Assembly: GCA_965261975.1 (NCBI GenBank)
Contig: CBDHEC010000008.1
Location: forward strand, 72,049-136,048
Reading direction: 5' to 3'
DNA length: 64,000 bases
From: Alphaproteobacteria bacterium
Lineage (GTDB): Bacteria > Pseudomonadota > Alphaproteobacteria > UBA6615
Shown here piece after piece: positions 1 to 64,000 of the stretch (the stretch's first letter is position 1; every line of letters begins with the position of its first letter). A program made the translations under genes and the position numbers. The notes beneath the pieces were generated by a model. That model did no database searches and was not told the origin of the DNA. It saw only the letters and a list, made by a program, of their open reading frames with translations.

Positions 1-276
1 CACATCGCCATACTCGAATTTCATGATATGCGCGACCTGGTGGGTGATCGCCGCATCGCAGCCACACAGGCCGCCCATCACGGACTCGACCGGGGTCGGC
101 CCCATGTTGGTGCCGCCGCGTTCCGTCGGCTCGTCGATGACGAAGCCCGGCGTGTCGCGCACGGACACCACGGTGCGCGCGCCGCCTGCTGGATTCTCGC
201 AAACCACGTTGCGGTAGCCGATAACCTTCTTTTTGGGGTCAACGGACGGTTCGAGAAGTTCACTGTCGCTCATCAT
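1..276 (-). CDS. OsmC-family protein (partial, runs off the window start)
   Basis: Hand translation from ATG at 273/276: MSDSELLEP...FVIDEPTERGGTNMGPTPVESVMGGLCGCDAAI...; DEP..GG...GPTP.E...GC is the OsmC/Ohr signature. Confidence 0.75.
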   Translation of the reverse strand, partial: MMSDSELLEPSVDPKKKVIGYRNVVCENPAGGARTVVSVRDTPGFVIDEPTERGGTNMGPTPVESVMGGLCGCDAAITHQVAHIMKFEYGDV

Positions 277-375
277 GCTCTCCATTCTGACGTTCGGGCC
301 CACCCGCATCGCGTGCGGACATGGCATAGTATTGACTAAACGTGCTCATACCACAGAAGGCGGCGGAACCGACCC

Positions 376-1176
376 ATGACCTACACCGAACTCATGCTCG
401 ACGTGCACGACAGCGTTGCAACGCTGACACTCAACCGGCCCAAGGCGCGTAACGCACTGGGGGGTGCACTGCGCGACGAGTTCGCGGACGCGGTGGTGCA
501 AATCTCGAAACGCGCGGGGAAGGATATCTCCGCCGTCGTCCTGACGGGGGCGGGCAAGGCCTTCTGTGCCGGCGGCGATTTGCGCGTGCTGCAGGAGATG
601 TCCGCCAAAGGTCCCGATGCCATGCGCGCGCGCATGCACGAATCCCATACCACGCTCGAAAGGTGGCTCGACTTGCCGATACCGACCATCGCGGCCGTCA
701 ATGGTGCGGCAGCCGGTGCGGGGTTTTCCCTCGCCATCGCCTGCGACTTCGTGTTTGCCGTGAACAATGCCCGTTTCATCATGTCCTTCGGCCGGATCGG
801 CCTCGTGCCCGACTGGGGGGCCATGTATCTGTTGCCACGCCTCGTCGGCCTGCAACGCGCCAAGGACCTGGTACTGACCGCGCGCGAACTCAACGCCGGG
901 GACGCGCAGGACCTTGGGCTGGTGCTCGAAACTTTCGATGGGGACCAGTTGCTGGACCACGCGCAGGCCTTCGCGGCGAAATTCGCCAACGCCTCGCCGG
1001 ATGCCATCGGGATCGCCAAGCGGGTGATGGGATCGGCCCTGGAAACCGATCGCACCACCGCGCTGTCCGCCGAGGCCCACGCCCAGGCCGAAGCCAACGC
1101 CAGCGACTATCACCGCGACGCGGTAAAGCGCTTCCTGGCCAAGGAACCCGCCCTGTTCGACTGGGACCGGGAATAA
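376..1176 (+). CDS. Enoyl-CoA hydratase/isomerase (crotonase superfamily)
   Basis: TLNRPKARNAL, AFCAGGDL, AAVNGAAAGAGFSLAIACD, IGLVPDWG motifs. Confidence 0.93.
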   Translation: MTYTELMLDVHDSVATLTLNRPKARNALGGALRDEFADAVVQISKRAGKDISAVVLTGAGKAFCAGGDLRVLQEMSAKGPDAMRARMHESHTTLERWLDLPIPTIAAVNGAAAGAGFSLAIACDFVFAVNNARFIMSFGRIGLVPDWGAMYLLPRLVGLQRAKDLVLTARELNAGDAQDLGLVLETFDGDQLLDHAQAFAAKFANASPDAIGIAKRVMGSALETDRTTALSAEAHAQAEANASDYHRDAVKRFLAKEPALFDWDRE

Positions 1177-1185
1177 GAAAGTTCG

Positions 1186-1809
1186 TCAGGTGCCCGCACC
1201 AAGACGGCGGGCCACGATGTGAAACACATGCCAGTGTTTCGACTCGCCACGCGGGGTGGTCGAGTCATCCTCTTCCTCGACAAAATGTTCGACGTCGAAA
1301 CCCGCGAGCAGGCCCTCGATGTCGGCGCGACTATGGAAGGTCATCCCTTCGCGGCCCATCCAGCTGTCCCGCTCCCCGTAAAGCTGCCCGGCAAACCGAC
1401 CGCCGGGACGGAGCGATGATTCAATCCGTCGCCATACCGAGTTGAAATCCGGTGGCGCACAAAGCGGCAGGGCGAAACTGCTGTTCACAAGGTCGCATGT
1501 GGGCCATGCCGCGTCCTCGAAACGGGACACGAGGCCGGCCAGATCGGTGCCTGGCGGCAGGTCGGGACGCGCTTTCAGGGCGTCGATGGCGTCCGGCTCG
1601 GCATCAATGGCCAGCACCCGCCAACCGCGGCGCAGCATCTCGATGGCATCCCGGCCCGCGCCCGAGCCGAGATCAACGGCAAATCGCGCGCCATCTGCGG
1701 GGTCTTCTTCGAACCGGTCGAGGGCGAAAATCAGTGTATTGCGCGGCGGGCGGCCAATGGTTTTCGCATAATAGGCCGCCCAGTCGCGGTCTTTGGGTGA
1801 CGTGCTCAC
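1186..1809 (-). CDS. Class I SAM-dependent methyltransferase
   Basis: Motif I VDLGSGAGRD and acidic residue in VLAID; GTG start overlaps the upstream TGA (1806-1809). Confidence 0.88.
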   Translation of the reverse strand: MSTSPKDRDWAAYYAKTIGRPPRNTLIFALDRFEEDPADGARFAVDLGSGAGRDAIEMLRRGWRVLAIDAEPDAIDALKARPDLPPGTDLAGLVSRFEDAAWPTCDLVNSSFALPLCAPPDFNSVWRRIESSLRPGGRFAGQLYGERDSWMGREGMTFHSRADIEGLLAGFDVEHFVEEEDDSTTPRGESKHWHVFHIVARRLGAGT

Positions 1810-2657
1810 CCGCTCAATCTGATCTCGCCGAGACTGATGCTCTCACCGAGAGTTACCTCACGCTGCTCGGCACCCAGGCCTTCGGCGGAAATCGAGACGA
1901 CATAGACGCCGCTCTCCGGAGCCACCCGGTCGATCTTGAAATCCCCATATCCATCCGTGGTGGTTTCGGCGACGGTTTTTCCGTCCTGCGTCAGCACGAT
2001 CCGGGCGCCCTCGACGCAATCTACGATCCCTTCACGTTCGGCCGAAACCGTCCCGCCAACAAAGCACTCGGCATATCGCCAGAGATTCTTGTAGTGCACA
2101 CGGGCCTTGGTCTTGAGGTCGGGCCGGAGTGGTTCCAGGCCTTCTTCATCAGACACTTTCTGCATGGCACCATCATCGACCTTGAGCGAGCGTAAAGCAC
2201 CCGTCGGGCAAACATCGACACAGCGCGGCTCGGTCCAGCCGGCGTCGAGCAGATGAGCATCGAAGATCCAGTGCTGAGGTATCTCCAGCTCTTCGTTCCA
2301 GAAAATCGCGCCATAAGGACACGCGTCGACGATCTGGCGCTGACCCTTGGATTTTTCCGGATCGATCACGACGATCCCATCCGGGCGTTTCTTGATGGCG
2401 TCATCCTTGGCCGCAGAGATGCACGGCGCGTCGTCGCAGTGCTGACACATGGTCGGCAGGTAGGCGACGTCGGTCATGGTCCCCTGCCCGCGTTCTCGCC
2501 GCTTGATGTCGATCCAGCGATGCCCATGCTTGGGCATCTCGGCTGCATATCCGGCAAAGCTGTTGCCCACATGCTCGTCCTGCACGGCCAGGGTACAATT
2601 GTTGCAGTTCGTGCAGTTTGCGACGTCGACGATCAGGTTCCATTTGGGCTGACTCAT
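1806..2657 (-). CDS. Fe-S (small) subunit of a pyrogallol transhydroxylase-like molybdoenzyme
   Basis: CxxCNNC...DEH...GHRW...RERG...CQHCDDAPC...[10 protein letters not shown]...CPYG...V.YKNL plus a C-terminal beta-sandwich; closely follows the Pelobacter transhydroxylase beta subunit as I recall it. Confidence 0.88.
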
Positions 2658-5644
2658 GCCACGTCTCCCACGCTCACCGGTTCAATCCGCTCATACTCGA
2701 CGACCCCGTCCCAGGGCACGATCTCGACCATGGTCGTGCTGTTGGCCATCGAGTGGGAATTCTTGATCTGCGATCGCCGGGGCGACAGCAGGTTGAGACA
2801 ACCACCTCGGTCGACCGAACGTCCGGGCTCGCCCATGGGTTCGTAGACGGCCGCGGATTCGTAACCATGAGCGACGCCGGGCTGCAAACGCTCGGTCAGG
2901 AGTGCGGCGCACAGAACCGCGCCGCGATCGTTGAAAACCTTCACCAGATCACCGGTCGAAATGCCACGCGCGGCTGCGTCGGTCGGGTTGAGGCGAAGCA
3001 CCCAGTAATAATGACCGTCGATCAGCACCCGATGATCTGGGATGTCGTTCAGGAAACTGTCCTTGCCATCGCCATGGCTGTGGAAGCTGAAACGCGAATG
3101 GGGCGTGAGCAGCTGAAGCGGATAGCGATCGCCCAGCCCGGCGACCTTCGGCCCCTCCCAGGCTGAAGCATATTTCGCGATCGGCGGCCTCTCGGGGTCA
3201 TCGGGCGCGAAACGTTTCAGGCTCGAACTCTCGAACTCGAACAGGCCCGACTGGGTTTGCAGCCCTTCGAGGAACTGCTCGGTGTAGTCGCCGGGCAACG
3301 GCATCGCTTCGGGAATGTTCTTCTTCTCGCCGTCGGCGAACCATTTATAGGCCGTCGGTGCACGAAGCTCGGGCGCCTCGGGCGGCACCACGAAATAGCC
3401 GCGCTCGATGAACTTCTTCCACGAGATGTGCTGCGGCAGGTCGGACGCATCGAACATCCGCTTCACCCAGTCGATGTCACGCATGCCCTCCGTATAGTAG
3501 GCGCCAAGGCCCAGCCGGCAGGCCAGGCGCGAGAAGATCTCGTAGTCGGATTTCGATTCCCCGACCGGCTCGATGCATTTGGCCTGGAAGGTGATGATCC
3601 GGTTGTTGGTCTGGGAATGGAAATGGGCCCCGTAACCACCGGCATTGGCCCACTCGCCGATATCGTAGCGTTCCATGCTCGTACAGGCCGGCAGGATGAC
3701 ATCGGCAAACCGGGTATCGCCCTCCTCCCAGATCGCCTGGCTGACGGCGAACTCCAGGTTGGGCGACCGGTACATTTCCACGAAACGGTTGGAATCACTC
3801 AACGTGCCCAGGATCGCCGTGCCGTAGCGATAAAGCATGTGCACGGGCGAGTGACCCTGTTTGGGATAGCTGATCTTGGTGAACTGACCTTCCATCGAAA
3901 GCGCGTCCCACAAGAACCCCTCGGCATGTCCGTCGATGATCGCGTCGGGCAGACGCAAGCGCGGAATTTTCTGGGTCGAGGGATTCATCGTCGGCAGTTG
4001 GGGCATGCGCTGATAGAGCGCGCCGGCCAACGCGGTGTTGTTCAGATCACCCGAGATGCCGCCTTCGGCATAGCCGGGGAAATAGAAACTGAAATCATGC
4101 GGCACGCCGAGCTGAAGATTGCTGACATTGATCCCGGGCTTGCCCAACCCCTGCATGCCCATGAGGCAGACGAGCATCCGGGTCCACTGGCTGCCCGTCG
4201 CGTTTCGCGCGGCACCGCCGAACGCGTTGCCCATGCTGCCGGCGGCCAGGTAGGTCCGCTTGGAGGCCCATTTGCGCGCCAACGCGCGGACGTCCTTGGC
4301 GGGGACACCGGTTTCGGTCTCCTGCCATTCCGGTGTCTTCGCGATTCCGTCTTCGGTCCCGAGGATGTAGTCGCGCCATGTCTCGAATCCCTTGGTCCGG
4401 GTCGCGACATACTCCTTGTCGTAGGTTCCTTCGGTGATCCAGACATGCGCGATGGCCAGGGCCAGCGCCGGCGACGTGGTCGGCTTCGGCGCAATCCATT
4501 TGCCGCCGAGGAATTGTGCGGTGTCGTTGTAGTAGGGATCGATGTGGACAATCTCGATGTCGATATCGCGCAGCCACTGACGCCGGACCGTGCCTTCCTG
4601 CCCACCATAGACGCCGCTGGTCGCCTCCGGATTGCTCGACCAGAAGACGATCATCTCAGCGTTCTCGAGGCAGTCCTCGATGGTGCCGAAGGGTTCGCCA
4701 CCGCCGACGCGCAAACTGCCGCCCCAATGGTGCAACGCCCCCCAGTACCAGCCCTCCCAGCTGTCGGGATTGTGGTGCACGTCGGTCGTGCCGATGGCAT
4801 TCATGAAGCGCAGCTTGGCGCTGAGGTAGTAACCTATGTTGCCCCAATTGTGATGGGAGCCGTTGCTCGACGCGATCGCGCCGGTGCCATGCTCGCGCTT
4901 CATGCGCTTGATTTCACCCGCGACAATGTCCAGCGCCTCGTCCCAGCTGATGCGCTCATAACCGGACACACCCCGATTCTGGATATTGCGCTCCCCATTC
5001 GGGTCGAAATCGACACGCTTCATCGGATACTGAATCCGGTTCGGCGCGTTGACCATCGCCTTCCAGTTCATCGCATGGGGCGACAGCATACCCTTGCGCG
5101 GCGGGGTGAATTCCCTGCCCCGCGCCTTGATCGTCCAGGTCCCGGCGTCTTCTCCATCGAAGGCAACCGGCGTGGTGCGCAGAATTTCACCGTCGCGGAC
5201 ATAGACAAATAGCGGCCCGCCATTGGTCATGGTGCAGAAGCGCGTGGTCCCGTCTTTCATCTTGCGCCCGAACTTCCAGCCGGCCGACAGGGCGGCCATC
5301 ACGGTCTGGGCGAACCACAATGCGTCATCATCGGGACCTTCCAGACGCACCAGAAAATTCTTCAACGCATCAATCTGTTCCAACTGATCAATCGGCGGCA
5401 TCAACAACCGGGCCCCGATCTTGGCTGTCTTGAAGACCAGCGATACGGTCGGCGCGTCGTGCAAACCCGCGCCCGATCGCACGCGACCATCTTCAAAAAT
5501 TATGTAGCGACCCGATTTGCCGTCCTCGCTGCGGATCTGAACCACGATATTGCGTTCGCGCAAACGCGCCCGGAAGGCCGGATAGCGCCACCCGGAAACC
5601 CGGAACATCCACGACAGACCCCAAAGGATGATCTTGAACAGCAT
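2654..5644 (-). CDS. Mo-bisPGD (DMSO reductase family) catalytic subunit, pyrogallol transhydroxylase/resorcinol hydroxylase clade, with an extra N-terminal domain
   Basis: [52 protein letters not shown] (Ser ligand motif), FADVILPA, C-terminal [20 protein letters not shown] molybdopterin dinucleotide domain; no Tat signal or N-terminal Cys cluster. Confidence 0.9.
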
Positions 5645-5674
5645 GCGTCTTCCCCAACCCCGCGACAGGCAGGC

Positions 5675-6508
5675 CTATTCGGCGGTGTAACCACCATCAA
5701 TATAAAGCGTGTGACCGGTCACATAATCGGACGCCGGCGACAGAAGATAAATCAGTCCGCCCATTAGATCGTCTGTCTCCGACAGCCGGCCGACAGGCAC
5801 ACGTTCGAGCATCGCTTCGCGCGTGGCCTTGCCCGGATCCTCGTCCGAGAACATCCATTCCGACAGCGGTGAGCGAAAAACCGTCGGCCCGATGGCGTTG
5901 ATATTGGCGTTCTTGCCACCCCATTCACAGGCCAGCGCCCTGACCATGCCGTCCAGCCCCGCCTTGGATGCGCAGTAACCGGTATAGCCCGTCGGCAGGC
6001 CATGGCGGCCGCGCGTGGACGAGACCACGACCACTTTCGACCGTCCGCGTTCGGTCGGTTGCTTGGCGAATTGTCGGCCTGCCGCCTGACAGGCCAGCCA
6101 GTAACCGTCCAGGTTGGCGGACATCACGTTGCGCCAGCTTTCGTAGGATTGTTCCTCGATATAGCCGACATCATTCATGCCCGTGGCAACAAACATCAGG
6201 TCGAGAGCGCCAAAGGCCTCGACCGCGGCGGAAACCATATTCACCGCGTTGGTCTCGCTGTCCGGCAACCCGATCGCCGTGGCGACCCTGGCGCCGGTGT
6301 CGCGCAACTCGTCGGCCTTGGCTTCGACCTTGTCGGGGTTGAGATCCGCGATCGTTACATCGCAGCCCATCTGCGCCAGCGCTGTCGCCGCCGCGCCGCC
6401 GAAGGAGCCGGTTGCGCCCATCACAAGGGCGGACTTGCCCGAAATATCGAACATGGAAAGTGGTGAATTCTGAGCCAAGGTTAGGTTCCCCGTGTTGGTC
6501 GTCATCAT
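5675..6508 (-). CDS. Short-chain dehydrogenase/reductase (SDR)
   Basis: GATGSFG Rossmann motif, catalytic YCASK, YVTGHTLYIDGG C-terminus; true start may be a downstream Met. Confidence 0.92.
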   Translation of the reverse strand: MMTTNTGNLTLAQNSPLSMFDISGKSALVMGATGSFGGAAATALAQMGCDVTIADLNPDKVEAKADELRDTGARVATAIGLPDSETNAVNMVSAAVEAFGALDLMFVATGMNDVGYIEEQSYESWRNVMSANLDGYWLACQAAGRQFAKQPTERGRSKVVVVSSTRGRHGLPTGYTGYCASKAGLDGMVRALACEWGGKNANINAIGPTVFRSPLSEWMFSDEDPGKATREAMLERVPVGRLSETDDLMGGLIYLLSPASDYVTGHTLYIDGGYTAE

Positions 6509-6545
6509 TTGATGGCGACCAGACTACCCGGTTTTGCGCGCGGGC

Positions 6546-8123
6546 TCACCAGTGCCCGATCAGCACACCCGATTTACCTTCCTTCACCTTGAATTCGCGC
6601 ACGAAGGATTCGGGCGACGTGACCCGATACTTCAGCCCGCTCTGCCAGTCGGCGAGCCGGCGATGCAGCCGGACACGCTCGGCTTCATGGGCGGGGTCGG
6701 CACCCAGATCCTGCAGTTCATCGGGGTCGGATTCGAGATCAAACAACTGTGCGCGGTAGCCTTCATAGGCAATGTACTTCCAGCGCCCCTCGCGCACCAT
6801 GAAGGTGCGGCACTGGTCCGTCGGCCGTTCCAGCGGGTCACGCACATCGGAATAGAAGGCGTAGTCGAGCTCGCTGAAGACCGCGTCACGCCAATCGTCG
6901 GGGTCTTCCCCGCGCAACAGCGGCAGGAGCGATCGGCCCTCGACGATATTGTCGGGAATCTCGAGACCGGCGGCATCGAGGATTGTCGGGACCACATCGA
7001 TCGCCTCGGCAAACCGGTTGTCGACCGTGCCGCGCGTGCTGTCGGCCGCGCTGTCGGGGTCGTAGACGATGAGCGGGATGCGCGAAGATTGCTCATGATA
7101 CATCTCCTTCTCGCCCATCCAGTGATCACCGAGATAGTCACCATGGTCGCTGGTGAAGACGATCATCGTGTCGTCGAACCGCCCCGCCTTGTCGAGCGCT
7201 TCGAACACACGACCTAGATGGCTATCGATCTGCGCGATCAAACCCATATAGGCCGGGATGACGGTTTCGCGAACTTCATCGCGCTGAAACTCGCGCCCCT
7301 CTTCGCGGGCCATGAAGGCCTGGATGACTTCATGATCGGTGTCGCGTTCCTCGGCAGAGCGCACTGCCGGCAGAATATCGTCGACGCCATACATGTTGTG
7401 ATAGGGCGACGAGACGATATAGGGCCAGTGAGGCTTGATGTAGCTGAGGTGCAGACACCAGGGGTCATCCCCCTGCTCGGCGATGAACTCGATGGCCCGA
7501 TCAGACATATAGGCCGTCTCGCCCATCTCATCGGGCACGACCGCGGGCAGGCCGCAATTGCGCATGTTCCAGCCGCTCAGAACATTGCCGTCAGGGTCGG
7601 TCGCCGAGTTGGCGAAGTCATGCCAGGGATTGTCGCTGTCGAAGCCGTTCGCGCGCAGATAGTTTGCATAGTCGGATTCGATACGACCCGCGGCGGCCGG
7701 GTGGATGCCGTCGTCGCGAACCACATAGTCGAACCCACCTCGCATCAAGCCGCTCCCGGCTGCGCTGTCCGGCTCGATGCCGAGGCGCGCCATGCCCGTC
7801 TTGTCTGCGAAGTGATGGGTCTTGCCCGCCAGTGCGACACGCATATCAGACGGGCGAAGCAGATCGCCGAGCATCATTTCCCCGACCGGTAACGGTACGA
7901 AGTTCCAGAACGCGCCATGACTTGCCGCGTAGCGCCCGGTGTAAAAGGACATGCGTGACGGCCCACAAACCGGCGCCTGAACATAGGATTTCGCGAAGCG
8001 CACGCCGCGCGCGGCCAACGCATCGATATTGGGCGTTTTCAGGGTCGGATGCCCTGCGCACGACAGGTAATCAGCGCGCAGCTGATCACACATGATGAAT
8101 AAGACGTTCCGGACGGTTCCCAT
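6546..8123 (-). CDS. Sulfatase/alkaline-phosphatase superfamily hydrolase (phosphonate monoester hydrolase-like)
   Basis: NVLFIMCDQLR, CGPSR (CxPxR formylglycine motif), GKTH, YIKPHWPY, FTSDHGD..G.H. Confidence 0.9.
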   Translation of the reverse strand: MGTVRNVLFIMCDQLRADYLSCAGHPTLKTPNIDALAARGVRFAKSYVQAPVCGPSRMSFYTGRYAASHGAFWNFVPLPVGEMMLGDLLRPSDMRVALAGKTHHFADKTGMARLGIEPDSAAGSGLMRGGFDYVVRDDGIHPAAAGRIESDYANYLRANGFDSDNPWHDFANSATDPDGNVLSGWNMRNCGLPAVVPDEMGETAYMSDRAIEFIAEQGDDPWCLHLSYIKPHWPYIVSSPYHNMYGVDDILPAVRSAEERDTDHEVIQAFMAREEGREFQRDEVRETVIPAYMGLIAQIDSHLGRVFEALDKAGRFDDTMIVFTSDHGDYLGDHWMGEKEMYHEQSSRIPLIVYDPDSAADSTRGTVDNRFAEAIDVVPTILDAAGLEIPDNIVEGRSLLPLLRGEDPDDWRDAVFSELDYAFYSDVRDPLERPTDQCRTFMVREGRWKYIAYEGYRAQLFDLESDPDELQDLGADPAHEAERVRLHRRLADWQSGLKYRVTSPESFVREFKVKEGKSGVLIGHW

Positions 8124-8270
8124 CGATACACCTGCAGCTTCCCCACAATATCGCCGACAACTCTATGCAACCAATGGATGACGACAGCCGACATTTCCGG
8201 AGGTTTTCGTGCAGTGAAACCTCCTGCTAGATTGCGCGCCTGAATTATCCAAAATCCTCGGCGAGATTAG

Positions 8271-9071
8271 ATGACAGGCCTGCAACCCATACGTGCGATC
8301 GAACGCGGCATCTCCGTGATGCGCGCGCTCGAAGAGTTGGGGACCGCCAGCCTGCATCAATTACACGAGAAAACCGGGCTGCACCGCACGACCCTGCTGC
8401 GCATTCTTGTGACGCTCGAGCAACAGGAGCTGGTTCGCCGTGGGCTCGGCGACGGCCTGTACCGGAACACCTTCGGTCTGCGCCGCATGACCGGGACACT
8501 GGACGAGTTCGACCGGTTGGCCGAGATCGCCGGCCCCGTCCTCGGCCGGCTGTGCGAAACGGTCAAATGGCCGTCCGACCTGATGGTGCGCAATGGCGAT
8601 TTCATGGAGATCAAGGAGACCAGCCGGCGCCAGACACCCTTCCTGATGAACCGCGACGAGATCGGCCATCAGGTCGCATTCGCCGTGACCGCCGTCGGCC
8701 GCGCCTATCTGGCATTCTGCCCCGAACACGAACATGACGAGATCGTCGCCGGCCTCAGCAAATCCTCCCACCCTGCAGACCAGATCGCCCGCACACCGGA
8801 GAAGCTGGAGGCCATCCTCGACGAGGTCCGCGCCAACGGCTACGCCACCCGTGACGAGTTCTATCTCGGCGGAAACTATGGCGAGAACACGTTCTTCGAC
8901 GACGGCCTCAGCGCGATTTCCGTGCCGCTCCGGGTCGAAGACCAGGTCCTGGGTTGTGTCAATCTTGTCTGGATGCGGCAGGCGGTGCCGGTGGAAGAAT
9001 TTGTCGCGAACCATCTGGCGGATTTACGCGCGGCTGCCGACGAGATCGTTACCGCCTATATCGAACCCTAG
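8271..9071 (+). CDS. IclR-family transcriptional regulator (MhpR-like)
   Basis: N-terminal HTH (LHQLHEKTGLHRTTLLRILVTL), TAVGRAYLAF, LDEVRANGYA, AISVPL; divergent from the hydrolase/molybdoenzyme operon. Confidence 0.93.
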   Translation: MTGLQPIRAIERGISVMRALEELGTASLHQLHEKTGLHRTTLLRILVTLEQQELVRRGLGDGLYRNTFGLRRMTGTLDEFDRLAEIAGPVLGRLCETVKWPSDLMVRNGDFMEIKETSRRQTPFLMNRDEIGHQVAFAVTAVGRAYLAFCPEHEHDEIVAGLSKSSHPADQIARTPEKLEAILDEVRANGYATRDEFYLGGNYGENTFFDDGLSAISVPLRVEDQVLGCVNLVWMRQAVPVEEFVANHLADLRAAADEIVTAYIEP

Positions 9072-9082
9072 GGACGCCGGCG

Positions 9083-9889
9083 CTATTGCGCCGCGAACGA
9101 AAGCCGCCCACCCGCCGGCAGACCAGCGATCTCCGGTGGCGCGATCCCGGCAACCTCGAGAATCATTTTCTTCAACACCGCCTCGGCAAAGCTGATCGTC
9201 TCGTCGACGGTCACGACAAAAGCCCCCGTGCCGCCAATGATCTGTTCGCGGAACTCCTGCTCCAGCGAGACCGCGCGCGGCGGGCGGGTGCTGCCCGGCC
9301 GGCTGATGGCCAGGCCATTGATCGTGATGCCCGTGGCGACCGCATTGCCGCGCGCCAGGGCCAACGGCATCCCCCCGATATTCCCGGCATCGGCGGAGAT
9401 ATCAATAATCCGCCGCGCGCCGCGATAGGGGTTGGCCTCGATCAGATTCTGGGAATAGGCAATGGCGTTACTGATCGAGTTAAATCCCCAGGCCTGGCGC
9501 GGGGCATCGACCAGCGCGGCGCCGAACGCGGCCGCCGATTCCGGGCCGTCGATCACGGTCTAGTCCACAATCGTGTGCTGAGATTCCGCACTGCCCCACT
9601 CGACATAGGCAATCACGCTCCGACCATGGATGCCGCCGGTCAATAATTCCAGGACACGCGGATTGCGCACGGCATCGGCATAACCTTCGCGCTGCAGCGC
9701 CAGTTCGGCATCGTCGATGGACCCCGAGCCGTCGGCCGCAAGCACAAGTTCAAGATCGACCGGTTGCTGCGCAGCAGCCATACCGGCAGCCAAGGTGCCA
9801 CCGAGGATCACCAGCGCGGCGGCAATTCTGTTTATCTGTTGATAAATGACACCTCTCCCCTGAATGGCGCCCGCGTGAAGACCGAGCAT
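9083..9889 (-). pseudogene. DUF1194 (vWA-like) exported protein interrupted by an in-frame TAG at 9560-9562
   Basis: VDLELVLAADGSGSID...IAYVEW...IVD*TVIDGPESAAAF...RRIIDISAD...ITINGLAI...IIGGTGAFV; both ORFs share a frame; the stop replaces the expected Trp; start uncertain. Confidence 0.8.
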
Positions 9890-9945
9890 TCCCTACCCAC
9901 AATAGAAGCTCTATTCTCGATACGCACCCAACAAGGCAGGCTACC

Positions 9946-10491
9946 ATGCGCATCTCCGAAATCGACCCCGACACCCTGACCGCCGAACAGAAAGAAATTT
10001 ATGACAGGATCACCGCCGGCCCTCGTGGCCAGGTGCGCGGCCCCTATCACGCCTATCTCCTGCATCCCGGCGTGTGTGAAGGGGTCGAGCGGATGGGACA
10101 CTTCCTGCGCTTTGCAGCGACCTTGCCCGGAAACCTGCGCGAGCTGGCGATCCTTGTTGTCGGACGCCACTGGAAGGCCGAGTTCGAATGGTTCGCCCAT
10201 GCCCCCATCGCCATCCGCGAGGGACTGTCCGAAGACATCGTCGAAGCGATCCGCGCGGGAACGCCCCCCGGCTTCGCAAACGATGACGAGGCGGCTATCT
10301 ATGGCTTCGTGCGCGCACTTCTCGAGACCGGGCGGGTCGACGACGATGTCTATGCCGACATGAAATCGCGCTTCGGCGAAGATGGCATCGTTGAACTCAC
10401 GGGGATCGTCGGCCACTACACCGGCGTGGCAATGACCCTCAACAGTTTCGAGATCGTGCCCCCCGACGGCGAGCGGCCGACCTTCCCCTAG
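9946..10491 (+). CDS. Carboxymuconolactone decarboxylase/AhpD-like family protein
   Basis: RGQVRGPY, LRELAILVVGRHW.AEFEWFAH, ELTGIVGHY. Confidence 0.85.
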   Translation: MRISEIDPDTLTAEQKEIYDRITAGPRGQVRGPYHAYLLHPGVCEGVERMGHFLRFAATLPGNLRELAILVVGRHWKAEFEWFAHAPIAIREGLSEDIVEAIRAGTPPGFANDDEAAIYGFVRALLETGRVDDDVYADMKSRFGEDGIVELTGIVGHYTGVAMTLNSFEIVPPDGERPTFP

Positions 10492-10506
10492 CCGCCGGCA
10501 GCGCGC

Positions 10507-11688
10507 CTAGAAAATCTCGAACAGGCCGGCCACGCCCATGCCGCCGCCGACACACATGGTGACGACGGCGTTCTTGGCACCGCGACGATGCCCCTCGATG
10601 AGCGCATGCCCGGTCATCCGGTTGCCGCTCATGCCATAGGGATGCCCGATCGAGATCGAACCGCCATCGACATTGTATTTTTCCGGGTCGATGCCCAGCG
10701 TGTCTCGGCAATAGAGCGCCTGGACAGCGAACGCTTCGTTCAATTCCCAAAGGTCGATATCATCGACGTTGAGGCCATTACGCTCCAGCAGGCGCGGTAC
10801 GGCAAACACCGGCCCGATGCCCATCTCGTCGGGCTCACACCCGGAAACGGCCAGGCCGAGATAGCGCCCGAGCGGCTCGAGACCGCGCTGCTCGGCGAGC
10901 TTCTCATCCATCACCACGCACGCGCTGGCACCATCGGAAAGCTGGCTGGCGTTTCCCGCAGTGACCGACCCGCCCTCGCGCACGGCGCCGAGGCCGGCCA
11001 GGCTCTCCGAGTTCGTCGTTGGCCGGTTGCATTCGTCACGATCAAGGGTCACAGCCTTCTCGCTGACCTCGCCGGTCTCCCGGTCCTTCACCATCATGGT
11101 TGTCTCGACGGGGACGATTTCATCGTCGAAACGGCCCGCCTGCTGAGCCGCTGCGGTGCGCATCTGGCTCGACAAGGCATACTCATCCTGGCTCTCGCGG
11201 CTGACGTCATATCGATTGGCCACCGTCTCGGCCGTGTCGAGCATGACCATGAAGATCTCGGGTTTCACATCGCGCACATGAGGGTCCTCGACCCGCATAT
11301 CGGCCTGATGCGCCGGGTCCAGGGCGCTGATCGCCTCGATGCCTCCGGCCACGGCGACCGGCACCTTGTCCATGACCACGCGGTTCGCCGCCGAGGCAAT
11401 CGACTGCAGGCCCGACGAACAGAAGCGGTTGATCGTGGCCGCGCCTGCGGTCACCGGGACACCCGCCCACAACGCCGCATGGCGGGCAAAATTCTGTCCG
11501 GTCGCACCCTCGGGGTTGGCACAGCCCATCAGCACGTCTTCAACCATGTCAGGTTCGATCCCGGCGCGCTCGACCGCGTTCTTGATCGCGATCCCACCAA
11601 GTTTCGCCGGCGTGGTGTTGTTGAAAGATCCGCGATACGCCTTCCCGATCGGGGTCCGGGCGGTGGATACGATAACGGCACTGGTCAT
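10507..11688 (-). CDS. Acetyl-CoA C-acyltransferase (thiolase)
   Basis: INRFCSSG (Cys), ELNEAFA, GHPYG (His), MCVGGGMG (Cys). Confidence 0.96.
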
Positions 11689-11712
11689 TCTCTCTCTCCT
11701 ACTGGCAACGGC

Positions 11713-12294
11713 CTAGACATGGCCGAAGCGCCAACGCTCGATTGTAAGGCTGCGGCCCTCGGGACCACGTGACAGAGGCTCATCGGCCAGCAACGCATCC
11801 GCGCCCGCCCGATCATCCATATCGACGACATAGAGTGCGCCGGTCACGGTGTCGCGCTTGTCATTCAGCAGCGCCCCGGCAAAGACGACCCGCTCGCGAT
11901 ACTTCGCGAGGAAGTTCGACACATCCCCCGGCACATGGTCCGACGATCGCGGGTCGGTGCGCGCGATGACAATGAACTGGGCCCGTCCCTCGGTCTGGGC
12001 ATAGTCGCGCTGTCGCACATCGGTCCAGGGCTGCAGCGGCTCGATGTCGATACGACGGAAAATCTCGGCTGTCGTATAGGGGTCGGTGTCGATGTAGGTC
12101 TTCGCGTCGGCGCGGTCGGGAAAATCAATGACCCTGAAACTGCCATTCGCATTCGAGCCATCGCCGACCATCATCGGCCCGGAATACCAGGTCTCGGCCT
12201 TGAACTTGTCGAGATGGGCCTTATGCGCCTCGAGGGTCGCTTCGCGGGTCGCGGCCATGTCCGGCTTGGATACACATTTGATCATCCACTCCAT
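11713..12294 (-). CDS. YciI-family protein with two tandem YCII domains
   Basis: R....AH..HL...SGPM...GS.....DPY in the first half; a second FAGALL...GALYV...DEPL repeat. Confidence 0.75.
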   Translation of the reverse strand: MEWMIKCVSKPDMAATREATLEAHKAHLDKFKAETWYSGPMMVGDGSNANGSFRVIDFPDRADAKTYIDTDPYTTAEIFRRIDIEPLQPWTDVRQRDYAQTEGRAQFIVIARTDPRSSDHVPGDVSNFLAKYRERVVFAGALLNDKRDTVTGALYVVDMDDRAGADALLADEPLSRGPEGRSLTIERWRFGHV

Positions 12295-12306
12295 GGAAAC
12301 GCCCTC

Positions 12307-13623
12307 TCAATTCGCCTGCGGCACGGCCTCGGCCAGGCGCGGCGCCACGCGTGAAACATATCGATCGTAGCCCGGCGTGCCGGCCAACAGCATGCCGATG
12401 GGCATATCGCCCGCACCCAGCCCGGACGGCATCGAAACGACCGGCCCGCCAAGCGCGGTCCAGGGCGCGATGAACCGCCTGTCCCCGGTCCATTCAAGCC
12501 CTTCCGGCGCCGTCGCCGGTGCCGCCGGCCAGAGCACCAGGTCGGTCGGTTTGATTGCCCCCATAAACGTCACACGCATGGCGTCGATCTGGCGACGTTC
12601 GGCCTGATAGACCTCGTCGTCGATCTCATTGCCGTCGATGACCGACTGCCGCAAGGCCGCCCCGACCTGACCCTCGGGAAACCCCAGCAAGCCGGCATGC
12701 AGGCGCGCCAGTTCATAGACGGTCGTATGTCCCTGCAGTTCGTTGAGGTCCTCGAGTGAAATCGGCGATGTCATCTCGACAACATCATGGCCCGCATCGC
12801 GCAACCGGGCCGCCACATCGTCACGCGCCGCCATGACCTCGTCGCTTGCCTCGGACAGAAACGGATCGTTCAACACGACCACCCGCACTTCATCCTCGAG
12901 ACCCGCGTCCGGCCGGCCATGGGGCGGGCGGACGGCGTCATACATGTAGCAGGCATCTGCGACCGACCAGCCATACAGGCCCGGCGTATCGTAGAACGGC
13001 GCCAGCGGCGCGATACCGTATGTGGCCATGCTGCGGGTCGACGGTTTGAAGGCGGCAATCCCGCAATAGGCCGCTGGCCGGTTTACCGATGCGACCGTCT
13101 GGGTGCCGATTGCCGCGGGCACCATGCCGGCGCCGACAGCTGCGCCCGAGCCACTGCTCGAGCCGCCGGGGGTATGCCCGATATTGTGCGGATTCCGCGC
13201 CGGTGACGGATCGTAGTAAGCAAACTCGGTGGTGTGGGTCTTGCCCAGAATGATAGCTCCGGCCGCGCGCAACGCGGCCACGATCTCGGCATCGGCGGAA
13301 GCCGGCTGCACATCGGCGCGGGTTCGACTGTTGCATCGGGTCGGCCATCCGGCGACGTCGCAAATGTCCTTGATGGCCACCGGAACACCGTGCAGCGGCC
13401 CCCGCAACATGCCGTCATTGGCTTCCCGATTCATTTCCGCGGCGGTGGCCAGCGCCCCCGAGGAATCCACGGAAACCCAGGCCTTCACATCTTCATCGAC
13501 ATCCGCGATCCGGTCGAGACAGGCCTGCACCGCATCCGTGGGCGTATAGCTGCCCGCTCGGATATCTGCGGCAATATCGACAACCCGCCCGGGTGATGCC
13601 GCGAAGGAGACCTGTTTTGCCAT
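12307..13623 (-). CDS. Amidase (amidase-signature family)
   Basis: [10 protein letters not shown] (Lys), [34 protein letters not shown]. Confidence 0.93.
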
Positions 13624-13759
13624 GATGGGATACCTTTCAATTCAAACTGCGTATCAAGGCTAGCATATCCAAGTCCGGACAGGCAGAATCGCCCTCGGAT
13701 CATCGTATGCGCAGGTGATGCGCGCACGGCAATGCCCCGGCTGACGTTAGAGTTTCGAA

Positions 13760-14077
13760 ATGTCGAGAAAAGCGTTCGTTTTGGTCACACTCGGACTGAT
13801 CATTCTGGCGGCGTGCACGCACCGCCGTGAATGGAGCACACATGATGTTGCGATCACATCGGACCCGCCCGGTGCGCGATGCACCTTCGAGCGTGACGGC
13901 CTGACCACCCGTCCCAACAAAATTACGCCGTTCGACATCACGCTGACGAATGTTCCATCCGACATCATCATCCGCTGTTCGCTATATGGCTATCGCCCGG
14001 CCGAGACCAGGATTTCCACCCGCTTTCGCGGCACCATCAATTTTGGCTTCGCGCCGGACCCGACAATTCAGCGCTAA
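13760..14077 (+). CDS. Small hypothetical lipoprotein (PEGA-like beta domain)
   Basis: Signal peptide with lipobox ILAAC, then ITSDPPGARC...TPF. Confidence 0.6.
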   Translation: MSRKAFVLVTLGLIILAACTHRREWSTHDVAITSDPPGARCTFERDGLTTRPNKITPFDITLTNVPSDIIIRCSLYGYRPAETRISTRFRGTINFGFAPDPTIQR

Positions 14078-14090
14078 CGCAGGCGCGCCA

Positions 14091-15350
14091 CTAGACCGCG
14101 AGCGAACCTTCCGGCCCACCAGTGGGATCGAAATGCGGGATCGCCGCGATCAGAGCCTTCGTATAATCATTGCGGGGTCGGATCAGGACATCCGATGCGG
14201 TTCCCGATTCCACAATCCGCCCCTTGTTCATCACGATCACCCGATCGCAAAGCAGTCGCACGACGTTCAAGTCGTGACTGACAAACAAATAGGTCATGCC
14301 CAACTGTTGACGCAGGCGTGCAAGCAACTTCAAAACCACAGCCTGGACTGACACATCCAGCGCCGAGGTGGGTTCATCCAGAACGAGGAGTTTTGGTCGC
14401 AGAGCGATCGCCCGGGCAATTCCCACACGCGCCTTTTGGCCGCCCGACAACTGGTGCGGAAAGCGGGTCAGCAGATGATCGGGCATTCCGACCATCTCGG
14501 CCAGTTGCCGTACTTCCAGCTCGATATAGTCGCCGATGGTGATCGAGCGGTCGAGCAGGATGATGATGCCCGACACGAAGTTGGAGGCGATCTGTTGCAA
14601 TCCGAAACCAAGGCCGACACCGAGCGCACCGCCAAACACCGCCAGCGCCGTCAGGTCGATCCCGACGATGTTCAGCAGCAGCAGGAGCATCAACACGTAG
14701 ACGCCAATTTCGAACAGCTTGGCGATCACCTCGCGGGTGCTGATATCGAGCCCCGTGCGGTTGCGGATCACCCGCTGGCCGGTGGAGTTGGAAACCCGGC
14801 CGAACCAGAACAGCAGAATGCCGAACAGGAATGTTCGCAGAACGGCGAGCAACGTGACTTCGATGTTGCCGATCGCGAAGGACACGCTGTCCAGATGACC
14901 GGTGACATCGTCCAGCAGCCCAACGATGAAGAGCAGCGCGATCGGCACGCCGATCCAGCGCAGAATGAAGATGATGGTCGTACTGGAGATGAAGTGATTG
15001 GCCAGGCTGAAGGCCAGGAGAATGAATGCGATGCCTTGGGCGGCGCGTACCAGCCAGGCCTCGCCGATCATCGATGCGGCAACCGGCGTGACGACGCCGA
15101 GGAGCAGTGCCGTGAGAACCGGCAGCACAAGGTCGCCGGCATTGTGGAGCGCCATCCGCATGTCCAGCAGCGCGCCGGACGTTGGTTCTTCGCGGAAAAT
15201 CCTGACCCGCGCCTTGATGCCCAGGGTCAGCGCCCATGCCGCCAGGAGCGCCACGATCACAAACCCGATCTGGGAATAGAATGTCGGGGACGCGAATTGA
15301 ACGAGAATGCTTTCCCAAGCCGTGTTCAACTGTTCGATCAATCGATCCAT
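14091..15350 (-). pseudogene. In-frame chimera: MscS-family channel N-terminal part (about 14514-15350) fused to the C-terminal half of an oligopeptide ABC ATPase (14091 to about 14513)
   Basis: MscS TM3 GALGVGLGFGLQQIASNFVSG...IGDYIELE runs directly into VRQLAEMVG...RFPHQLSGGQ...LLVLDEPTSALD...SHDL; no Walker A and no MscS cytoplasmic domain. Confidence 0.8.
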
Positions 15351-15432
15351 CGCAAAATTTCTCCAACGGGGCGCTGATCACACGATAGGCGCCTCAACCC
15401 CTGCCCACAATCGGATGGGCGCGGACTTTGGT

Positions 15433-16620
15433 TTACCTGTCTTGTGCGAATAGCACCCCGCGCATGTAGAGATCATCGACCGCCGCGGAATCCATCTCGA
15501 GCAACTCTCCCAAAACCTCGCGCGCCGAACCGCCGAACGGGGCGACCCAGCTGCGGGCACCCACAGCCGCATCGTCCATCGCAAAGGGCGGATTCGGAAC
15601 CTGGAAACTTCCCGCCCCGTCGGACACAGTCGCGAATGCTTCGCGGTGCGCCAGCTGGGGGTCGTCGAACAGTTCTTCCACCTCGCGGTAACGCGCGCAG
15701 GGCACCTTGCCCGCCATCAGGATGCGCTCGCATTCGGCCGCCGTGCGGGTCGACGTCCAACCCTCGACCAGTGCCATGAGATCGGCATAGTTCCGGTTGC
15801 GATCGGGATGAGTCAAAAATCTCGGATCCTCGATCCACTCCGGCGCACCCATCGCGCGCGCCATGCTTTCGAAGGTGATCTGCCCGCCGGGCGCGACCAT
15901 CACGAAGCCGTCGCTGGCTCGCACGGGCCGATAATAACCGCGCGGCGTGTCGAGCGGATTCTGCGCCAGCTGGATTTCATAGACGAGCAGCCAGATGACA
16001 CTTTCCATCAGCGAGACGTCGATATATCGACCCGCTCCGGTGCGTTCGCGCGCAAACAGAGCCGCGTTGATCGCCCCGAAGGCCTGCACCGCCGCCATCA
16101 CATCTGCCAGGAACACCCCGACGAACCCGGGACGGGTCATTTCGGGCTGCTGCTCCAGTGTGGCCATCTCGTAACCGGAGGCCGCCTGGACGACGGGCGC
16201 GTAGGCCGGGTTCTGGGCATCCGGGCCGGTCTGGCCGAAGCCCGAAATCGAGCAGTAAACAACGTCCGGCCGAACCTCCCGGATCGCCGCATGATCGAGC
16301 CCCAACCGGGCCATGACGCCGGGCCGCGCATTCTCGACGACCACGTCGCAATGACGCGCGAGATCGAGCGCGATACGGTGCCCTTCGGGTGATTTCAAAT
16401 CTATTGCCAGGCTGTGCTTGCCGCAATTGAGGTGGCCATAGACCGCGCTCTCACCGTCGCGGATCGGGGCCGCACGGCGATTCTGCTCACCGGAGGGCGC
16501 TTCGACCTTGATGATCTCCGCACCCAAATCGGCGAGTTGGCGCGTGCAATAAGGCCCCGCCATCATGGTCGTAAAATCCAGCACCCGGATGCCGTCGAGC
16601 AATCCCGTCATGGACACCAT
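15433..16620 (-). CDS. Family III CoA-transferase (CaiB/BaiF)
   Basis: LDGIRVLDF, AGPYCTRQLADLGAEIIKVE, DVVVENARPG, YCSISGFGQTGP. Confidence 0.95.
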   Translation of the reverse strand: MVSMTGLLDGIRVLDFTTMMAGPYCTRQLADLGAEIIKVEAPSGEQNRRAAPIRDGESAVYGHLNCGKHSLAIDLKSPEGHRIALDLARHCDVVVENARPGVMARLGLDHAAIREVRPDVVYCSISGFGQTGPDAQNPAYAPVVQAASGYEMATLEQQPEMTRPGFVGVFLADVMAAVQAFGAINAALFARERTGAGRYIDVSLMESVIWLLVYEIQLAQNPLDTPRGYYRPVRASDGFVMVAPGGQITFESMARAMGAPEWIEDPRFLTHPDRNRNYADLMALVEGWTSTRTAAECERILMAGKVPCARYREVEELFDDPQLAHREAFATVSDGAGSFQVPNPPFAMDDAAVGARSWVAPFGGSAREVLGELLEMDSAAVDDLYMRGVLFAQDR

Positions 16621-16643
16621 AAACTCCCGCGCTTCCGCGACAT

Positions 16644-17801
16644 CTACTTGAGAATATCCCGCGCGATCAGCATGCGCTGGATCTGGTTGGTGCCCTCGAA
16701 AATCTGGGTCACCTTGGCATCGCGCATCATGCGCTCCACCGGAAATTCTTTCATATAGCCGTAGCCACCCAGAATCTGGACGGCGTCTGTGGTGACCTTC
16801 ATCGCCGCGTCGCTCGCCAGCGTCTTCACCATCGCCGACAGACCGCCATAGCCGTCCATCTCTCCCCGGTCGTAACGCGCCGTCACCTCATAGAGCAGCG
16901 CGCGCGCCGCCTCGATCTGCATCGCCATATCCGCCATCATGAATTGCAGGCCCTGAAACTCGGAGATCGGCTTGCCGAACTGCTCGCGTCCCTTCGCGAA
17001 GGCCACCGCCTGATCCAGCGCGCCCTGGGCGATCCCCAGTGCCGACGCCGACATGGCGGGACGGTTAAACTCCATGCATTTCATGGCGATCGCGAACCCC
17101 TCGCCGTCGCCGCCCACCATGGCGTCGCCAGGCACGCGGACATCCTCGAAGAAGAAATCGCAGTTCGGGGTGGCGCCGTTGTAGCCCATCTTCTTGTTCT
17201 TCGGGCCACGCGTGACCCCGTCCAATGACGTGTCGACAATAAACGCAGACACGCCCTTGGCGCGCGGCGCGTCGTTGGTCCGGGCGAGCACCAGCACATA
17301 ATCGGCCACCGGTCCGCAGGTCACGAAAATCTTGTTGCCCGTGATCAGCCAGTCGTCGCCGTCACGCACCGCGCGGGTTCGCAGCGCGGCCGCATCCGAC
17401 CCCGCCTCGGGCTCGGACAGGGCGAAGGCGACGAGAGTGCGCCCTTTCGCGAGGAGGGGAAAATACTTCTGCTTCTGCGCGTCCGTACCTCCGAACAACA
17501 ACGGCAGCGCCATGCCATTGCCGTTCTCACCAACCATCACGGACAGGGACAGGGAGTATTTCGCCAGCTCCTCACGCGCGATGCAGAGCTTGGTGAGCGA
17601 ACCCTCGGGCCCACCAAACTCCGCCGGTACGCTCCATTGCAGCAGGCCCAAATCGCCGAACTTGGGGATCACCTCGTCGGGGAAGCGGTCCTCATGGTCG
17701 ATCTCGTCGGCGATCGGCGCGACCTCGCGCTCGGCAAACCGTCGGATCTGATCCTGGAAGATCCTGTCTTCCTCGCTGAAGTGGATCGGGGTGAAGCCCA
17801 T
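16644..17801 (-). CDS. Acyl-CoA dehydrogenase
   Basis: FALSEPEAGSD, GNKIFVT, REQFGKPI, QILGGYGY, IFEGTNQIQR. Confidence 0.96.
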   Translation of the reverse strand: MGFTPIHFSEEDRIFQDQIRRFAEREVAPIADEIDHEDRFPDEVIPKFGDLGLLQWSVPAEFGGPEGSLTKLCIAREELAKYSLSLSVMVGENGNGMALPLLFGGTDAQKQKYFPLLAKGRTLVAFALSEPEAGSDAAALRTRAVRDGDDWLITGNKIFVTCGPVADYVLVLARTNDAPRAKGVSAFIVDTSLDGVTRGPKNKKMGYNGATPNCDFFFEDVRVPGDAMVGGDGEGFAIAMKCMEFNRPAMSASALGIAQGALDQAVAFAKGREQFGKPISEFQGLQFMMADMAMQIEAARALLYEVTARYDRGEMDGYGGLSAMVKTLASDAAMKVTTDAVQILGGYGYMKEFPVERMMRDAKVTQIFEGTNQIQRMLIARDILK

Positions 17802-17956
17802 ATTCTTGTTTCCGTTTCAGGCGTGACGGCCCGGCCCCCAAAAGATTGCGCGGCTCCATCGCGACCATTGGAAAATTGGGCCAAGCAGTCGATTCGCCCC
17901 GACAGAAATATGCACAGGACTTTGCGCTCCCCCCAAACGCACAATAAGGTTTCGCC

Positions 17957-18778
17957 ATGGCCCGCCACCTGACCACGGATCAAGTCGAACGCTATCAACG
18001 TGACGGGTATCTGTTCCCGCTGCCGGCGATATCGCCGGCTGATGCACAGCGGTACCGCATCAGCCTCGAAGCCATGCAAGAGAGCCACCCGGACCTGATG
18101 CACGGTGTCGAGGCACAGAAGCTTCACCTGGTGACAACCTGGATGGCCGACATCGTGCGGACTCCCGATATTCTCGACGCGGTCGAGAGCCTGATCGGGC
18201 CCGACCTGTTGTGTTGGACGTCGACCCTGTTCGTGAAGCCGCCAGACGGAAAATCCTTCGTTTCCTGGCATCAGGACGGAAACTACTGGGGACTCGAGAA
18301 CCCCGAGATCGTCTCGGCATGGCTTGCGCTAAGCCCGGCCACCGTGAAGAGCGGCTGCATGCGTATGATCCCCGGCTCCCACCAATGGGACGCGACGGCC
18401 CATCACGAGACCTTCGACGACGACAATCTGCTGTCGCGCGGACAGGTGATGCAGCGTGACATCAACGAATCAGACGCCGTCGACCTGGCCCTGAAAACGG
18501 GCGAGATTTCGCTGCACCATGTGAATGTCGCGCACGCATCCAACCCCAACCGGTCGAACGACAGCCGCATCGGGATCGCGATCCGTTACGTGTCGCCAAA
18601 CGTGCGCCAACAGTTGATCGAAAAAGACAGCGCAACCCTCGTGCGCGGCGCGGACCGGGTGGGCAACTTCGAGCATGAAGAACCGCCCGCCCATGATTTC
18701 GAACCTACCGCGATGCGGCGGCTGGCGCAGGTCGTTGCCCGGCGCAACGCCGCTGTTTATCAAGACACACCCGAGTAG
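17957..18778 (+). CDS. Phytanoyl-CoA dioxygenase family Fe(II)/2-oxoglutarate dioxygenase
   Basis: WHQD (HxD), distal His in SLHHVNVAHAS, NRSNDSR. Confidence 0.9.
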   Translation: MARHLTTDQVERYQRDGYLFPLPAISPADAQRYRISLEAMQESHPDLMHGVEAQKLHLVTTWMADIVRTPDILDAVESLIGPDLLCWTSTLFVKPPDGKSFVSWHQDGNYWGLENPEIVSAWLALSPATVKSGCMRMIPGSHQWDATAHHETFDDDNLLSRGQVMQRDINESDAVDLALKTGEISLHHVNVAHASNPNRSNDSRIGIAIRYVSPNVRQQLIEKDSATLVRGADRVGNFEHEEPPAHDFEPTAMRRLAQVVARRNAAVYQDTPE

Positions 18779-18792
18779 CATCCGAGATTTCC

Positions 18793-19635
18793 ATGTCCCC
18801 TGCCCACACCATAAACGCTCACGGCGCCGCCATTCCGGCGGTCGGCTATGGCACCATGCTCTTCCCCGAACCCGAACGCGCGGTCGAGCTCATTCTCCAT
18901 GCACTCAGTTGCGGCTACCGTCACATCGATACGGCACGCAAGTACGGCACGGAGCAATGGGTCGGTGAGGCCATCCGCGCCTCCGATGTGCCGCGCGACG
19001 AGATTTGGGTCACCACGAAAGTCACGGAAGAGAATGCGAAGGCAGACGATTTTGCGCGCTCGGTCGAGACCAGTCTTGAGACAACGGGCCTCGACCATGT
19101 CGACCTTTTGTTGATCCACTGGCCACAGCCGAATGTGCCGCTGGCCGAGACACTCGGCGCGCTCGCCAAAGCCAAACGCGACGGCCTGGCGCGGCATATT
19201 GGGGTTTCGAACTTCACGATAGCATTGCTTGAAGAGGCCGCGGCCAAATGCCCGGAACCCCTGGTGACCAATCAGATCGAGTATCACTGCTACATCAATC
19301 AGGAGCGACTGATCACGGCGTGCCGCAACCACGGCCTGCTCGTCACATGCCACGCCCCTCTGGCACGCGGCGCCATGCTCGACGACCCCGTCATCGTCGA
19401 GATCGCGGCGACCCACGGCAAGACCCCGGCCCAGATTGCGTTACGCTGGACGGTGCAGCAGCCGGGGATCGGTGTGGTCCCGCGGGCCCTCGAATTTTCC
19501 GAGATCGAGGAAAACATCGCGATCTTCGACTTCACACTGAGCGACGTGGAAATGGACCGCATCGGGCAACTCAAGGAACGAAATCTGCGGGTCATCGACC
19601 CCGAGATACGCCGGCCCGTCTGGGACGAAATCTAG
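18793..19635 (+). CDS. Aldo/keto reductase (2,5-diketogluconate reductase-like)
   Basis: GYRHIDTARKY, VTTK, DLLLIHWP, IGVSNF, NQIEYH. Confidence 0.94.
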   Translation: MSPAHTINAHGAAIPAVGYGTMLFPEPERAVELILHALSCGYRHIDTARKYGTEQWVGEAIRASDVPRDEIWVTTKVTEENAKADDFARSVETSLETTGLDHVDLLLIHWPQPNVPLAETLGALAKAKRDGLARHIGVSNFTIALLEEAAAKCPEPLVTNQIEYHCYINQERLITACRNHGLLVTCHAPLARGAMLDDPVIVEIAATHGKTPAQIALRWTVQQPGIGVVPRALEFSEIEENIAIFDFTLSDVEMDRIGQLKERNLRVIDPEIRRPVWDEI

Positions 19636-19747
19636 TCGCACGCCCGTGGAAAGGGATAGGCGCATACCGCGGTTCTTCTCTAAGCTTGTTCCGAAGTCAT
19701 GTGATCCCCGTCGGTGTCACAGCAAACAATTGCCCCAGGGAGTGCAC

Positions 19748-20098
19748 ATGAAATTACGAACCAGAGTAATCGTGTCGGCGGTCGGCCTCGTGGCTGCATT
19801 CACGCTGTTCACGATCGCAACACCGGGACCGCAAACAGCGACGGCACAGAGCGCCGAACGAAATACCAACGCAGTCGCGATCATCGATTGCCGACGGACG
19901 GAGTCCTCCGGCCCAAAGATGGAACTCACGGCCTGGTCCGGCAGCAAGAATGTGGCACCGATCGTGCGGGGCACCGGCTGCGCCACGGCCATGCATCAAC
20001 TGCTGGAGCGCGGTTTCGACCTCCGCACCAGCGATTCCGCGACGAACCCCGAGCGGTCCGCGAACTTCGTCACCCGATACGTCTTCATAAGGCCCTAA
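19748..20098 (+). CDS. Small hypothetical secreted protein
   Basis: GGGAG RBS before ATG 19748; signal peptide ending ATA-Q; two Cys; no family recognised. Confidence 0.6.
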   Translation: MKLRTRVIVSAVGLVAAFTLFTIATPGPQTATAQSAERNTNAVAIIDCRRTESSGPKMELTAWSGSKNVAPIVRGTGCATAMHQLLERGFDLRTSDSATNPERSANFVTRYVFIRP

Positions 20099-20132
20099 GC
20101 GGTCTGCGTAACGGGCCGAGCCGGACAGATGT

Positions 20133-20453
20133 CTAGCTCAGCTCGACCGGTTCGCCATGGGGCGTCGAAAGATAGGCCTGCGTCCACGCCGCGCGCAGTT
20201 CATTCAGACTGTCCTGATCCGCATGGTCGTGCTCGATGAGGAAGGTCTCGAGCGCCCGAAGCCAGACGTCGTAATAATCCGACCCGTCCGTCGGGCCGCT
20301 GGCATCGAGCGCCTGCCTGAGCGCGCGCCCGAAGTGGGCCGCCCAGTCGGGCCAGGTAAACGTACCGGCCGCTGCCAGCGCATGGGTCAACCCGAAGATC
20401 TGCGCCTGCCATGGCTCGGCAAAGGGCCGCGTCGGCTCAGGCGGCCGGGACAA
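20133..20453 (-). CDS. Nitrile hydratase accessory protein (P14K-like)
   Basis: PFAEPWQAQIF, FTWPDW, YYDVWLRALE, AYLSTPHGEPV; overlaps the beta gene end. Confidence 0.9.
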   Translation of the reverse strand: MSRPPEPTRPFAEPWQAQIFGLTHALAAAGTFTWPDWAAHFGRALRQALDASGPTDGSDYYDVWLRALETFLIEHDHADQDSLNELRAAWTQAYLSTPHGEPVELS

Positions 20454-21099
20454 GATAACTTTCCCAAAGATCCGCCGTCACGCTGTGCCCGGGCTCCGCA
20501 TCGTCGCCCCACATTTCGCGCCCGTCGAAGCGCACCGCATAGAGATGCTGAGGCGCTTCGCCGTCCATCGTATAGCTGGCATCGGGGAAAACATGGGCCC
20601 CGTGGTGCAGAACGATCTCGCCGACCCGGTCACGCAGATAGCGCGGCAACCGGGTGTGACCCGAATGCATGTGCCGGGCCGTGCGAACCCGGTCACCGGG
20701 ACGAAAGCCCGGCGCCGCCTCGATCTCGCGGCTCGAGGGACGGCCCTTGGGCAGGAACGACAGCAGGCCCGCCGCATCCACGGGCGGGGTCATCCGCTCC
20801 GCATCCGTGTCGGGGCGGCCGTTGCGAACTTCGTCGCGGGTGATCAAACCCTTCTCGATGGCAATGTTCACAAGGCCGGAAGCCCATTTCTCGTAATAGC
20901 TCATCGTCAGATAGTCGCCCGGCGGCAGCCGCTCGAGCGAATGCCGGTTGGCGTCGATGTTCCACCGCCCCCAAAAGCCCATGAGGACTCGCGTTCCCAG
21001 AATCCGGCCCTCCCAGGTGTCATGGAAGACGGGCTCATCCGTCTCCACGGGAACGGAACCGAACCCCTCCACGCCGCCGAGATCGTGGACGCTGTCCAT
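20437..21099 (-). CDS. nthB: Nitrile hydratase beta subunit
   Basis: [38 protein letters not shown]. Confidence 0.96.
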   Translation of the reverse strand: MDSVHDLGGVEGFGSVPVETDEPVFHDTWEGRILGTRVLMGFWGRWNIDANRHSLERLPPGDYLTMSYYEKWASGLVNIAIEKGLITRDEVRNGRPDTDAERMTPPVDAAGLLSFLPKGRPSSREIEAAPGFRPGDRVRTARHMHSGHTRLPRYLRDRVGEIVLHHGAHVFPDASYTMDGEAPQHLYAVRFDGREMWGDDAEPGHSVTADLWESYLVPAA

Positions 21100-21740
21100 C
21101 AAACGGCTCCCGGGTTTAACGCCAGCCCGGTCCCGATCATGGAATCGCGCGTGACCAGGCCGGCCAGGCCGGTCTCGTCCAACCCGTCAGACCCGTCCGG
21201 GCGCTGCGGGACAACGAGGTAGCGGATTTCAGCAGTCGAATCCCAAACGCGTATCTCCACATCGTCGGCGAGCTCAAGGCCGAACTCCGCAATGATCGCG
21301 CGCGGCTCGCGCACCACGCGGGCGCGATATTCGGGCGACTTGTACCAGACCGGCGGCAACCCCAGGACCGGCCACGGGTAGCAGGAGCACAATGTGCAGA
21401 CGACCACATTGTGCACGTGATCCGTATTCTCGACCGCCACCATGTGCTCGCCCTGCATGCCCGAAAAGCCGAGCTCGGCGATCGCCGCCGTCGCATCGTC
21501 GAGAAGGCGTGCGCGATAGTCCGAGTCGGTCCAGACGCGGGCGATGACCTGCGCCCCGTTCTGCGGGCCAATGTCATTGGAGAAGGTGTCGACCAGCGCA
21601 TCCACGGCGGCCGGGTCTACCAGTCCCTTGTCGACCAGCAATGTCTCGAGCGCCTTGGCGCGTAACGCCGGATCCGACGGCAACAACGAATGCGCATGTT
21701 CGTGCTCATGCGCGTGATCATGATCTGCTTTCTTCGCCAT
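21099..21740 (-). CDS. nthA: Nitrile hydratase alpha subunit, cobalt type
   Basis: Metal-binding VCTLCSCY (Thr/Tyr = Co type), [17 protein letters not shown]. Confidence 0.97.
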
Positions 21741-21761
21741 ATCGCCCGCAATCCGCACCTA

Positions 21762-21783
21762 AATAGTGATCCTCACCACTATT
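21762..21783. promoter_or_regulatory. Inverted repeat AATAGTG-N8-CACTATT, candidate operator of the nitrile hydratase operon
   Basis: Perfect 7-bp AT-rich arms about 20 bp upstream of the nthA ATG. Confidence 0.4.
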
Positions 21784-21883
21784 CAACATAATCGCGCCGA
21801 ATTCAAAACGCCGCCACGCGGAGCCGGATTGCGCCACGAGCAGACACAGACTTGGGGGCAAAACTCAGATGATTTGAAATCCT

Positions 21884-21960
21884 TGGCGCGCCCGGGAAGA
21901 TTCGAACTCCCAACCTCCTGATCCGTAGTCAGACGCTCTATCCAGTTGAGCTACGGGCGC
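21884..21960 (-). tRNA. tRNA-Arg (anticodon ACG), CCA encoded
   Basis: GCGCCCGTAGCTCAACTGGATAGAGCGTCTGACT-ACG-GATCAGGAGGTTGGGAGTTCGAATCTTCCCGGGCGCGCCA, 77-nt cloverleaf. Confidence 0.97.
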
Positions 21961-22196
21961 TTTGGCCAAGGCGCGCGGAAGCTAATCAAATGCCTCGCCG
22001 ATTGCAAGTATCTGAAGACCGGTATCCCTGTCTGCGAAATGTCGCGAAAATCCGGTCCAAAAGCCGCTTGCCCGGTCCAATGCCAATCGGTAACATCCGG
22101 CGCAACCATTTGGCTAATCAGCAATTTTTGTGCGTTCGCCGCTTCTGCGGCATTATTTGGGGGACGCGCAGGGGCATTTGAGGGACAAGGGAGCGG

Positions 22197-23345
22197 ATGA
22201 CCATAACACGCACCTGGTCGGCACTGGCCGGCGCAGCGCTGCTACTCGCGGCCTGCGATTTCACAGACGACGCACTCATTCCGTCCCTGACGGGCGAGCC
22301 TCCTTCCGGCGGCGACCGGCAGGTGATTGTCGCGAGCGCGGCTGAAAGAAACCCGCAACCGACCATCTCCGGCGCACCACCGCAGCTTGGCCAGAATAAT
22401 TTCCAGCCCGGTGGCGTGACGGCCGGGCAGCCCACGGGCACCGAAGTCGGGCGACGCGTGGAACGCCTGCGCGGCGACCTTGGACGCCTGCAGGCAAGTA
22501 TCGGCAATGGCAACGAAGTGCTTCAGGGACTGCGCCAGCAGACCATCGCAAACGCAAACACCTACCAAAGCCTCGTCGCCGACATTCAGGCACGCCTCCA
22601 GGTGGGTACGACACCGGGCAACCCGAATCTTGTCGCAGCCTGGACCCAGGCCCAGATGACGCTCGATCAGATTTCCGACGGTGTCGGACAGATGAACGGC
22701 CTGTCGAACAGCGTCGCGGACAGCAGCGCGCTGGCTGCGTTCATTCTGGAATCCGTACGCGCCACCTACGGCCTCACCGGTGCGATCGACGAAGACCATC
22801 GCCAGCTCGCCATTCTCGAGGATGAGGTCAACCGCACCGTGGTGCTGATCGACCGCCTGCTCAACGAACTGAGCGAAGACATATCGCGCCAGACCAACTA
22901 TGTCGGTCGCGAGCGCAGCAACGTCACCGTGCTGTCACTCGCCGTGAAGAACGGCGAGCTGTTCGGCACCAGCCTGGCCAACCGCGCCTTCGGCACCGCC
23001 GCGCCTGCGCGCGGCCCGTCAAACCCGGTGGCCAATCTGGCGAACCGCCGCCCGCTCGTGGTGATCCGCTTCGACCGCCCGAACGTGCCCTATCAGGAGC
23101 CGCTCTTCACCGCCGCCAGCGAAGCGCTGAACCGGCGCCCGGGTGCGGTGTTCGACATCGTCTCGATCGTGCCCCAGCAGGGCACGCCGGCACAGGTCGC
23201 GCTGTCCGCCAACCAGTCGCGGCGCAACGCCGAGCAGGTGCTCCAGACGCTGATCCAGATGGGTCTGCCGAGTGATCGCCTGTCGCTGAGCTCCACTTCC
23301 AGTGCGGATGTGGGCAGCAACGAGGTGCATATCTACGTCAGATAG
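22197..23345 (+). CDS. Hypothetical lipoprotein with a long coiled coil and a degenerate OmpA-like C-terminal domain
   Basis: Lipobox LLLAAC; heptad-rich middle; PLVVIRFDR...RRNAEQV...GLPSDRL...NEVHIYVR. Confidence 0.8.
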   Translation: MTITRTWSALAGAALLLAACDFTDDALIPSLTGEPPSGGDRQVIVASAAERNPQPTISGAPPQLGQNNFQPGGVTAGQPTGTEVGRRVERLRGDLGRLQASIGNGNEVLQGLRQQTIANANTYQSLVADIQARLQVGTTPGNPNLVAAWTQAQMTLDQISDGVGQMNGLSNSVADSSALAAFILESVRATYGLTGAIDEDHRQLAILEDEVNRTVVLIDRLLNELSEDISRQTNYVGRERSNVTVLSLAVKNGELFGTSLANRAFGTAAPARGPSNPVANLANRRPLVVIRFDRPNVPYQEPLFTAASEALNRRPGAVFDIVSIVPQQGTPAQVALSANQSRRNAEQVLQTLIQMGLPSDRLSLSSTSSADVGSNEVHIYVR

Positions 23346-23386
23346 TCCGGGGCCCGGCTCACACCGGGATCTCCCGCCATGTCTGT

Positions 23387-25765
23387 CTAGCGGTCGCGCT
23401 CGTCGAGCGCGCGGTCGAATGCAGCCAGCCGTTCGGCGACCCGCGCGTAGACACTGCCGGCAGGATAGTTGCCGTCCGAGTCGGGCACCCCTGCTTCCAT
23501 CCCGGTGAACAATTCGACCGCTTCGTCCACATGGGCTGCCGAATAAGCGTGGAACCGACCCGCCGTGACATCCGCCGACATCTCGTCATCGAGGATGAGG
23601 CTCGGTTCGTTGGACCGGGGGAAAACGACCCCCTGGTCGCCCGTCAGCGGCCCCGCCTCCACGCAGGTGCGATAGAAGCCCTCGGCCTTCTCGATCAACC
23701 CGCCAATTGCCTGCACCTCACCGCGCTGGTTGACCGAGCCCGTGACCGCAAGGTCCTGGCGCAACGGCACATCGGCGAGATCCGACAGGATTGTCAGAAC
23801 CTCGGCCAGCGAGGCGCTGTCTCCCTCGACCCCGCCATAGCTCTGCTCGAAGGTGATCGAGGCGTTGAATGACAACGGCGTGCGCCGCGCGAAAAGCCCG
23901 GCGAGGAACCCCTGGATGACCATCGCACCCTTTTGCTGGATCGGTCCGCCGAGCGAAGTCTCGCGTTCGATATTGGTCACGCCGCGGCGGCCGATCGATG
24001 TCCGCGCAGTCACGCGTGACGGCGTGCCGAAGGCATGATCACCCATGTCGCGGACAGTCAGCCCGTTGACCTGGCCGACCTCACTGCCAGACGTGGAGAT
24101 CATCACCGTACCGCGATGGATCGATTCCTGAGTCCGGTCCTCGATCCGCGCATTGCGGTTGCGGCGGCTTCGGCGTGACGCGCGCACAGCCTCGGCATCA
24201 ATCTGTGTCGCGCCATTCGCGCGGGCCGTGTAGATCGCTTCGTTGACGATATCCTCGACCAGTTCAAAACGTGCCGACAGCTTGGTCCGGTCGGCCGCGA
24301 TACGCGCGGCATAACCAAGCAGGTAATGGATCGCATCGGGCGTACAGGTGGTGGCGCCATGCTTGTTCGCGTAGCCCTGAAGCAGCCCCGCATAGCAGGC
24401 GAGGTTCCCGCTGTTGGCTTCCATGTCGGCATCGATCTCGGCCTTCACCTTGAAATAGGCCTGAAACTCTGGGTCGACAGAGAAGAAGGTGTAATACCAT
24501 TGCGGCGCGCCGACGATGACCACCTTCACATCGAGGGGGACCGGCGCGGGCTTCGGCGCTCCGGCCACGGGGATTCCGCCGGCGCGATACTGCTCCTCCA
24601 TACGCACCATGCCATCTCGCAGCGCGCCCTTGAGCTGGTCCCAGCCACCCGCCTGGGCGGCGATAGCCTCGGCGCGCAACACCAGGACACCCCCATTCGC
24701 GCGATGTAACGCACCGGGCTGAATGAGCGAATAATCGGTCTGCAGGACACCCCCGACCTGACGATACTCGATCTGGCCGAAGAGATTGGCGTAGGTCGGG
24801 TTGCCCTCAAGCACGATGGGTGGCCCGGAGACATCTCCATTGTCGACCAGCAAATTGACCGCGTAGCGCGACTCTGCCGTCGGCGCTGCGGGTTGCAGGC
24901 CCGCAGGCGAACCCTCGGCCGCCTCGGCGGCCGGCTGAAACAAGGCCAGGTTCTCAAGCAGGTCGACCCGGAAGGCGACCAGCCAGCGGTTGAGGCCCTG
25001 CACATCGGAAAAGCGTGAAATCAGCTCGTCGACCAGACCGCCGACCGCGTTCTCAGCCACCGCACGGTTCAACTCGCGCACATCTTCCGCCAGCTTCGCC
25101 TGGCGGCGCGCGGCATCCCGGTTGATCTCGGCGAGCATCTGGCTGACACGCTGACCGGCCTCTTCCAAGGCCTTGCGCTCTGCCTCGGGCAGGTCTGAGA
25201 CATCGCGCGGCTTACCGTCATCGTCCATTGCGGCGACCGCCAATCCCTGCGGCGACTGCACGAGGGACAGACCGGCGGCTTCCGCCTCCGCACGCGCCGC
25301 CTCGATGGCGGTGCCGATCTCGGCACGCATCGCGGAATCTTCGTCATGCAGACGTTGTTGGTACTCCTCGCGCGCGAAGGCCTGGTGAAGCGCGTCGCGC
25401 AGCTGCGGGACAAGTGCTGCCATATCGTCGCGGAATTTCCGTCCCTCGCCAGCCGGCAGGCGCACGGCCAACGGCTCGTTCGAACGGCGGAAATTATTGA
25501 GGTAAATCCAGTCATCGGGGCGCGGACCATCACCCAGCGCCTCGTCGAGGTAGGAGAGTGTCGCGGTCATGCGCCCGCTGCGGTCTTCGCCCACGACAAA
25601 GATGTTGAACCCCGGATCGCGCGCACCGAGCCCGAATTCCAGGGCCTCGCGCGCACGCGCATGGCTCGACAGGGAAAACACCCGGACGTCGGGTGTCCCA
25701 TCGGTGTCCGTGATCTCGAACGCCGGAAACCCCGCGTCGACCGATTCGATTTCCCTGACTGGCAT
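23387..25765 (-). CDS. Lon-like protease (peptidase S16, LonC-type)
   Basis: DWIYLNNF, GALHRANGG, GQVNGL, FEQSYGGVEGDSAS (Ser), GGLIEK (Lys); GGAGG RBS before ATG 25765. Confidence 0.92.
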   Translation of the reverse strand: MPVREIESVDAGFPAFEITDTDGTPDVRVFSLSSHARAREALEFGLGARDPGFNIFVVGEDRSGRMTATLSYLDEALGDGPRPDDWIYLNNFRRSNEPLAVRLPAGEGRKFRDDMAALVPQLRDALHQAFAREEYQQRLHDEDSAMRAEIGTAIEAARAEAEAAGLSLVQSPQGLAVAAMDDDGKPRDVSDLPEAERKALEEAGQRVSQMLAEINRDAARRQAKLAEDVRELNRAVAENAVGGLVDELISRFSDVQGLNRWLVAFRVDLLENLALFQPAAEAAEGSPAGLQPAAPTAESRYAVNLLVDNGDVSGPPIVLEGNPTYANLFGQIEYRQVGGVLQTDYSLIQPGALHRANGGVLVLRAEAIAAQAGGWDQLKGALRDGMVRMEEQYRAGGIPVAGAPKPAPVPLDVKVVIVGAPQWYYTFFSVDPEFQAYFKVKAEIDADMEANSGNLACYAGLLQGYANKHGATTCTPDAIHYLLGYAARIAADRTKLSARFELVEDIVNEAIYTARANGATQIDAEAVRASRRSRRNRNARIEDRTQESIHRGTVMISTSGSEVGQVNGLTVRDMGDHAFGTPSRVTARTSIGRRGVTNIERETSLGGPIQQKGAMVIQGFLAGLFARRTPLSFNASITFEQSYGGVEGDSASLAEVLTILSDLADVPLRQDLAVTGSVNQRGEVQAIGGLIEKAEGFYRTCVEAGPLTGDQGVVFPRSNEPSLILDDEMSADVTAGRFHAYSAAHVDEAVELFTGMEAGVPDSDGNYPAGSVYARVAERLAAFDRALDERDR

Positions 25766-25853
25766 GGCTTCCTCCCTATGAGGACGAACTATACAGCCTC
25801 GGCCAATCATCGTCCCGCTCGCAACGACGCGTGACAGCCGCCATAATCTTCAC

Positions 25854-26291
25854 ATGTCCGTCACCGTTCGCTCTTTGCTGGCCGTGTTTCTTTTGTGTCT
25901 GATAGGGGCCGTCCCGGCTGGGGCAGAACCTGCGGCACCGACAAAAGACAGCCGCGCCTTCGCAACGGTGATCGAGAGCCAGATCGCGGCCTTCGCCCGA
26001 GACGACGCGGACGCCGCCTTCGCCCTGGCCAGCCCGGACATTCGCCGCACTTTCATGACCGCGGAACGGTTTATGCAGATGGTGCGGTCGTCATTCCAAC
26101 CGGTCTACCGGCCCCGCACCTACAGTTTCGGCGACCCGGCCCTGGTCGGGGGCATCCCGGTACAACCGGTGCGCGTGATCGGTCCGGACGGGCGCGGCGT
26201 GGTGGCGCTGTACCGCATGGAAAGGCAATCCGACGGTAGATGGCGTATCGCCGGCGTCACGCTGCACCCCAGCGGCGAACGCGGCATCTAG
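25854..26291 (+). CDS. DUF4864-like exported protein
   Basis: Signal peptide; [23 protein letters not shown]...F..MV...PVYRP...YRMERQ.DG.WRI.GV. Confidence 0.8.
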
Positions 26292-26401
26292 CATCGCGCG
26301 ACAGTTGGTCCACAGCCAAGTCCACAGCGACGATTGCACCGCCCCACGGTGCCCGCTTTAATACCCGCTGTTCAATTCTCCGCAATCAGATCGGTTCCGA
26401 C

Positions 26402-26869
26402 ATGGCCAGCTCTCAGCATGATTTTCCTGTTTCCTGGGAACAACTACACCGCGACGCCAAGGCACTCGCATGGCGACTGAAGGAGAGAGGCCCCTGGAAT
26501 CAGATTGTTGCCATCACCCGCGGCGGGCTGGTGCCTGCTGCGATCGTCGCGCGCGAACTCGAGCTGCGTCTGGTCGACACCGTATGTGTGTCGTCCTATG
26601 ACCATCAGGCACAGGGCGAACTCACAATCCTCAAGAAAGTTGAGGGCGATGGCGAGGGCACCTTGATCGTCGACGATCTGGTCGATACCGGGAATACCGC
26701 GAAGATCGTCCGCGAAATGCTGCCCAAGGCCCATTTCGCCACCGTCTATGCAAAGCCCGCCGGCCGGCCGCTGGTTGAAACCTTCGTGACCGAGGTCAGC
26801 CAGGACACCTGGATCCATTTCCCATGGGATCTGGAACTGCAATTCGTCCAGCCGATCGCCGCAAACTAG
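26402..26869 (+). CDS. gpt: Xanthine-guanine phosphoribosyltransferase
   Basis: [23 protein letters not shown] loop [22 protein letters not shown]. Confidence 0.95.
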
Positions 26870-26884
26870 ACAAAGCGCGGCCGC

Positions 26885-27751
26885 TCAGCCCGCCCGCGCC
26901 GTTCGCAGGCGCGGGTCGAGCACATCACGCAGCCCATCCCCGAGCAGGTTCAGGCCCAGCACGGCGAGCGCAATCGCCAGCCCGGGCAGGATCGCCAGCT
27001 TGGGGTCGAGCGCCATAAACGTCTGCGCATCGAACAGCATCCGCCCCCAGCTCGGGGCGGGCGGCTGGGTGCCAAGCCCGAGATAGGCGAGCGCCGCCTC
27101 GGCCAGGATTGCCACGGCAAACTGGATCGTCGCCTGGACGATCAGCACCGGGGCAATATTCGGCAGGATGTGGTCACGGGTTACGGCCGCCGGTGATTTT
27201 CCGATCGCAAGTCCCGCGCGGGCATATTCCTGGCCCCAGACCTGGTTGGCAGCACCGCGCGCAACCCGCGCAAACACCGGCACGTTGAAAATACCGATGG
27301 CGATGATTGCGTTGACGGCACCGGGCCCGAAGATCGCGGTGATCAGGATGGCCGAGACAATCGCAGGGAAAGCGAACACGATATCTGCGCCGCGGGCCAC
27401 GAGATCATCAACCCAACCACCCCGTGTCGCCGCGAGAAGGCCCAGGCTCACCCCGACAACGAGACCGATCCCGACGGCCACCACGCCGACCATGATCGAA
27501 TTACGCGCACCGATCATCAGCCGGGTCGCGATGTCGCGCCCGAAATGGTCGGTCCCGAGCCAATGCGCCGCGCTCGGCCCCTGCATGCGCTGGGTGATCG
27601 ACACGGCGTCGAAAGCATGCGGCGTCCAGATTAGCGAGACCAGCGCGACCAGCATCAGAGCCCCAGTCAGGATTGCCCCGATCAGGAAATTAGGATGACG
27701 CAGCAAGCGCGACACCCGCCCCGGCTGCATTGATTGATGCGTCAGGCTCAT
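26885..27751 (-). CDS. Peptide/nickel ABC transporter permease (DppC-like)
   Basis: HWLGTDHFGRD, HILPN, LAEAALAYLGLG, NLLGDGLRD.LDPR; ATG at 27751 overlaps the upstream stop. Confidence 0.93.
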   Translation of the reverse strand: MSLTHQSMQPGRVSRLLRHPNFLIGAILTGALMLVALVSLIWTPHAFDAVSITQRMQGPSAAHWLGTDHFGRDIATRLMIGARNSIMVGVVAVGIGLVVGVSLGLLAATRGGWVDDLVARGADIVFAFPAIVSAILITAIFGPGAVNAIIAIGIFNVPVFARVARGAANQVWGQEYARAGLAIGKSPAAVTRDHILPNIAPVLIVQATIQFAVAILAEAALAYLGLGTQPPAPSWGRMLFDAQTFMALDPKLAILPGLAIALAVLGLNLLGDGLRDVLDPRLRTARAG

Positions 27752-28695
27752 GGTGCGCGCCGCGTGCGCGGGTCGATCGCGGTGGTGGCGACATCGACCA
27801 GGAAGTTCACCACAACAACAAGTCCGACGAGCAGCAGGGTCACGTCGCGCAAGACCACCAGATCGCGCTGGCTGACGGCCTGAAAAATCAGCCGCCCGAC
27901 GCCCGGCAGGGCAAACACCACCTCTATCACGATCGAACCGGCGAGCAGGAATGCAAACTGCAGTCCGATGATCGTGATCATGGGAATGAGTGCGTTGCGC
28001 AACACATGGCTCCACAGGACCCGCCGTGACGCCAGCCCCTTGGCCCGAGCCGTGCGCACATAATCGGCCCCCAGCGTGTCGAGTACCGACGTTCGCGTCA
28101 CCCGCGCGAGAATCGCCGCTTCGGGCAGGGCCAGCGAAAGCGCCGGCAACACAAGGGCCCAGAGGGCCGCCCCCAGGCCGGCGTCCCAGCCCGGAAAGCC
28201 AGAGGCCGGAAACCAGCCGAGCGCGACGGCGAAAATCAGAATCGAGAGGATCGCAAACCAGAAGTTCGGGATTGCCATGCCGACCTGACTGAAACCCATC
28301 ACGCCATAATCACCGGGCCGTCCCCGGCGGGTCGCCGCCAGCATCCCGAGTGGAATGGCAATCAACGTCGACAGCGCCAAGGCAATCAGGGCCAGCGGTA
28401 CCGTCAGTGTCAGGCGTTCCCCGATCAGCTGCGAGACGGGGACATCGTAGGTGTGGCTGATGCCGGTCGTACCCGACGCAAGCCCGCCGATCCAGGCGAG
28501 GTAGCGAAACACCGCCGGCCGGTCGAGACCCATCTGGCTGCGCAGCGCGGCCAGCGTGTCGTCCTGTGCTTCGGTTCCCAGGATCAGAAGCGCGGCGTCA
28601 CCGGGCAGGATCTCCAGCACGAGGAAGATGACCAGGCTGGCCACCAGCAACGTGACCAGGAGCACCATTACCCGACGGGCGAGATAGGTCAGCAT
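27748..28695 (-). CDS. Peptide/nickel ABC transporter permease (DppB-like)
   Basis: LPGD, GLDRP, DYVRTARAKGL, HVLRNAL, IEVVFALPGVG, IDPR. Confidence 0.94.
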   Translation of the reverse strand: MLTYLARRVMVLLVTLLVASLVIFLVLEILPGDAALLILGTEAQDDTLAALRSQMGLDRPAVFRYLAWIGGLASGTTGISHTYDVPVSQLIGERLTLTVPLALIALALSTLIAIPLGMLAATRRGRPGDYGVMGFSQVGMAIPNFWFAILSILIFAVALGWFPASGFPGWDAGLGAALWALVLPALSLALPEAAILARVTRTSVLDTLGADYVRTARAKGLASRRVLWSHVLRNALIPMITIIGLQFAFLLAGSIVIEVVFALPGVGRLIFQAVSQRDLVVLRDVTLLLVGLVVVVNFLVDVATTAIDPRTRRAP

Positions 28696-28722
28696 GATGG
28701 GTGTCCGGCGAGGCCCGGGCGT

Positions 28723-30207
28723 CTACTCCCAGCGAACGCCGGTGACGTCGGTTGCCTGTACCGGCGCGTTCCGCCACATGCCCTTGAGCCCCTTGCGCCA
28801 GACGCCCAGCTTGGCGAGCTGGAACATGTAGGCGTTCACCGCGTCCGATGTGATCGTGCGCTGGGCCTGCCCGAGAATGCGGTTCCGCGCCGCCTGATCG
28901 CTTGTGTTGTTGAGGCGGGCCATCAGCGCCTTGAGCGAGGGGGAATCATAGTTGAAGTAGTATTTGTCGCGCGCGTAGATGCCGATATCGACGGGCTCGG
29001 TGTGGGACACAATCGTCAGGTCATAGTCGTCGCCGCGGAACACCTGCTCGAGCCACTGCGCCCACTCGACCGGGATAATCTCCACTTCAATACCCGCCTC
29101 TTTCAGCTGGGCCGCGACGATCTCCCCGCCGCGTCGCGCATAGGTCGGCGGCGGTAATTTGAGTGTAAGCTCGAGATCGGCCTGACCTGCATCCGCCAGC
29201 AGCGCACGCGCCCGGTCCGGGTCATGGGGATAGGTTTCGAGCAAATCCACATAAGCCGGATGGTGGGGTGCGAAATGGGTGCCGATGGGCGTGCCGAAGC
29301 CAAACATGGCACCATCGATGATCGCCTGCTGATCGATCGCATGGGCAATGGCCTGCCGGACCCGGACATCATTCAGGGGCGGCCGGCCATTATTCATGGC
29401 AAGAATGGTCTCGCCCTCGGTTGAGCCGATCGCGACCTCGAAATTCGGGTCGGCCTGCAACGCGATGACCGCCTCGGGGGCCTGCAGGTTCACGACCGCA
29501 TCGATGTCACCCGCCTTGAGCGCCGCGACCTGTGCCGATGGATCGGGGACGAAGCGGAACGTCACCTTGCGGATCGCGCGCGTATCATCGGTTGCCACAA
29601 GCCGGATCTGCGAGCCGCGCACCCAGCGGTCGAACTTGAAGGGCCCGGTCCCGATCGGGGCCACCTTGTTCGTCGCGGCCGATTCCGGTGCGACGATCAC
29701 CGCATCCCCCCAGCCCAGATTGAACAGCAACGCGCCTTCCGGCCGAGACAGGGTGATCCTTACGGTTCGAGGGTCCACCGCTTCGACCGCGTCGATCGCC
29801 GCAAACAGGGGCTTCTGGGCATTCACCGAATCATCCGCCCGGGCGCGGTCGAGTGAAAAGACGACATCGTCGGCATCGAAATCCGTGCCGTCATGGAACG
29901 TCACGCCGTCCTTCAGTGTGAAAGTGTAGACCCGGCCGTCACCGGAAACCTTCCAGCTTTCAGCGAGCTGGGGCTGGACTGCGCCATTCTCGTCGATCCG
30001 GGTCAGCCCCTGGAACAGGTTGGCATAGACGATTTCATCGATCGCCGCGGCGGCGCCCGCCGTCGGATCGAGATGCGGCGGCTCGAGGGTGAGCCCGATG
30101 GTGAGAGAGTCTTTCGGCTGGGCCTGTGCGCCCGGCGCTGCCAGGAAGGCCAGGCCGGAGGCGACCACTATGGCTGCGGCAAAGCGCTTCGTCTTCATAT
30201 CGACCAT
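28723..30207 (-). CDS. ABC transporter substrate-binding protein, family 5
   Basis: Signal peptide, PQLAESW, F.LKDGVTFHDG, GTGPF, DVRVRQAIAHAID. Confidence 0.94.
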   Translation of the reverse strand: MVDMKTKRFAAAIVVASGLAFLAAPGAQAQPKDSLTIGLTLEPPHLDPTAGAAAAIDEIVYANLFQGLTRIDENGAVQPQLAESWKVSGDGRVYTFTLKDGVTFHDGTDFDADDVVFSLDRARADDSVNAQKPLFAAIDAVEAVDPRTVRITLSRPEGALLFNLGWGDAVIVAPESAATNKVAPIGTGPFKFDRWVRGSQIRLVATDDTRAIRKVTFRFVPDPSAQVAALKAGDIDAVVNLQAPEAVIALQADPNFEVAIGSTEGETILAMNNGRPPLNDVRVRQAIAHAIDQQAIIDGAMFGFGTPIGTHFAPHHPAYVDLLETYPHDPDRARALLADAGQADLELTLKLPPPTYARRGGEIVAAQLKEAGIEVEIIPVEWAQWLEQVFRGDDYDLTIVSHTEPVDIGIYARDKYYFNYDSPSLKALMARLNNTSDQAARNRILGQAQRTITSDAVNAYMFQLAKLGVWRKGLKGMWRNAPVQATDVTGVRWE

Positions 30208-30261
30208 TCCCTTGCGTGAATTCCTGTCGCGCGAAACCTAGCAAATCCCGGCGATCAGCGT

Positions 30262-31312
30262 CTATTGCGCGGGTCCGCCGGAGACCGGGTAGGTATCCTT
30301 GTAGGCCGGCCAGTCACCCTGACCCGCCGCCTCGAAAACGCCACGCGCCACCGCGCGTGCGAGGCAATCCGCCGCCGCCATACCGATCCGCGCCACGTCA
30401 TGGACCGGATCCGTGACCGGGGTGTGACCGGTGGCGAGCGCAAACACCACATCGCCGTCCATCGGCGTGAAGACAGGCCGGATCGCACGCGCCATGCCGG
30501 CCTGGGCCATCCGCGCAACCCGGGCCGCCTGCGCCTTGGTCAGTGTCGCGTCGGTCGCCACCACGGCCAGGGTCGTGTTGGACGGATCCTCGCGGTGGCC
30601 ATACTTATCGAGTGGATGGTCGAGCACCTCAACACGGGTCGCACCGCCCAACCTGCCAAACTCGTCGCCACGCTCGAGCGCACCGGCCAAGAATTGGCCC
30701 GCACTGTTCGCCACAACCGACCCCAGCGCGTTCACCGCGGCCAACGCCCCGACCGTCACACCATCATCCAGGACAACCGACGCCGTCCCCTGTCCGCCCT
30801 TAAGTGCGCGGCCGTCATGTCCGGTTGTGGTGGCACCGAACCCTGCGCCCGCATTCCCCAACGCGACCTCCAGGCCGGCGCCCGCAACGGCGGCACGGGC
30901 CAGGGTGCGATAGGGAAGCGCCGTGTCGGCGTTGGCTCGAAAAGCGGTTTTGTCCCCGCCGTTCAGCAGATCGAACAGGATCACGGCCCGGCACGAGCGG
31001 CACATGTAAATCACCGACGGAGAACCCCCGCCCCTGCTCGGCGAGCCATCCCATAACGCCGTCCGCTGCCGCCAGGCCGAAGGCCGATCCGCCGCCCAGC
31101 ACAATCGCGTCCACCGCGTCCATCATGGCGTCCCCGCGCAGCAATTCGAGCTCCCGCGTTCCCGTGCCGCCGCCCTGCACATCCACGGCGGCGACCGCGC
31201 GCGAATCGGGCAAAATCACCGTCACCCCGGTGCGGATATCGGCGTCATCGGCCGCCCCGACTTTCAGACCGGCGACATCGGTAATGGCATTGCGTGGACC
31301 AACCTTGCTCAT
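30262..31312 (-). pseudogene. P1/S58 (DmpA/NylC-like) peptidase, frameshifted near 30988
   Basis: NAITDVAGLKVG...GGGTGTRE...GGSAFGL...VPLVP in one frame, then AVILFDL...GNAGAGFGA...NTTLAVVATD...DGDVVFALATG in another; CCG-G-GCC-GTG suggests one extra G. Confidence 0.85.
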
Positions 31313-32598
31313 TCGCTACCCCGCAACAGTTCCAGCCCCGCCGCCGCCATGACCTTGGCCGACACAACCATGTCATCGATATCGATATACTCATCGGGTT
31401 GATGCGCGAGCTCCAGAATTCCCGGACCATACGCCACGCAATCCTTGAGTTTGCCGACCCGCCAGACATGCTTCTGGTCGTAGGTCCCCGGCGATGCCAC
31501 ATGACGCGACGGCGTTCCCAGAACCCGCTCGATGTTTCGGTCCAGTGCGCGCACCAGGGGCGAGTCCGGTTCGGTCAGGGTCGGCGGCACCGACCAGAGT
31601 TCGCGCAGTGCATAGTCAAACTCTTCACGCTCGGCCGACAACCGGTCGAGGATGTCGACCACCTCGGCACGCACCTCCGCCTCGTCCTCTTCCATCAGGT
31701 AACGCCGGTCGAGGACGACCCGGCATCGGTCCGCGACCAGCGCGGATGGAAATCCCGAGGCCATGTCCTGTTCATCGAGCCCGCCATGGATCGAGTTGTA
31801 GTTCAGCGTCGACTGGCGCGCGGCGTCGGGAATGACCGGCATCGCGGTACGACGTTCCGCGAGCCGGGGGTAGAGCTCGTTTTCAACCTTTTCCAGGAAC
31901 GCTGCCATGCCGCGGATCGCCGACACGCCGAGAAACGGCATCGAGCCGTGGGCGATCCGGCCGAGCACCTCGATCTCGGCCCACCATACGCCGCGATGGC
32001 CCAGGCACACGCTGTCCTTGTATAGCGGCTCGGGAATGATCACATGGTCGACCCGCGGCCTGGAGAAATGGCCGCGCTCGGCAAGCCAGGCCACGCCGGC
32101 ATAACCGCCGGACTCCTCGTCCACCGTGCCGGATATCTCGATCGCACCGGGAAAGGGTGCTCCCGATTCAAGCAGCGTCTCGACGGCGATCACGCTGGCA
32201 GCCAGGCCACCCTTCATATCGCAGGTACCGCGCCCATAGACCCGGCCGTCGCGCACCAAACCGGCGAACGGATCGACGGTCCATCCCTCGCCCGGTGCCA
32301 CCACGTCGATATGGCTGTTGAAGTGGATGCACGGGCCCGGACCGTCACCTTCGATACGCGCCACCACATTGGTTCGCGGATACGCGTCGCTATCGCCGAG
32401 CGCGCCCTCGGCACGCAGATACTCGACCTCGAACCCACGCGCTGCGAGGCGTTCTCCCAGGAAACGGGCGCAGGCCTCGTACGCGTCACCCGGCGGGTTG
32501 ATCGTCGGAATGCGCACCAGGTCAGCCGTCAACGCGGCGAGCGCATCTCCCTGGCCGTCGATAAGGCGGAAAAGATCATCGATTTCATGTCCGGACAT
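31309..32598 (-). CDS. M20 family metallopeptidase (ArgE/DapE-like deacylase)
   Basis: FNSHIDVV, GRGTCDMKGG, VDEESGG, IPEP, AHQPDE. Confidence 0.93.
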   Translation of the reverse strand: MSGHEIDDLFRLIDGQGDALAALTADLVRIPTINPPGDAYEACARFLGERLAARGFEVEYLRAEGALGDSDAYPRTNVVARIEGDGPGPCIHFNSHIDVVAPGEGWTVDPFAGLVRDGRVYGRGTCDMKGGLAASVIAVETLLESGAPFPGAIEISGTVDEESGGYAGVAWLAERGHFSRPRVDHVIIPEPLYKDSVCLGHRGVWWAEIEVLGRIAHGSMPFLGVSAIRGMAAFLEKVENELYPRLAERRTAMPVIPDAARQSTLNYNSIHGGLDEQDMASGFPSALVADRCRVVLDRRYLMEEDEAEVRAEVVDILDRLSAEREEFDYALRELWSVPPTLTEPDSPLVRALDRNIERVLGTPSRHVASPGTYDQKHVWRVGKLKDCVAYGPGILELAHQPDEYIDIDDMVVSAKVMAAAGLELLRGSE

Positions 32599-32652
32599 AA
32601 AGGCAAGCTAGAGCGGTTCAATCTGTCGGGACAAGGCTTTAGAGTGCCGCCG

Positions 32653-33861
32653 ATGACAGCTCTGGCAGAAACTCTCCCCACGCTTCCCGAAATTCGTCTC
32701 CAGGCCGGGCGCCACAAGCGCGCCCGCCAGGGTCACCCATGGATATTTTCCAACGAGATCGAGATGGATGCGGACGCCAAGGCGCTGCCGCCCGGCGGGC
32801 TTGTCCAGTTGATCGACGCGAGCAAACGGCCGCTCGGCGTCGCCACCTTCAACCCCCACCCGCTGATCGCAGCGCGCATCCTGAGCCGCGACCCCGAAAC
32901 GCCGATTGACGGAGACTTCGTGAATGCGCGCCTGCGTGCCGCACTCGCGGTGCGCGAGGCGCTTTACACCGTGCCCTACTACCGGCTGGTGCATGCCGAG
33001 GCTGACGGGCTCCCGGGCCTGATCATCGACCGGTTCGGTGACGTCTGCGTGGTTCAGGTGAACACCGCAGGCATGGAGAAACTCAGCGACCATCTGACGG
33101 CGGCACTACAGGACGTCCTGACGCCAAAGACCATCCTGTTCCGCAACGACAGCGCCGTGCGCAACCTCGAAGGGCTGCCCCAGGAGATCCGCGTCGTCGG
33201 TGACCCGCTTGAAGGCCCGATCGAGGTCATGGAAAACGGCGGCGTGTTCAAGGCCGATCCGCGCGAGGGACAGAAAACCGGCTGGTTCTATGATCAGCGC
33301 GACAACCGCGCCTTCGTGGCCGCACTCGCCAAGGACAAACGTGTGGCCGATTTCTATTCCTACACCGGCGGGTTCGCCGTCACGGCGGCGCTGGCGGGTG
33401 CAGGCGAAGTACATGCCTTCGACCGGTCCCAGGCGGCCCTCGATTTCGCGACCCAGGCCGCGGCGGCCAATGGTGTTGCAGAGAAGTTCTCCGCCACCCG
33501 CGGCGATGCCTTTCAACTGCTACACGGCTTTGCCGCGTCCGGCGAGACATACGACGTGGTGGTTGTGGACCCGCCGGCCTTTGTCAAATCCAAGAAAGAC
33601 TATCAGGCCGGCATCCGTGGCTACCGCAAGCTGTTCAGGCTGGCTGCGCAGATCGTCGCCCCGGGCGGGTATCTGTTCGCCGCATCCTGCTCACACCATG
33701 TGGACCCACCCAGCTTCGCCGACGCCGTGCGCCGCGCACTCGCCGACACGGGCCGGTCCGGGCGCATCCTGCGCAGCTCGGGTGCCGCGCCAGACCATCC
33801 GGTCCATCCCTTCCTGCCCGAGACGGGCTATCTCAAGGGGCAGATGATCCAGCTCGACTGA
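32653..33861 (+). CDS. SAM-dependent rRNA m5C methyltransferase (RlmI-like)
   Basis: GHPWIFSNE (PUA), EADGLPGLIIDRF, GQKTGWFYDQRDNR, YTGGF, DPPAF, SCS. Confidence 0.92.
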   Translation: MTALAETLPTLPEIRLQAGRHKRARQGHPWIFSNEIEMDADAKALPPGGLVQLIDASKRPLGVATFNPHPLIAARILSRDPETPIDGDFVNARLRAALAVREALYTVPYYRLVHAEADGLPGLIIDRFGDVCVVQVNTAGMEKLSDHLTAALQDVLTPKTILFRNDSAVRNLEGLPQEIRVVGDPLEGPIEVMENGGVFKADPREGQKTGWFYDQRDNRAFVAALAKDKRVADFYSYTGGFAVTAALAGAGEVHAFDRSQAALDFATQAAAANGVAEKFSATRGDAFQLLHGFAASGETYDVVVVDPPAFVKSKKDYQAGIRGYRKLFRLAAQIVAPGGYLFAASCSHHVDPPSFADAVRRALADTGRSGRILRSSGAAPDHPVHPFLPETGYLKGQMIQLD

Positions 33862-33869
33862 CGCTGCAC

Positions 33870-34733
33870 CTAGCGAACGACCTCGTTCAGGGACCAGTCA
33901 TAGTCGTAGCCGCCGATTTCGTGAATCAGCTTGAGATCACGCGCCAGCTCCGGGCGGGCATATTTGCGCAGATGTGCCAGAACGCCGGTCTCTGATCCGC
34001 CGAAATCCTCCTGGAACCAATCATAGATGCTCGACGCGGTCAGGGACCCGCCCCGCAGCTCCGCACCACGCGGATGGTTCACATAGGCAATCGCATTTGC
34101 CTCGAGCAAAGCGTCCACCCGATCGGCCGTGTAGGCCGTATCAATCAGGTTCGGGCAGCCGATCGATGCACAATTGACCGCATAGTGAATGCGCGGGTCC
34201 TGCCAGATCGGGCGCAGGATGCGGTGCTCGATATCGTCGAGCGAGATATCTTCGCCCTCAACGGAGATCAGTTTCTTGCCCCAGGGGCCGATGGAGAAAA
34301 GCCCCGGCGAGATACTGATCTTCAGGATCGAGCTCACCGGATAATGGTCGACGATCAATTGCACGGTCAGCGCGTTGTAGAGATTGATCCAGTAGGCGAG
34401 CTGTTCGTCGCGGTTCAGGCCACTGACCGGGGTCTCCGCCATCCGCACGATGTATCCATCGAGGGCCGGCCGGTCGCCGTCGGCCAGGCCGGCATAGTCG
34501 AAACGAACCACGCCGTCATCGGATGGGCGGGTATATTTCTGCAGGAGACGCGTCCACTCCTGATGATCGACCGTCTGCGTCGACGCCGGGTCATGGGCCG
34601 ACCAGCGCGGCCAGAGTTTGGACTTGGGGGCCGCCATAACGGGCATCGCCAGGAGCGCGAGCAGGAACGCAGCGCCCAGAAGGGCTGCGAGCAGAAGACA
34701 GGAAGGGTAAGCGCGGGCGAGAGAATTTGTCAT
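33870..34733 (-). CDS. DUF547 domain exported protein
   Basis: QLAYWINLYNA, SLDDIEH.ILR, DPRIHYAVNCASIGCP, YDYDWSLN. Confidence 0.92.
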   Translation of the reverse strand: MTNSLARAYPSCLLLAALLGAAFLLALLAMPVMAAPKSKLWPRWSAHDPASTQTVDHQEWTRLLQKYTRPSDDGVVRFDYAGLADGDRPALDGYIVRMAETPVSGLNRDEQLAYWINLYNALTVQLIVDHYPVSSILKISISPGLFSIGPWGKKLISVEGEDISLDDIEHRILRPIWQDPRIHYAVNCASIGCPNLIDTAYTADRVDALLEANAIAYVNHPRGAELRGGSLTASSIYDWFQEDFGGSETGVLAHLRKYARPELARDLKLIHEIGGYDYDWSLNEVVR

Positions 34734-34899
34734 ACCGGTTATGTTGGTTCGCCGTCGCAGGATCGAAAGCGGGCTCACGCCGATTTGAGCGACCCGTTAG
34801 CGCGGATCGCCGCATCGACAGCGCGCGAACAACCCGGCAAAGTGGCCGTCGTTTTCGGGTTGATGATCGCCCGGCGCTCTCTTTATTCGGATTAGGCTG

Positions 34900-35331
34900 A
34901 TGACCCCGCGTCCATGCCAGTTTCCTCTAGACCCGCATGAGCAACTGCTGGTGTTCGATGGCATCTGTCGCGTGTGTAGCGGTTGGGCTCGGTTCCTGCT
35001 CCGTTTCGACACGAATGCCCGGATCAGCCTCACGACAATTCAATCGAAAACCGGCGAAGCCATCCTCAGCGAACTCGGCCTCGACCAAGCACCTCTCGAG
35101 ACGCTCGTGTTTGTCACCAACGGCATCGCCTATTTCCAGACCGATGCGATCCTGCGGGTCCTGGGACAATTGCCCGCCGGCTGGCGATTCCTGCTGCTGC
35201 TATACGTAATTCCCCACCCGATACGTGACTGGCTCTACGTTCGGCTGGCACGAAATCGCTATCGTTGGTTCGGGCAACGCGACACCTGCTTCGTTCCCGA
35301 TGCTTCGACCGAAGCCCGATTCCGGAACTAG
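34900..35331 (+). CDS. DCC1-like thiol-disulfide oxidoreductase (DUF393)
   Basis: FDGICRVC (DxxCxxC), RDWLY..LARNRYRWFG. Confidence 0.9.
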   Translation: MTPRPCQFPLDPHEQLLVFDGICRVCSGWARFLLRFDTNARISLTTIQSKTGEAILSELGLDQAPLETLVFVTNGIAYFQTDAILRVLGQLPAGWRFLLLLYVIPHPIRDWLYVRLARNRYRWFGQRDTCFVPDASTEARFRN

Positions 35332-35358
35332 CACGGGCGAAACTGCACTTGATGCCGG

Positions 35359-36777
35359 TTAGCCCTCGGACCGGAAGGTCAGCCTGAAGACCGTGCCGTC
35401 GTCGCCCGACGCGGCGAGCTCGAGGTCTCCGCCATGGGCCTGCATCACGTCGCGGGCGATCACCAGGCCGAGACCGGTACCGCCCTGGCGGGCCGAGCCC
35501 TTGAAGGGCTTGAACAGGCTTTCGCGTGCCGCGTTGGCCAGACCGGGGCCATTGTCTGCCGCCTCCACAGTCAATTCACCATTGGCAGACGAACTGACCG
35601 AAATCGTGACCCGGCGCGCACCCGCCTCGAAGGCGTTCCGGCCAAGATTCGAGAACACCCGGTAAATCTGGTCACGGTCCGCCTCGACGATGGTGTCGTC
35701 AGGCACCTCGTTGACGACCTGAGGGCCGGCGCCCGCGTCACCACGCTCACTCTCCGCGAGCACCGCGAGATCGGATGCAACGTCGCCGATCAGCTCGTGC
35801 AGGCGAAACCGCGTATGGGTCAACTCCGGGCCTTCATCGCGCGCGTAGTTAAGCGTGCGGGTGCACAGATTGATGGCGCGATCGATGGCCTGGATCAAAG
35901 GGCTGGCGACCCGTTTGACCTCCGGATTGTCGACACCGGACAAGCGGTCGGAGAGCAGGACGGCCGTCGACAGGATGCCGCGCAGATCATGGTTGATCTT
36001 GCTCATGGCCGAACCGAGGGCGGCCAGGTGTTCCTGCTGGCGAAGCGCGCCGCGCAGATCCTTCTGCATTTCCGCCAGCACCGTTTGTGCAACGCCGATT
36101 TCGTCGGTCCGCCGGGTCTCCTTCAGGCCGACGGTGGAGTCCTTGGGGTCTTGCGAGAACCGGGTCATGTCCTCGGTGATCCGGCGCATCGGCCGCACCA
36201 TGAGCCATTGCAGGGAGAGGTACAAAAGCAGCCCGGTAATCAACGAAATGACGACCGAAAGGAGCAGGATGTTGCGCGAATAGCCGATCATCTCCGCGCG
36301 CAGCTGCGCCTCGTTCAGCACCACCTCGACCTCGAGATCGGGATCTTCTTCCGTGGGGCTGATCAGGCGTAACGTGGGATCGCCGGCGCGGGCCATGGTC
36401 GCAAACGCCGCGCCGATATTCCCAAAAAGGGAGCCGTCCGCCAGGTTCACCGTGACATCAACCGGCGGCGGCGGGGCCGTGAAGAGAAGCAATCTCCGGT
36501 CGGCGCGTTTCAGGACAACCGCATAGGCGTCCGCGCGCGACAGAAGCTGCGCCTTCAGATCTTCGCTGATCAACTCGGCCGGCGCGGCCTCGAGCGCCAG
36601 AATGGCGATATGCGCAGACTCCGCCTGATCCTTTAGCCAATTGGTCCGGAAGTTGGACACCGACGGCGCATAGATCAACACTTCGGCGAGCATGACGAAC
36701 AGGACCGTCAGGACCAGCAGACGGGCCGACAATGAACGCGCAAAAGGCGGGAGCGAGAATTTCCGCGACCGTATCAT
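35359..36777 (-). CDS. HAMP-domain sensor histidine kinase
   Basis: Two TM segments, HAMP (RPMRRI...DEIG), H-box KINHDLR, N-box NLGRNA, DNGPG, GGTGLGL. Confidence 0.94.
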   Translation of the reverse strand: MIRSRKFSLPPFARSLSARLLVLTVLFVMLAEVLIYAPSVSNFRTNWLKDQAESAHIAILALEAAPAELISEDLKAQLLSRADAYAVVLKRADRRLLLFTAPPPPVDVTVNLADGSLFGNIGAAFATMARAGDPTLRLISPTEEDPDLEVEVVLNEAQLRAEMIGYSRNILLLSVVISLITGLLLYLSLQWLMVRPMRRITEDMTRFSQDPKDSTVGLKETRRTDEIGVAQTVLAEMQKDLRGALRQQEHLAALGSAMSKINHDLRGILSTAVLLSDRLSGVDNPEVKRVASPLIQAIDRAINLCTRTLNYARDEGPELTHTRFRLHELIGDVASDLAVLAESERGDAGAGPQVVNEVPDDTIVEADRDQIYRVFSNLGRNAFEAGARRVTISVSSSANGELTVEAADNGPGLANAARESLFKPFKGSARQGGTGLGLVIARDVMQAHGGDLELAASGDDGTVFRLTFRSEG

Positions 36778-36834
36778 GACGCGCGCATGTGTAGCAGAAA
36801 TCTGCTGTTCCGGTCAGTCACACGACCTTGTTCA

Positions 36835-38265
36835 TTATCCGAACCTCGCAAGGAAACGCACGATCTTGCGTGTCCGCTCGGAAAAGAGCGACGGCGTGTA
36901 GTAGGAACCGGCGGCCCTCTTGTTGATCTCCCCCAGAGTCGGATAGGGCGCGATGATCTGCGCCATCGCACCGATCTTCATTTTCTGGGAGACAGCCAAA
37001 ATCCAGGGCTGGATCAGCTCGCCGGCATGAGGCCCGACAATTCCCGCCCCGAGGATTCGACCCTTGGGGCCGATCACGGCCTTGACCATACCCTCGGTAC
37101 GACGCTCGGTGCGCGCGCGGTCATTCTCGTCGAAGCTGGCCGTGACGATGCGGATGTTGTCGCCATGTTTGTCCCGGGCGGCCGCCTCGGTCAGGCCCAC
37201 ATTCGCCAACTCGGGGTCGGTGTAGGTGACCCAGGGTACGGCGTCGTAATTCACCTTGGCTGGCATCCGAAACAGCACATTCCGGATCACGATGCCGGCG
37301 TGATAACCGGCAATATGGGTGAACTGGTAGCGACCGGCGACATCGCCGACAGCGAACACGCGCTTGTTGGTGGTGCGCAAACTTGCATCCACCTCGATGC
37401 CCCGCCGGTCAAATTTTACACCTGCGGCCTCGAGATCGAGGCTCGCCAGGTTCGGCGACCGGCCCACCGCAACAAGAATATGCGTGCCCGTCACTTCGAA
37501 GCTTCGGTCGTCATGCTCGCAAACCACCGCGACGCCCTCTGGCGCGGCCTTTACCTCGACAACTTTCGTATCTTCGTGAACATCAATGCCTTCGGCGATC
37601 AGGCGCGAGCGAACCACGGCGACCAGGTCCCGGTCATCGGGGCCCATCACCTGGAACGCTTCCAGTACCGTGACCTTCGATCCCAGCTGGCGGTGGGCCT
37701 GAGCCATCTCGAGACCGATCGGCCCGCCCCCGACAACGATCAGGTGACTGGGGCGCTCGCGCAGCTCAAAAACCGTTTCATTCGTCAGATAGCTGACCTG
37801 ATCGAGGCCCGGGATGGGCGGTACGGCCGGCGAGGAGCCCGTGGCGACGACGAAACGCCGCGCGCGCACCCGGGTGCCGTTCTCGCCGAGCACCTCGCGG
37901 GGGCCGACAAACTTCGCACCCTCCTCGAACACCTCAACACCCAGATCGGTAAAACGCTCGACACTGTCATGGGGTGCAATGCCGGCGACCACCCCTTGGA
38001 CGTGATCGTTGACGGCCGCGAAGTCGATGTCCGCCGCCTTGCCGTTCACGCCGAACTGGCTGGTATGACCGTAATGGGCGGCGGCATGACCGGCCGCCAG
38101 CAATGCCTTGGACGGCACGCAACCATAGTTCAGGCAATCACCACCCATCTTGCCGCGCTCGAATAGGGCGACGCTTGCACCCATCTGCACCGCACCGGCA
38201 GCGACGGACAAACCGCCCGAGCCAGCGCCGATCACGCACAAATCCACGTCTCGCGTTTCACTCAT
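36835..38265 (-). CDS. Pyridine nucleotide-disulfide oxidoreductase (Lpd/MerA-like, TVP38-associated type)
   Basis: GAGSGG, GGDCLNYGCVPSK, GGGPIG, GDV, YTDPE, YPTLGE. Confidence 0.92.
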   Translation of the reverse strand: MSETRDVDLCVIGAGSGGLSVAAGAVQMGASVALFERGKMGGDCLNYGCVPSKALLAAGHAAAHYGHTSQFGVNGKAADIDFAAVNDHVQGVVAGIAPHDSVERFTDLGVEVFEEGAKFVGPREVLGENGTRVRARRFVVATGSSPAVPPIPGLDQVSYLTNETVFELRERPSHLIVVGGGPIGLEMAQAHRQLGSKVTVLEAFQVMGPDDRDLVAVVRSRLIAEGIDVHEDTKVVEVKAAPEGVAVVCEHDDRSFEVTGTHILVAVGRSPNLASLDLEAAGVKFDRRGIEVDASLRTTNKRVFAVGDVAGRYQFTHIAGYHAGIVIRNVLFRMPAKVNYDAVPWVTYTDPELANVGLTEAAARDKHGDNIRIVTASFDENDRARTERRTEGMVKAVIGPKGRILGAGIVGPHAGELIQPWILAVSQKMKIGAMAQIIAPYPTLGEINKRAAGSYYTPSLFSERTRKIVRFLARFG

Positions 38266-38313
38266 GACAACACCAATATCTGCAATTCAGGGAAGACAAA
38301 GCCGAGCGCCCAA

Positions 38314-39078
38314 TCAGGACACCACGGAGGGAGACCGGTTCTTCCGGGCCTGGATCCGCTTATAGATCACCGGCAGCAGCGCCAGCACCGCCAGGCCGAC
38401 CAGTGGACCCAGAATTTCGGGCCGGAAGATAATGCCCAGATCGGGATCCTGCCCGGCGTCGATGAGTGCACCAAGGCCATTACCGACCGATGCGTAAACG
38501 AAGGTGCCGGGGATAATGCCGAAGAAAGTACCCACGACGTAGGTCGTGGTCGACACCCCCAGGAACGCGGGCACAAGGTTCACCAGCCAGAACGGAAACA
38601 ACGGGATCAGGCGGAGAACAAGCAGGTAGCTGAGGGCGTTCGCGCGAAACCCATCCTCCATCTTCGACACGAACGGGCCGGCCTTGGCGTGCAGCACATC
38701 GCCCAGGGCAGTCCGCGCAATCAGGAATAGTGCGGTGGCGCCAACCGTCGCCCCCACCACCACGATCAGGCCACCACCGATGGCACCGAACAAAAAACCG
38801 CCGGTGAGGGTCATGATCAACCCACCGGGCAAGGAGAAGGCGATGACGGTGGCGTAAATCGCGGCAAATGCCAGGATCGCAACGATTCCATTGTCGCTCA
38901 CCAGCATGCGGAGCGTTTCGCGGTTCTCTTTGAGCGCCTCAAGCGACACAAAACGGTTCAGGTCGAGTGCAAAAAAGGCCACAAAACCGGCGATCAGGAT
39001 CGTAATCGGCAGAATTCGCCGCAGCAAAACCGTCTGAAACGAGCTTTTTGGCGGCGTCGGCGTGGAAGATTCGTTCAT
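38314..39078 (-). CDS. TVP38/TMEM64 (DedA superfamily) membrane protein
   Basis: SLPGG...GGFLFG, LRLIPLFPFWLVN, GIIPGT. Confidence 0.92.
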   Translation of the reverse strand: MNESSTPTPPKSSFQTVLLRRILPITILIAGFVAFFALDLNRFVSLEALKENRETLRMLVSDNGIVAILAFAAIYATVIAFSLPGGLIMTLTGGFLFGAIGGGLIVVVGATVGATALFLIARTALGDVLHAKAGPFVSKMEDGFRANALSYLLVLRLIPLFPFWLVNLVPAFLGVSTTTYVVGTFFGIIPGTFVYASVGNGLGALIDAGQDPDLGIIFRPEILGPLVGLAVLALLPVIYKRIQARKNRSPSVVS

Positions 39079-39184
39079 CGCGTTCTTATCCTTGTTTGTT
39101 GCGAAACTACTTGGTGCATCATGACAGCCTGAACCATTCACCAATGCGTGACTTTGCATGCTCTGTTAACACCGCGAGGGTGCG

Positions 39185-39213
39185 TTGACTTCCATCGGCC
39201 GAAAACGTATACA
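39185..39213 (+). promoter_or_regulatory. Sigma70-type promoter of the rpmH operon
   Basis: TTGACT-N17-TATACA about 40 bp upstream of rpmH. Confidence 0.7.
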
Positions 39214-39255
39214 GCGCGCCGACTTGCAAGGCCTTAAAGGCAATGGAGAATTCGC

Positions 39256-39390
39256 GTGAAGCGGACATTTCAACCGAGCAATCTGGTGCGCAAGCGCCGC
39301 CATGGATTTCGTTCCCGCATGAAGACGGTGGGTGGACGTCGTGTTTTGGCGCGCCGGCGTGCGCGAGGCCGCAAAAAGCTGAGTGCCTGA
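39256..39390 (+). CDS. rpmH: 50S ribosomal protein L34
   Basis: Not in the ORF track; GTG start after GGAG; [44 protein letters not shown]. Confidence 0.97.
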
Positions 39391-39446
39391 ACAGTGCCGG
39401 GCGCGGATCACACCGCGCAGGCACGAGCACCGGGATTGATGAACTC

Positions 39447-39869
39447 ATGACGACGGCGGAGGCAACAACGCCGGGTACGGTCGGCCGCACGGTTTCGACA
39501 ATCGCGCGCTTGCCGAAGCGTCGTGATTTCTTGCGTATCGCGGCCGCCAAACGCCGTTGGGCCGAGCCCGGCCTCGTCCTCCAGACAGCCCCGATCCCTG
39601 ACGACGCCGAGAAAGACACGGGCACAATTCGTGTCGGCTTCACTGCCACCCGCAAGATCGGTAATGCCGTGGTGCGAAACCGCGCGCGCCGCCGCCTGCG
39701 TGCCGCCGTTCGCGAGATTATTCCAACACGAGCCCGCCCGGACCTGGACTATGTGCTGATCGCGCGCGCGACCACGGGTGCGCGGGACTACGCCGCCCTC
39801 AGAGACGATCTCATCACGGCCCTGGAACGCTGTGATGCGCTGTTGGGCGATGGGGTAAACCAGGCATGA
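39447..39869 (+). CDS. rnpA: Ribonuclease P protein component
   Basis: [39 protein letters not shown]; position after rpmH. Confidence 0.95.
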
Positions 39870-40180
39870 TGAAACTCATCTCCTATCTCCCGGTGGCCCT
39901 GCTGAAAGTCTTGATCCTGTTCTGGCAGTGGGTCTTGTCGCCGGTGCTTGGTACGAATTGCCGTTATCAACCGAGCTGCTCTCATTACGCGGCCGAGGCA
40001 CTTTCACGCCACGGCGCCATTCGCGGCAGCTGGCTGGCCACGCGACGGATTCTCAGTTGCAACCCTTGGGGCGGTGCGGGTTATGACCCAGTCCCGAAGG
40101 TTCATGACTGCGTCGAACATGACGTTATCGAACACGACCACACACCGCATGGCACAGCCATGCCCACGCCGCGGAGCTAG
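39866..40180 (+). CDS. yidD: Membrane protein insertion efficiency factor
   Basis: [28 protein letters not shown]. Confidence 0.94.
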
Positions 40181-40186
40181 GCGAAG

Positions 40187-41932
40187 ATGGATACGAAAAA
40201 CCTCATTCTCGCGATCGCGATGTCGCTCGCCATCCTTCTCGGCTGGCAGACTTTCGTTGAACAGCCGCAGCAGGCCGAGCGCCGGGCCGAACTTGAACGC
40301 CAGGAGCAGGCCGCCGGTCGCGACCCCGACACGATCGGTGTCCCGTCTGTCCCGTCCGCAAGCGGGGCGCAGACCGCCGTCGCCGCCGAGCCGCGCTCGC
40401 GCGAAGAGGTCATTGCCGAAACAGACAGGATCACGATCAACACGCCCGCCCTCAGCGGGACGATCAATCTGGTCGGCGGCCGTTTCGACGACCTGACCCT
40501 GCGCGAGTATCGCGACACGGTCGAACCGGACAGCCAGCTGATCAAGCTGCTGTCGCCGCGCGGTTCCGAAGACCCCTATTTCGCCGAGTTCGGCTGGTTG
40601 ACCGGTAACGGCACCGTCTCGGGTGGCGGGCAAACCCGTTGGGTCGCCAATCAGAAAGAGCTCACGCCGGAAACGCCTGTGGTTCTGACCACGCGTACCG
40701 ATGACGGGATGGTGCTCACACGCACCATCGCGGTTGATGACCATTTCATGTTCACCGTGACCGACCGCATACAGAACGCCAGCGGGGCACCTGTGAATGT
40801 CAGCCAGTTCGGCCGCATCACCCGGGTCAACGAGCCTGACACGCTCGGCTTCTTCATCTTGCACGAAGGGCCGATCGGTATCCTCGACGACACGCTGCAC
40901 GAGATCGACTATGACGACCTGGAGGATGAGCCCGAGGCACCGCAGGCCTTCGAGTCCGAAGGTGGCTGGCTCGGCTTTACCGATATTTACTGGCTGACGG
41001 CGCTTATCCCGGATCAGGACACGAAGATCGATGCGCGCTTCCTGTTCGACACCACGCCCAGCGGCGCCAACCTTTATCAGACCGACTACCGGGGCAACGC
41101 GATTGCCCTGGCACCCGGCGAGCTCGCCGAGGTGACCAGTCGTTTCTTCGCCGGCGCCAAGGTGTTCAACACGTTGACCGAGTATCGCGATAATCTCGGA
41201 ATCGAGCGGTTCGAGATGTCGATCGATTTCGGCTGGTTCTTCTTCCTGACCAAACCACTGCTCGACGTCATCATTTTCTTCGCCGAATGGCTGGGCAACT
41301 TCGGCCTGGCAATCCTGCTGGTGACAGTCATCATCAAGCTGTTCTTCTTCCCGCTCGCCAACAAGTCCTACAAATCGATGAGCGCCATGAAGGCCCTGCA
41401 GCCAAAGATGCAGGAGATGCGCGAGAAATACGCCGACGACAAACAGGGCATGCAGCGTGAGTTGATGGCGCTGTACAAGCGCGAGAAGGTCAACCCGGTA
41501 TCGGGCTGCCTGCCGATCGCACTCCAGATTCCGGTGTTCTTTGCGCTGTACAAGGTGCTGTTCATCTCCATCGAAATGCGTCACGCACCCTTCTTCGGCT
41601 GGGTGAAGGACCTGTCCGCGCCCGATCCGCTGAACATCCTAACCCTGTTCGGCGCCGTTCCCTGGGATGTCCCCTTCGGCCTCGCGCTGGGCGTCTGGCC
41701 GATCCTGATGGGCATCACCATGTTCCTGCAGCAGAAACTCAACCCGGCACCGGCCGATCCGGTGCAGGCCAAGATCTTCCTGCTCATGCCGGTATTCTTC
41801 ACCATCTTCCTGGCCAGTTTCCCGGTCGGGCTGGTGATCTACTGGACCTGGAACAACCTGCTCTCGATTACACAGCAATACGTCATCATGCGACGTATGG
41901 GCGTGTCTGTCGGCGGCGGGAAAACCAGCTGA
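40187..41932 (+). CDS. yidC: Membrane protein insertase YidC
   Basis: DFGWFFFLTKP, GNFGLAI, GCLPIALQIPVFFALY, DLSAPDP, YWTWNN. Confidence 0.97.
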   Translation: MDTKNLILAIAMSLAILLGWQTFVEQPQQAERRAELERQEQAAGRDPDTIGVPSVPSASGAQTAVAAEPRSREEVIAETDRITINTPALSGTINLVGGRFDDLTLREYRDTVEPDSQLIKLLSPRGSEDPYFAEFGWLTGNGTVSGGGQTRWVANQKELTPETPVVLTTRTDDGMVLTRTIAVDDHFMFTVTDRIQNASGAPVNVSQFGRITRVNEPDTLGFFILHEGPIGILDDTLHEIDYDDLEDEPEAPQAFESEGGWLGFTDIYWLTALIPDQDTKIDARFLFDTTPSGANLYQTDYRGNAIALAPGELAEVTSRFFAGAKVFNTLTEYRDNLGIERFEMSIDFGWFFFLTKPLLDVIIFFAEWLGNFGLAILLVTVIIKLFFFPLANKSYKSMSAMKALQPKMQEMREKYADDKQGMQRELMALYKREKVNPVSGCLPIALQIPVFFALYKVLFISIEMRHAPFFGWVKDLSAPDPLNILTLFGAVPWDVPFGLALGVWPILMGITMFLQQKLNPAPADPVQAKIFLLMPVFFTIFLASFPVGLVIYWTWNNLLSITQQYVIMRRMGVSVGGGKTS

Positions 41933-41945
41933 CGAACCCGGCGCC

Positions 41946-42596
41946 ATGACGGAACCGATCGGCGCAGCGGCCGACGCCGACCTCGCGGCGGCGCGACATT
42001 TGTTCGCGCAGGAATGCACCTTCGTGCGCGGCGTGGCGCGCCTGCCCGATTTGCCCGATCCGTCATTACCCGAGATCGCTTTCGCCGGACGCTCGAATGT
42101 CGGCAAGTCGAGCCTGTTGAATGCGCTGACCAATCGCAAGACCCTGGCCCGAACCAGCAACACGCCCGGCCGGACCCGCGAGTTGAACTTTTTCGACCTC
42201 GCCGGCCGCCTGATGATGGTCGACTTGCCCGGCTACGGATATGCCCGCGCACCGAAGACCGAGATCGCCCGCTGGAACACGACCTTACGCGATTATCTGC
42301 GCGGCCGCCCCAACCTGCAGCGGCTCTGTCTGCTGGTGGATTCACGCCGCGGGATCAAGGATGGCGACCTTGAGATGATGGCCATGCTGGACACCTCGGC
42401 AGTCGTTTATCGGGTAGTCCTGACCAAGGCCGATAAACTCAAACCCGACGAGCAGGCGCGCCTGGTCGAGGCCGTGGCCGCGGAAATGAAGAAACACCCT
42501 GCAGCGTTGCCCGACCCCATTGTCACCAGTTCGCGCAAAAGCATTGGAATCGACGAACTGCAGGTAGATTTAGCCGCGCTGGCGGATGCGGGTTGA
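41946..42596 (+). CDS. engB: Ribosome biogenesis GTPase YihA/YsxC
   Basis: EIAFAGRSNVGKSSLLN, TPGRT, DLPGYG, TKADK. Confidence 0.96.
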   Translation: MTEPIGAAADADLAAARHLFAQECTFVRGVARLPDLPDPSLPEIAFAGRSNVGKSSLLNALTNRKTLARTSNTPGRTRELNFFDLAGRLMMVDLPGYGYARAPKTEIARWNTTLRDYLRGRPNLQRLCLLVDSRRGIKDGDLEMMAMLDTSAVVYRVVLTKADKLKPDEQARLVEAVAAEMKKHPAALPDPIVTSSRKSIGIDELQVDLAALADAG

Positions 42597-42656
42597 TTTG
42601 GGCTAAGTTCCCGCCGGTCGCCAACCAAGCAAAGACTGCAAAAACAAACGGATAGC

Positions 42657-43568
42657 ATGATGGCTCAAGACAACGCGCCAGCACCCGAGGAATTGCTCGC
42701 CAAGGCAGGTGTTCTGGCCGAGGCGCTTCCCTACATGCGCCAGTTCAATGGCCGGCGATTCGTCATTAAGTATGGCGGACACGCGATGGGGGATACCGCA
42801 CTTGCGAGCGCATTTGCGCGCGACATCGTGCTGCTGAAACAGGTCGGCATCGAGCCGGTGATCGTGCATGGCGGCGGGCCGCAGATCGGGGCGATGCTCG
42901 AGCGGCTCAAGATCAAAAGCGAGTTCATCGATGGCCTGCGTGTGACCGATGAGGCAACCGTCGAAATCGTCGAGATGGTTCTGTCCGGCTCGATCAACAA
43001 GCAGATCGTGTCCGCCATCAACGCCGCCGGCGGCCGGGCCGTTGGCCTGTCCGGCAAGGACGGCGGCCTGATGTCCGTCCGTAAGTTGCGGCGCACCCGG
43101 CGCGAAACAGATTCGAATATCGAGAAAATTCTCGACCTCGGCTTCGTTGGCGAACCATCTCGGGTCGACCCCGAACTGCTGACCACGCTGACCAAGTCAG
43201 ACATCATCCCGGTTATTGCGCCGATCGGTATCGGCGACGACGGCGCGACATACAACGTCAACGCCGACACGGCCGCGGGCGCCATTGCCTCCGCGCTTGA
43301 GGCCACGCGTCTGCTCATGTTGACCGATGTCACCGGCGTGATGGGCAAGGACGGCGAGCTGATCGCCGACATGGGCGTGGACCACGCCCGTCAACTGATC
43401 GCCGACGGCACCATCAACGGCGGCATGATCCCGAAGGTGGAAACCTGCATCGATGCAGTCGAGAAAGACGTCGAGGCGTCGGTCATCATGGACGGCCGCG
43501 CCGCGCACTCATTGCTGATCGAGATCTTCACGGAGCATGGTCTCGGCACGGCGATCTGGGCGGCCTGA
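42657..43568 (+). CDS. argB: Acetylglutamate kinase
   Basis: [35 protein letters not shown]. Confidence 0.97.
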
Positions 43569-43598
43569 CCGCAGCCGAAACACGCCGCGTCAGACGGC

Positions 43599-44762
43599 TC
43601 AGGCCGAGACGCGCAGGTTGCCGACGGCCGAGCGGCGCATATCAAACAGAATCGAAAGCGTGTCGGTCAGTTCGTTGAATTGTTCGTAGCGTAGCCGTTT
43701 CCCATAGGTATCGATGGTCTTCGACCAGATATTGAGGGCGTGCACATTCGCGCTCAGACAGGTCGCCAGGTTCGTGTAGTCCTCATCGGCCGTCGACAGG
43801 AAATCCTTGAACGCGCGCGGCTGGTTATCATTGATAAACGCTCGATAGCTCTGCTCGTAGTTGCCCAGAACCAGTTTGATGCTGCGATAGGTGTCGCGCA
43901 CCTTGTCGCGCAGCCCGAGCAGGGAATACTCGACCCGGTCTCTGTCATCGGGCATCAGCCGCACCCAGTCCACGGGAATGGCGAGCTTGTCGTCACCCAG
44001 CCACGAAAAGAAGGATTTCATCTGCGGCAGGAAATCTTCGAACTGAACCTGATAGTAACAAATCGCCTTCCAGGCGAAGAACAGTTCCGGCGCACGGTCT
44101 TCGGGAATATCCATGCTGCGCACGAAATCCTCGATCCCCTCAATGTCCTTGGCCTCCCATATCTTGGACAGGAAACGCGAGACATGCTGTTCCATTTTCT
44201 CCACCGAGACATCACCCTCGCCCGTGTAGGCGCGGCGCACCAGCGTGCGGATTTTGGTGCGAATGGGAGAACGAATTCGCTTCCAGTCTTCTTCACTGAT
44301 GTTGAAGTAGAAGGGGTGGATGCGGTCGTCGAGGTCGAGCTGTTCGGATTTACTCTTCAACAGAAACGGGTCGAGGGTCGGCAGGGAATAGATCATCTCG
44401 AGGATTTCCAGGTCCATCACATAGTCGACCTGGCTTTCCTCGCTTTTCGAATCCGCCCCGGTCTTCACGCGAAGCATTCGGTTGAAACCGGGATCGTCGA
44501 ACAGAATCGAATCGCCGCCCTCGTAGACGTTCCCCAGATTGTAAGGGAAGTACATCAGCGTCTGCACGGTCGAGACCGTGTGATACTGGGTCTCGTTGCG
44601 TTCCATGATTTTGAAGAAAAGGGTTTCGTTCAGGGTCTTGTTACGGAACAGCCTGCCGACAGGGTCGCTCGCCGGAATCCGCCGTCCGATGTCATAAACA
44701 TTGAACGCGGTCGAGCGACCGGCGTTGATGACCTTCGAAAGCGAGCCACGGTCCATCGGCAT
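43599..44762 (-). CDS. Hypothetical protein (387 aa), last gene of the c-di-GMP/DUF2336 operon
   Basis: Long ORF with normal codon bias; LPTLDPFLL and FAWKAICYY blocks; no function recognised. Confidence 0.8.
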   Translation of the reverse strand: MPMDRGSLSKVINAGRSTAFNVYDIGRRIPASDPVGRLFRNKTLNETLFFKIMERNETQYHTVSTVQTLMYFPYNLGNVYEGGDSILFDDPGFNRMLRVKTGADSKSEESQVDYVMDLEILEMIYSLPTLDPFLLKSKSEQLDLDDRIHPFYFNISEEDWKRIRSPIRTKIRTLVRRAYTGEGDVSVEKMEQHVSRFLSKIWEAKDIEGIEDFVRSMDIPEDRAPELFFAWKAICYYQVQFEDFLPQMKSFFSWLGDDKLAIPVDWVRLMPDDRDRVEYSLLGLRDKVRDTYRSIKLVLGNYEQSYRAFINDNQPRAFKDFLSTADEDYTNLATCLSANVHALNIWSKTIDTYGKRLRYEQFNELTDTLSILFDMRRSAVGNLRVSA

Positions 44763-44791
44763 TGTGAGGGTTCCTCTCTCCAGCTACAGCG

Positions 44792-46201
44792 TCAGCCACC
44801 GTCGGCCATGCCGGCGACAAACTCGAGCTGCCAGTTCATCTCTTCGGGAGAGATGGGGTAGCCGTCGGACGCGGTGGCGCGAAGCACACCGCTCGGGGGG
44901 ATCTTGGCGAGGTTCATTTGCAACCGCGTGGCAAGGCGCATCGACAGTCCGGATTTCCAGGCAAGCGCCACGAGCGCCTTGGCGTTCTGCAGAGACGCGG
45001 CTTTTCGCACGACATCATTCGGCACTTCGGCGAGAAGCGAAATCGCGACAATCACGAAATCAGTTTCACCACCATTGAGCGCGGCCGATACATGCTTTTC
45101 GGCGAGCGACCCCTTCTTGTGCAATTTGGTCGCGCGCTTGACCTGCGCCGGATTCATCTCGGGCTGTTTCTTGGTTGCCCAAGTGGGATCCGATTTTTTG
45201 TCGGCGGCAGCGCTCGAGCCGGAATCTCCCTTCGACTTTGCCCAGTTCGGATCCTCGACACCTGCGGTGTCCTTCGAGCCGTTCGGCTTATCGGACCAGA
45301 TTTCCGCGAGATCCTCGATCGATCGACCATCCAGCCGCCGCTGGATGACAAGGTCGATCGCGGCCACGGACCCATCATCCAGATCGGTCCGCTTCTTGAG
45401 TTCCACCAGCAATGTCTCGGAAACGATATCCGCAATCCGCCGCATGGCGTCGACATGCAGGCCAGGTCGCTGAACCAAGGGCCCGTGCCAACCTGGCTGA
45501 CCCGGGGCCTCGTCGACAATCCGATCGAGCGTCTCTTCGCGAATTTGCGCACTGTCATTGCCAAGCAATTCAGCGACCGCTTCTGCGTCCCCGGAGTTGA
45601 CGATCGCATCTGCCACTTCCTCGCCCAATGCGACGCGCCGCGAGATGGCCTTCAGCGCACCCTGCACCGGCTCGCTGTTGAGTACCCGGATCAGAAATTC
45701 GTCGTCCAGGATGGGTGAGTTTTCGAGGACCAGCCCGCTCACGGTCAGTTCCCGATCCATCGCCAGCATCTCGACGATATGAACCGGCGCTCCAGGACTG
45801 TCTTTCAGGGTTTCCGCCAGAATCTGACGCACACGAACCAGCTGATCGCCGGCCAATATCTCCAAAGCCTGCATCGTGACCTTGTAGACGTTGGTCTACT
45901 CGCTTTCATCCAGGGTCAGCGATGACGTCGCGATCTTGCCGGCCACGTCAGAACGAACCCGGTCATCATCGTCCTGGGCCAGCATGAGATCGGCATGACG
46001 CGGGGTCAGATCATTCTGTGCGATTTGCCGGCGTACACCAGGATCCGGGTCTCCCGCCAGGTAGTAGAGAATCTCGGGGCGAACATCTTCACGCCCGGCC
46101 AGATCACGCCTTTCATCATGACTCCCATCGCGCGCCATGCGTTTCTGGTCGTCATAGGTGATCATGTTGTCCGGATCTGCGTTGATCTGTGCATCGGTCA
46201 T
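44792..46201 (-). pseudogene. DUF2336 domain protein interrupted by an in-frame TAG at 45896-45898
   Basis: RPEILYYLAGD..P.VR...LDESE*TNVYKVTMQALEILAGDQLVRVR...VLENSPIL...LLGNDSAQIREETLD...ALAWKSGLSMR; both ORFs share a frame. Confidence 0.82.
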
Positions 46202-47976
46202 CGCTCCGCGCCTCCACCAAGCGGCGCGACCGCTTCCCTTTCTGCCGAAGCACCGTCGTCACACGCGCCCGTCAGATCATTAGTTTGTCCCGCGACGGCC
46301 CAGTCGTTCTTGCCGTTCTTCTTTGCCGCATACATCGCATCATCCGCGCGAATGAGAAGGTTCCGCAAAGATTCGTCGGAGGCCGGATCAAAGCGTGCGA
46401 GCCCGATCGACGCCCCGAGCGGTTTTGCGGGATCGCCGGATCGATCGGCCAAATGCGACAGCATCGCCAGAAGCTCGTCAGCGCGCTTTGTCGCGCTATC
46501 GAGATCGAGATCATTGAGCCAGATCGCAAACTCATCACCGCCGATCCGGGCAACCAGGTCGTATATTCGACTGCAAGACGTCAGGATGTCGGAAATGTCG
46601 CACAAGACCGTGTCACCGGCCTCGTGGCCGCGATTGTCATTGATGGTCTTGAAGTTATCGAGATCGATGTACAACAGCACACCTGGTCTTTCCTCGCGCA
46701 CCGCGCGCGCCATGGCCGCCTCGAGCCCGTCATGGAATGCACGCCGGTTCATCAGTCCGGTCAGGCCGTCGGTCTTCGACATACTTTCGAGTTCACGCTG
46801 GTCGGCGATCTGGCGCATGGCAATCGCGAGCTGTCCAGAGACGGCACTCAGTATGGCATGCTCATCCTCGTGCCAGTGCGGTGCCATGATATTGCGCATC
46901 AGCAAAACCGACCCGTTGACGGCCCCGTGGTACCAGGTCCGGCGACCAAACACGCGATACTCACCAAAATCCGCTTCGAACGTATCGCCGCCATCCGTCA
47001 GATGCGCGGCCAGATGTGACGCATCGATTGTCTCGGGCCAGCTCCCATGGGTCGCCAGGATCCGCCACCCCTCTTCCGGCGCATAGCTCATGACGGCCGC
47101 CTCGGAAGACGTGGCACGCCCGAGCATGGATGCGGCTGATTCGAGCATCGCCTGTGGCCGTGCTTCCTCGCGCACCTGATTGACGATATAGGCGACGACC
47201 TGCTCGCGCACCTTCGACTGGGCAAGTTCGCTGTCACGCAGGCGTTCATGCGTTACATCGCGGCACAGGCCGCGCGCGCCGAGCCACACCCCCTCGGGTC
47301 CAACAACCGGAACCGCGGAAGCCAGAAGGCACGCCTCGTTATTCTCGATATCCCGCAACCATACTTGCTCCTGCACGATGGGCTGGCGCGCCTGGAAGGG
47401 CAGTTCGACATTGGTCGCTCCGGACTCGACGAGAAACTCGTCCGGACACCGGCCCAGCAAATCCTCCGGCGAATACCCGAGTGCGCCATGTGGCGACACA
47501 AAAACGAACCGGCCCTCGGCGTCGGTCTCCCAGGCAAAATCGCTCGAGATGGTCACCAGATCACGGTAGCGCTGGCGGGATTCGAACAGCGCCTGACGAA
47601 TATTGACGTCATAGGTATTGTCACGTGCGAGGACGAACACACGATCGCCGGTAGCTGGCAACGCCATGCAGTCGAACCAGCGCGTTGTGCCTTCGACCGA
47701 GACCTCGACCTTGTCGCTCACACTACCCTGTGTCTGATGCGCGAGCGTGACGAGACCGACGACCGGTGACCCGACTTTCTTCATCGATTCGCGCGCGACA
47801 TGCGCGCCCATATCGTTGGCACCGATAACGATGCCGTTGGCGGCAAACTCGATCACCGCACCGGGCCAGCCGGCAAGCGCGCGATCCATCCCGTCCATGT
47901 TCGGGAATGGCAAATCTTTCCAGAAATCGGGATTGCTGGGGAACGCAACCACGGGGCTCGCATCCATCGGGCTCAT
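46198..47976 (-). CDS. Diguanylate cyclase (PAS-GAF-GGDEF)
   Basis: SDFAWETD PAS, DGLTGLMNRR, DLDNFK.IND..GH..GD, RIYD I-site, intact GGDEF; ATG 47976 overlaps the upstream TGA. Confidence 0.94.
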   Translation of the reverse strand: MSPMDASPVVAFPSNPDFWKDLPFPNMDGMDRALAGWPGAVIEFAANGIVIGANDMGAHVARESMKKVGSPVVGLVTLAHQTQGSVSDKVEVSVEGTTRWFDCMALPATGDRVFVLARDNTYDVNIRQALFESRQRYRDLVTISSDFAWETDAEGRFVFVSPHGALGYSPEDLLGRCPDEFLVESGATNVELPFQARQPIVQEQVWLRDIENNEACLLASAVPVVGPEGVWLGARGLCRDVTHERLRDSELAQSKVREQVVAYIVNQVREEARPQAMLESAASMLGRATSSEAAVMSYAPEEGWRILATHGSWPETIDASHLAAHLTDGGDTFEADFGEYRVFGRRTWYHGAVNGSVLLMRNIMAPHWHEDEHAILSAVSGQLAIAMRQIADQRELESMSKTDGLTGLMNRRAFHDGLEAAMARAVREERPGVLLYIDLDNFKTINDNRGHEAGDTVLCDISDILTSCSRIYDLVARIGGDEFAIWLNDLDLDSATKRADELLAMLSHLADRSGDPAKPLGASIGLARFDPASDESLRNLLIRADDAMYAAKKNGKNDWAVAGQTNDLTGACDDGASAEREAVAPLGGGAER

Positions 47977-49698
47977 TCCGCCGCCTCCAGTGCCGCTTTC
48001 TTCTCGGGCGTGAAGGAAATCGGACGCGGGCTTTGAAACGATGTGATCAGCTTGTCCGGTCTGCCATAGAGATACCCTTGGCCGTAATCGATGCCGCACT
48101 CGCGCACGAGATCAGCCACGCTCTCCTCTTCGATCATCTCCGCAACGGTGGTCACACCCAGGTCCCGGCACATGCTGGCCATGGCTTTCAACAGGGCCTT
48201 GCCGCGCTTGTTGTTGATCGCATCGATGACGTAAGCGCCGTCGATCTTGACGCAATCGACATGCAAGGCGCTGAGATACTGGAAGGCCGACACACCGGCG
48301 CCGAAATCATCCAGACACACCACATGACCGGCCTGCCGCAGCGCCTGAATGATCTTGTCTGCGGCCTCCAGATCGTGAAGCTTGGCCGATTCAGTGACTT
48401 CGAAAAGGATGAACTCGCGCGCGGTGGAAAATTCATCAAGCAGGTCGATCAGGCTCTGAACAAATGTCGGCGTGCTGGGGGATCGTCCCGAGATATTCGC
48501 GGCGACCATATAGCGGTAGCCTTGCCCGTTGATCTCATCGAGCCAGGTCAGGACCTTGCGGCACATCGCCAGGTCGAAATCACAGATGATCCCGACCTCT
48601 TCCGCGAAGGTGACAAACTCAAACGGGGTCGCTTCGAAATTCTCGTGATCGAAACGTACCAGCGCCTCGAAATGATGCGGCCGGCCGGTTTTCATGTCGC
48701 AGATGGGCTGGAACGCGACATCGAAAGCGCCCTTCTGAATCATATCGACGAACTTGTTGCGCCGCTCGACCGTGTCGGACGCCAGGCTGCTAAAGCCCTC
48801 GGACAGCTCGCGGACGGTGAAATCTCCCACCGTCTCGTCACAGAACTTGTTGATCGTATAAACAAGCGCTTTCGCGGTATCCGCCTCGCTCATGATCCCC
48901 GGCTGGACATCGACCGTGGCCGCCTCGACGGACAGGCCCTCGCCCTGTGGATCAACCTCACGCGCATAGGATTCGATCTGGTCGGACATCGGCATGCATG
49001 TCGTGGACCACGCCAAAGCGATTGTCGTCCAGCTGGCCCGCGAGATCACCATGCAGCGAATTCGCCCGAAACATGGAACCCATCGTCGCGGACAACTCGT
49101 CTTGCGCTTCCTCGGTCAGGCGCTCGCGGAGCTCATCATAGTCGCCCAGCTCGATCATCGTGAGCTGGCAATCCTCGCCCTCGGTTCCGGCCTCGGAGAG
49201 GACCCGCGTCGCAACTTCGGCGAACGAGCCCTTGTCGTAGACCTCCATGCCCTCGACGCGAACCGCGTCCTCATCGGCGATCGGAATGACCGATTGCTTT
49301 ACCCTGAACGACAAATAGGTGTGGCCACCCAGGTCACTCATATGGAAGCCGCTCAGGTTCAGGACAACGGACTGGCCCGTCGGCGTGCAAAACGTAATCA
49401 GCGCGTCGTCTATCAGCGTGCCGGCGCGCGCATCCCGCAACAGCCGGTCAAGCTTTCTCTTGTCGGCTTCATGAACGAGATCTTTCAGACGCGCGCCCTT
49501 GAGGTCTTCGGCGTCGCTGCCGGTGAAAGCTTTCGTCGCGCCGACCGCAAAGGTTACTTCCCCGGTAACGTCGACTTCGAAAAGCAGGTCCGCATTACAG
49601 AATGCGAGCGCGACGAACCGGTCACGCTCGGCACGCAAATCGCCCACATCCCGGCGCGCGTCGTCAGACATACTCAATTTCTCCGGGGATTGACTCAA
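47973..49698 (-). pseudogene. PAS / degenerate GGDEF / EAL c-di-GMP phosphodiesterase, frameshifted near 48985
   Basis: The N-terminal frame reads ...GQLDDNRFGVVHDMHADV, then DQIESYAREVDP...FQPI...HFEALVR...FEVTES...LDDFGAG...KIDG...VAEMIE...QGYL continues in another frame. Confidence 0.82.
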
Positions 49699-49786
49699 TC
49701 CCTTGTCTCCGGTTCGTTTCAGCGACCTGCGCGACGTTATTCACACGCAGATAAATTCAAAGCGGTGCGATCCTACCGCCACCGCG

Positions 49787-49802
49787 GTTAACGAAGTCTT
49801 AT
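49787..49802 (-). promoter_or_regulatory. CtrA-like box ATAA-N7-TTAAC
   Basis: One mismatch to TTAA-N7-TTAAC, about 90 bp upstream of the EAL gene in a GC-rich background. Confidence 0.5.
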
Positions 49803-49857
49803 TGGCGCCGTCGGGTTCTTGCCCCGTCACGCCCGGAATCCCGGGGTTAAGGAACAT

Positions 49858-50547
49858 ATGAAACCGATTGCGAAACTGAAGGAGACGGAAAGCTGGATTT
49901 TCGATCTCGACAACACGCTCTACCCCGCGTCCACGGGGCTCATGGCGGAGGTGTCGTCGCGGATGACGATGTTCGTCGCGGACCTGCTGAATGTCGAAGC
50001 CGAAGTCGCGCTGGTTGAGCAGAAGCGCATGTTCCGCGAACACGGAACCACATTGCGCGGCCTGATGAACGACCATGCCGTCGATCCGACCGCGTTCATG
50101 GACTATGTGCATGCAGTGGACTACGGACTGGTCGACGAGAACCCACGCCTGTCACAAGTCTTGCGCAGCCTGCCGGGGCAGAAAATCGTCCACACAAACG
50201 CCTCGGTACCGCATGCCGAGACGGTGCTCGACCGCCTCGGTATCGCGGATGCTTTCTCGGGCATTTTCGATGTCGCGGCCGCAGACTATGTACCCAAGCC
50301 GAACCCTCGCCCCTACGACCTCCTGGCGTCGCGCCACGGGGTCGACCCGTCGCGGGCGGTCATGGTCGAGGATATCGCACACAATCTGGAACCCGCCGCC
50401 GCGATGGGCATGACCACGGTCTGGGTCCGCGCCGACGGGCCGGTCGATGCCTATTGGGCAGCACCATCCGAAGACGATGATTACGTGCACCACCAGACCG
50501 ACGACCTGATCGGATGGCTGGAAAGCGTCGCGGCACATGACCAATGA
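49858..50547 (+). CDS. Pyrimidine 5'-nucleotidase (HAD superfamily)
   Basis: WIFDLDNTLYP, HGTTLRGL, TNA, PKP, MVEDIAHNL.PA. Confidence 0.92.
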   Translation: MKPIAKLKETESWIFDLDNTLYPASTGLMAEVSSRMTMFVADLLNVEAEVALVEQKRMFREHGTTLRGLMNDHAVDPTAFMDYVHAVDYGLVDENPRLSQVLRSLPGQKIVHTNASVPHAETVLDRLGIADAFSGIFDVAAADYVPKPNPRPYDLLASRHGVDPSRAVMVEDIAHNLEPAAAMGMTTVWVRADGPVDAYWAAPSEDDDYVHHQTDDLIGWLESVAAHDQ

Positions 50548-50656
50548 ACAGGCTCAAGCGCGTTGACATCGGGGCCTGACCGCCGCCATCTTCGCGCCGC
50601 CAGTTCAACGACACAGAAACACAGGCCCCAACAGGGCGCACTGACAGGAAAAAGCA

Positions 50657-51502
50657 ATGAGCACAAGTGATCTACAATCCGCGATCGAAACCGCCTGGGA
50701 CAACCGCGACTCCCTGACTCCGGCCACGACGGGTGCCGACCGGGACGCGGTGGAAACCGCGCTCGCGCATCTCGACAGCGGTGCGGCGCGCGTCGCCGAG
50801 AAGATCGACGGTGCCTGGCAGGTCAACGAATGGCTCAAGAAGGCCGTCCTCCTGTCCTTCCGGCTGAACGATATGGAGATGATCTCCGGCGGCCCCGGCG
50901 ACGGGACGGCATGGTGGGACAAGGTCCCCTCGAAGTTCGCCGGCTGGGGGGCTTCCGACTTCGAGACCGCCGGTTTCCGCGCAGTCCCGAATGCGATCGT
51001 TCGCCATTCCGCCTTCATCGCGCCGGGTGCGGTGCTGATGCCGAGCTTCGTCAATCTGGGAGCCTATGTCGGCAGCGGCACCATGGTCGACACCTGGGCG
51101 ACCGTCGGCAGCTGCGCCCAGATCGGGGCCAACGTGCATCTTTCCGGCGGTGCCGGAATCGGCGGTGTCCTGGAGCCGCTCCAGGCCAACCCCGTCGTCA
51201 TCGAGGATAATTGCTTTATCGGTGCGCGTTCGGAAGTCGCGGAAGGCGTGATCGTCGAGGAAGGCGCCGTGCTTTCGATGGGCGTGTATCTCGGCGCGTC
51301 GACCAAGATTGTCGATCGCGAGACCGGCGAGACAATGACCGGCCGCGTGCCGGCCTATTCGGTGGTCGTCCCCGGCAGCCTGCCCGGCAAGCCGCTGCCC
51401 GACGGCAGCCCTGGCCCGAGCCTCTATTGCGCGGTGATCGTAAAGCGGGTCGACGCACAGACACGGTCCAAGACCTCCATCAACGAGCTGCTGCGCGACT
51501 GA
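50657..51502 (+). CDS. dapD: Tetrahydrodipicolinate N-succinyltransferase
   Basis: [47 protein letters not shown]. Confidence 0.98.
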
Positions 51503-51516
51503 GTATTGCACCTGCC

Positions 51517-52698
51517 ATGACCACGCCCACCAATGATCCGATCGCACTTTCCCAGGCGTTGATCCGCTGCCCGAGCGTCACGCCTGCGGAAGGCGGCGCG
51601 CTCGATGTGCTGGGCGCGGCGCTGGGCTCTCTTGGCTTCACCGTCGACCGGTTGCCGTTTTCCGATGCGGACACGCCGGATGTCGACAACCTCTATGCCC
51701 GTTTGGGCACGGCGGGGGCGAATTTCTGTTTCGCGGGGCATACGGATGTTGTCCCGGTTGGCGACATGGATGCCTGGACCGACGATCCGTTCGCGGGCGC
51801 GGTGGTCGACGGCAACCTCTATGGTCGCGGCGCGGCCGACATGAAAAGCGCCATCGCGGCCTTCACGGCCGCCACCGATCGGCTGATTGCGCGCCACGGG
51901 ACACCCGACAGTTGGGAACGCCCGGGCTCAATCAGCCTGCTCATCACCGGTGACGAAGAAGGGCCCGCGATCAACGGCACCCGCAAGGTCCTTGGCTGGC
52001 TTGCGGACAAGGATGAAACCCTCGATGCCTGCCTGGTTGGGGAGCCCACCAACCCCGACGCGATGGGCGACATGATCAAGATCGGGCGGCGCGGCAGCAT
52101 GATGGGCTATCTGACGGTCCGCGGCGTCCAGGGACACGCGGCCTATCCCCATCTTGCCGACAACCCGGCCCACCGTATCGTGCGTCTGCTCGATGCGCTG
52201 ACCGCCGAACCGCTCGACGAAGGCAGCGAACATTTCCAGCCCTCGACGTTGCAGATCACCACGATCGATATCGGCAACCCGGCAGAGAATGTCATCCCGG
52301 CGGAGGCGCGGGCGACATTCAACATTCGGTTCTGCGACCTGCACACATCGGAAAGCCTGAAGGCCCGTCTCCACGAGATGCTGGATGCCGCCGGTCCGGA
52401 CACCGATTATTCCCTCGATTTCCGCATCACCGGCGAATCCTTCCTGACCCCGCCGGGGCCGCTGAGTGAGGCGATTTCAGGCGCCGTCGAGGCGGTGACC
52501 GGCCGGCAACCGGAGCTCAGCACGACAGGTGGCACGTCGGATGCGCGCTTCATCAAGGACTTCTGCCCGGTCGCCGAATTCGGCCTGGTCGGCCAGACCA
52601 TGCACAAGGTCGACGAGAATGTGAGTTGCGCCGACATCGAGACACTCACAGAAATCTACCTCAAGGTGCTCGAAACCTATTTCGGGTTGAGCCAATAA
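51517..52698 (+). CDS. dapE: Succinyl-diaminopimelate desuccinylase
   Basis: [51 protein letters not shown]. Confidence 0.97.
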
Positions 52699-52726
52699 CG
52701 ATCGGGGAAGCGCCGCGGCGCGCGAC

Positions 52727-53302
52727 ATGAACCCATTGGAAGCTGCACACGGCGTATTTGGTGCCTGGCGCCTGCTGCATTTCGACCGATCCGGGCTTAG
52801 CCATTTTCGTGCGACCCCGGAAGGGTTCTGGAACTCGTTCTGGGTGGCGCTCATCGCACTTCCGGCCGAGGCGATCATGAGCCTGCTGGTCCTGACCGCA
52901 CTACCCGAGACCGCCCCCGAAGCCAGCCTCGGACGCGTCACCCTGGTGTTCGTGTTCATCTTCGCTGTGCGCTGGCTCACCTACCTGGCGGTAATCGCCG
53001 AACTCTCGGAAGTCATCCTGCGCCGCGATCATTTCGTCACCTATGCGATCGCTTACAACTGGTCCCAGGTGATCCGAATCGCGATCCTGCTGCCGGCGGT
53101 CGCAATATTTGCCGTCGATGGGGTCGATGGATCCGGGTGGGGATTTGCGATCTTCTACGCCGCCCAGATCGGCCTCTGGGTCTATTCCTGGGTGATCGCG
53201 CGGATCGCCCTCGATGCGTCACGCGGCGCGGCATTCCTGACCGTCGTCGTCGAAATCGCGGTCACCGGCATGTTCGCCCTTCTGTTCAACGCACTCGTCT
53301 AG
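52727..53302 (+). CDS. Hypothetical integral membrane protein
   Basis: About five hydrophobic segments; GFWNSF and AYNW motifs. Confidence 0.75.
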   Translation: MNPLEAAHGVFGAWRLLHFDRSGLSHFRATPEGFWNSFWVALIALPAEAIMSLLVLTALPETAPEASLGRVTLVFVFIFAVRWLTYLAVIAELSEVILRRDHFVTYAIAYNWSQVIRIAILLPAVAIFAVDGVDGSGWGFAIFYAAQIGLWVYSWVIARIALDASRGAAFLTVVVEIAVTGMFALLFNALV

Positions 53303-54501
53303 TCGCGACACGCCCGCAGACCGACGACACCGGCCACGAGAATCAACGCAGACGCACCGGCCACGCAAACCGCCAGCGGCCAGGCCGTGCCGTCCGGCGT
53401 CAAACTGACAAAAAACGCACCCGCCGCGGCACCGGCCATCTCGAATGTCGCCAGCATCGCCGCACTCATCCCCCGGCCCTGGTCGCCTGCCTGCTGGAAA
53501 ACCAGAACCGGCGCCGAGGCAAACAACGGCCCCAACGCGAATGCAAACACGCTCATCGCCGCCGTCAGTGTGAGTGGCGTGTCACCCAACGCGACGGCCA
53601 GCAGCATGAACAATCCCGAGACGGCGGCGGCGGCGACGCCAAACCCGTAGAGCCGAGCGACCCCGATCCGGCCGACGACACGGTTCGACAAGAGACTGCC
53701 GAAGAAAAATGCCATTACGATCGCGGCCTGGAACAGGCCGTAATACCGGGTCGCAACGCCGTGGCGGTCAATGAGCAGGAAAGGTGCTTCGGTGATGAAT
53801 GCGAAGATCGCACCAAGCGCCAGACCAAGGGTCAACGAGATCGCAACGAAGCCACACAGCGACAGGAGCCGGGCATAGCCCGATACGACCGAGCCGACCC
53901 GCAACGCCACCCGCTCACCGGTCGAAAGGGTTTCCGGCAGGCGTAGCACCGCCAGCGCGAGCACCGCCGCGACGATGACGGCAAGCAGGATGAAGTTTGC
54001 CTGCCAGCCAAACCATTCAAAAACGAACCCGCCGATGATCGGACCAACCGCCGGCACCAGCGCGATGATCATGCCGTAGATCGCGTAAATTTTGGCCGAG
54101 TCCTCGGACTTGTAGATATCACCGATGACCGCGAGAACGATCACGGCCTCGACACTGGCCGACGCCCCCATCAGGATGCGCGCTGCCAACAGCTGCCCGA
54201 TCGTCTGCGACAAGGCCGCGCCCACGGCCGTAAACAGAAACGCGGTGATGCCGATCAGGAACACGACCCGGCGGCCATATCGGTCACTCAGCGGCCCCCA
54301 GACAAGTTGAGCCAAGGCGAAGGCTGCCACATTTAGCGCCATGGTGAGCTGCACCGTCTCGGCGCTGGTGCCGAAATAACCCGGCAAATGCGGCAGCGAC
54401 GGCGCATAGAGATCCGTTGAGAGAAGCGACGCGCCGCCGGCCGCAATCAGAATGAACAGGATCAGTCGGGACGGGTGCTGGGATTCGGAAGCCTGTGTCA
54501 C
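53299..54501 (-). CDS. Bcr/CflA-family MFS efflux transporter
   Basis: TDLYAPSLP, GPLSDRYGRR, PAVGPIIGG, LPETL; probable GTG start just after the truA stop. Confidence 0.9.
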   Translation of the reverse strand: MTQASESQHPSRLILFILIAAGGASLLSTDLYAPSLPHLPGYFGTSAETVQLTMALNVAAFALAQLVWGPLSDRYGRRVVFLIGITAFLFTAVGAALSQTIGQLLAARILMGASASVEAVIVLAVIGDIYKSEDSAKIYAIYGMIIALVPAVGPIIGGFVFEWFGWQANFILLAVIVAAVLALAVLRLPETLSTGERVALRVGSVVSGYARLLSLCGFVAISLTLGLALGAIFAFITEAPFLLIDRHGVATRYYGLFQAAIVMAFFFGSLLSNRVVGRIGVARLYGFGVAAAAVSGLFMLLAVALGDTPLTLTAAMSVFAFALGPLFASAPVLVFQQAGDQGRGMSAAMLATFEMAGAAAGAFFVSLTPDGTAWPLAVCVAGASALILVAGVVGLRACRD

Positions 54502-54502
54502 C

Positions 54503-55240
54503 TCAATATTCCACGCGAATGAGACTGAGCCCATCGGGTGGTGCGGTCGGGCCGCCCGCGGTGCGATCACGCGCCGCCAGCGCATCGCGCACATCCGCGC
54601 GCGTCCACTTCCCCTCGCCGACCAGCTTGAGCGTGCCGACGATGTTGCGCACCTGGTGATGCAGGAAGGACGGCGCCGAGGCCTCCACGACGAGTTCCTG
54701 CCCGTGTCGTGAAACATCCAGGCGGTCGAGCGTCTTCACCGGTGATTTTGCCTGGCACAGCGTGGCGCGAAACGACGTGAAGTCGTGATGCCCGAGAAGT
54801 TCCTGCGCGGCGTCTGCCATCGCATCGGCATCGAGCCGGACGCGAACCCACCAGACGCGCCCCGCATCCAGGGCGGGTTGCGGTCGGCGATTCAGAATGC
54901 GGTAGCGGTAGTGACGCGCTGTCGCCGCATATCGGGCATGAAACCCATCATCGACCGCCTCTGCCTGCAAGACCGAGACCGGGACATCCAGCAGGAAATG
55001 GTTCATCGCGTCGCGCACCGTGTCGGCGTCGACATCCTTCTCGATATCCACATGCGCGGTCTGGGCTTCCGCATGGACACCGGCATCGGTACGACCCGCG
55101 CCGTGAACGATCGCGTCCTCGTCGCTGAACGCATGCACCGCGCGCTCGAGCTCCGCCTGGATCGAGGGGCCATTATCCTGACGCTGCCAGCCGACATAGC
55201 CGGTCCCGTCATACTCGATTGTGAGCTTGTAGCGGGTCAT
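54503..55240 (-). CDS. truA: tRNA pseudouridine(38-40) synthase
   Basis: IEYDGT...[36 protein letters not shown]. Confidence 0.97.
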
Positions 55241-56152
55241 GCGAACACCACACCCGCGGCGATCGGTCGTCCGCGGAGATAGTCTGCGGCCGCCATGGCC
55301 GCCTTGCCCGCCCGCTGGACCGTGACCAGCCGCAATGCACCGTCACCGCAGGCCACGGTGAACGCGTCGTCGAGCACCGTCCCGGGCGCTCCCTGACCCC
55401 CAACGACTTCCGCCGACAGGACCTTGATTCGCTCACCTTCATGTTCGAACCATGCGCCGGGCCAGGGTGCGAAGGCACGCACATGGCAATCCAGAACCGC
55501 CGCCGGCTGCGCCCAGTCGATCCGCTCCTCGCCGCGTTCGATCTTCGCCGCATAGGTCTCGCCCGTGTCCGGCTGCGCGATTGCCTGCAGTGTCCCTGCC
55601 TCCAGACCCGTGAGCGCGTCCACGATCAATCGACCGCCGAGCGCCGCCAGTGCGTCGTGGAGCATGCCCGCGTTTGTTTCTGCGGCGATCGGCACGGCTT
55701 CACGCAGCAATTCCGGGCCGGTATCGAGGCCGGCATCCATCTGCATGATCGTGACACCGGTCTCGGCATCACCGGCCTGGATTGCGCGCTGGATCGGCGC
55801 CGCACCGCGCCAGCGCGGCAGCAGGGAGGCGTGAATATTGATGCAACCGAGCCGCGGCGCATCAAGCACCGCCTGTGGAAGAATCAAACCGTAGGCGACG
55901 ACCACAGCTGCATCGAGATCAAGCGCCCCGAAATCCGCCTGGGCCTCCTCGTCACGCAGGCTCACCGGGGTGCGTACGGGAATACCCGCCGCCTCGGCAT
56001 GGTCATGAACGGCCGAACGGCGTTCGCCCTGGCCGCGCCCCGCCGGGCGGGGCGGCTGGGTGTAGACGCACGCGATCTCATGGCCCGCCGCGCGCAATGC
56101 GTCGAGGGCCGGAACGGAAAAATCCGGTGTGCCGAGGAAAGGCTATACGCAT
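55237..56152 (-). CDS. fmt: Methionyl-tRNA formyltransferase, apparent +1 frameshift at 56138-56140
   Basis: ATG CGT ATA GCC TTT C CTC GGC ACA CCG GAT: removing one T gives [16 protein letters not shown]; [30 protein letters not shown]. Confidence 0.93.
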
Positions 56153-56201
56153 GTTTCGTGCCGTCCCGTTTTCATCCGCGCGGCAATGGCTTTGCCGGCG
56201 T

Positions 56202-56714
56202 CTAGGCCTGCGCGCGCTTCAGCTTCTTCATCTTGCGCAGGATAATATTCCGCTTGAGCGGCGTCAGATAGTCGATGAACAGAACCCCGTCGAGATGATC
56301 GATCTCGTGCTGGATGCACGCCGACAAGAGCCCGGTGGCTTCCAGCTCCTGTTGCGCGCCATCGGGATCGAGAAAGCCGACCTTGATTTCGCGCGATCGC
56401 GACACCTCGGCATAGTGATCGGGAATGGACAGGCAACCCTCTTCGGCCACCACGTTTTCTTCCGATCGCCAGGTAATCTCGGGGTTGGACCATCAGGTAG
56501 GGTGCGCCGCCTCACCCTCGCGCGCCACGTCGCACACGATGACCCGCTGGGTCGCGGCCACCTGGGGTGCCGACAGGCCGATCCCGGGCGCGTCGTACAT
56601 GGTCTCGAGCATATCGTCGAGCAACCGGCGCACGCCGTCATCGATTGACACGACCGGTTCGCACTTCATTTTCAGCACCGGATCCGGCGCCAGAACGATC
56701 GGCAGCTTCGCCAT
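56202..56714 (-). CDS. def: Peptide deformylase, interrupted by two compensating indels that create a TGA at 56493-56495
   Basis: [31 protein letters not shown]; CAC CCT ACC TGA TGG TCC AAC restores to H-P-Y-L-M-V-N-P-E-I by adding one C and removing one C. Confidence 0.93.
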
Positions 56715-56830
56715 CGCGGGTGACCCTTAAAACAGAGAAAATCCAAGCAATTCCGGACGTTACCTATGACCTCCCATCCACGGCGTCAAGCCGAGCGGCG
56801 ACTCAAAGCCCCGATTGCTAGAATGACGCC

Positions 56831-57980
56831 ATGGATATCCTGCTTCTGATCGTCGCCTTCACCGGTGCCGTCGCCATCGGTGCGGCCGCCGCCGCCTTTC
56901 TGCTGCGCAAGCGCCCGGCGCCTGACATGCCCGAAACGAACAGCGACGTGCTGGCCCTTTCCGAGCGCTTGTCCCAGATGACCGAGGCCCAGGCGGCCCA
57001 ACAGGCGCAGCTCGCCCAGACCCTGCAGGCCCAGGAACGCGCGCTCGCCAAGGCCGTCGACGACCGGCTGCAACTGCTGACGGGCAAGATCAACGAGACC
57101 CTGGAAAAGACCAACAAGACCCAGAAGACAAATCTCGACGAGCTCAAGGAAAGGCTGGTGCGGATCGACACCGCTCAGAAAAAATCTCTCCGACCTGTCG
57201 TCACAGGTCGTCGGGCTTCAGGACATCCTGTCCAACAAGCAAGCACGCGGCGCGTTCGGCGAGGTCCAGCTTCAGGGCCTGGTCGAGGCGGTTTTGCCGC
57301 CCGACGGCTATACGTTCCAGGCGACCCTGGCCGACGGCAAGCGCGCCGACTGTCTGCTCGACCTGCCCAACCCGCCCGGCCCGATCGTGATCGATGCGAA
57401 GTTCCCGCTGGAGGCATGGCGCCAACTCCAGGCGGCCGAGACCGATACCGAGCGCAAGGAAGCCGAGCGCGCGCTGCGTCGCGATGTGGGCATCCATGTA
57501 AAGGCGATCGCGGAGAAATACATCGTCCCGGGCGAGACCGCGGACGCCGCACTCATGTTCCTGCCGTCCGAAGCCGTCTATGCGGAACTGCATTCCTCCT
57601 TCGCCGACGTCGTGGATGCTGCCAATCGCGCCAAGGTCTTCATCGTGTCGCCCACGACCCTGTGGGCTTTGCTCAACACCATGCGCGCGGTGATGAAAGA
57701 CGTGCGTATGAAAGAGGCCGCCGGGGTGATCCAGGTCGAGGTCATGAAGATGCTCGAGGATGTGGAGCGTCTCGACAAGCGGGTGGGGCATCTGGAGGCA
57801 CATTTCGCGCTGGCCGAGAAGGACATCCGCGAAATCCGAACTTCGACGGGCAAGATCACCCGGCGCGGTGACCAGATTCAGGACATCCAGCTCGGCGAAA
57901 GCGACGTCCCGGCAATCGAAGACGCGCTCGACGGCCCCCCCGAAGACGACGACCGCCCGCTTCTGCGCACGGTTGAATAG
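56831..57980 (+). CDS. rmuC: DNA recombination protein RmuC, apparent frameshift in the A6 run at 57179-57184
   Basis: IDTAQK then (other frame) NLSDLSSQVVGLQDILSNKQARGAFGEVQL; IDAKFP, MFLPSEAVY, VSPTTL. Confidence 0.9.
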
Positions 57981-57983
57981 GCG

Positions 57984-58574
57984 TCAGACCTCCCGCCGGC
58001 TCCTGAGCGCGGCGGTCAATGTCCCGTCATCCAGATAGTCGAGTTCACCGCCCACCGGCACGCCGTGGGCCAGGCGCGAAATTTTCACACCGGAACCCTC
58101 CAGCCGCTCGGTGATGTAATGGGCCGTCGTCTGCCCTGCGACGGTCGCATTTGTCGCGAGGATCACCTCACCCACCGCGTCCGACCGCGCCCGGTCGAGC
58201 AGCTGGCCGATCCGCAGGTCGTCCGGCCCGACGCCGTCGAGCGCCGACAGGGTGCCGCCCAGGACATGGTAGAGGCCCCCAAAGGAGGCCGTACGCTCCA
58301 GGGCCCAGAGATCGGCTACATCCTCGATCACGCAGATCACGCCGCGATCACGCTCCATATCGTCGCAGATCCGGCAGGGATCGACGGAATCGATGTTCCC
58401 GCAATTGCCGCAGGTCCGGATCGCAGTCACCACGCCCGTCAGGGCCTCGGCGAGCGGCTGCATAAATTGTGGTCGCTTGATCAGGTGCAGCGCGGCGCGG
58501 CGCGCCGAGCGTGGCCCCAGCCCCGGCAGCTTCGCCAACAGATCGACGAGCCGTTCGATTTCAGGTGTCGACAT
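57984..58574 (-). CDS. recR: Recombination mediator RecR
   Basis: [10 protein letters not shown]4 zinc finger, [18 protein letters not shown]. Confidence 0.97.
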
Positions 58575-58588
58575 TCAGGCCCGGCGCG

Positions 58589-58918
58589 TCAGCCGCCAAA
58601 GGGCATGCTGAAGCCCGGCGGCAGTTCCAGGCCGCCGGTGAGTTCCTTCATCTGATCGGCCGCCTGTTGTTCGGACTTCACCTTGGCATCGGCATGCGCC
58701 GCGACGATCAGGTCTTCGAGGATATCCGCCTCAGCCGGGTTCACCAGACTCGGGTCGATGCGAATCCCCTTCATCTCGCCCTTGCCGCTGAGGGTCACCG
58801 TCACCATCCCGGCCGCCGACGAGCCCTCGACCGTCATTTCCGCCAGACGCTCCTGCATCTCGCCCATCTTGGCTTGCATTTCCTGCGCCTGCTTCATCAG
58901 CTGACCGAGATTCTTCAT
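58589..58918 (-). CDS. ybaB: YbaB/EbfC nucleoid-associated protein
   Basis: [23 protein letters not shown]; lies between dnaX and recR. Confidence 0.95.
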
Positions 58919-60867
58919 GCGTCGTCATCCTCAGTTTCATCGTCATCTTCGGCCGGTGCGTCATCGGGCAACAGATCGGCGGTACCCGGGTCGCGCCGTT
59001 CGACCTTCTCGATACTGGCACCGGGAAAGGCCTCGAGTGCGGCCCGGACAACCGGGTGCTCCGCCGCCTCGCGATAGGTCACCGCCTCGGCCTCTTCATC
59101 TTGCGCGGCGAGGGTTGCCGCACCCTGCTCGCCCGAGACACTCACCTGCCAGTGGGCGCCGAGCCATTCGCGCAGGCGGTTCAGCGCCTGCCCCGGCAGG
59201 TCGGACGGGGCGTGTTCGTTAGGGCGAAATTCGAGCCGCCCAGGCTCATAGGTCACCACGTGCACGTTGTTGTAGAGATGACTGCGCAGGCCGATCTCGC
59301 GGCGCTCAGCGAACAGCTCAACGAGTTCCCGGAAACTCTGGGGGTCGGCCAGCGCCTGCGGCGCAGGATCAGGCGCGGTTTCCGGTGCCGGCATTTCACG
59401 CGTGGCGACGGCCGCAGCCGCATCGCCGCCATTGCCGGCAACCGCCTGCGAACCGCCATTCCCGGCGGGTGAGGACTCAGGCGCTGGCGCCGGAGACGGT
59501 GCGGGTACCGGCTCGCTTTCGAGCTTCTTGATGATGTCCCCGGGTGACGGCATGTCTGCGGCATGGGCCAGCCGGATCAACACCATCTCGGCCGCGGGCA
59601 TGGCCGACGGCGCGCGCTGCACCTCGCCGACACCCTTCAGCAGGATCTGCCAGGCGCGCGACAATATGGCGACCGTCAGGCCCTCGGCCATGGCCTGCCC
59701 GCGTGTGCGCTCAAGCTCTGACACGGCCGCATCCTCTGCCGCCCGGGGCACGATTTTGACCCGCGTGATCCAGTGGCTGAGCTCGAGCAGATCCTGGAGC
59801 ACCGCCAGCGGGTCGGCGCCGGCATCATGGAGCGTGCCCAGGCCGTCCAGCGCATCGGCAATGCGGCCCGCCATCAGGGCTTCGAACATGTCGAACACGG
59901 CAGCACTATCGGCGGTGCCAAGCATGACGCGAATATTTTCTTCCGACGCCTCGGCCCCGCCGGAGCAATAAGCCGAAATCGCCTGGTCGAGCAGCGACAG
60001 CCCGTCACGCACCGATCCGTCGGCAGCGCGCGCGATGAGGCGCAGCGCACCTTCCTCGAGCTTCGCGTTCTCGGCCTCCGCGATCCCGCCGAAATGGGTC
60101 ATCAATTCGTCCGCGCCGACCCGGCGCAGGTCGAAACGCTGACAGCGCGACAGGACCGTGACCGGGACCTTGCGGATTTCGGTCGTCGCGAAAATGAACT
60201 TCACATGCTCGGGGGGTTCTTCCAGCGTCTTCAGCAGCGCGTTGAACGCGTGCCGCGACAGCATGTGAACCTCATCGATGATGTACACCTTGTAGCGCCC
60301 GAAAACCGGCCGGTAGCGCACCCCGTCGAGAATCTCGCGAATGTCGTCGACGCCCGTCCGGCTGGCGGCGTCAACCTCGATCACATCCGGGTGCCGGTCC
60401 TCGGCGATCGCCACGCATTGTTCGTCATCGGCCGCCGGCGAGATCGTCGGGCCATCCAGTGCATTCAGGCATTTGGCGATGATGCGCGCGGTCGTGGTTT
60501 TGCCGACCCCGCGCACCCCGGTGAGGATGAAGGCATGGGCGACGCGGTCGAGCGCGAACGCATTGGTCAGGGTGCGCACCAGGGCTTCCTGACCGATCAG
60601 CTCGTCGAAACCCTGCGGGCGATACTTGCGCGCCAGCACCTGATAATCCGGCGCGGCGTCGCTCTCGGTCACGGCAGCCTTCGGTACTGCGGCTTCGGGC
60701 GGTTGCGGGGTTTCAGCCGGTTTCGGGGCTGGCTCGGGTTCGGGGTCACCGCCGCCATCGAGAAAGCTGGCCTGATTGGGATCGTCGATGGTGGGGCTGC
60801 CGTCGAGAGACTCATCCGCGTCCGCGATTGGCGGTTCACCCGGCTGATCTTCGAGGTCGGCAGTCAT
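58915..60867 (-). CDS. dnaX: DNA polymerase III subunit gamma/tau
   Basis: [45 protein letters not shown]. Confidence 0.97.
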
Positions 60868-60927
60868 CGGTGTCACGTGTTCCCGGACAGATTGGTTCCA
60901 CTACCAATATCCGATTCGGTGTTCGAG

Positions 60928-61027
60928 GTGGGAGACCGGTTGAATACGACCCGGGCGAAACTCGTTACGGCTGCTTCCTTCCGGACCTGACCGGGTTAGC
61001 GAGGCGCTCGTCCGCCCGGCCTCCCAC
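60928..61027 (-). ncRNA. ffs: Signal recognition particle 4.5S RNA
   Basis: Long hairpin GTGGGAG...CTCCCAC containing GTCAGGTCCGGAAGGAAGCAGC; upstream of dnaX. Confidence 0.95.
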
Positions 61028-61153
61028 GCGCACTATACCAGATCATGGGGCACGATAAACAACGGCTGAACCAACAATCCCGGGCTCTTTCCACAGGTCG
61101 AAAGCTATGACAGGTTACGGCCCGATCCCGCCCTGCATACCGAAAGCCTGCCC

Positions 61154-62065
61154 GTGTCCCGCAACTATTATTCCAGCGACTATCTCGATCGCGTTTCGCA
61201 TCTGCGCAACGATCTGGACTGGTTGGCACGCCAGATGTCTGCCGCCAGCAGCCGCCTGTTGCCCGTCTGGCAACAGAATAATCTCGTGATCAGCGGCGAG
61301 ACGGTCGCGGCCGCCGCGCTGGACGTCCACCATATCGAGAGCCTGCGCGCCGACGATGTCGAGCCGATCCTGCTGGGTCTGGTGGGCGAAACCGCCTATT
61401 TCACCCTCGATGTCAGCCACATCCCCGACCCCCATGAACATGAGGTTCTGGCTGCAGCGGGCCTGTTCGAGGATTTGCGCAAGGTCGGCCCCTATGTCGG
61501 GCGTGAAGAGGGGAATCTGCTCGCCTATGCGCGCGGCATCAATTACTGGCACCAGCGCCACCGTTTCTGCGGTGTTTGCGGCGCGCCGACGCGGAGCGAA
61601 TCCGCCGGGCATCAGCGCCGGTGTACGGATGAGGCCTGCAACGCCTCGCATTTTCCGCGCACCGACGTCGCCTGCATCATGCTCGTCTATGATGACGACC
61701 GGATCATCATGGGCAAATCACCCCGCTTCCAGGGCCGCATGCAATCGGTGCTCGCAGGTTTCCTGGAACCGGGCGAAACGCTGGAAGATTGCGTCGCCCG
61801 CGAGGTCTTCGAGGAAGTCGGCGTGCGCGTCACCGACGTCGAGTATCAGCATTCCCAACCCTGGCCGTTCCCGGCGTCCCTGATGGTCGGCTTCCGCGCA
61901 CGTGCGCTCGACACCGAGATCACCATCGACGAGAAGGAACTTTTGTCGGCAGAGTGGTTGAGCCGCGCGGAGCTGAAGGCGACCACACCGGACTCGCCCG
62001 TCCAGCTGCCACGACCGGACTCGATCGCCCGACGCCTGATCGAAGAGTGGCTCGCCGAAGACTAA
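61154..62065 (-). other. See the + strand nudC call; the overlapping minus-strand ORFs are not considered real
   Basis: Shadow ORFs 61115..61651 and 61920..62339 have no recognisable motifs. Confidence 0.1.
61154..62065 (+). CDS. nudC: NAD(H) diphosphatase
   Basis: FCGVCG...C....C zinc ribbon, FPRTD, Nudix box GFLEPGETLEDCVAREVFEEVG, SQPWPFP.SLM. Confidence 0.96.
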   Translation: MSRNYYSSDYLDRVSHLRNDLDWLARQMSAASSRLLPVWQQNNLVISGETVAAAALDVHHIESLRADDVEPILLGLVGETAYFTLDVSHIPDPHEHEVLAAAGLFEDLRKVGPYVGREEGNLLAYARGINYWHQRHRFCGVCGAPTRSESAGHQRRCTDEACNASHFPRTDVACIMLVYDDDRIIMGKSPRFQGRMQSVLAGFLEPGETLEDCVAREVFEEVGVRVTDVEYQHSQPWPFPASLMVGFRARALDTEITIDEKELLSAEWLSRAELKATTPDSPVQLPRPDSIARRLIEEWLAED

Positions 62066-62071
62066 ACCGGG

Positions 62072-62941
62072 TTATTGGTTGCGGTAATCCGCCGCCGGGA
62101 ACACGCCGAGAACCCGGACATTCTTCGAGAAGTAATCGAGTTCCTCGAACGCCTGCGCCACGCCCGGGTCTGCCGGGTGCCCCTCGATCTCGGCATAGAA
62201 ACGCGCCACCGAGAAACGGTCGCCGGAGATATAGCTTTCCAGCTTGGTGATGTTCACGCCGTTCGTCGCGAACCCACCCATGGCCTTGTAGAGCGCAGCG
62301 GGCACCGACCGCACCTGGAAGATCAGCGATGTCATGCACGGCCCCGCGCTGGGGTCCGGGTCACGGCGCGCGCGGGCCAGCACGACAAACCGCGTCGTGT
62401 TGCCGATCCGGTCCTCGAAGCGTGAGCGCAGCACCTGAAGGTCGTAGATCTCACCCGCAAGCGGTGGCGCCAGCGCGCCGATGCTCGGGTCGCCCAGTTC
62501 GGCAATCTCCAGGGCCGAGCCCGCCGTGTCGGCGCGCGCGGCGGTGCGCACACCCAGTTGCGCCAGCTGCTCGCGGCACTGGGCGAGCGCCTGCGCATGA
62601 CTGCGCACCTCGGTCAATCCTTCCAGGGTCGCATCCTTGGTGCCCAGCAACTGGTACTGCACCTCCAGAAAATGCTCGCGAACGATGTTGAGGCTCGATT
62701 CCGGCAGCAGGTGATGAATGTCCGCCACCCGTCCGCCGAGGGAATTCTCGATCGGAATCATCGCGAGCGCGGCCTTGCCCTCTTTCTCGACCGCGGCGAA
62801 CGCATCCTCGAAGGTGGCGCAGGCAAGCGGCGTCATGTCCGGAAACGCCTGCTGGCACGCGATGTGCGAGTTGGCGCCGGGAACACCCTGATAGGCGATG
62901 GTTGTGGCCGGGTCGCCGGCCTGCTGGTTCGTGTCGGTCAT
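62072..62941 (-). CDS. pheA: Prephenate dehydratase
   Basis: IAYQGVPGANS, PIENS, SHAQALAQC, NTTRF, ACT domain NITKLES. Confidence 0.95.
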   Translation of the reverse strand: MTDTNQQAGDPATTIAYQGVPGANSHIACQQAFPDMTPLACATFEDAFAAVEKEGKAALAMIPIENSLGGRVADIHHLLPESSLNIVREHFLEVQYQLLGTKDATLEGLTEVRSHAQALAQCREQLAQLGVRTAARADTAGSALEIAELGDPSIGALAPPLAGEIYDLQVLRSRFEDRIGNTTRFVVLARARRDPDPSAGPCMTSLIFQVRSVPAALYKAMGGFATNGVNITKLESYISGDRFSVARFYAEIEGHPADPGVAQAFEELDYFSKNVRVLGVFPAADYRNQ

Positions 62942-62977
62942 CGTCGATGGCTTCTTTCGCGAAAACGCGCGTGCCTG

Positions 62978-63754
62978 CTATGCCAGCAATGCCCGCGCGC
63001 GTTCAAGATCGGCCGGAGTATCGACACCGAGGGGAACGGTGTCAACGCGCGCCGCGTCTATCCGCATCCCGGCCTCCAGCGCCCGTAACTGCTCCAGCTT
63101 CTCGCGCTGCTCAAGGGGGCTGGCCGGAAGCGTGACGAAGCGCTCGAGCGCAGCCCGGCGGTAGGCATAGAGCCCGATGTGATGAAAATGCTCCCCGGGT
63201 CCCGTCGGCACCGTGGCGCGGCTGAAATAGAGCGCGCGGCCCGAGGCGGCCGCCCCGTCACCCGCGAGCACCGCCTTCACCACATTCGGGTTGTCGCGCT
63301 CGGCCTCCTCCGTGATCGCACAGACCGCCGTGGCGATATCCACGGCCGGATCGTCGAGCACCGCGACCGTCGCCCGCACGATGGACGGGTCGAGAGTTGG
63401 CAGATCACCCTGCAAATTCACCACCGCGTCGTGGGCGCCCGCTGGATCGAACGACGCCAGGGCGGCCTGGATCCGGTCCGAGCCCGACGGCAGGTCGGGA
63501 TCGGTCAACACGGCCTGACCGCCCGCAGCGTTTACCGCATCGGCGATTTCGGCCTCGGCGCAGGCGATTACAACCGGACCGACCGCGGCCTCTTCAGCGC
63601 GCCGCAAGCATTGCACGATCATGGGAAGGCCACAGATATCAGCCAGCGGTTTTCCCGGCAGACGCGTGGAGGCCATGCGTGCGGGAATCAGAACCACGGG
63701 GTTCGTCGGCGGGGTGCGGGATTCGTCTGGATTCGACAGGGTTCGGGTCTCCAT
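62978..63754 (-). CDS. kdsB: 3-deoxy-manno-octulosonate cytidylyltransferase
   Basis: [47 protein letters not shown]. Confidence 0.97.
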
Positions 63755-63956
63755 TTCAGGCGCTGCGACCTAATGCCGCGAGCCCCGGATCGGCGCTGGC
63801 CGGGGGGCCAGACGGAAGATATATCTCGAAGCGCGAGAACGGAACCATCACCGTGTTGCGGGGGGCCGTGGACAGGTGCACGTTCCCTCGCTAAATTCGC
63901 GGCGCGCGGGATGTTCCGCCTGCAAAACGATCCGGTTTAAACGGGGAATACGACGT

Positions 63957-64000
63957 ATGGGTGGCGAATCTTACAAGATTTGGGGATCGGTCCTCGTGGC
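63957..64000 (+). CDS. Start of a gene, possibly a membrane-anchored cytochrome c (partial)
   Basis: GGGGAA RBS, MGGESYKIWGSVLVA...; a cytochrome c gene is commonly divergent from kdsB in alphaproteobacteria; only 14 codons visible. Confidence 0.35.
   Translation, partial: MGGESYKIWGSVLV

Follow-up and report, generated by a model that had tools for sequence, protein, structure and literature searches.

Five co-oriented genes lie near the start of the 64,000-nucleotide stretch of alphaproteobacterial DNA that we analyzed (the window), encoding a sulfatase, an SDR, the large and Fe-S subunits of a Mo enzyme and a methyltransferase, and a divergent gene upstream of them encodes a regulator of the IclR family (Table 1). 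Gaps of 37 bp (6509-6545) and 30 bp (5645-5674) separate the sulfatase gene from the SDR gene and the SDR gene from the large-subunit gene, whereas overlaps of 4 bp join the large-subunit gene to the Fe-S subunit gene (2654-2657) and the latter to the methyltransferase gene (1806-1809). An earlier note on this DNA, made from the letters alone, had described this layout, and the coordinates of the open reading frames agree with it. The families it had named, which are a hydrolase, an SDR, a pair resembling AthL/BthL, a methyltransferase and an MhpR-like IclR protein, were all recovered by comparison with Pfam, NCBIfam and the PDB.

Table 1. Features of the operon and its regulator, in positions of the window
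Feature	Position	Strand	Description
Sulfatase gene	6546-8123	minus	525 aa; Pfam Sulfatase (4.9e-48)
SDR gene	5675-6508	minus	277 aa; Pfam adh_short_C2 (2.9e-43)
Mo large-subunit gene	2654-5644	minus	996 aa; Pfam Molybdopterin, AhtL-like_1st and Molydop_binding
Large-subunit N-terminal domain with SCP2 fold (residues 1 to ~135)	5240-5644	minus	predicted; fold match only
Fe-S subunit gene	1806-2657	minus	283 aa; Pfam Fer4_11 and CarboxypepD_reg (PF13620)
Methyltransferase gene	1186-1809	minus	207 aa; Pfam Methyltransf_25/_11
IclR-family regulator gene, divergent	8271-9071	plus	266 aa; Pfam HTH_IclR (PF09339) and IclR_C (PF01614)
Divergent promoter/operator region	8124-8270		147 bp

The gene set is kept at 78-97% protein identity in four related genomes (L033-L036), and it is also found at a fifth locus that is cut by the start of its contig (L052) and on three metagenome contigs (L181-L183). 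Because the set is kept across relatives, we conclude that the operon is real and under selection, and is not a chance run of open reading frames. A scan of positions 300-9300 returned no promoter-like sites, and seven terminator-like sites where 6.5 were expected. The operon encodes no transporter and no membrane or cytochrome partner, and the remark in the earlier note that a membrane anchor and an electron-transfer partner are missing thus holds for the operon. The last gene product is a small, TehB-like class I SAM methyltransferase, whose atlas neighbors are small-molecule class I methyltransferases, many of them carrying TehB. Its gene lies 3' of the Fe-S subunit gene at 11 of 20 loci from relatives and at five of the 80 best Mo-enzyme loci in genomes.

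A crotonase gene at 376-1176 (plus strand) was considered as a source of a ring-opening diketone hydrolase and set aside. Among solved structures its product is closest to ordinary enoyl-CoA hydratases and to PaaG, the product shares only 25% identity with the crotonase encoded within an operon of another alphaproteobacterial family (L180, see below), and its synteny accompanies a general conservation of gene order, in which genes for an amidase, a YCII protein and a thiolase are likewise syntenic.

The SDR and the phloroglucinol pathway

The best sequence match of the SDR in the PDB is 5g4k (169.5 bits, versus 129 bits for the next), and its top three fold matches (5g4k_B, 5g4k_A and 5g4l_A, at 36-37% identity) are all entries named 'Phloroglucinol reductase from Clostridium sp.'. 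The substrate-loop motif PTVFRS.L.EWMF is common to the SDR and 5g4k. With a characterized phloroglucinol reductase (PGR) as its closest solved relative and the substrate loop common to both, the protein is best described as phloroglucinol-reductase-like. Most of its database homologues begin approximately 10-17 residues later (94-96% query coverage), and so the true start of the SDR may lie downstream of the one given in Table 1.

This assignment changes how the gene set is to be viewed. The earlier note knew of no characterized pathway with these genes, yet a transhydroxylase followed by phloroglucinol reductase constitutes the classical trihydroxybenzene route to dihydrophloroglucinol, as outlined in PMC10470551, and the best solved relative of the SDR is precisely such a reductase. 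Nor can the operon stand as an undescribed system in its entirety, since homologues of pgthAB and PGR are already described for aerobic marine Alphaproteobacteria, the SAR116 bacterioplankton, in the available text of a 2026 preprint (bioRxiv 10.64898/2026.07.17.739263). That text presents the same enzyme pair, and no DPGC there either, but the word 'sulfatase' occurs in it 0 times. The core of the operon is therefore a known phloroglucinol route, and what is new is the arylsulfatase added to it.

Gene neighborhoods elsewhere carry further members of this pathway. Of the 80 best Mo-enzyme loci in genomes, ten have an SDR 43-51% identical to ours together with a cyclase-family gene 3-7 kb upstream. 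One locus, L137, has an HADH-family gene as well, and HADH is present in both loci that were checked for it (L137 and L180). At L180 an SDR 44% identical to ours is placed among two cyclase genes and an HADH gene. The cyclase, HADH and SDR families are those of DPGC, TfD and PGR from Clostridium scatologenes. Four of the same 80 loci (L124, L134, L157 and L173) carry a BKACE gene similar to one on contig C39 of our own genome; the 3,5-dioxohexanoate transferase model gives the L173 protein 386 bits, under its cut-off of 430, and a BKACE of our own genome encoded outside the operon passes that model at 526.6 bits.

Our own genome has nine cyclase-family matches and five BKACE genes, on contigs apart from each other and from the window. 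None of the eight cyclase-family proteins compared with NCBIfam was named DPGC, and a search of the genome with queries from L137 and L173 gave best identities of 30% for the cyclase, 36% for HADH and 46% for BKACE (on C39). Because the first two values are low, we regard DPGC and TfD as not found with the L137 queries. When six candidates were scored per genome in our class sample, a close PGR-like SDR (E<=1e-60) was present in only two of the nine genomes that have the Mo enzyme. Compared with the PGR-DPGC-TfD-TAL pathway of C. scatologenes, as far as PMC10470551 describes it in the text available, the likenesses are a PGR-like SDR gene directly upstream of the Mo enzyme and, elsewhere in the genome, the BKACE that passes the transferase model. 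The differences are that our genome is without a close cyclase or HADH relative, that the operon has no BKACE gene, and that it adds a sulfatase and a methyltransferase.

A long-form relative of AthL/BthL

The large subunit belongs to the DMSO reductase family and carries the AthL-type first domain (PF21423, 3e-24). It matches 4v4c_A with 946.5 bits (query residues 135-981 to chain residues 6-870), versus 240 bits for DMSO reductase, and the Fe-S subunit matches 4v4c_B with 245.4 bits. Judged by sequence, the two-subunit enzyme is thus nearest, among solved structures, to AthL/BthL of Pelobacter acidigallici (4v4c-4v4e). An identity of approximately 50% cannot tell a transhydroxylase from a resorcinol-type hydroxylase. 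Features common to both enzymes include a two-subunit cytoplasmic bis-MGD architecture with no Tat leader, an AhtL-like first domain, Ser as the Mo ligand and a BthL-type C-terminal Ig-like domain.

Most active-site positions are retained. Equivalents of AthL His144, Asp174, Ser175, Tyr404 and Tyr560 are H264, D294, S295, Y525 and Y671, the first four of which are invariant in alignment A2, and 82 of 84 matched segments have the His, Asp and Ser equivalents (the remaining two are partial). His144, Asp174 and Tyr404 of AthL are said to have been identified as catalytic by Messerschmidt in 2004. Two positions differ from AthL. Trp354 is Phe in our enzyme, and Arg153, which we take to be a substrate-pocket residue, is replaced by Tyr273, invariant in alignment A2. 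At the Arg153 position the 84 matched segments have Tyr in 64, Trp in 13 and Arg in five (short forms and second copies), and two are partial. The Ser serves as Mo ligand in PgtL/RhL, as stated in the part of PMC10100899 consulted.

A further difference from AthL is an N-terminal extension of approximately 135 residues. The first 143 residues of the large subunit match no Pfam family at E<=10, but an AlphaFold2 model of the domain (mean pLDDT 84.0, pTM 0.74) gave 36 Foldseek matches in the PDB at E<=0.001, and the matches listed, with similar chains of one entry collapsed, are all SCP2, UbiJ-SCP2 or alkylsulfatase entries, over 90-106 columns. As Pfam gives no sequence match, the predicted membership of this domain in SCP2 is by fold only. 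The earlier note had seen no Tat signal, and rightly so: the modeled domain begins where a twin-arginine leader would be, and no such leader is present. In homologues with as little as 58% identity the domain is still conserved, starting at residue 1-4, and 414 representative clusters hold it. SCP2 domains bind lipids or isoprenoid quinones. None of the papers searched pairs 'transhydroxylase' with 'SCP2'.

The Fe-S subunit retains the Ig-like domain, but three of the twelve cluster cysteines of BthL are replaced (by V, W and D), and one of the three [4Fe-4S] sites is lost. The W and D replacements occur in 13 of 22 aligned Fe-S-subunit rows, all of them proteobacterial records (mostly alpha/gamma), and the nine rows that keep those two Cys are of anaerobe, actinobacterial and short-form types. 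Our host, by comparison with Pelobacter, is apparently an aerobic marine alphaproteobacterium.

The long-form AthL family is large, with 4760 database proteins at E<=1e-100 and an estimated 3400 or so genome stretches, and the closest records to our enzyme are from Rhodospirillaceae or Alphaproteobacteria MAGs. At L124 and L148 a long form has a short form with Arg as its neighbor, and L154 carries a second, more distantly related pair. Since short and long forms stand side by side, the two probably do different reactions. A first alternative to the transhydroxylase assignment follows from these data, namely that the long form works as a hydroxylase that depends on water, or as a reductive dehydroxylase, and that the SDR reduces a different hydroxy-diketo ring. 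The substrate might then be a phenol of greater hydrophobicity, with an alkyl or prenyl substituent, or the SCP2 domain might hold a quinone to which electrons pass. The coexistence of the two forms speaks for this alternative, as do the SCP2 folds matched, UbiJ among them, the Tyr or Trp found at the Arg153 position in all long forms while only short forms have Arg, and the loss of one Fe-S cluster in the aerobe-type branch. However, the recurring neighbors are genes for small, water-soluble phenols (PGR-like SDR, cyclase, HADH and BKACE), the SDR retains the substrate loop of phloroglucinol reductase, and the equivalents of His144, Asp174, Ser175 and Tyr404 are invariant. We consider this alternative unlikely.

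An arylsulfatase added late to the operon

The product of the first gene matches 4upi with 580.7 bits (E 3.4e-173, query residues 4-525) and 4upl with 571 bits, versus only 241 and 239 bits for structures of phosphonate monoester hydrolases. 4UPI is the arylsulfatase AS1 of Silicibacter pomeroyi, according to the accessible part of PMC5870055, in which no natural substrate of SpAS1 is named. Full-length identity to SpAS1 and SpAS2 of Silicibacter (Ruegeria) pomeroyi (4upi and 4upl) is approximately 58%, and the CxPxR motif, the metal ligands, a C-terminal extension and the lack of a signal peptide are common to all three proteins. In our sulfatase the formylglycine motif reads CGPSR (residues 53-57), and the metal-binding Asp and His lie in a DHGD motif that is retained in the alignment to 4upi. 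These data point to a formylglycine arylsulfatase of the SpAS1 type, nearer to SpAS1 than to the phosphonate monoester hydrolases. PF03781, the family of the formylglycine-generating enzyme (FGE), which also takes in non-FGE members, matches at two places in our own genome (C34 and C8). What sets our sulfatase gene apart from those of SpAS1 and SpAS2 is its position inside a phenol-catabolic operon.

Among relatives, the sulfatase is kept at 90-96% identity in the four related genomes, at the fifth, contig-cut locus and on the three metagenome contigs. It belongs to the operon at five of 20 loci from relatives, and it adjoins the Mo enzyme at none of 80 other genome loci (the best 80 of approximately 3400 estimated). 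The loci that bear it form a single clade in the AthL tree (support 99/98), its nearest relatives outside that clade are just 58-63% identical, and no sulfatase remnants were found in the relatives that are without it. The sulfatase is a late addition, which entered once, as the first gene, in one sub-clade of one marine alphaproteobacterial genus, and the SDR-Mo-FeS-methyltransferase block is the older unit. According to the earlier note, its reading would fall if homologues of the Mo enzyme did not co-occur with the hydrolase and the SDR. The hydrolase half of that expectation fails on the counts just given, whereas the SDR half holds in the nearest genera and, with the SDR 3-7 kb away, at the ten Xanthobacteraceae-type loci.

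The regulator has an N-terminal HTH_IclR domain and a C-terminal IclR effector domain, and its best NCBIfam model is PRK09834.1-3, at 182.8 bits and under the cut-off of 269. A candidate operator for the IclR protein is an inverted repeat in the divergent intergenic region, GGAGGTTT-N10-AAACCTCC (8199-8224). Alignment A3 shows that the ~90 bp nearest the IclR gene, with the repeat core GGTTTTCG...GAAACC among them, are conserved in the four sulfatase-bearing relatives and also in L159, a locus without the sulfatase, where a 75%-identical IclR copy is directly divergent from the SDR gene. At L049 an IclR remnant with an internal deletion is found. The IclR gene and its putative operator are older in the operon than the sulfatase. 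The idea that IclR and sulfatase genes travel as a mobile pair was rejected, as a related IclR gene lies within 1.5 kb at none of 29 other genome sulfatase loci. Of the metagenome sulfatase loci, 4 of 77 have a nearby IclR gene (32-42% identity), two of them adjacent; there is no general pairing.

A second alternative concerns the sulfatase itself, which might be a functionally unrelated passenger (for sulfur scavenging, for example) inserted between the SDR gene and the IclR promoter, leaving the remaining unit to act on unsulfated phenols. The restriction to one sub-clade, the distance to the nearest outside relatives and the lack of adjacency to other Mo enzymes would all fit a passenger. 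So would the wider distribution of SpAS1-like sulfatases, which occur in 44 of 401 genomes of the class in varied contexts. Of 80 metagenome relatives of our sulfatase, 77 have neither a Mo enzyme nor a PGR-like gene nearby. In favor of a link to the pathway, five of the nine class-sample genomes with the Mo enzyme have an SpAS1-like sulfatase, versus 39 of 392 without it, a comparison that is not a test because the genomes are kin. Against a passenger stand the position of the gene, first in the operon at a spacing of 37 bp, and its conservation across the clade. Moreover, SpAS1-like sulfatases are also found by PGR-like genes elsewhere. At L180 the gene order is cyclase-cyclase-PGR-like SDR-HADH-crotonase-sulfatase-TTT transporter. 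An SpAS1-like sulfatase (52%) is encoded divergently and directly beside this reductase-cyclase cluster, which also comes with a LysR gene. At L265, in another genus, a 59% sulfatase is 4.7 kb from a 73% SDR, with unrelated genes between. On balance, a passenger seems improbable to us, to about the same degree as the hydroxylase alternative.

The earlier note had spoken of a 'sulfate or phosph(on)ate' ester, of which the first half stands; a PMH/PehA-type enzyme acting on phosphonate or phosphate esters, in an operon that handles a phenol phosph(on)ate ester, is hardly credible here, given that the best NCBIfam model of the hydrolase, PehA, scores 347 bits, far under the cut-off of 900, and that the SpAS1/SpAS2 scores exceed those of the PMH structures, even if abstracts describe the SpAS/PMH group as promiscuous.

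Proposed pathway

We propose that, in the cytoplasm, this IclR-controlled operon feeds a sulfated polyhydroxybenzene to the phloroglucinol pathway, a reading that we hold to be evenly poised between right and wrong. First, by analogy with its family, the SpAS1-type arylsulfatase would take the sulfate off a phenolic sulfate ester. Second, the long-form AthL/BthL-type enzyme, from its homology and from gene neighborhoods elsewhere, would move, add or remove a ring hydroxyl without O2 to yield phloroglucinol or a close analogue. Third, the SDR, in view of its closest solved relative and its conserved substrate loop, would use NAD(P)H to reduce this product to a cyclic diketone of the dihydro-phloroglucinol type. 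At the candidate operator, the IclR protein probably acts as the sensor of the phenol. This order of events, with ester cleavage, then hydroxyl chemistry on the ring and then the SDR, was proposed in the earlier note and remains reasonable. The note was also right to place the enzymes in the cytoplasm; the sulfatase has no leader peptide and the large subunit no twin-arginine leader.

In weighing this pathway we counted against it the sulfatase adjacency of 0/80, the 77/80 metagenome relatives, the 2/9 genomes with a PGR-like SDR and the missing operon transporter. Also counted were the four differences of the Mo enzyme from the only characterized transhydroxylase and the best cyclase and HADH identities of 30% and 36%.

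A more specific version of the pathway is that the operon is a dedicated route for 1,2,3,5-tetrahydroxybenzene 2,5-disulfate, the chief sulfated phenol in exudates of fucoid brown algae (Jensen and Ragan, 1978, as cited in the available part of PMC6995553). The sulfatase would free 1,2,3,5-tetrahydroxybenzene, and the long-form Mo enzyme would dehydroxylate or disproportionate it to phloroglucinol, which the SDR would then dearomatize. In PMC13412289, 1,2,3,5-tetrahydroxybenzene is named as the cosubstrate in the conversion of pyrogallol/hydroxyquinol to phloroglucinol by Pelobacter. We rate this version as quite unlikely, below either of the first two alternatives.

Implications

The joining of an arylsulfatase to a polyphenol-degrading pair under one regulator suggests that the bacterium uses sulfated phenols of the seaweed type as food. 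Together with phlorotannin-type compounds, sulfated phenols make up a large and poorly tracked share of seaweed-derived dissolved carbon and organic sulfur, and no route joining phloroglucinol, a sulfatase, phlorotannin and marine bacteria is described in the portions of the literature searched. The operon is also a natural handle on the long-form AthL family, which the sole crystallized enzyme does not represent. If the reading with the fucoid phenol is true, the long forms, with their SCP2 domain and Tyr or Trp for Arg, would be a distinct and very widespread class of enzymes that convert tetra- and trihydroxybenzenes in oxic seawater and soil. If the sulfatase truly feeds the transhydroxylase and the reductase, the operon would provide a concrete gene set for the use of aryl-sulfated polyphenols in oxic seawater.

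Gene identities and layout of the operon

The five co-oriented genes and the divergent IclR gene, with the spacings and families that the earlier note had assigned to them, were borne out by the ORF table, Pfam and NCBIfam. According to the ORF table, gaps of 37 and 30 bp and two overlaps of 4 bp lie between the co-oriented genes, and 147 bp separate the sulfatase gene from the divergent IclR gene. The hydrolase encoded by the first gene has its best PDB matches in two Silicibacter pomeroyi arylsulfatases, 4upi (580.7 bits, E 3.4e-173) and 4upl (571 bits), whereas phosphonate monoester hydrolase structures score 241 and 239 bits in the same PDB sequence search. According to a passage of PMC5870055, 4UPI is SpAS1, which acts as an arylsulfatase and lacks choline-sulfatase activity. 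The protein carries the CGPSR formylglycine motif, and it is predicted to be cytoplasmic because its catalytic domain begins right at its N-terminus.

The closest solved relative of the SDR is 5g4k/5g4l (169.5 bits versus 129 for the next in the PDB sequence search). Entries of 5g4k/5g4l, described as ‘Phloroglucinol reductase from Clostridium sp.’, are likewise the top three fold matches of its AlphaFold model (pLDDT 80.5), and the loop PTVFRS.L.EWMF is common to the aligned window SDR and 5g4k. The two Mo-enzyme subunits match the chains of the Pelobacter acidigallici pyrogallol hydroxytransferase: 4v4c_A at 946.5 bits over query residues 135-981, and 4v4c_B at 245.4 bits. The methyltransferase is a small TehB-like class I enzyme for which homologue comparisons found no close characterised relative.

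Features of the operon in the window and of related loci (L-numbered loci other than L066 are from other genomes or contigs)
Feature	Location	Strand	Description	Source
Sulfatase	window 6546-8123	-	525 aa	ORF table, Pfam/NCBIfam
SDR	window 5675-6508	-	277 aa	ORF table, Pfam/NCBIfam
Molybdopterin oxidoreductase	window 2654-5644	-	996 aa, AthL-type first domain	Pfam/NCBIfam
4Fe-4S dicluster protein	window 1806-2657	-	283 aa, Ig-like tail	Pfam/NCBIfam
Class I methyltransferase	window 1186-1809	-	207 aa	Pfam/NCBIfam
IclR regulator, divergent	window 8271-9071	+	266 aa	Pfam/NCBIfam
BKACE	L066 6047-7057	-	own genome, contig C39; triacetate-cleaving type	NCBIfam model
SDR context	L265 6752-9863		pirin, MarR, EamA	
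SDR context	L266 6833-9861		MarR, unknown gene, SDR, pirin	
SDR context	L267 7263-9889		SnoaL, SDR, EamA	

The core belongs to a known route. Passages of PMC10470551 describe the conversion of pyrogallol to dihydrophloroglucinol by a transhydroxylase and then phloroglucinol reductase (PGR), followed by DPGC (cyclase family), TfD (3-hydroxyacyl-CoA-dehydrogenase-like) and TAL (BKACE family). A 2026 preprint (bioRxiv 10.64898/2026.07.17.739263) reports homologues of pgthAB and of PGR in aerobic marine SAR116 bacteria, where DPGC was not found; the word ‘sulfatase’ does not occur in its text. The claim that this gene set matches no characterised pathway therefore fails for the SDR and Mo-enzyme core; the observations of the earlier note stand, and its interpretation is supported in part.

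A long form of the Mo enzyme with an SCP2-fold domain

Residues 1 to ~135 of the large subunit have no Pfam match, and homologues as low as 58% identity share them from residue 1-4 onwards. The predicted fold of this domain (pLDDT 84.0) has 36 PDB matches at E<=0.001, and those listed are all SCP2, UbiJ-SCP2 or alkylsulfatase entries, the alkylsulfatases matching over 90-106 columns. The domain is present in 414 representative clusters, and a length of ~1000 aa is found in nearly all of the best 120 of 4760 proteins (E<=1e-100). Of the best 80 genome loci, 76 have a match that begins no later than residue 22, three begin only at residues 125-140, and one is truncated by the end of its contig. 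A literature search found no paper containing both ‘transhydroxylase’ and ‘SCP2’.

We take His144, Asp174, Arg153, Trp354, Tyr404 and Tyr560 to be active-site positions of AthL. Alignment with AthL indicates that the window enzyme retains the equivalents of His144, Asp174, Ser175, Tyr404 and Tyr560, and that Arg153 is replaced by Tyr273 and Trp354 by Phe. Serine is described as a Mo ligand in a passage of PMC10100899. Across 84 matched segments in the best 80 genome loci, the Arg153 position is Tyr in 64 and Trp in 13, the latter all long forms from sulfate-reducer, Dehalococcoidia, Actinomycetota and Thermoleophilia records; five segments have Arg (three short forms, without the SCP2-fold domain, and second copies adjoining long forms in L124 and L148), and two partial segments are unreadable. 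In the small subunit, three of the 12 cluster cysteines are replaced (V, W, D). The W/D replacement occurs in 13 of 22 aligned rows, and both of those cysteines are kept in nine, which are of anaerobe, actinobacterial and short-form types. Because two defining features of the crystallised transhydroxylase (4v4c), Arg153 and the full 12-Cys set, are lacking in the window enzyme, the Mo protein is filed as working like a transhydroxylase and not as an orthologue of one.

Three loci (L124 6302-12925, L148 1-8000 and L154 419-8400) carry a long-form pair, with SCP2 and Trp at the Arg153 position, beside a second AthL/BthL-like pair. The second pair has Arg at this position in L124 and L148; the L154 copy is more distant (35%) and the position is unreadable. 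These adjoining pairs probably catalyse different steps.

Neighbourhoods of the Mo enzyme and SDR in other genomes

A search of 61 relatives placed the Mo enzyme (E<=1e-100) in 23 genomes, the window's own included: every one of the 11 other genus members and, of 36 others in the family, 21. Twenty loci of these relatives were compared. The Fe-S gene follows the Mo gene in 19, the SDR, methyltransferase and a convergent crotonase gene are present in 11, the IclR gene in four, and the sulfatase in five, of which one is truncated at a contig start. The other nine loci are more distant and hold just the two Mo-enzyme genes, or, in one whose contig ends there, the large subunit alone; the neighbours in the seven of nine that were scanned are varied (TRAP transporters, GSTs, IclR plus cupin).

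The best 80 genome-collection loci are not independent of the loci from relatives, as some contigs may be common to both; the Fe-S gene adjoins the Mo enzyme in 68 and a close SDR (80-91%) is present in six. Ten Xanthobacteraceae-type loci have an SDR (43-51% identity) and a cyclase-family gene 3-7 kb upstream of the Mo enzyme, to which L137 adds a HADH-family gene, and BKACE genes lie nearby in four of the 80. These recurring reductase, cyclase, HADH and BKACE neighbours support a role for the family in making or handling phloroglucinol-type rings.

Several other arrangements were observed. One related genus has a Polyketide_cyc2 (SRPBCC) gene of 134 aa between the SDR and Mo-enzyme genes (L041 11102-11506, minus strand). 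In L119 (6230-9867), genes for an acyl-CoA dehydrogenase, a BadH-like SDR and a PRK08258-type crotonase lie directly upstream of the Mo enzyme and co-oriented with it, with a second crotonase-like tblastn match; L121 (6274-9000) has the same tblastn pattern of two crotonase matches and an SDR. This arrangement may represent a CoA-ester ring pathway linked to the Mo-enzyme family. Family members whose SDR is away from the Mo enzyme have it beside MarR, pirin and an unknown gene of 225-243 aa (L265, L266), and SnoaL_4 and EamA genes occur near the SDR in L265 and L267, contexts that suggest a flavonoid-to-phloroglucinol setting.

History of the sulfatase and the IclR switch

The locus L159 has the order DUF1194, IclR (75%), SDR, Mo, Fe-S, methyltransferase and crotonase, without a sulfatase. 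The IclR-proximal half of its intergenic region, including an inverted-repeat core (window 8199-8224), aligns with the window and four sulfatase-bearing relatives; the distal half has no alignment with them. L049, another such locus, retains an IclR remnant with an internal deletion, and no sulfatase remnant was found there. A maximum-likelihood tree was built from 17 large-subunit rows, from the genus or adjoining it (drawn from the 20 relatives' loci, the best 80 and the metagenome set), with one outgroup included. The nine rows that carry the sulfatase all group together as one clade (support 99/98). In its sister clade (97/96) the state varies: IclR alone, a remnant of IclR, neither of the two genes, or unknown. 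Rows without either gene branch at the base under a midpoint root that serves for drawing only. The simplest reading is that the sulfatase was inserted once, as first gene, into an operon already under IclR. Outside the clade its nearest relatives are 58-63% identical. Three metagenome contigs with a 90-91% sulfatase carry the whole operon, and the other 77 metagenome relatives have neither the Mo enzyme nor a PGR-like gene on the contig.

Beside the IclR gene, the DUF1194 gene (window 9083-9889, minus strand) is interrupted by an in-frame TAG at 9560-9562; the eight relatives compared all encode Trp (..TIVDW..) there. Either a nonsense mutation or a sequencing error, the change is specific to the window genome.

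Is the sulfatase tied to the pathway?

The position of the sulfatase as first gene, its 37-bp spacing and its retention across the clade count for a functional tie. In L180, from another family of the class, one strand carries two cyclase genes, a 44% PGR-like SDR, HADH, a divergent 341-aa crotonase, a second sulfatase and a TTT transporter (TctA/TctB), and a 52%-identical SpAS1-like sulfatase and a LysR gene are divergent from the cyclase-SDR-HADH strand. No Mo enzyme is present in this cluster (894-12782), which by its gene content looks like a sulfatase-fed phloroglucinol cluster. Another genus of the family provides L265, where 4.7 kb separates a 73% SDR from a 59% sulfatase. In one sample of 401 class genomes, the Mo enzyme occurs in nine and the sulfatase in 44; the sulfatase is found in five of the nine Mo-enzyme genomes versus 39 of the other 392, for which we claim no statistic because the five include two genomes from a single genus and two from the window's own family.

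Counting against a tie are the many contexts in which the SpAS1-like sulfatase family is found, the absence of an adjoining sulfatase from all 80 other Mo-enzyme loci (the best 80 of the genome collection), and the absence of a related IclR near other sulfatase genome loci (0 of 29).

Candidate substrate and downstream steps

Passages of PMC13412289 state that brown algae contain tetrahydroxybenzene, pyrogallol and hydroxyquinol, and that tetrahydroxybenzene is a cosubstrate in the Pelobacter conversion of pyrogallol or hydroxyquinol to phloroglucinol. A 1,2,3,5-tetrahydroxybenzene 2,5-disulfate from Ascophyllum is on record (cited in the reference list of PMC6995553). Because of that cosubstrate role, this disulfate would be an attractive candidate substrate, a guess that goes beyond what can be read from the sequence. 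One database SDR (protein P0083), with 61% identity to that of the window, is encoded on a 1212-bp contig and deposited under the kelp Laminaria digitata as an ‘unnamed protein product’; the contig is probably bacterial DNA in the kelp assembly, from a kelp-associated bacterium.

The window's own genome (3.03 Mb, 59 contigs, 94.6% complete) has nine cyclase-family matches and five BKACE genes, none of them on the window's contig, and no contig is common to a cyclase and a BKACE gene. Queries with the L137 cyclase and HADH reach at best 30% and 36% identity, a picture similar to that of SAR116, for which no DPGC is reported. The BKACE on C39 passes the NCBIfam equivalog for 3,5-dioxohexanoate:acetyl-CoA acetone transferase (526.6 bits, cut-off 430); it lies far from the operon, among unrelated SGL, GNAT and DHDPS-family genes. 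Taken together, we consider the chances about even that the operon represents a transhydroxylase-reductase module, built on a widespread uncharacterised long form of the Mo enzyme, to which an arylsulfatase was recently recruited under a pre-existing IclR switch.
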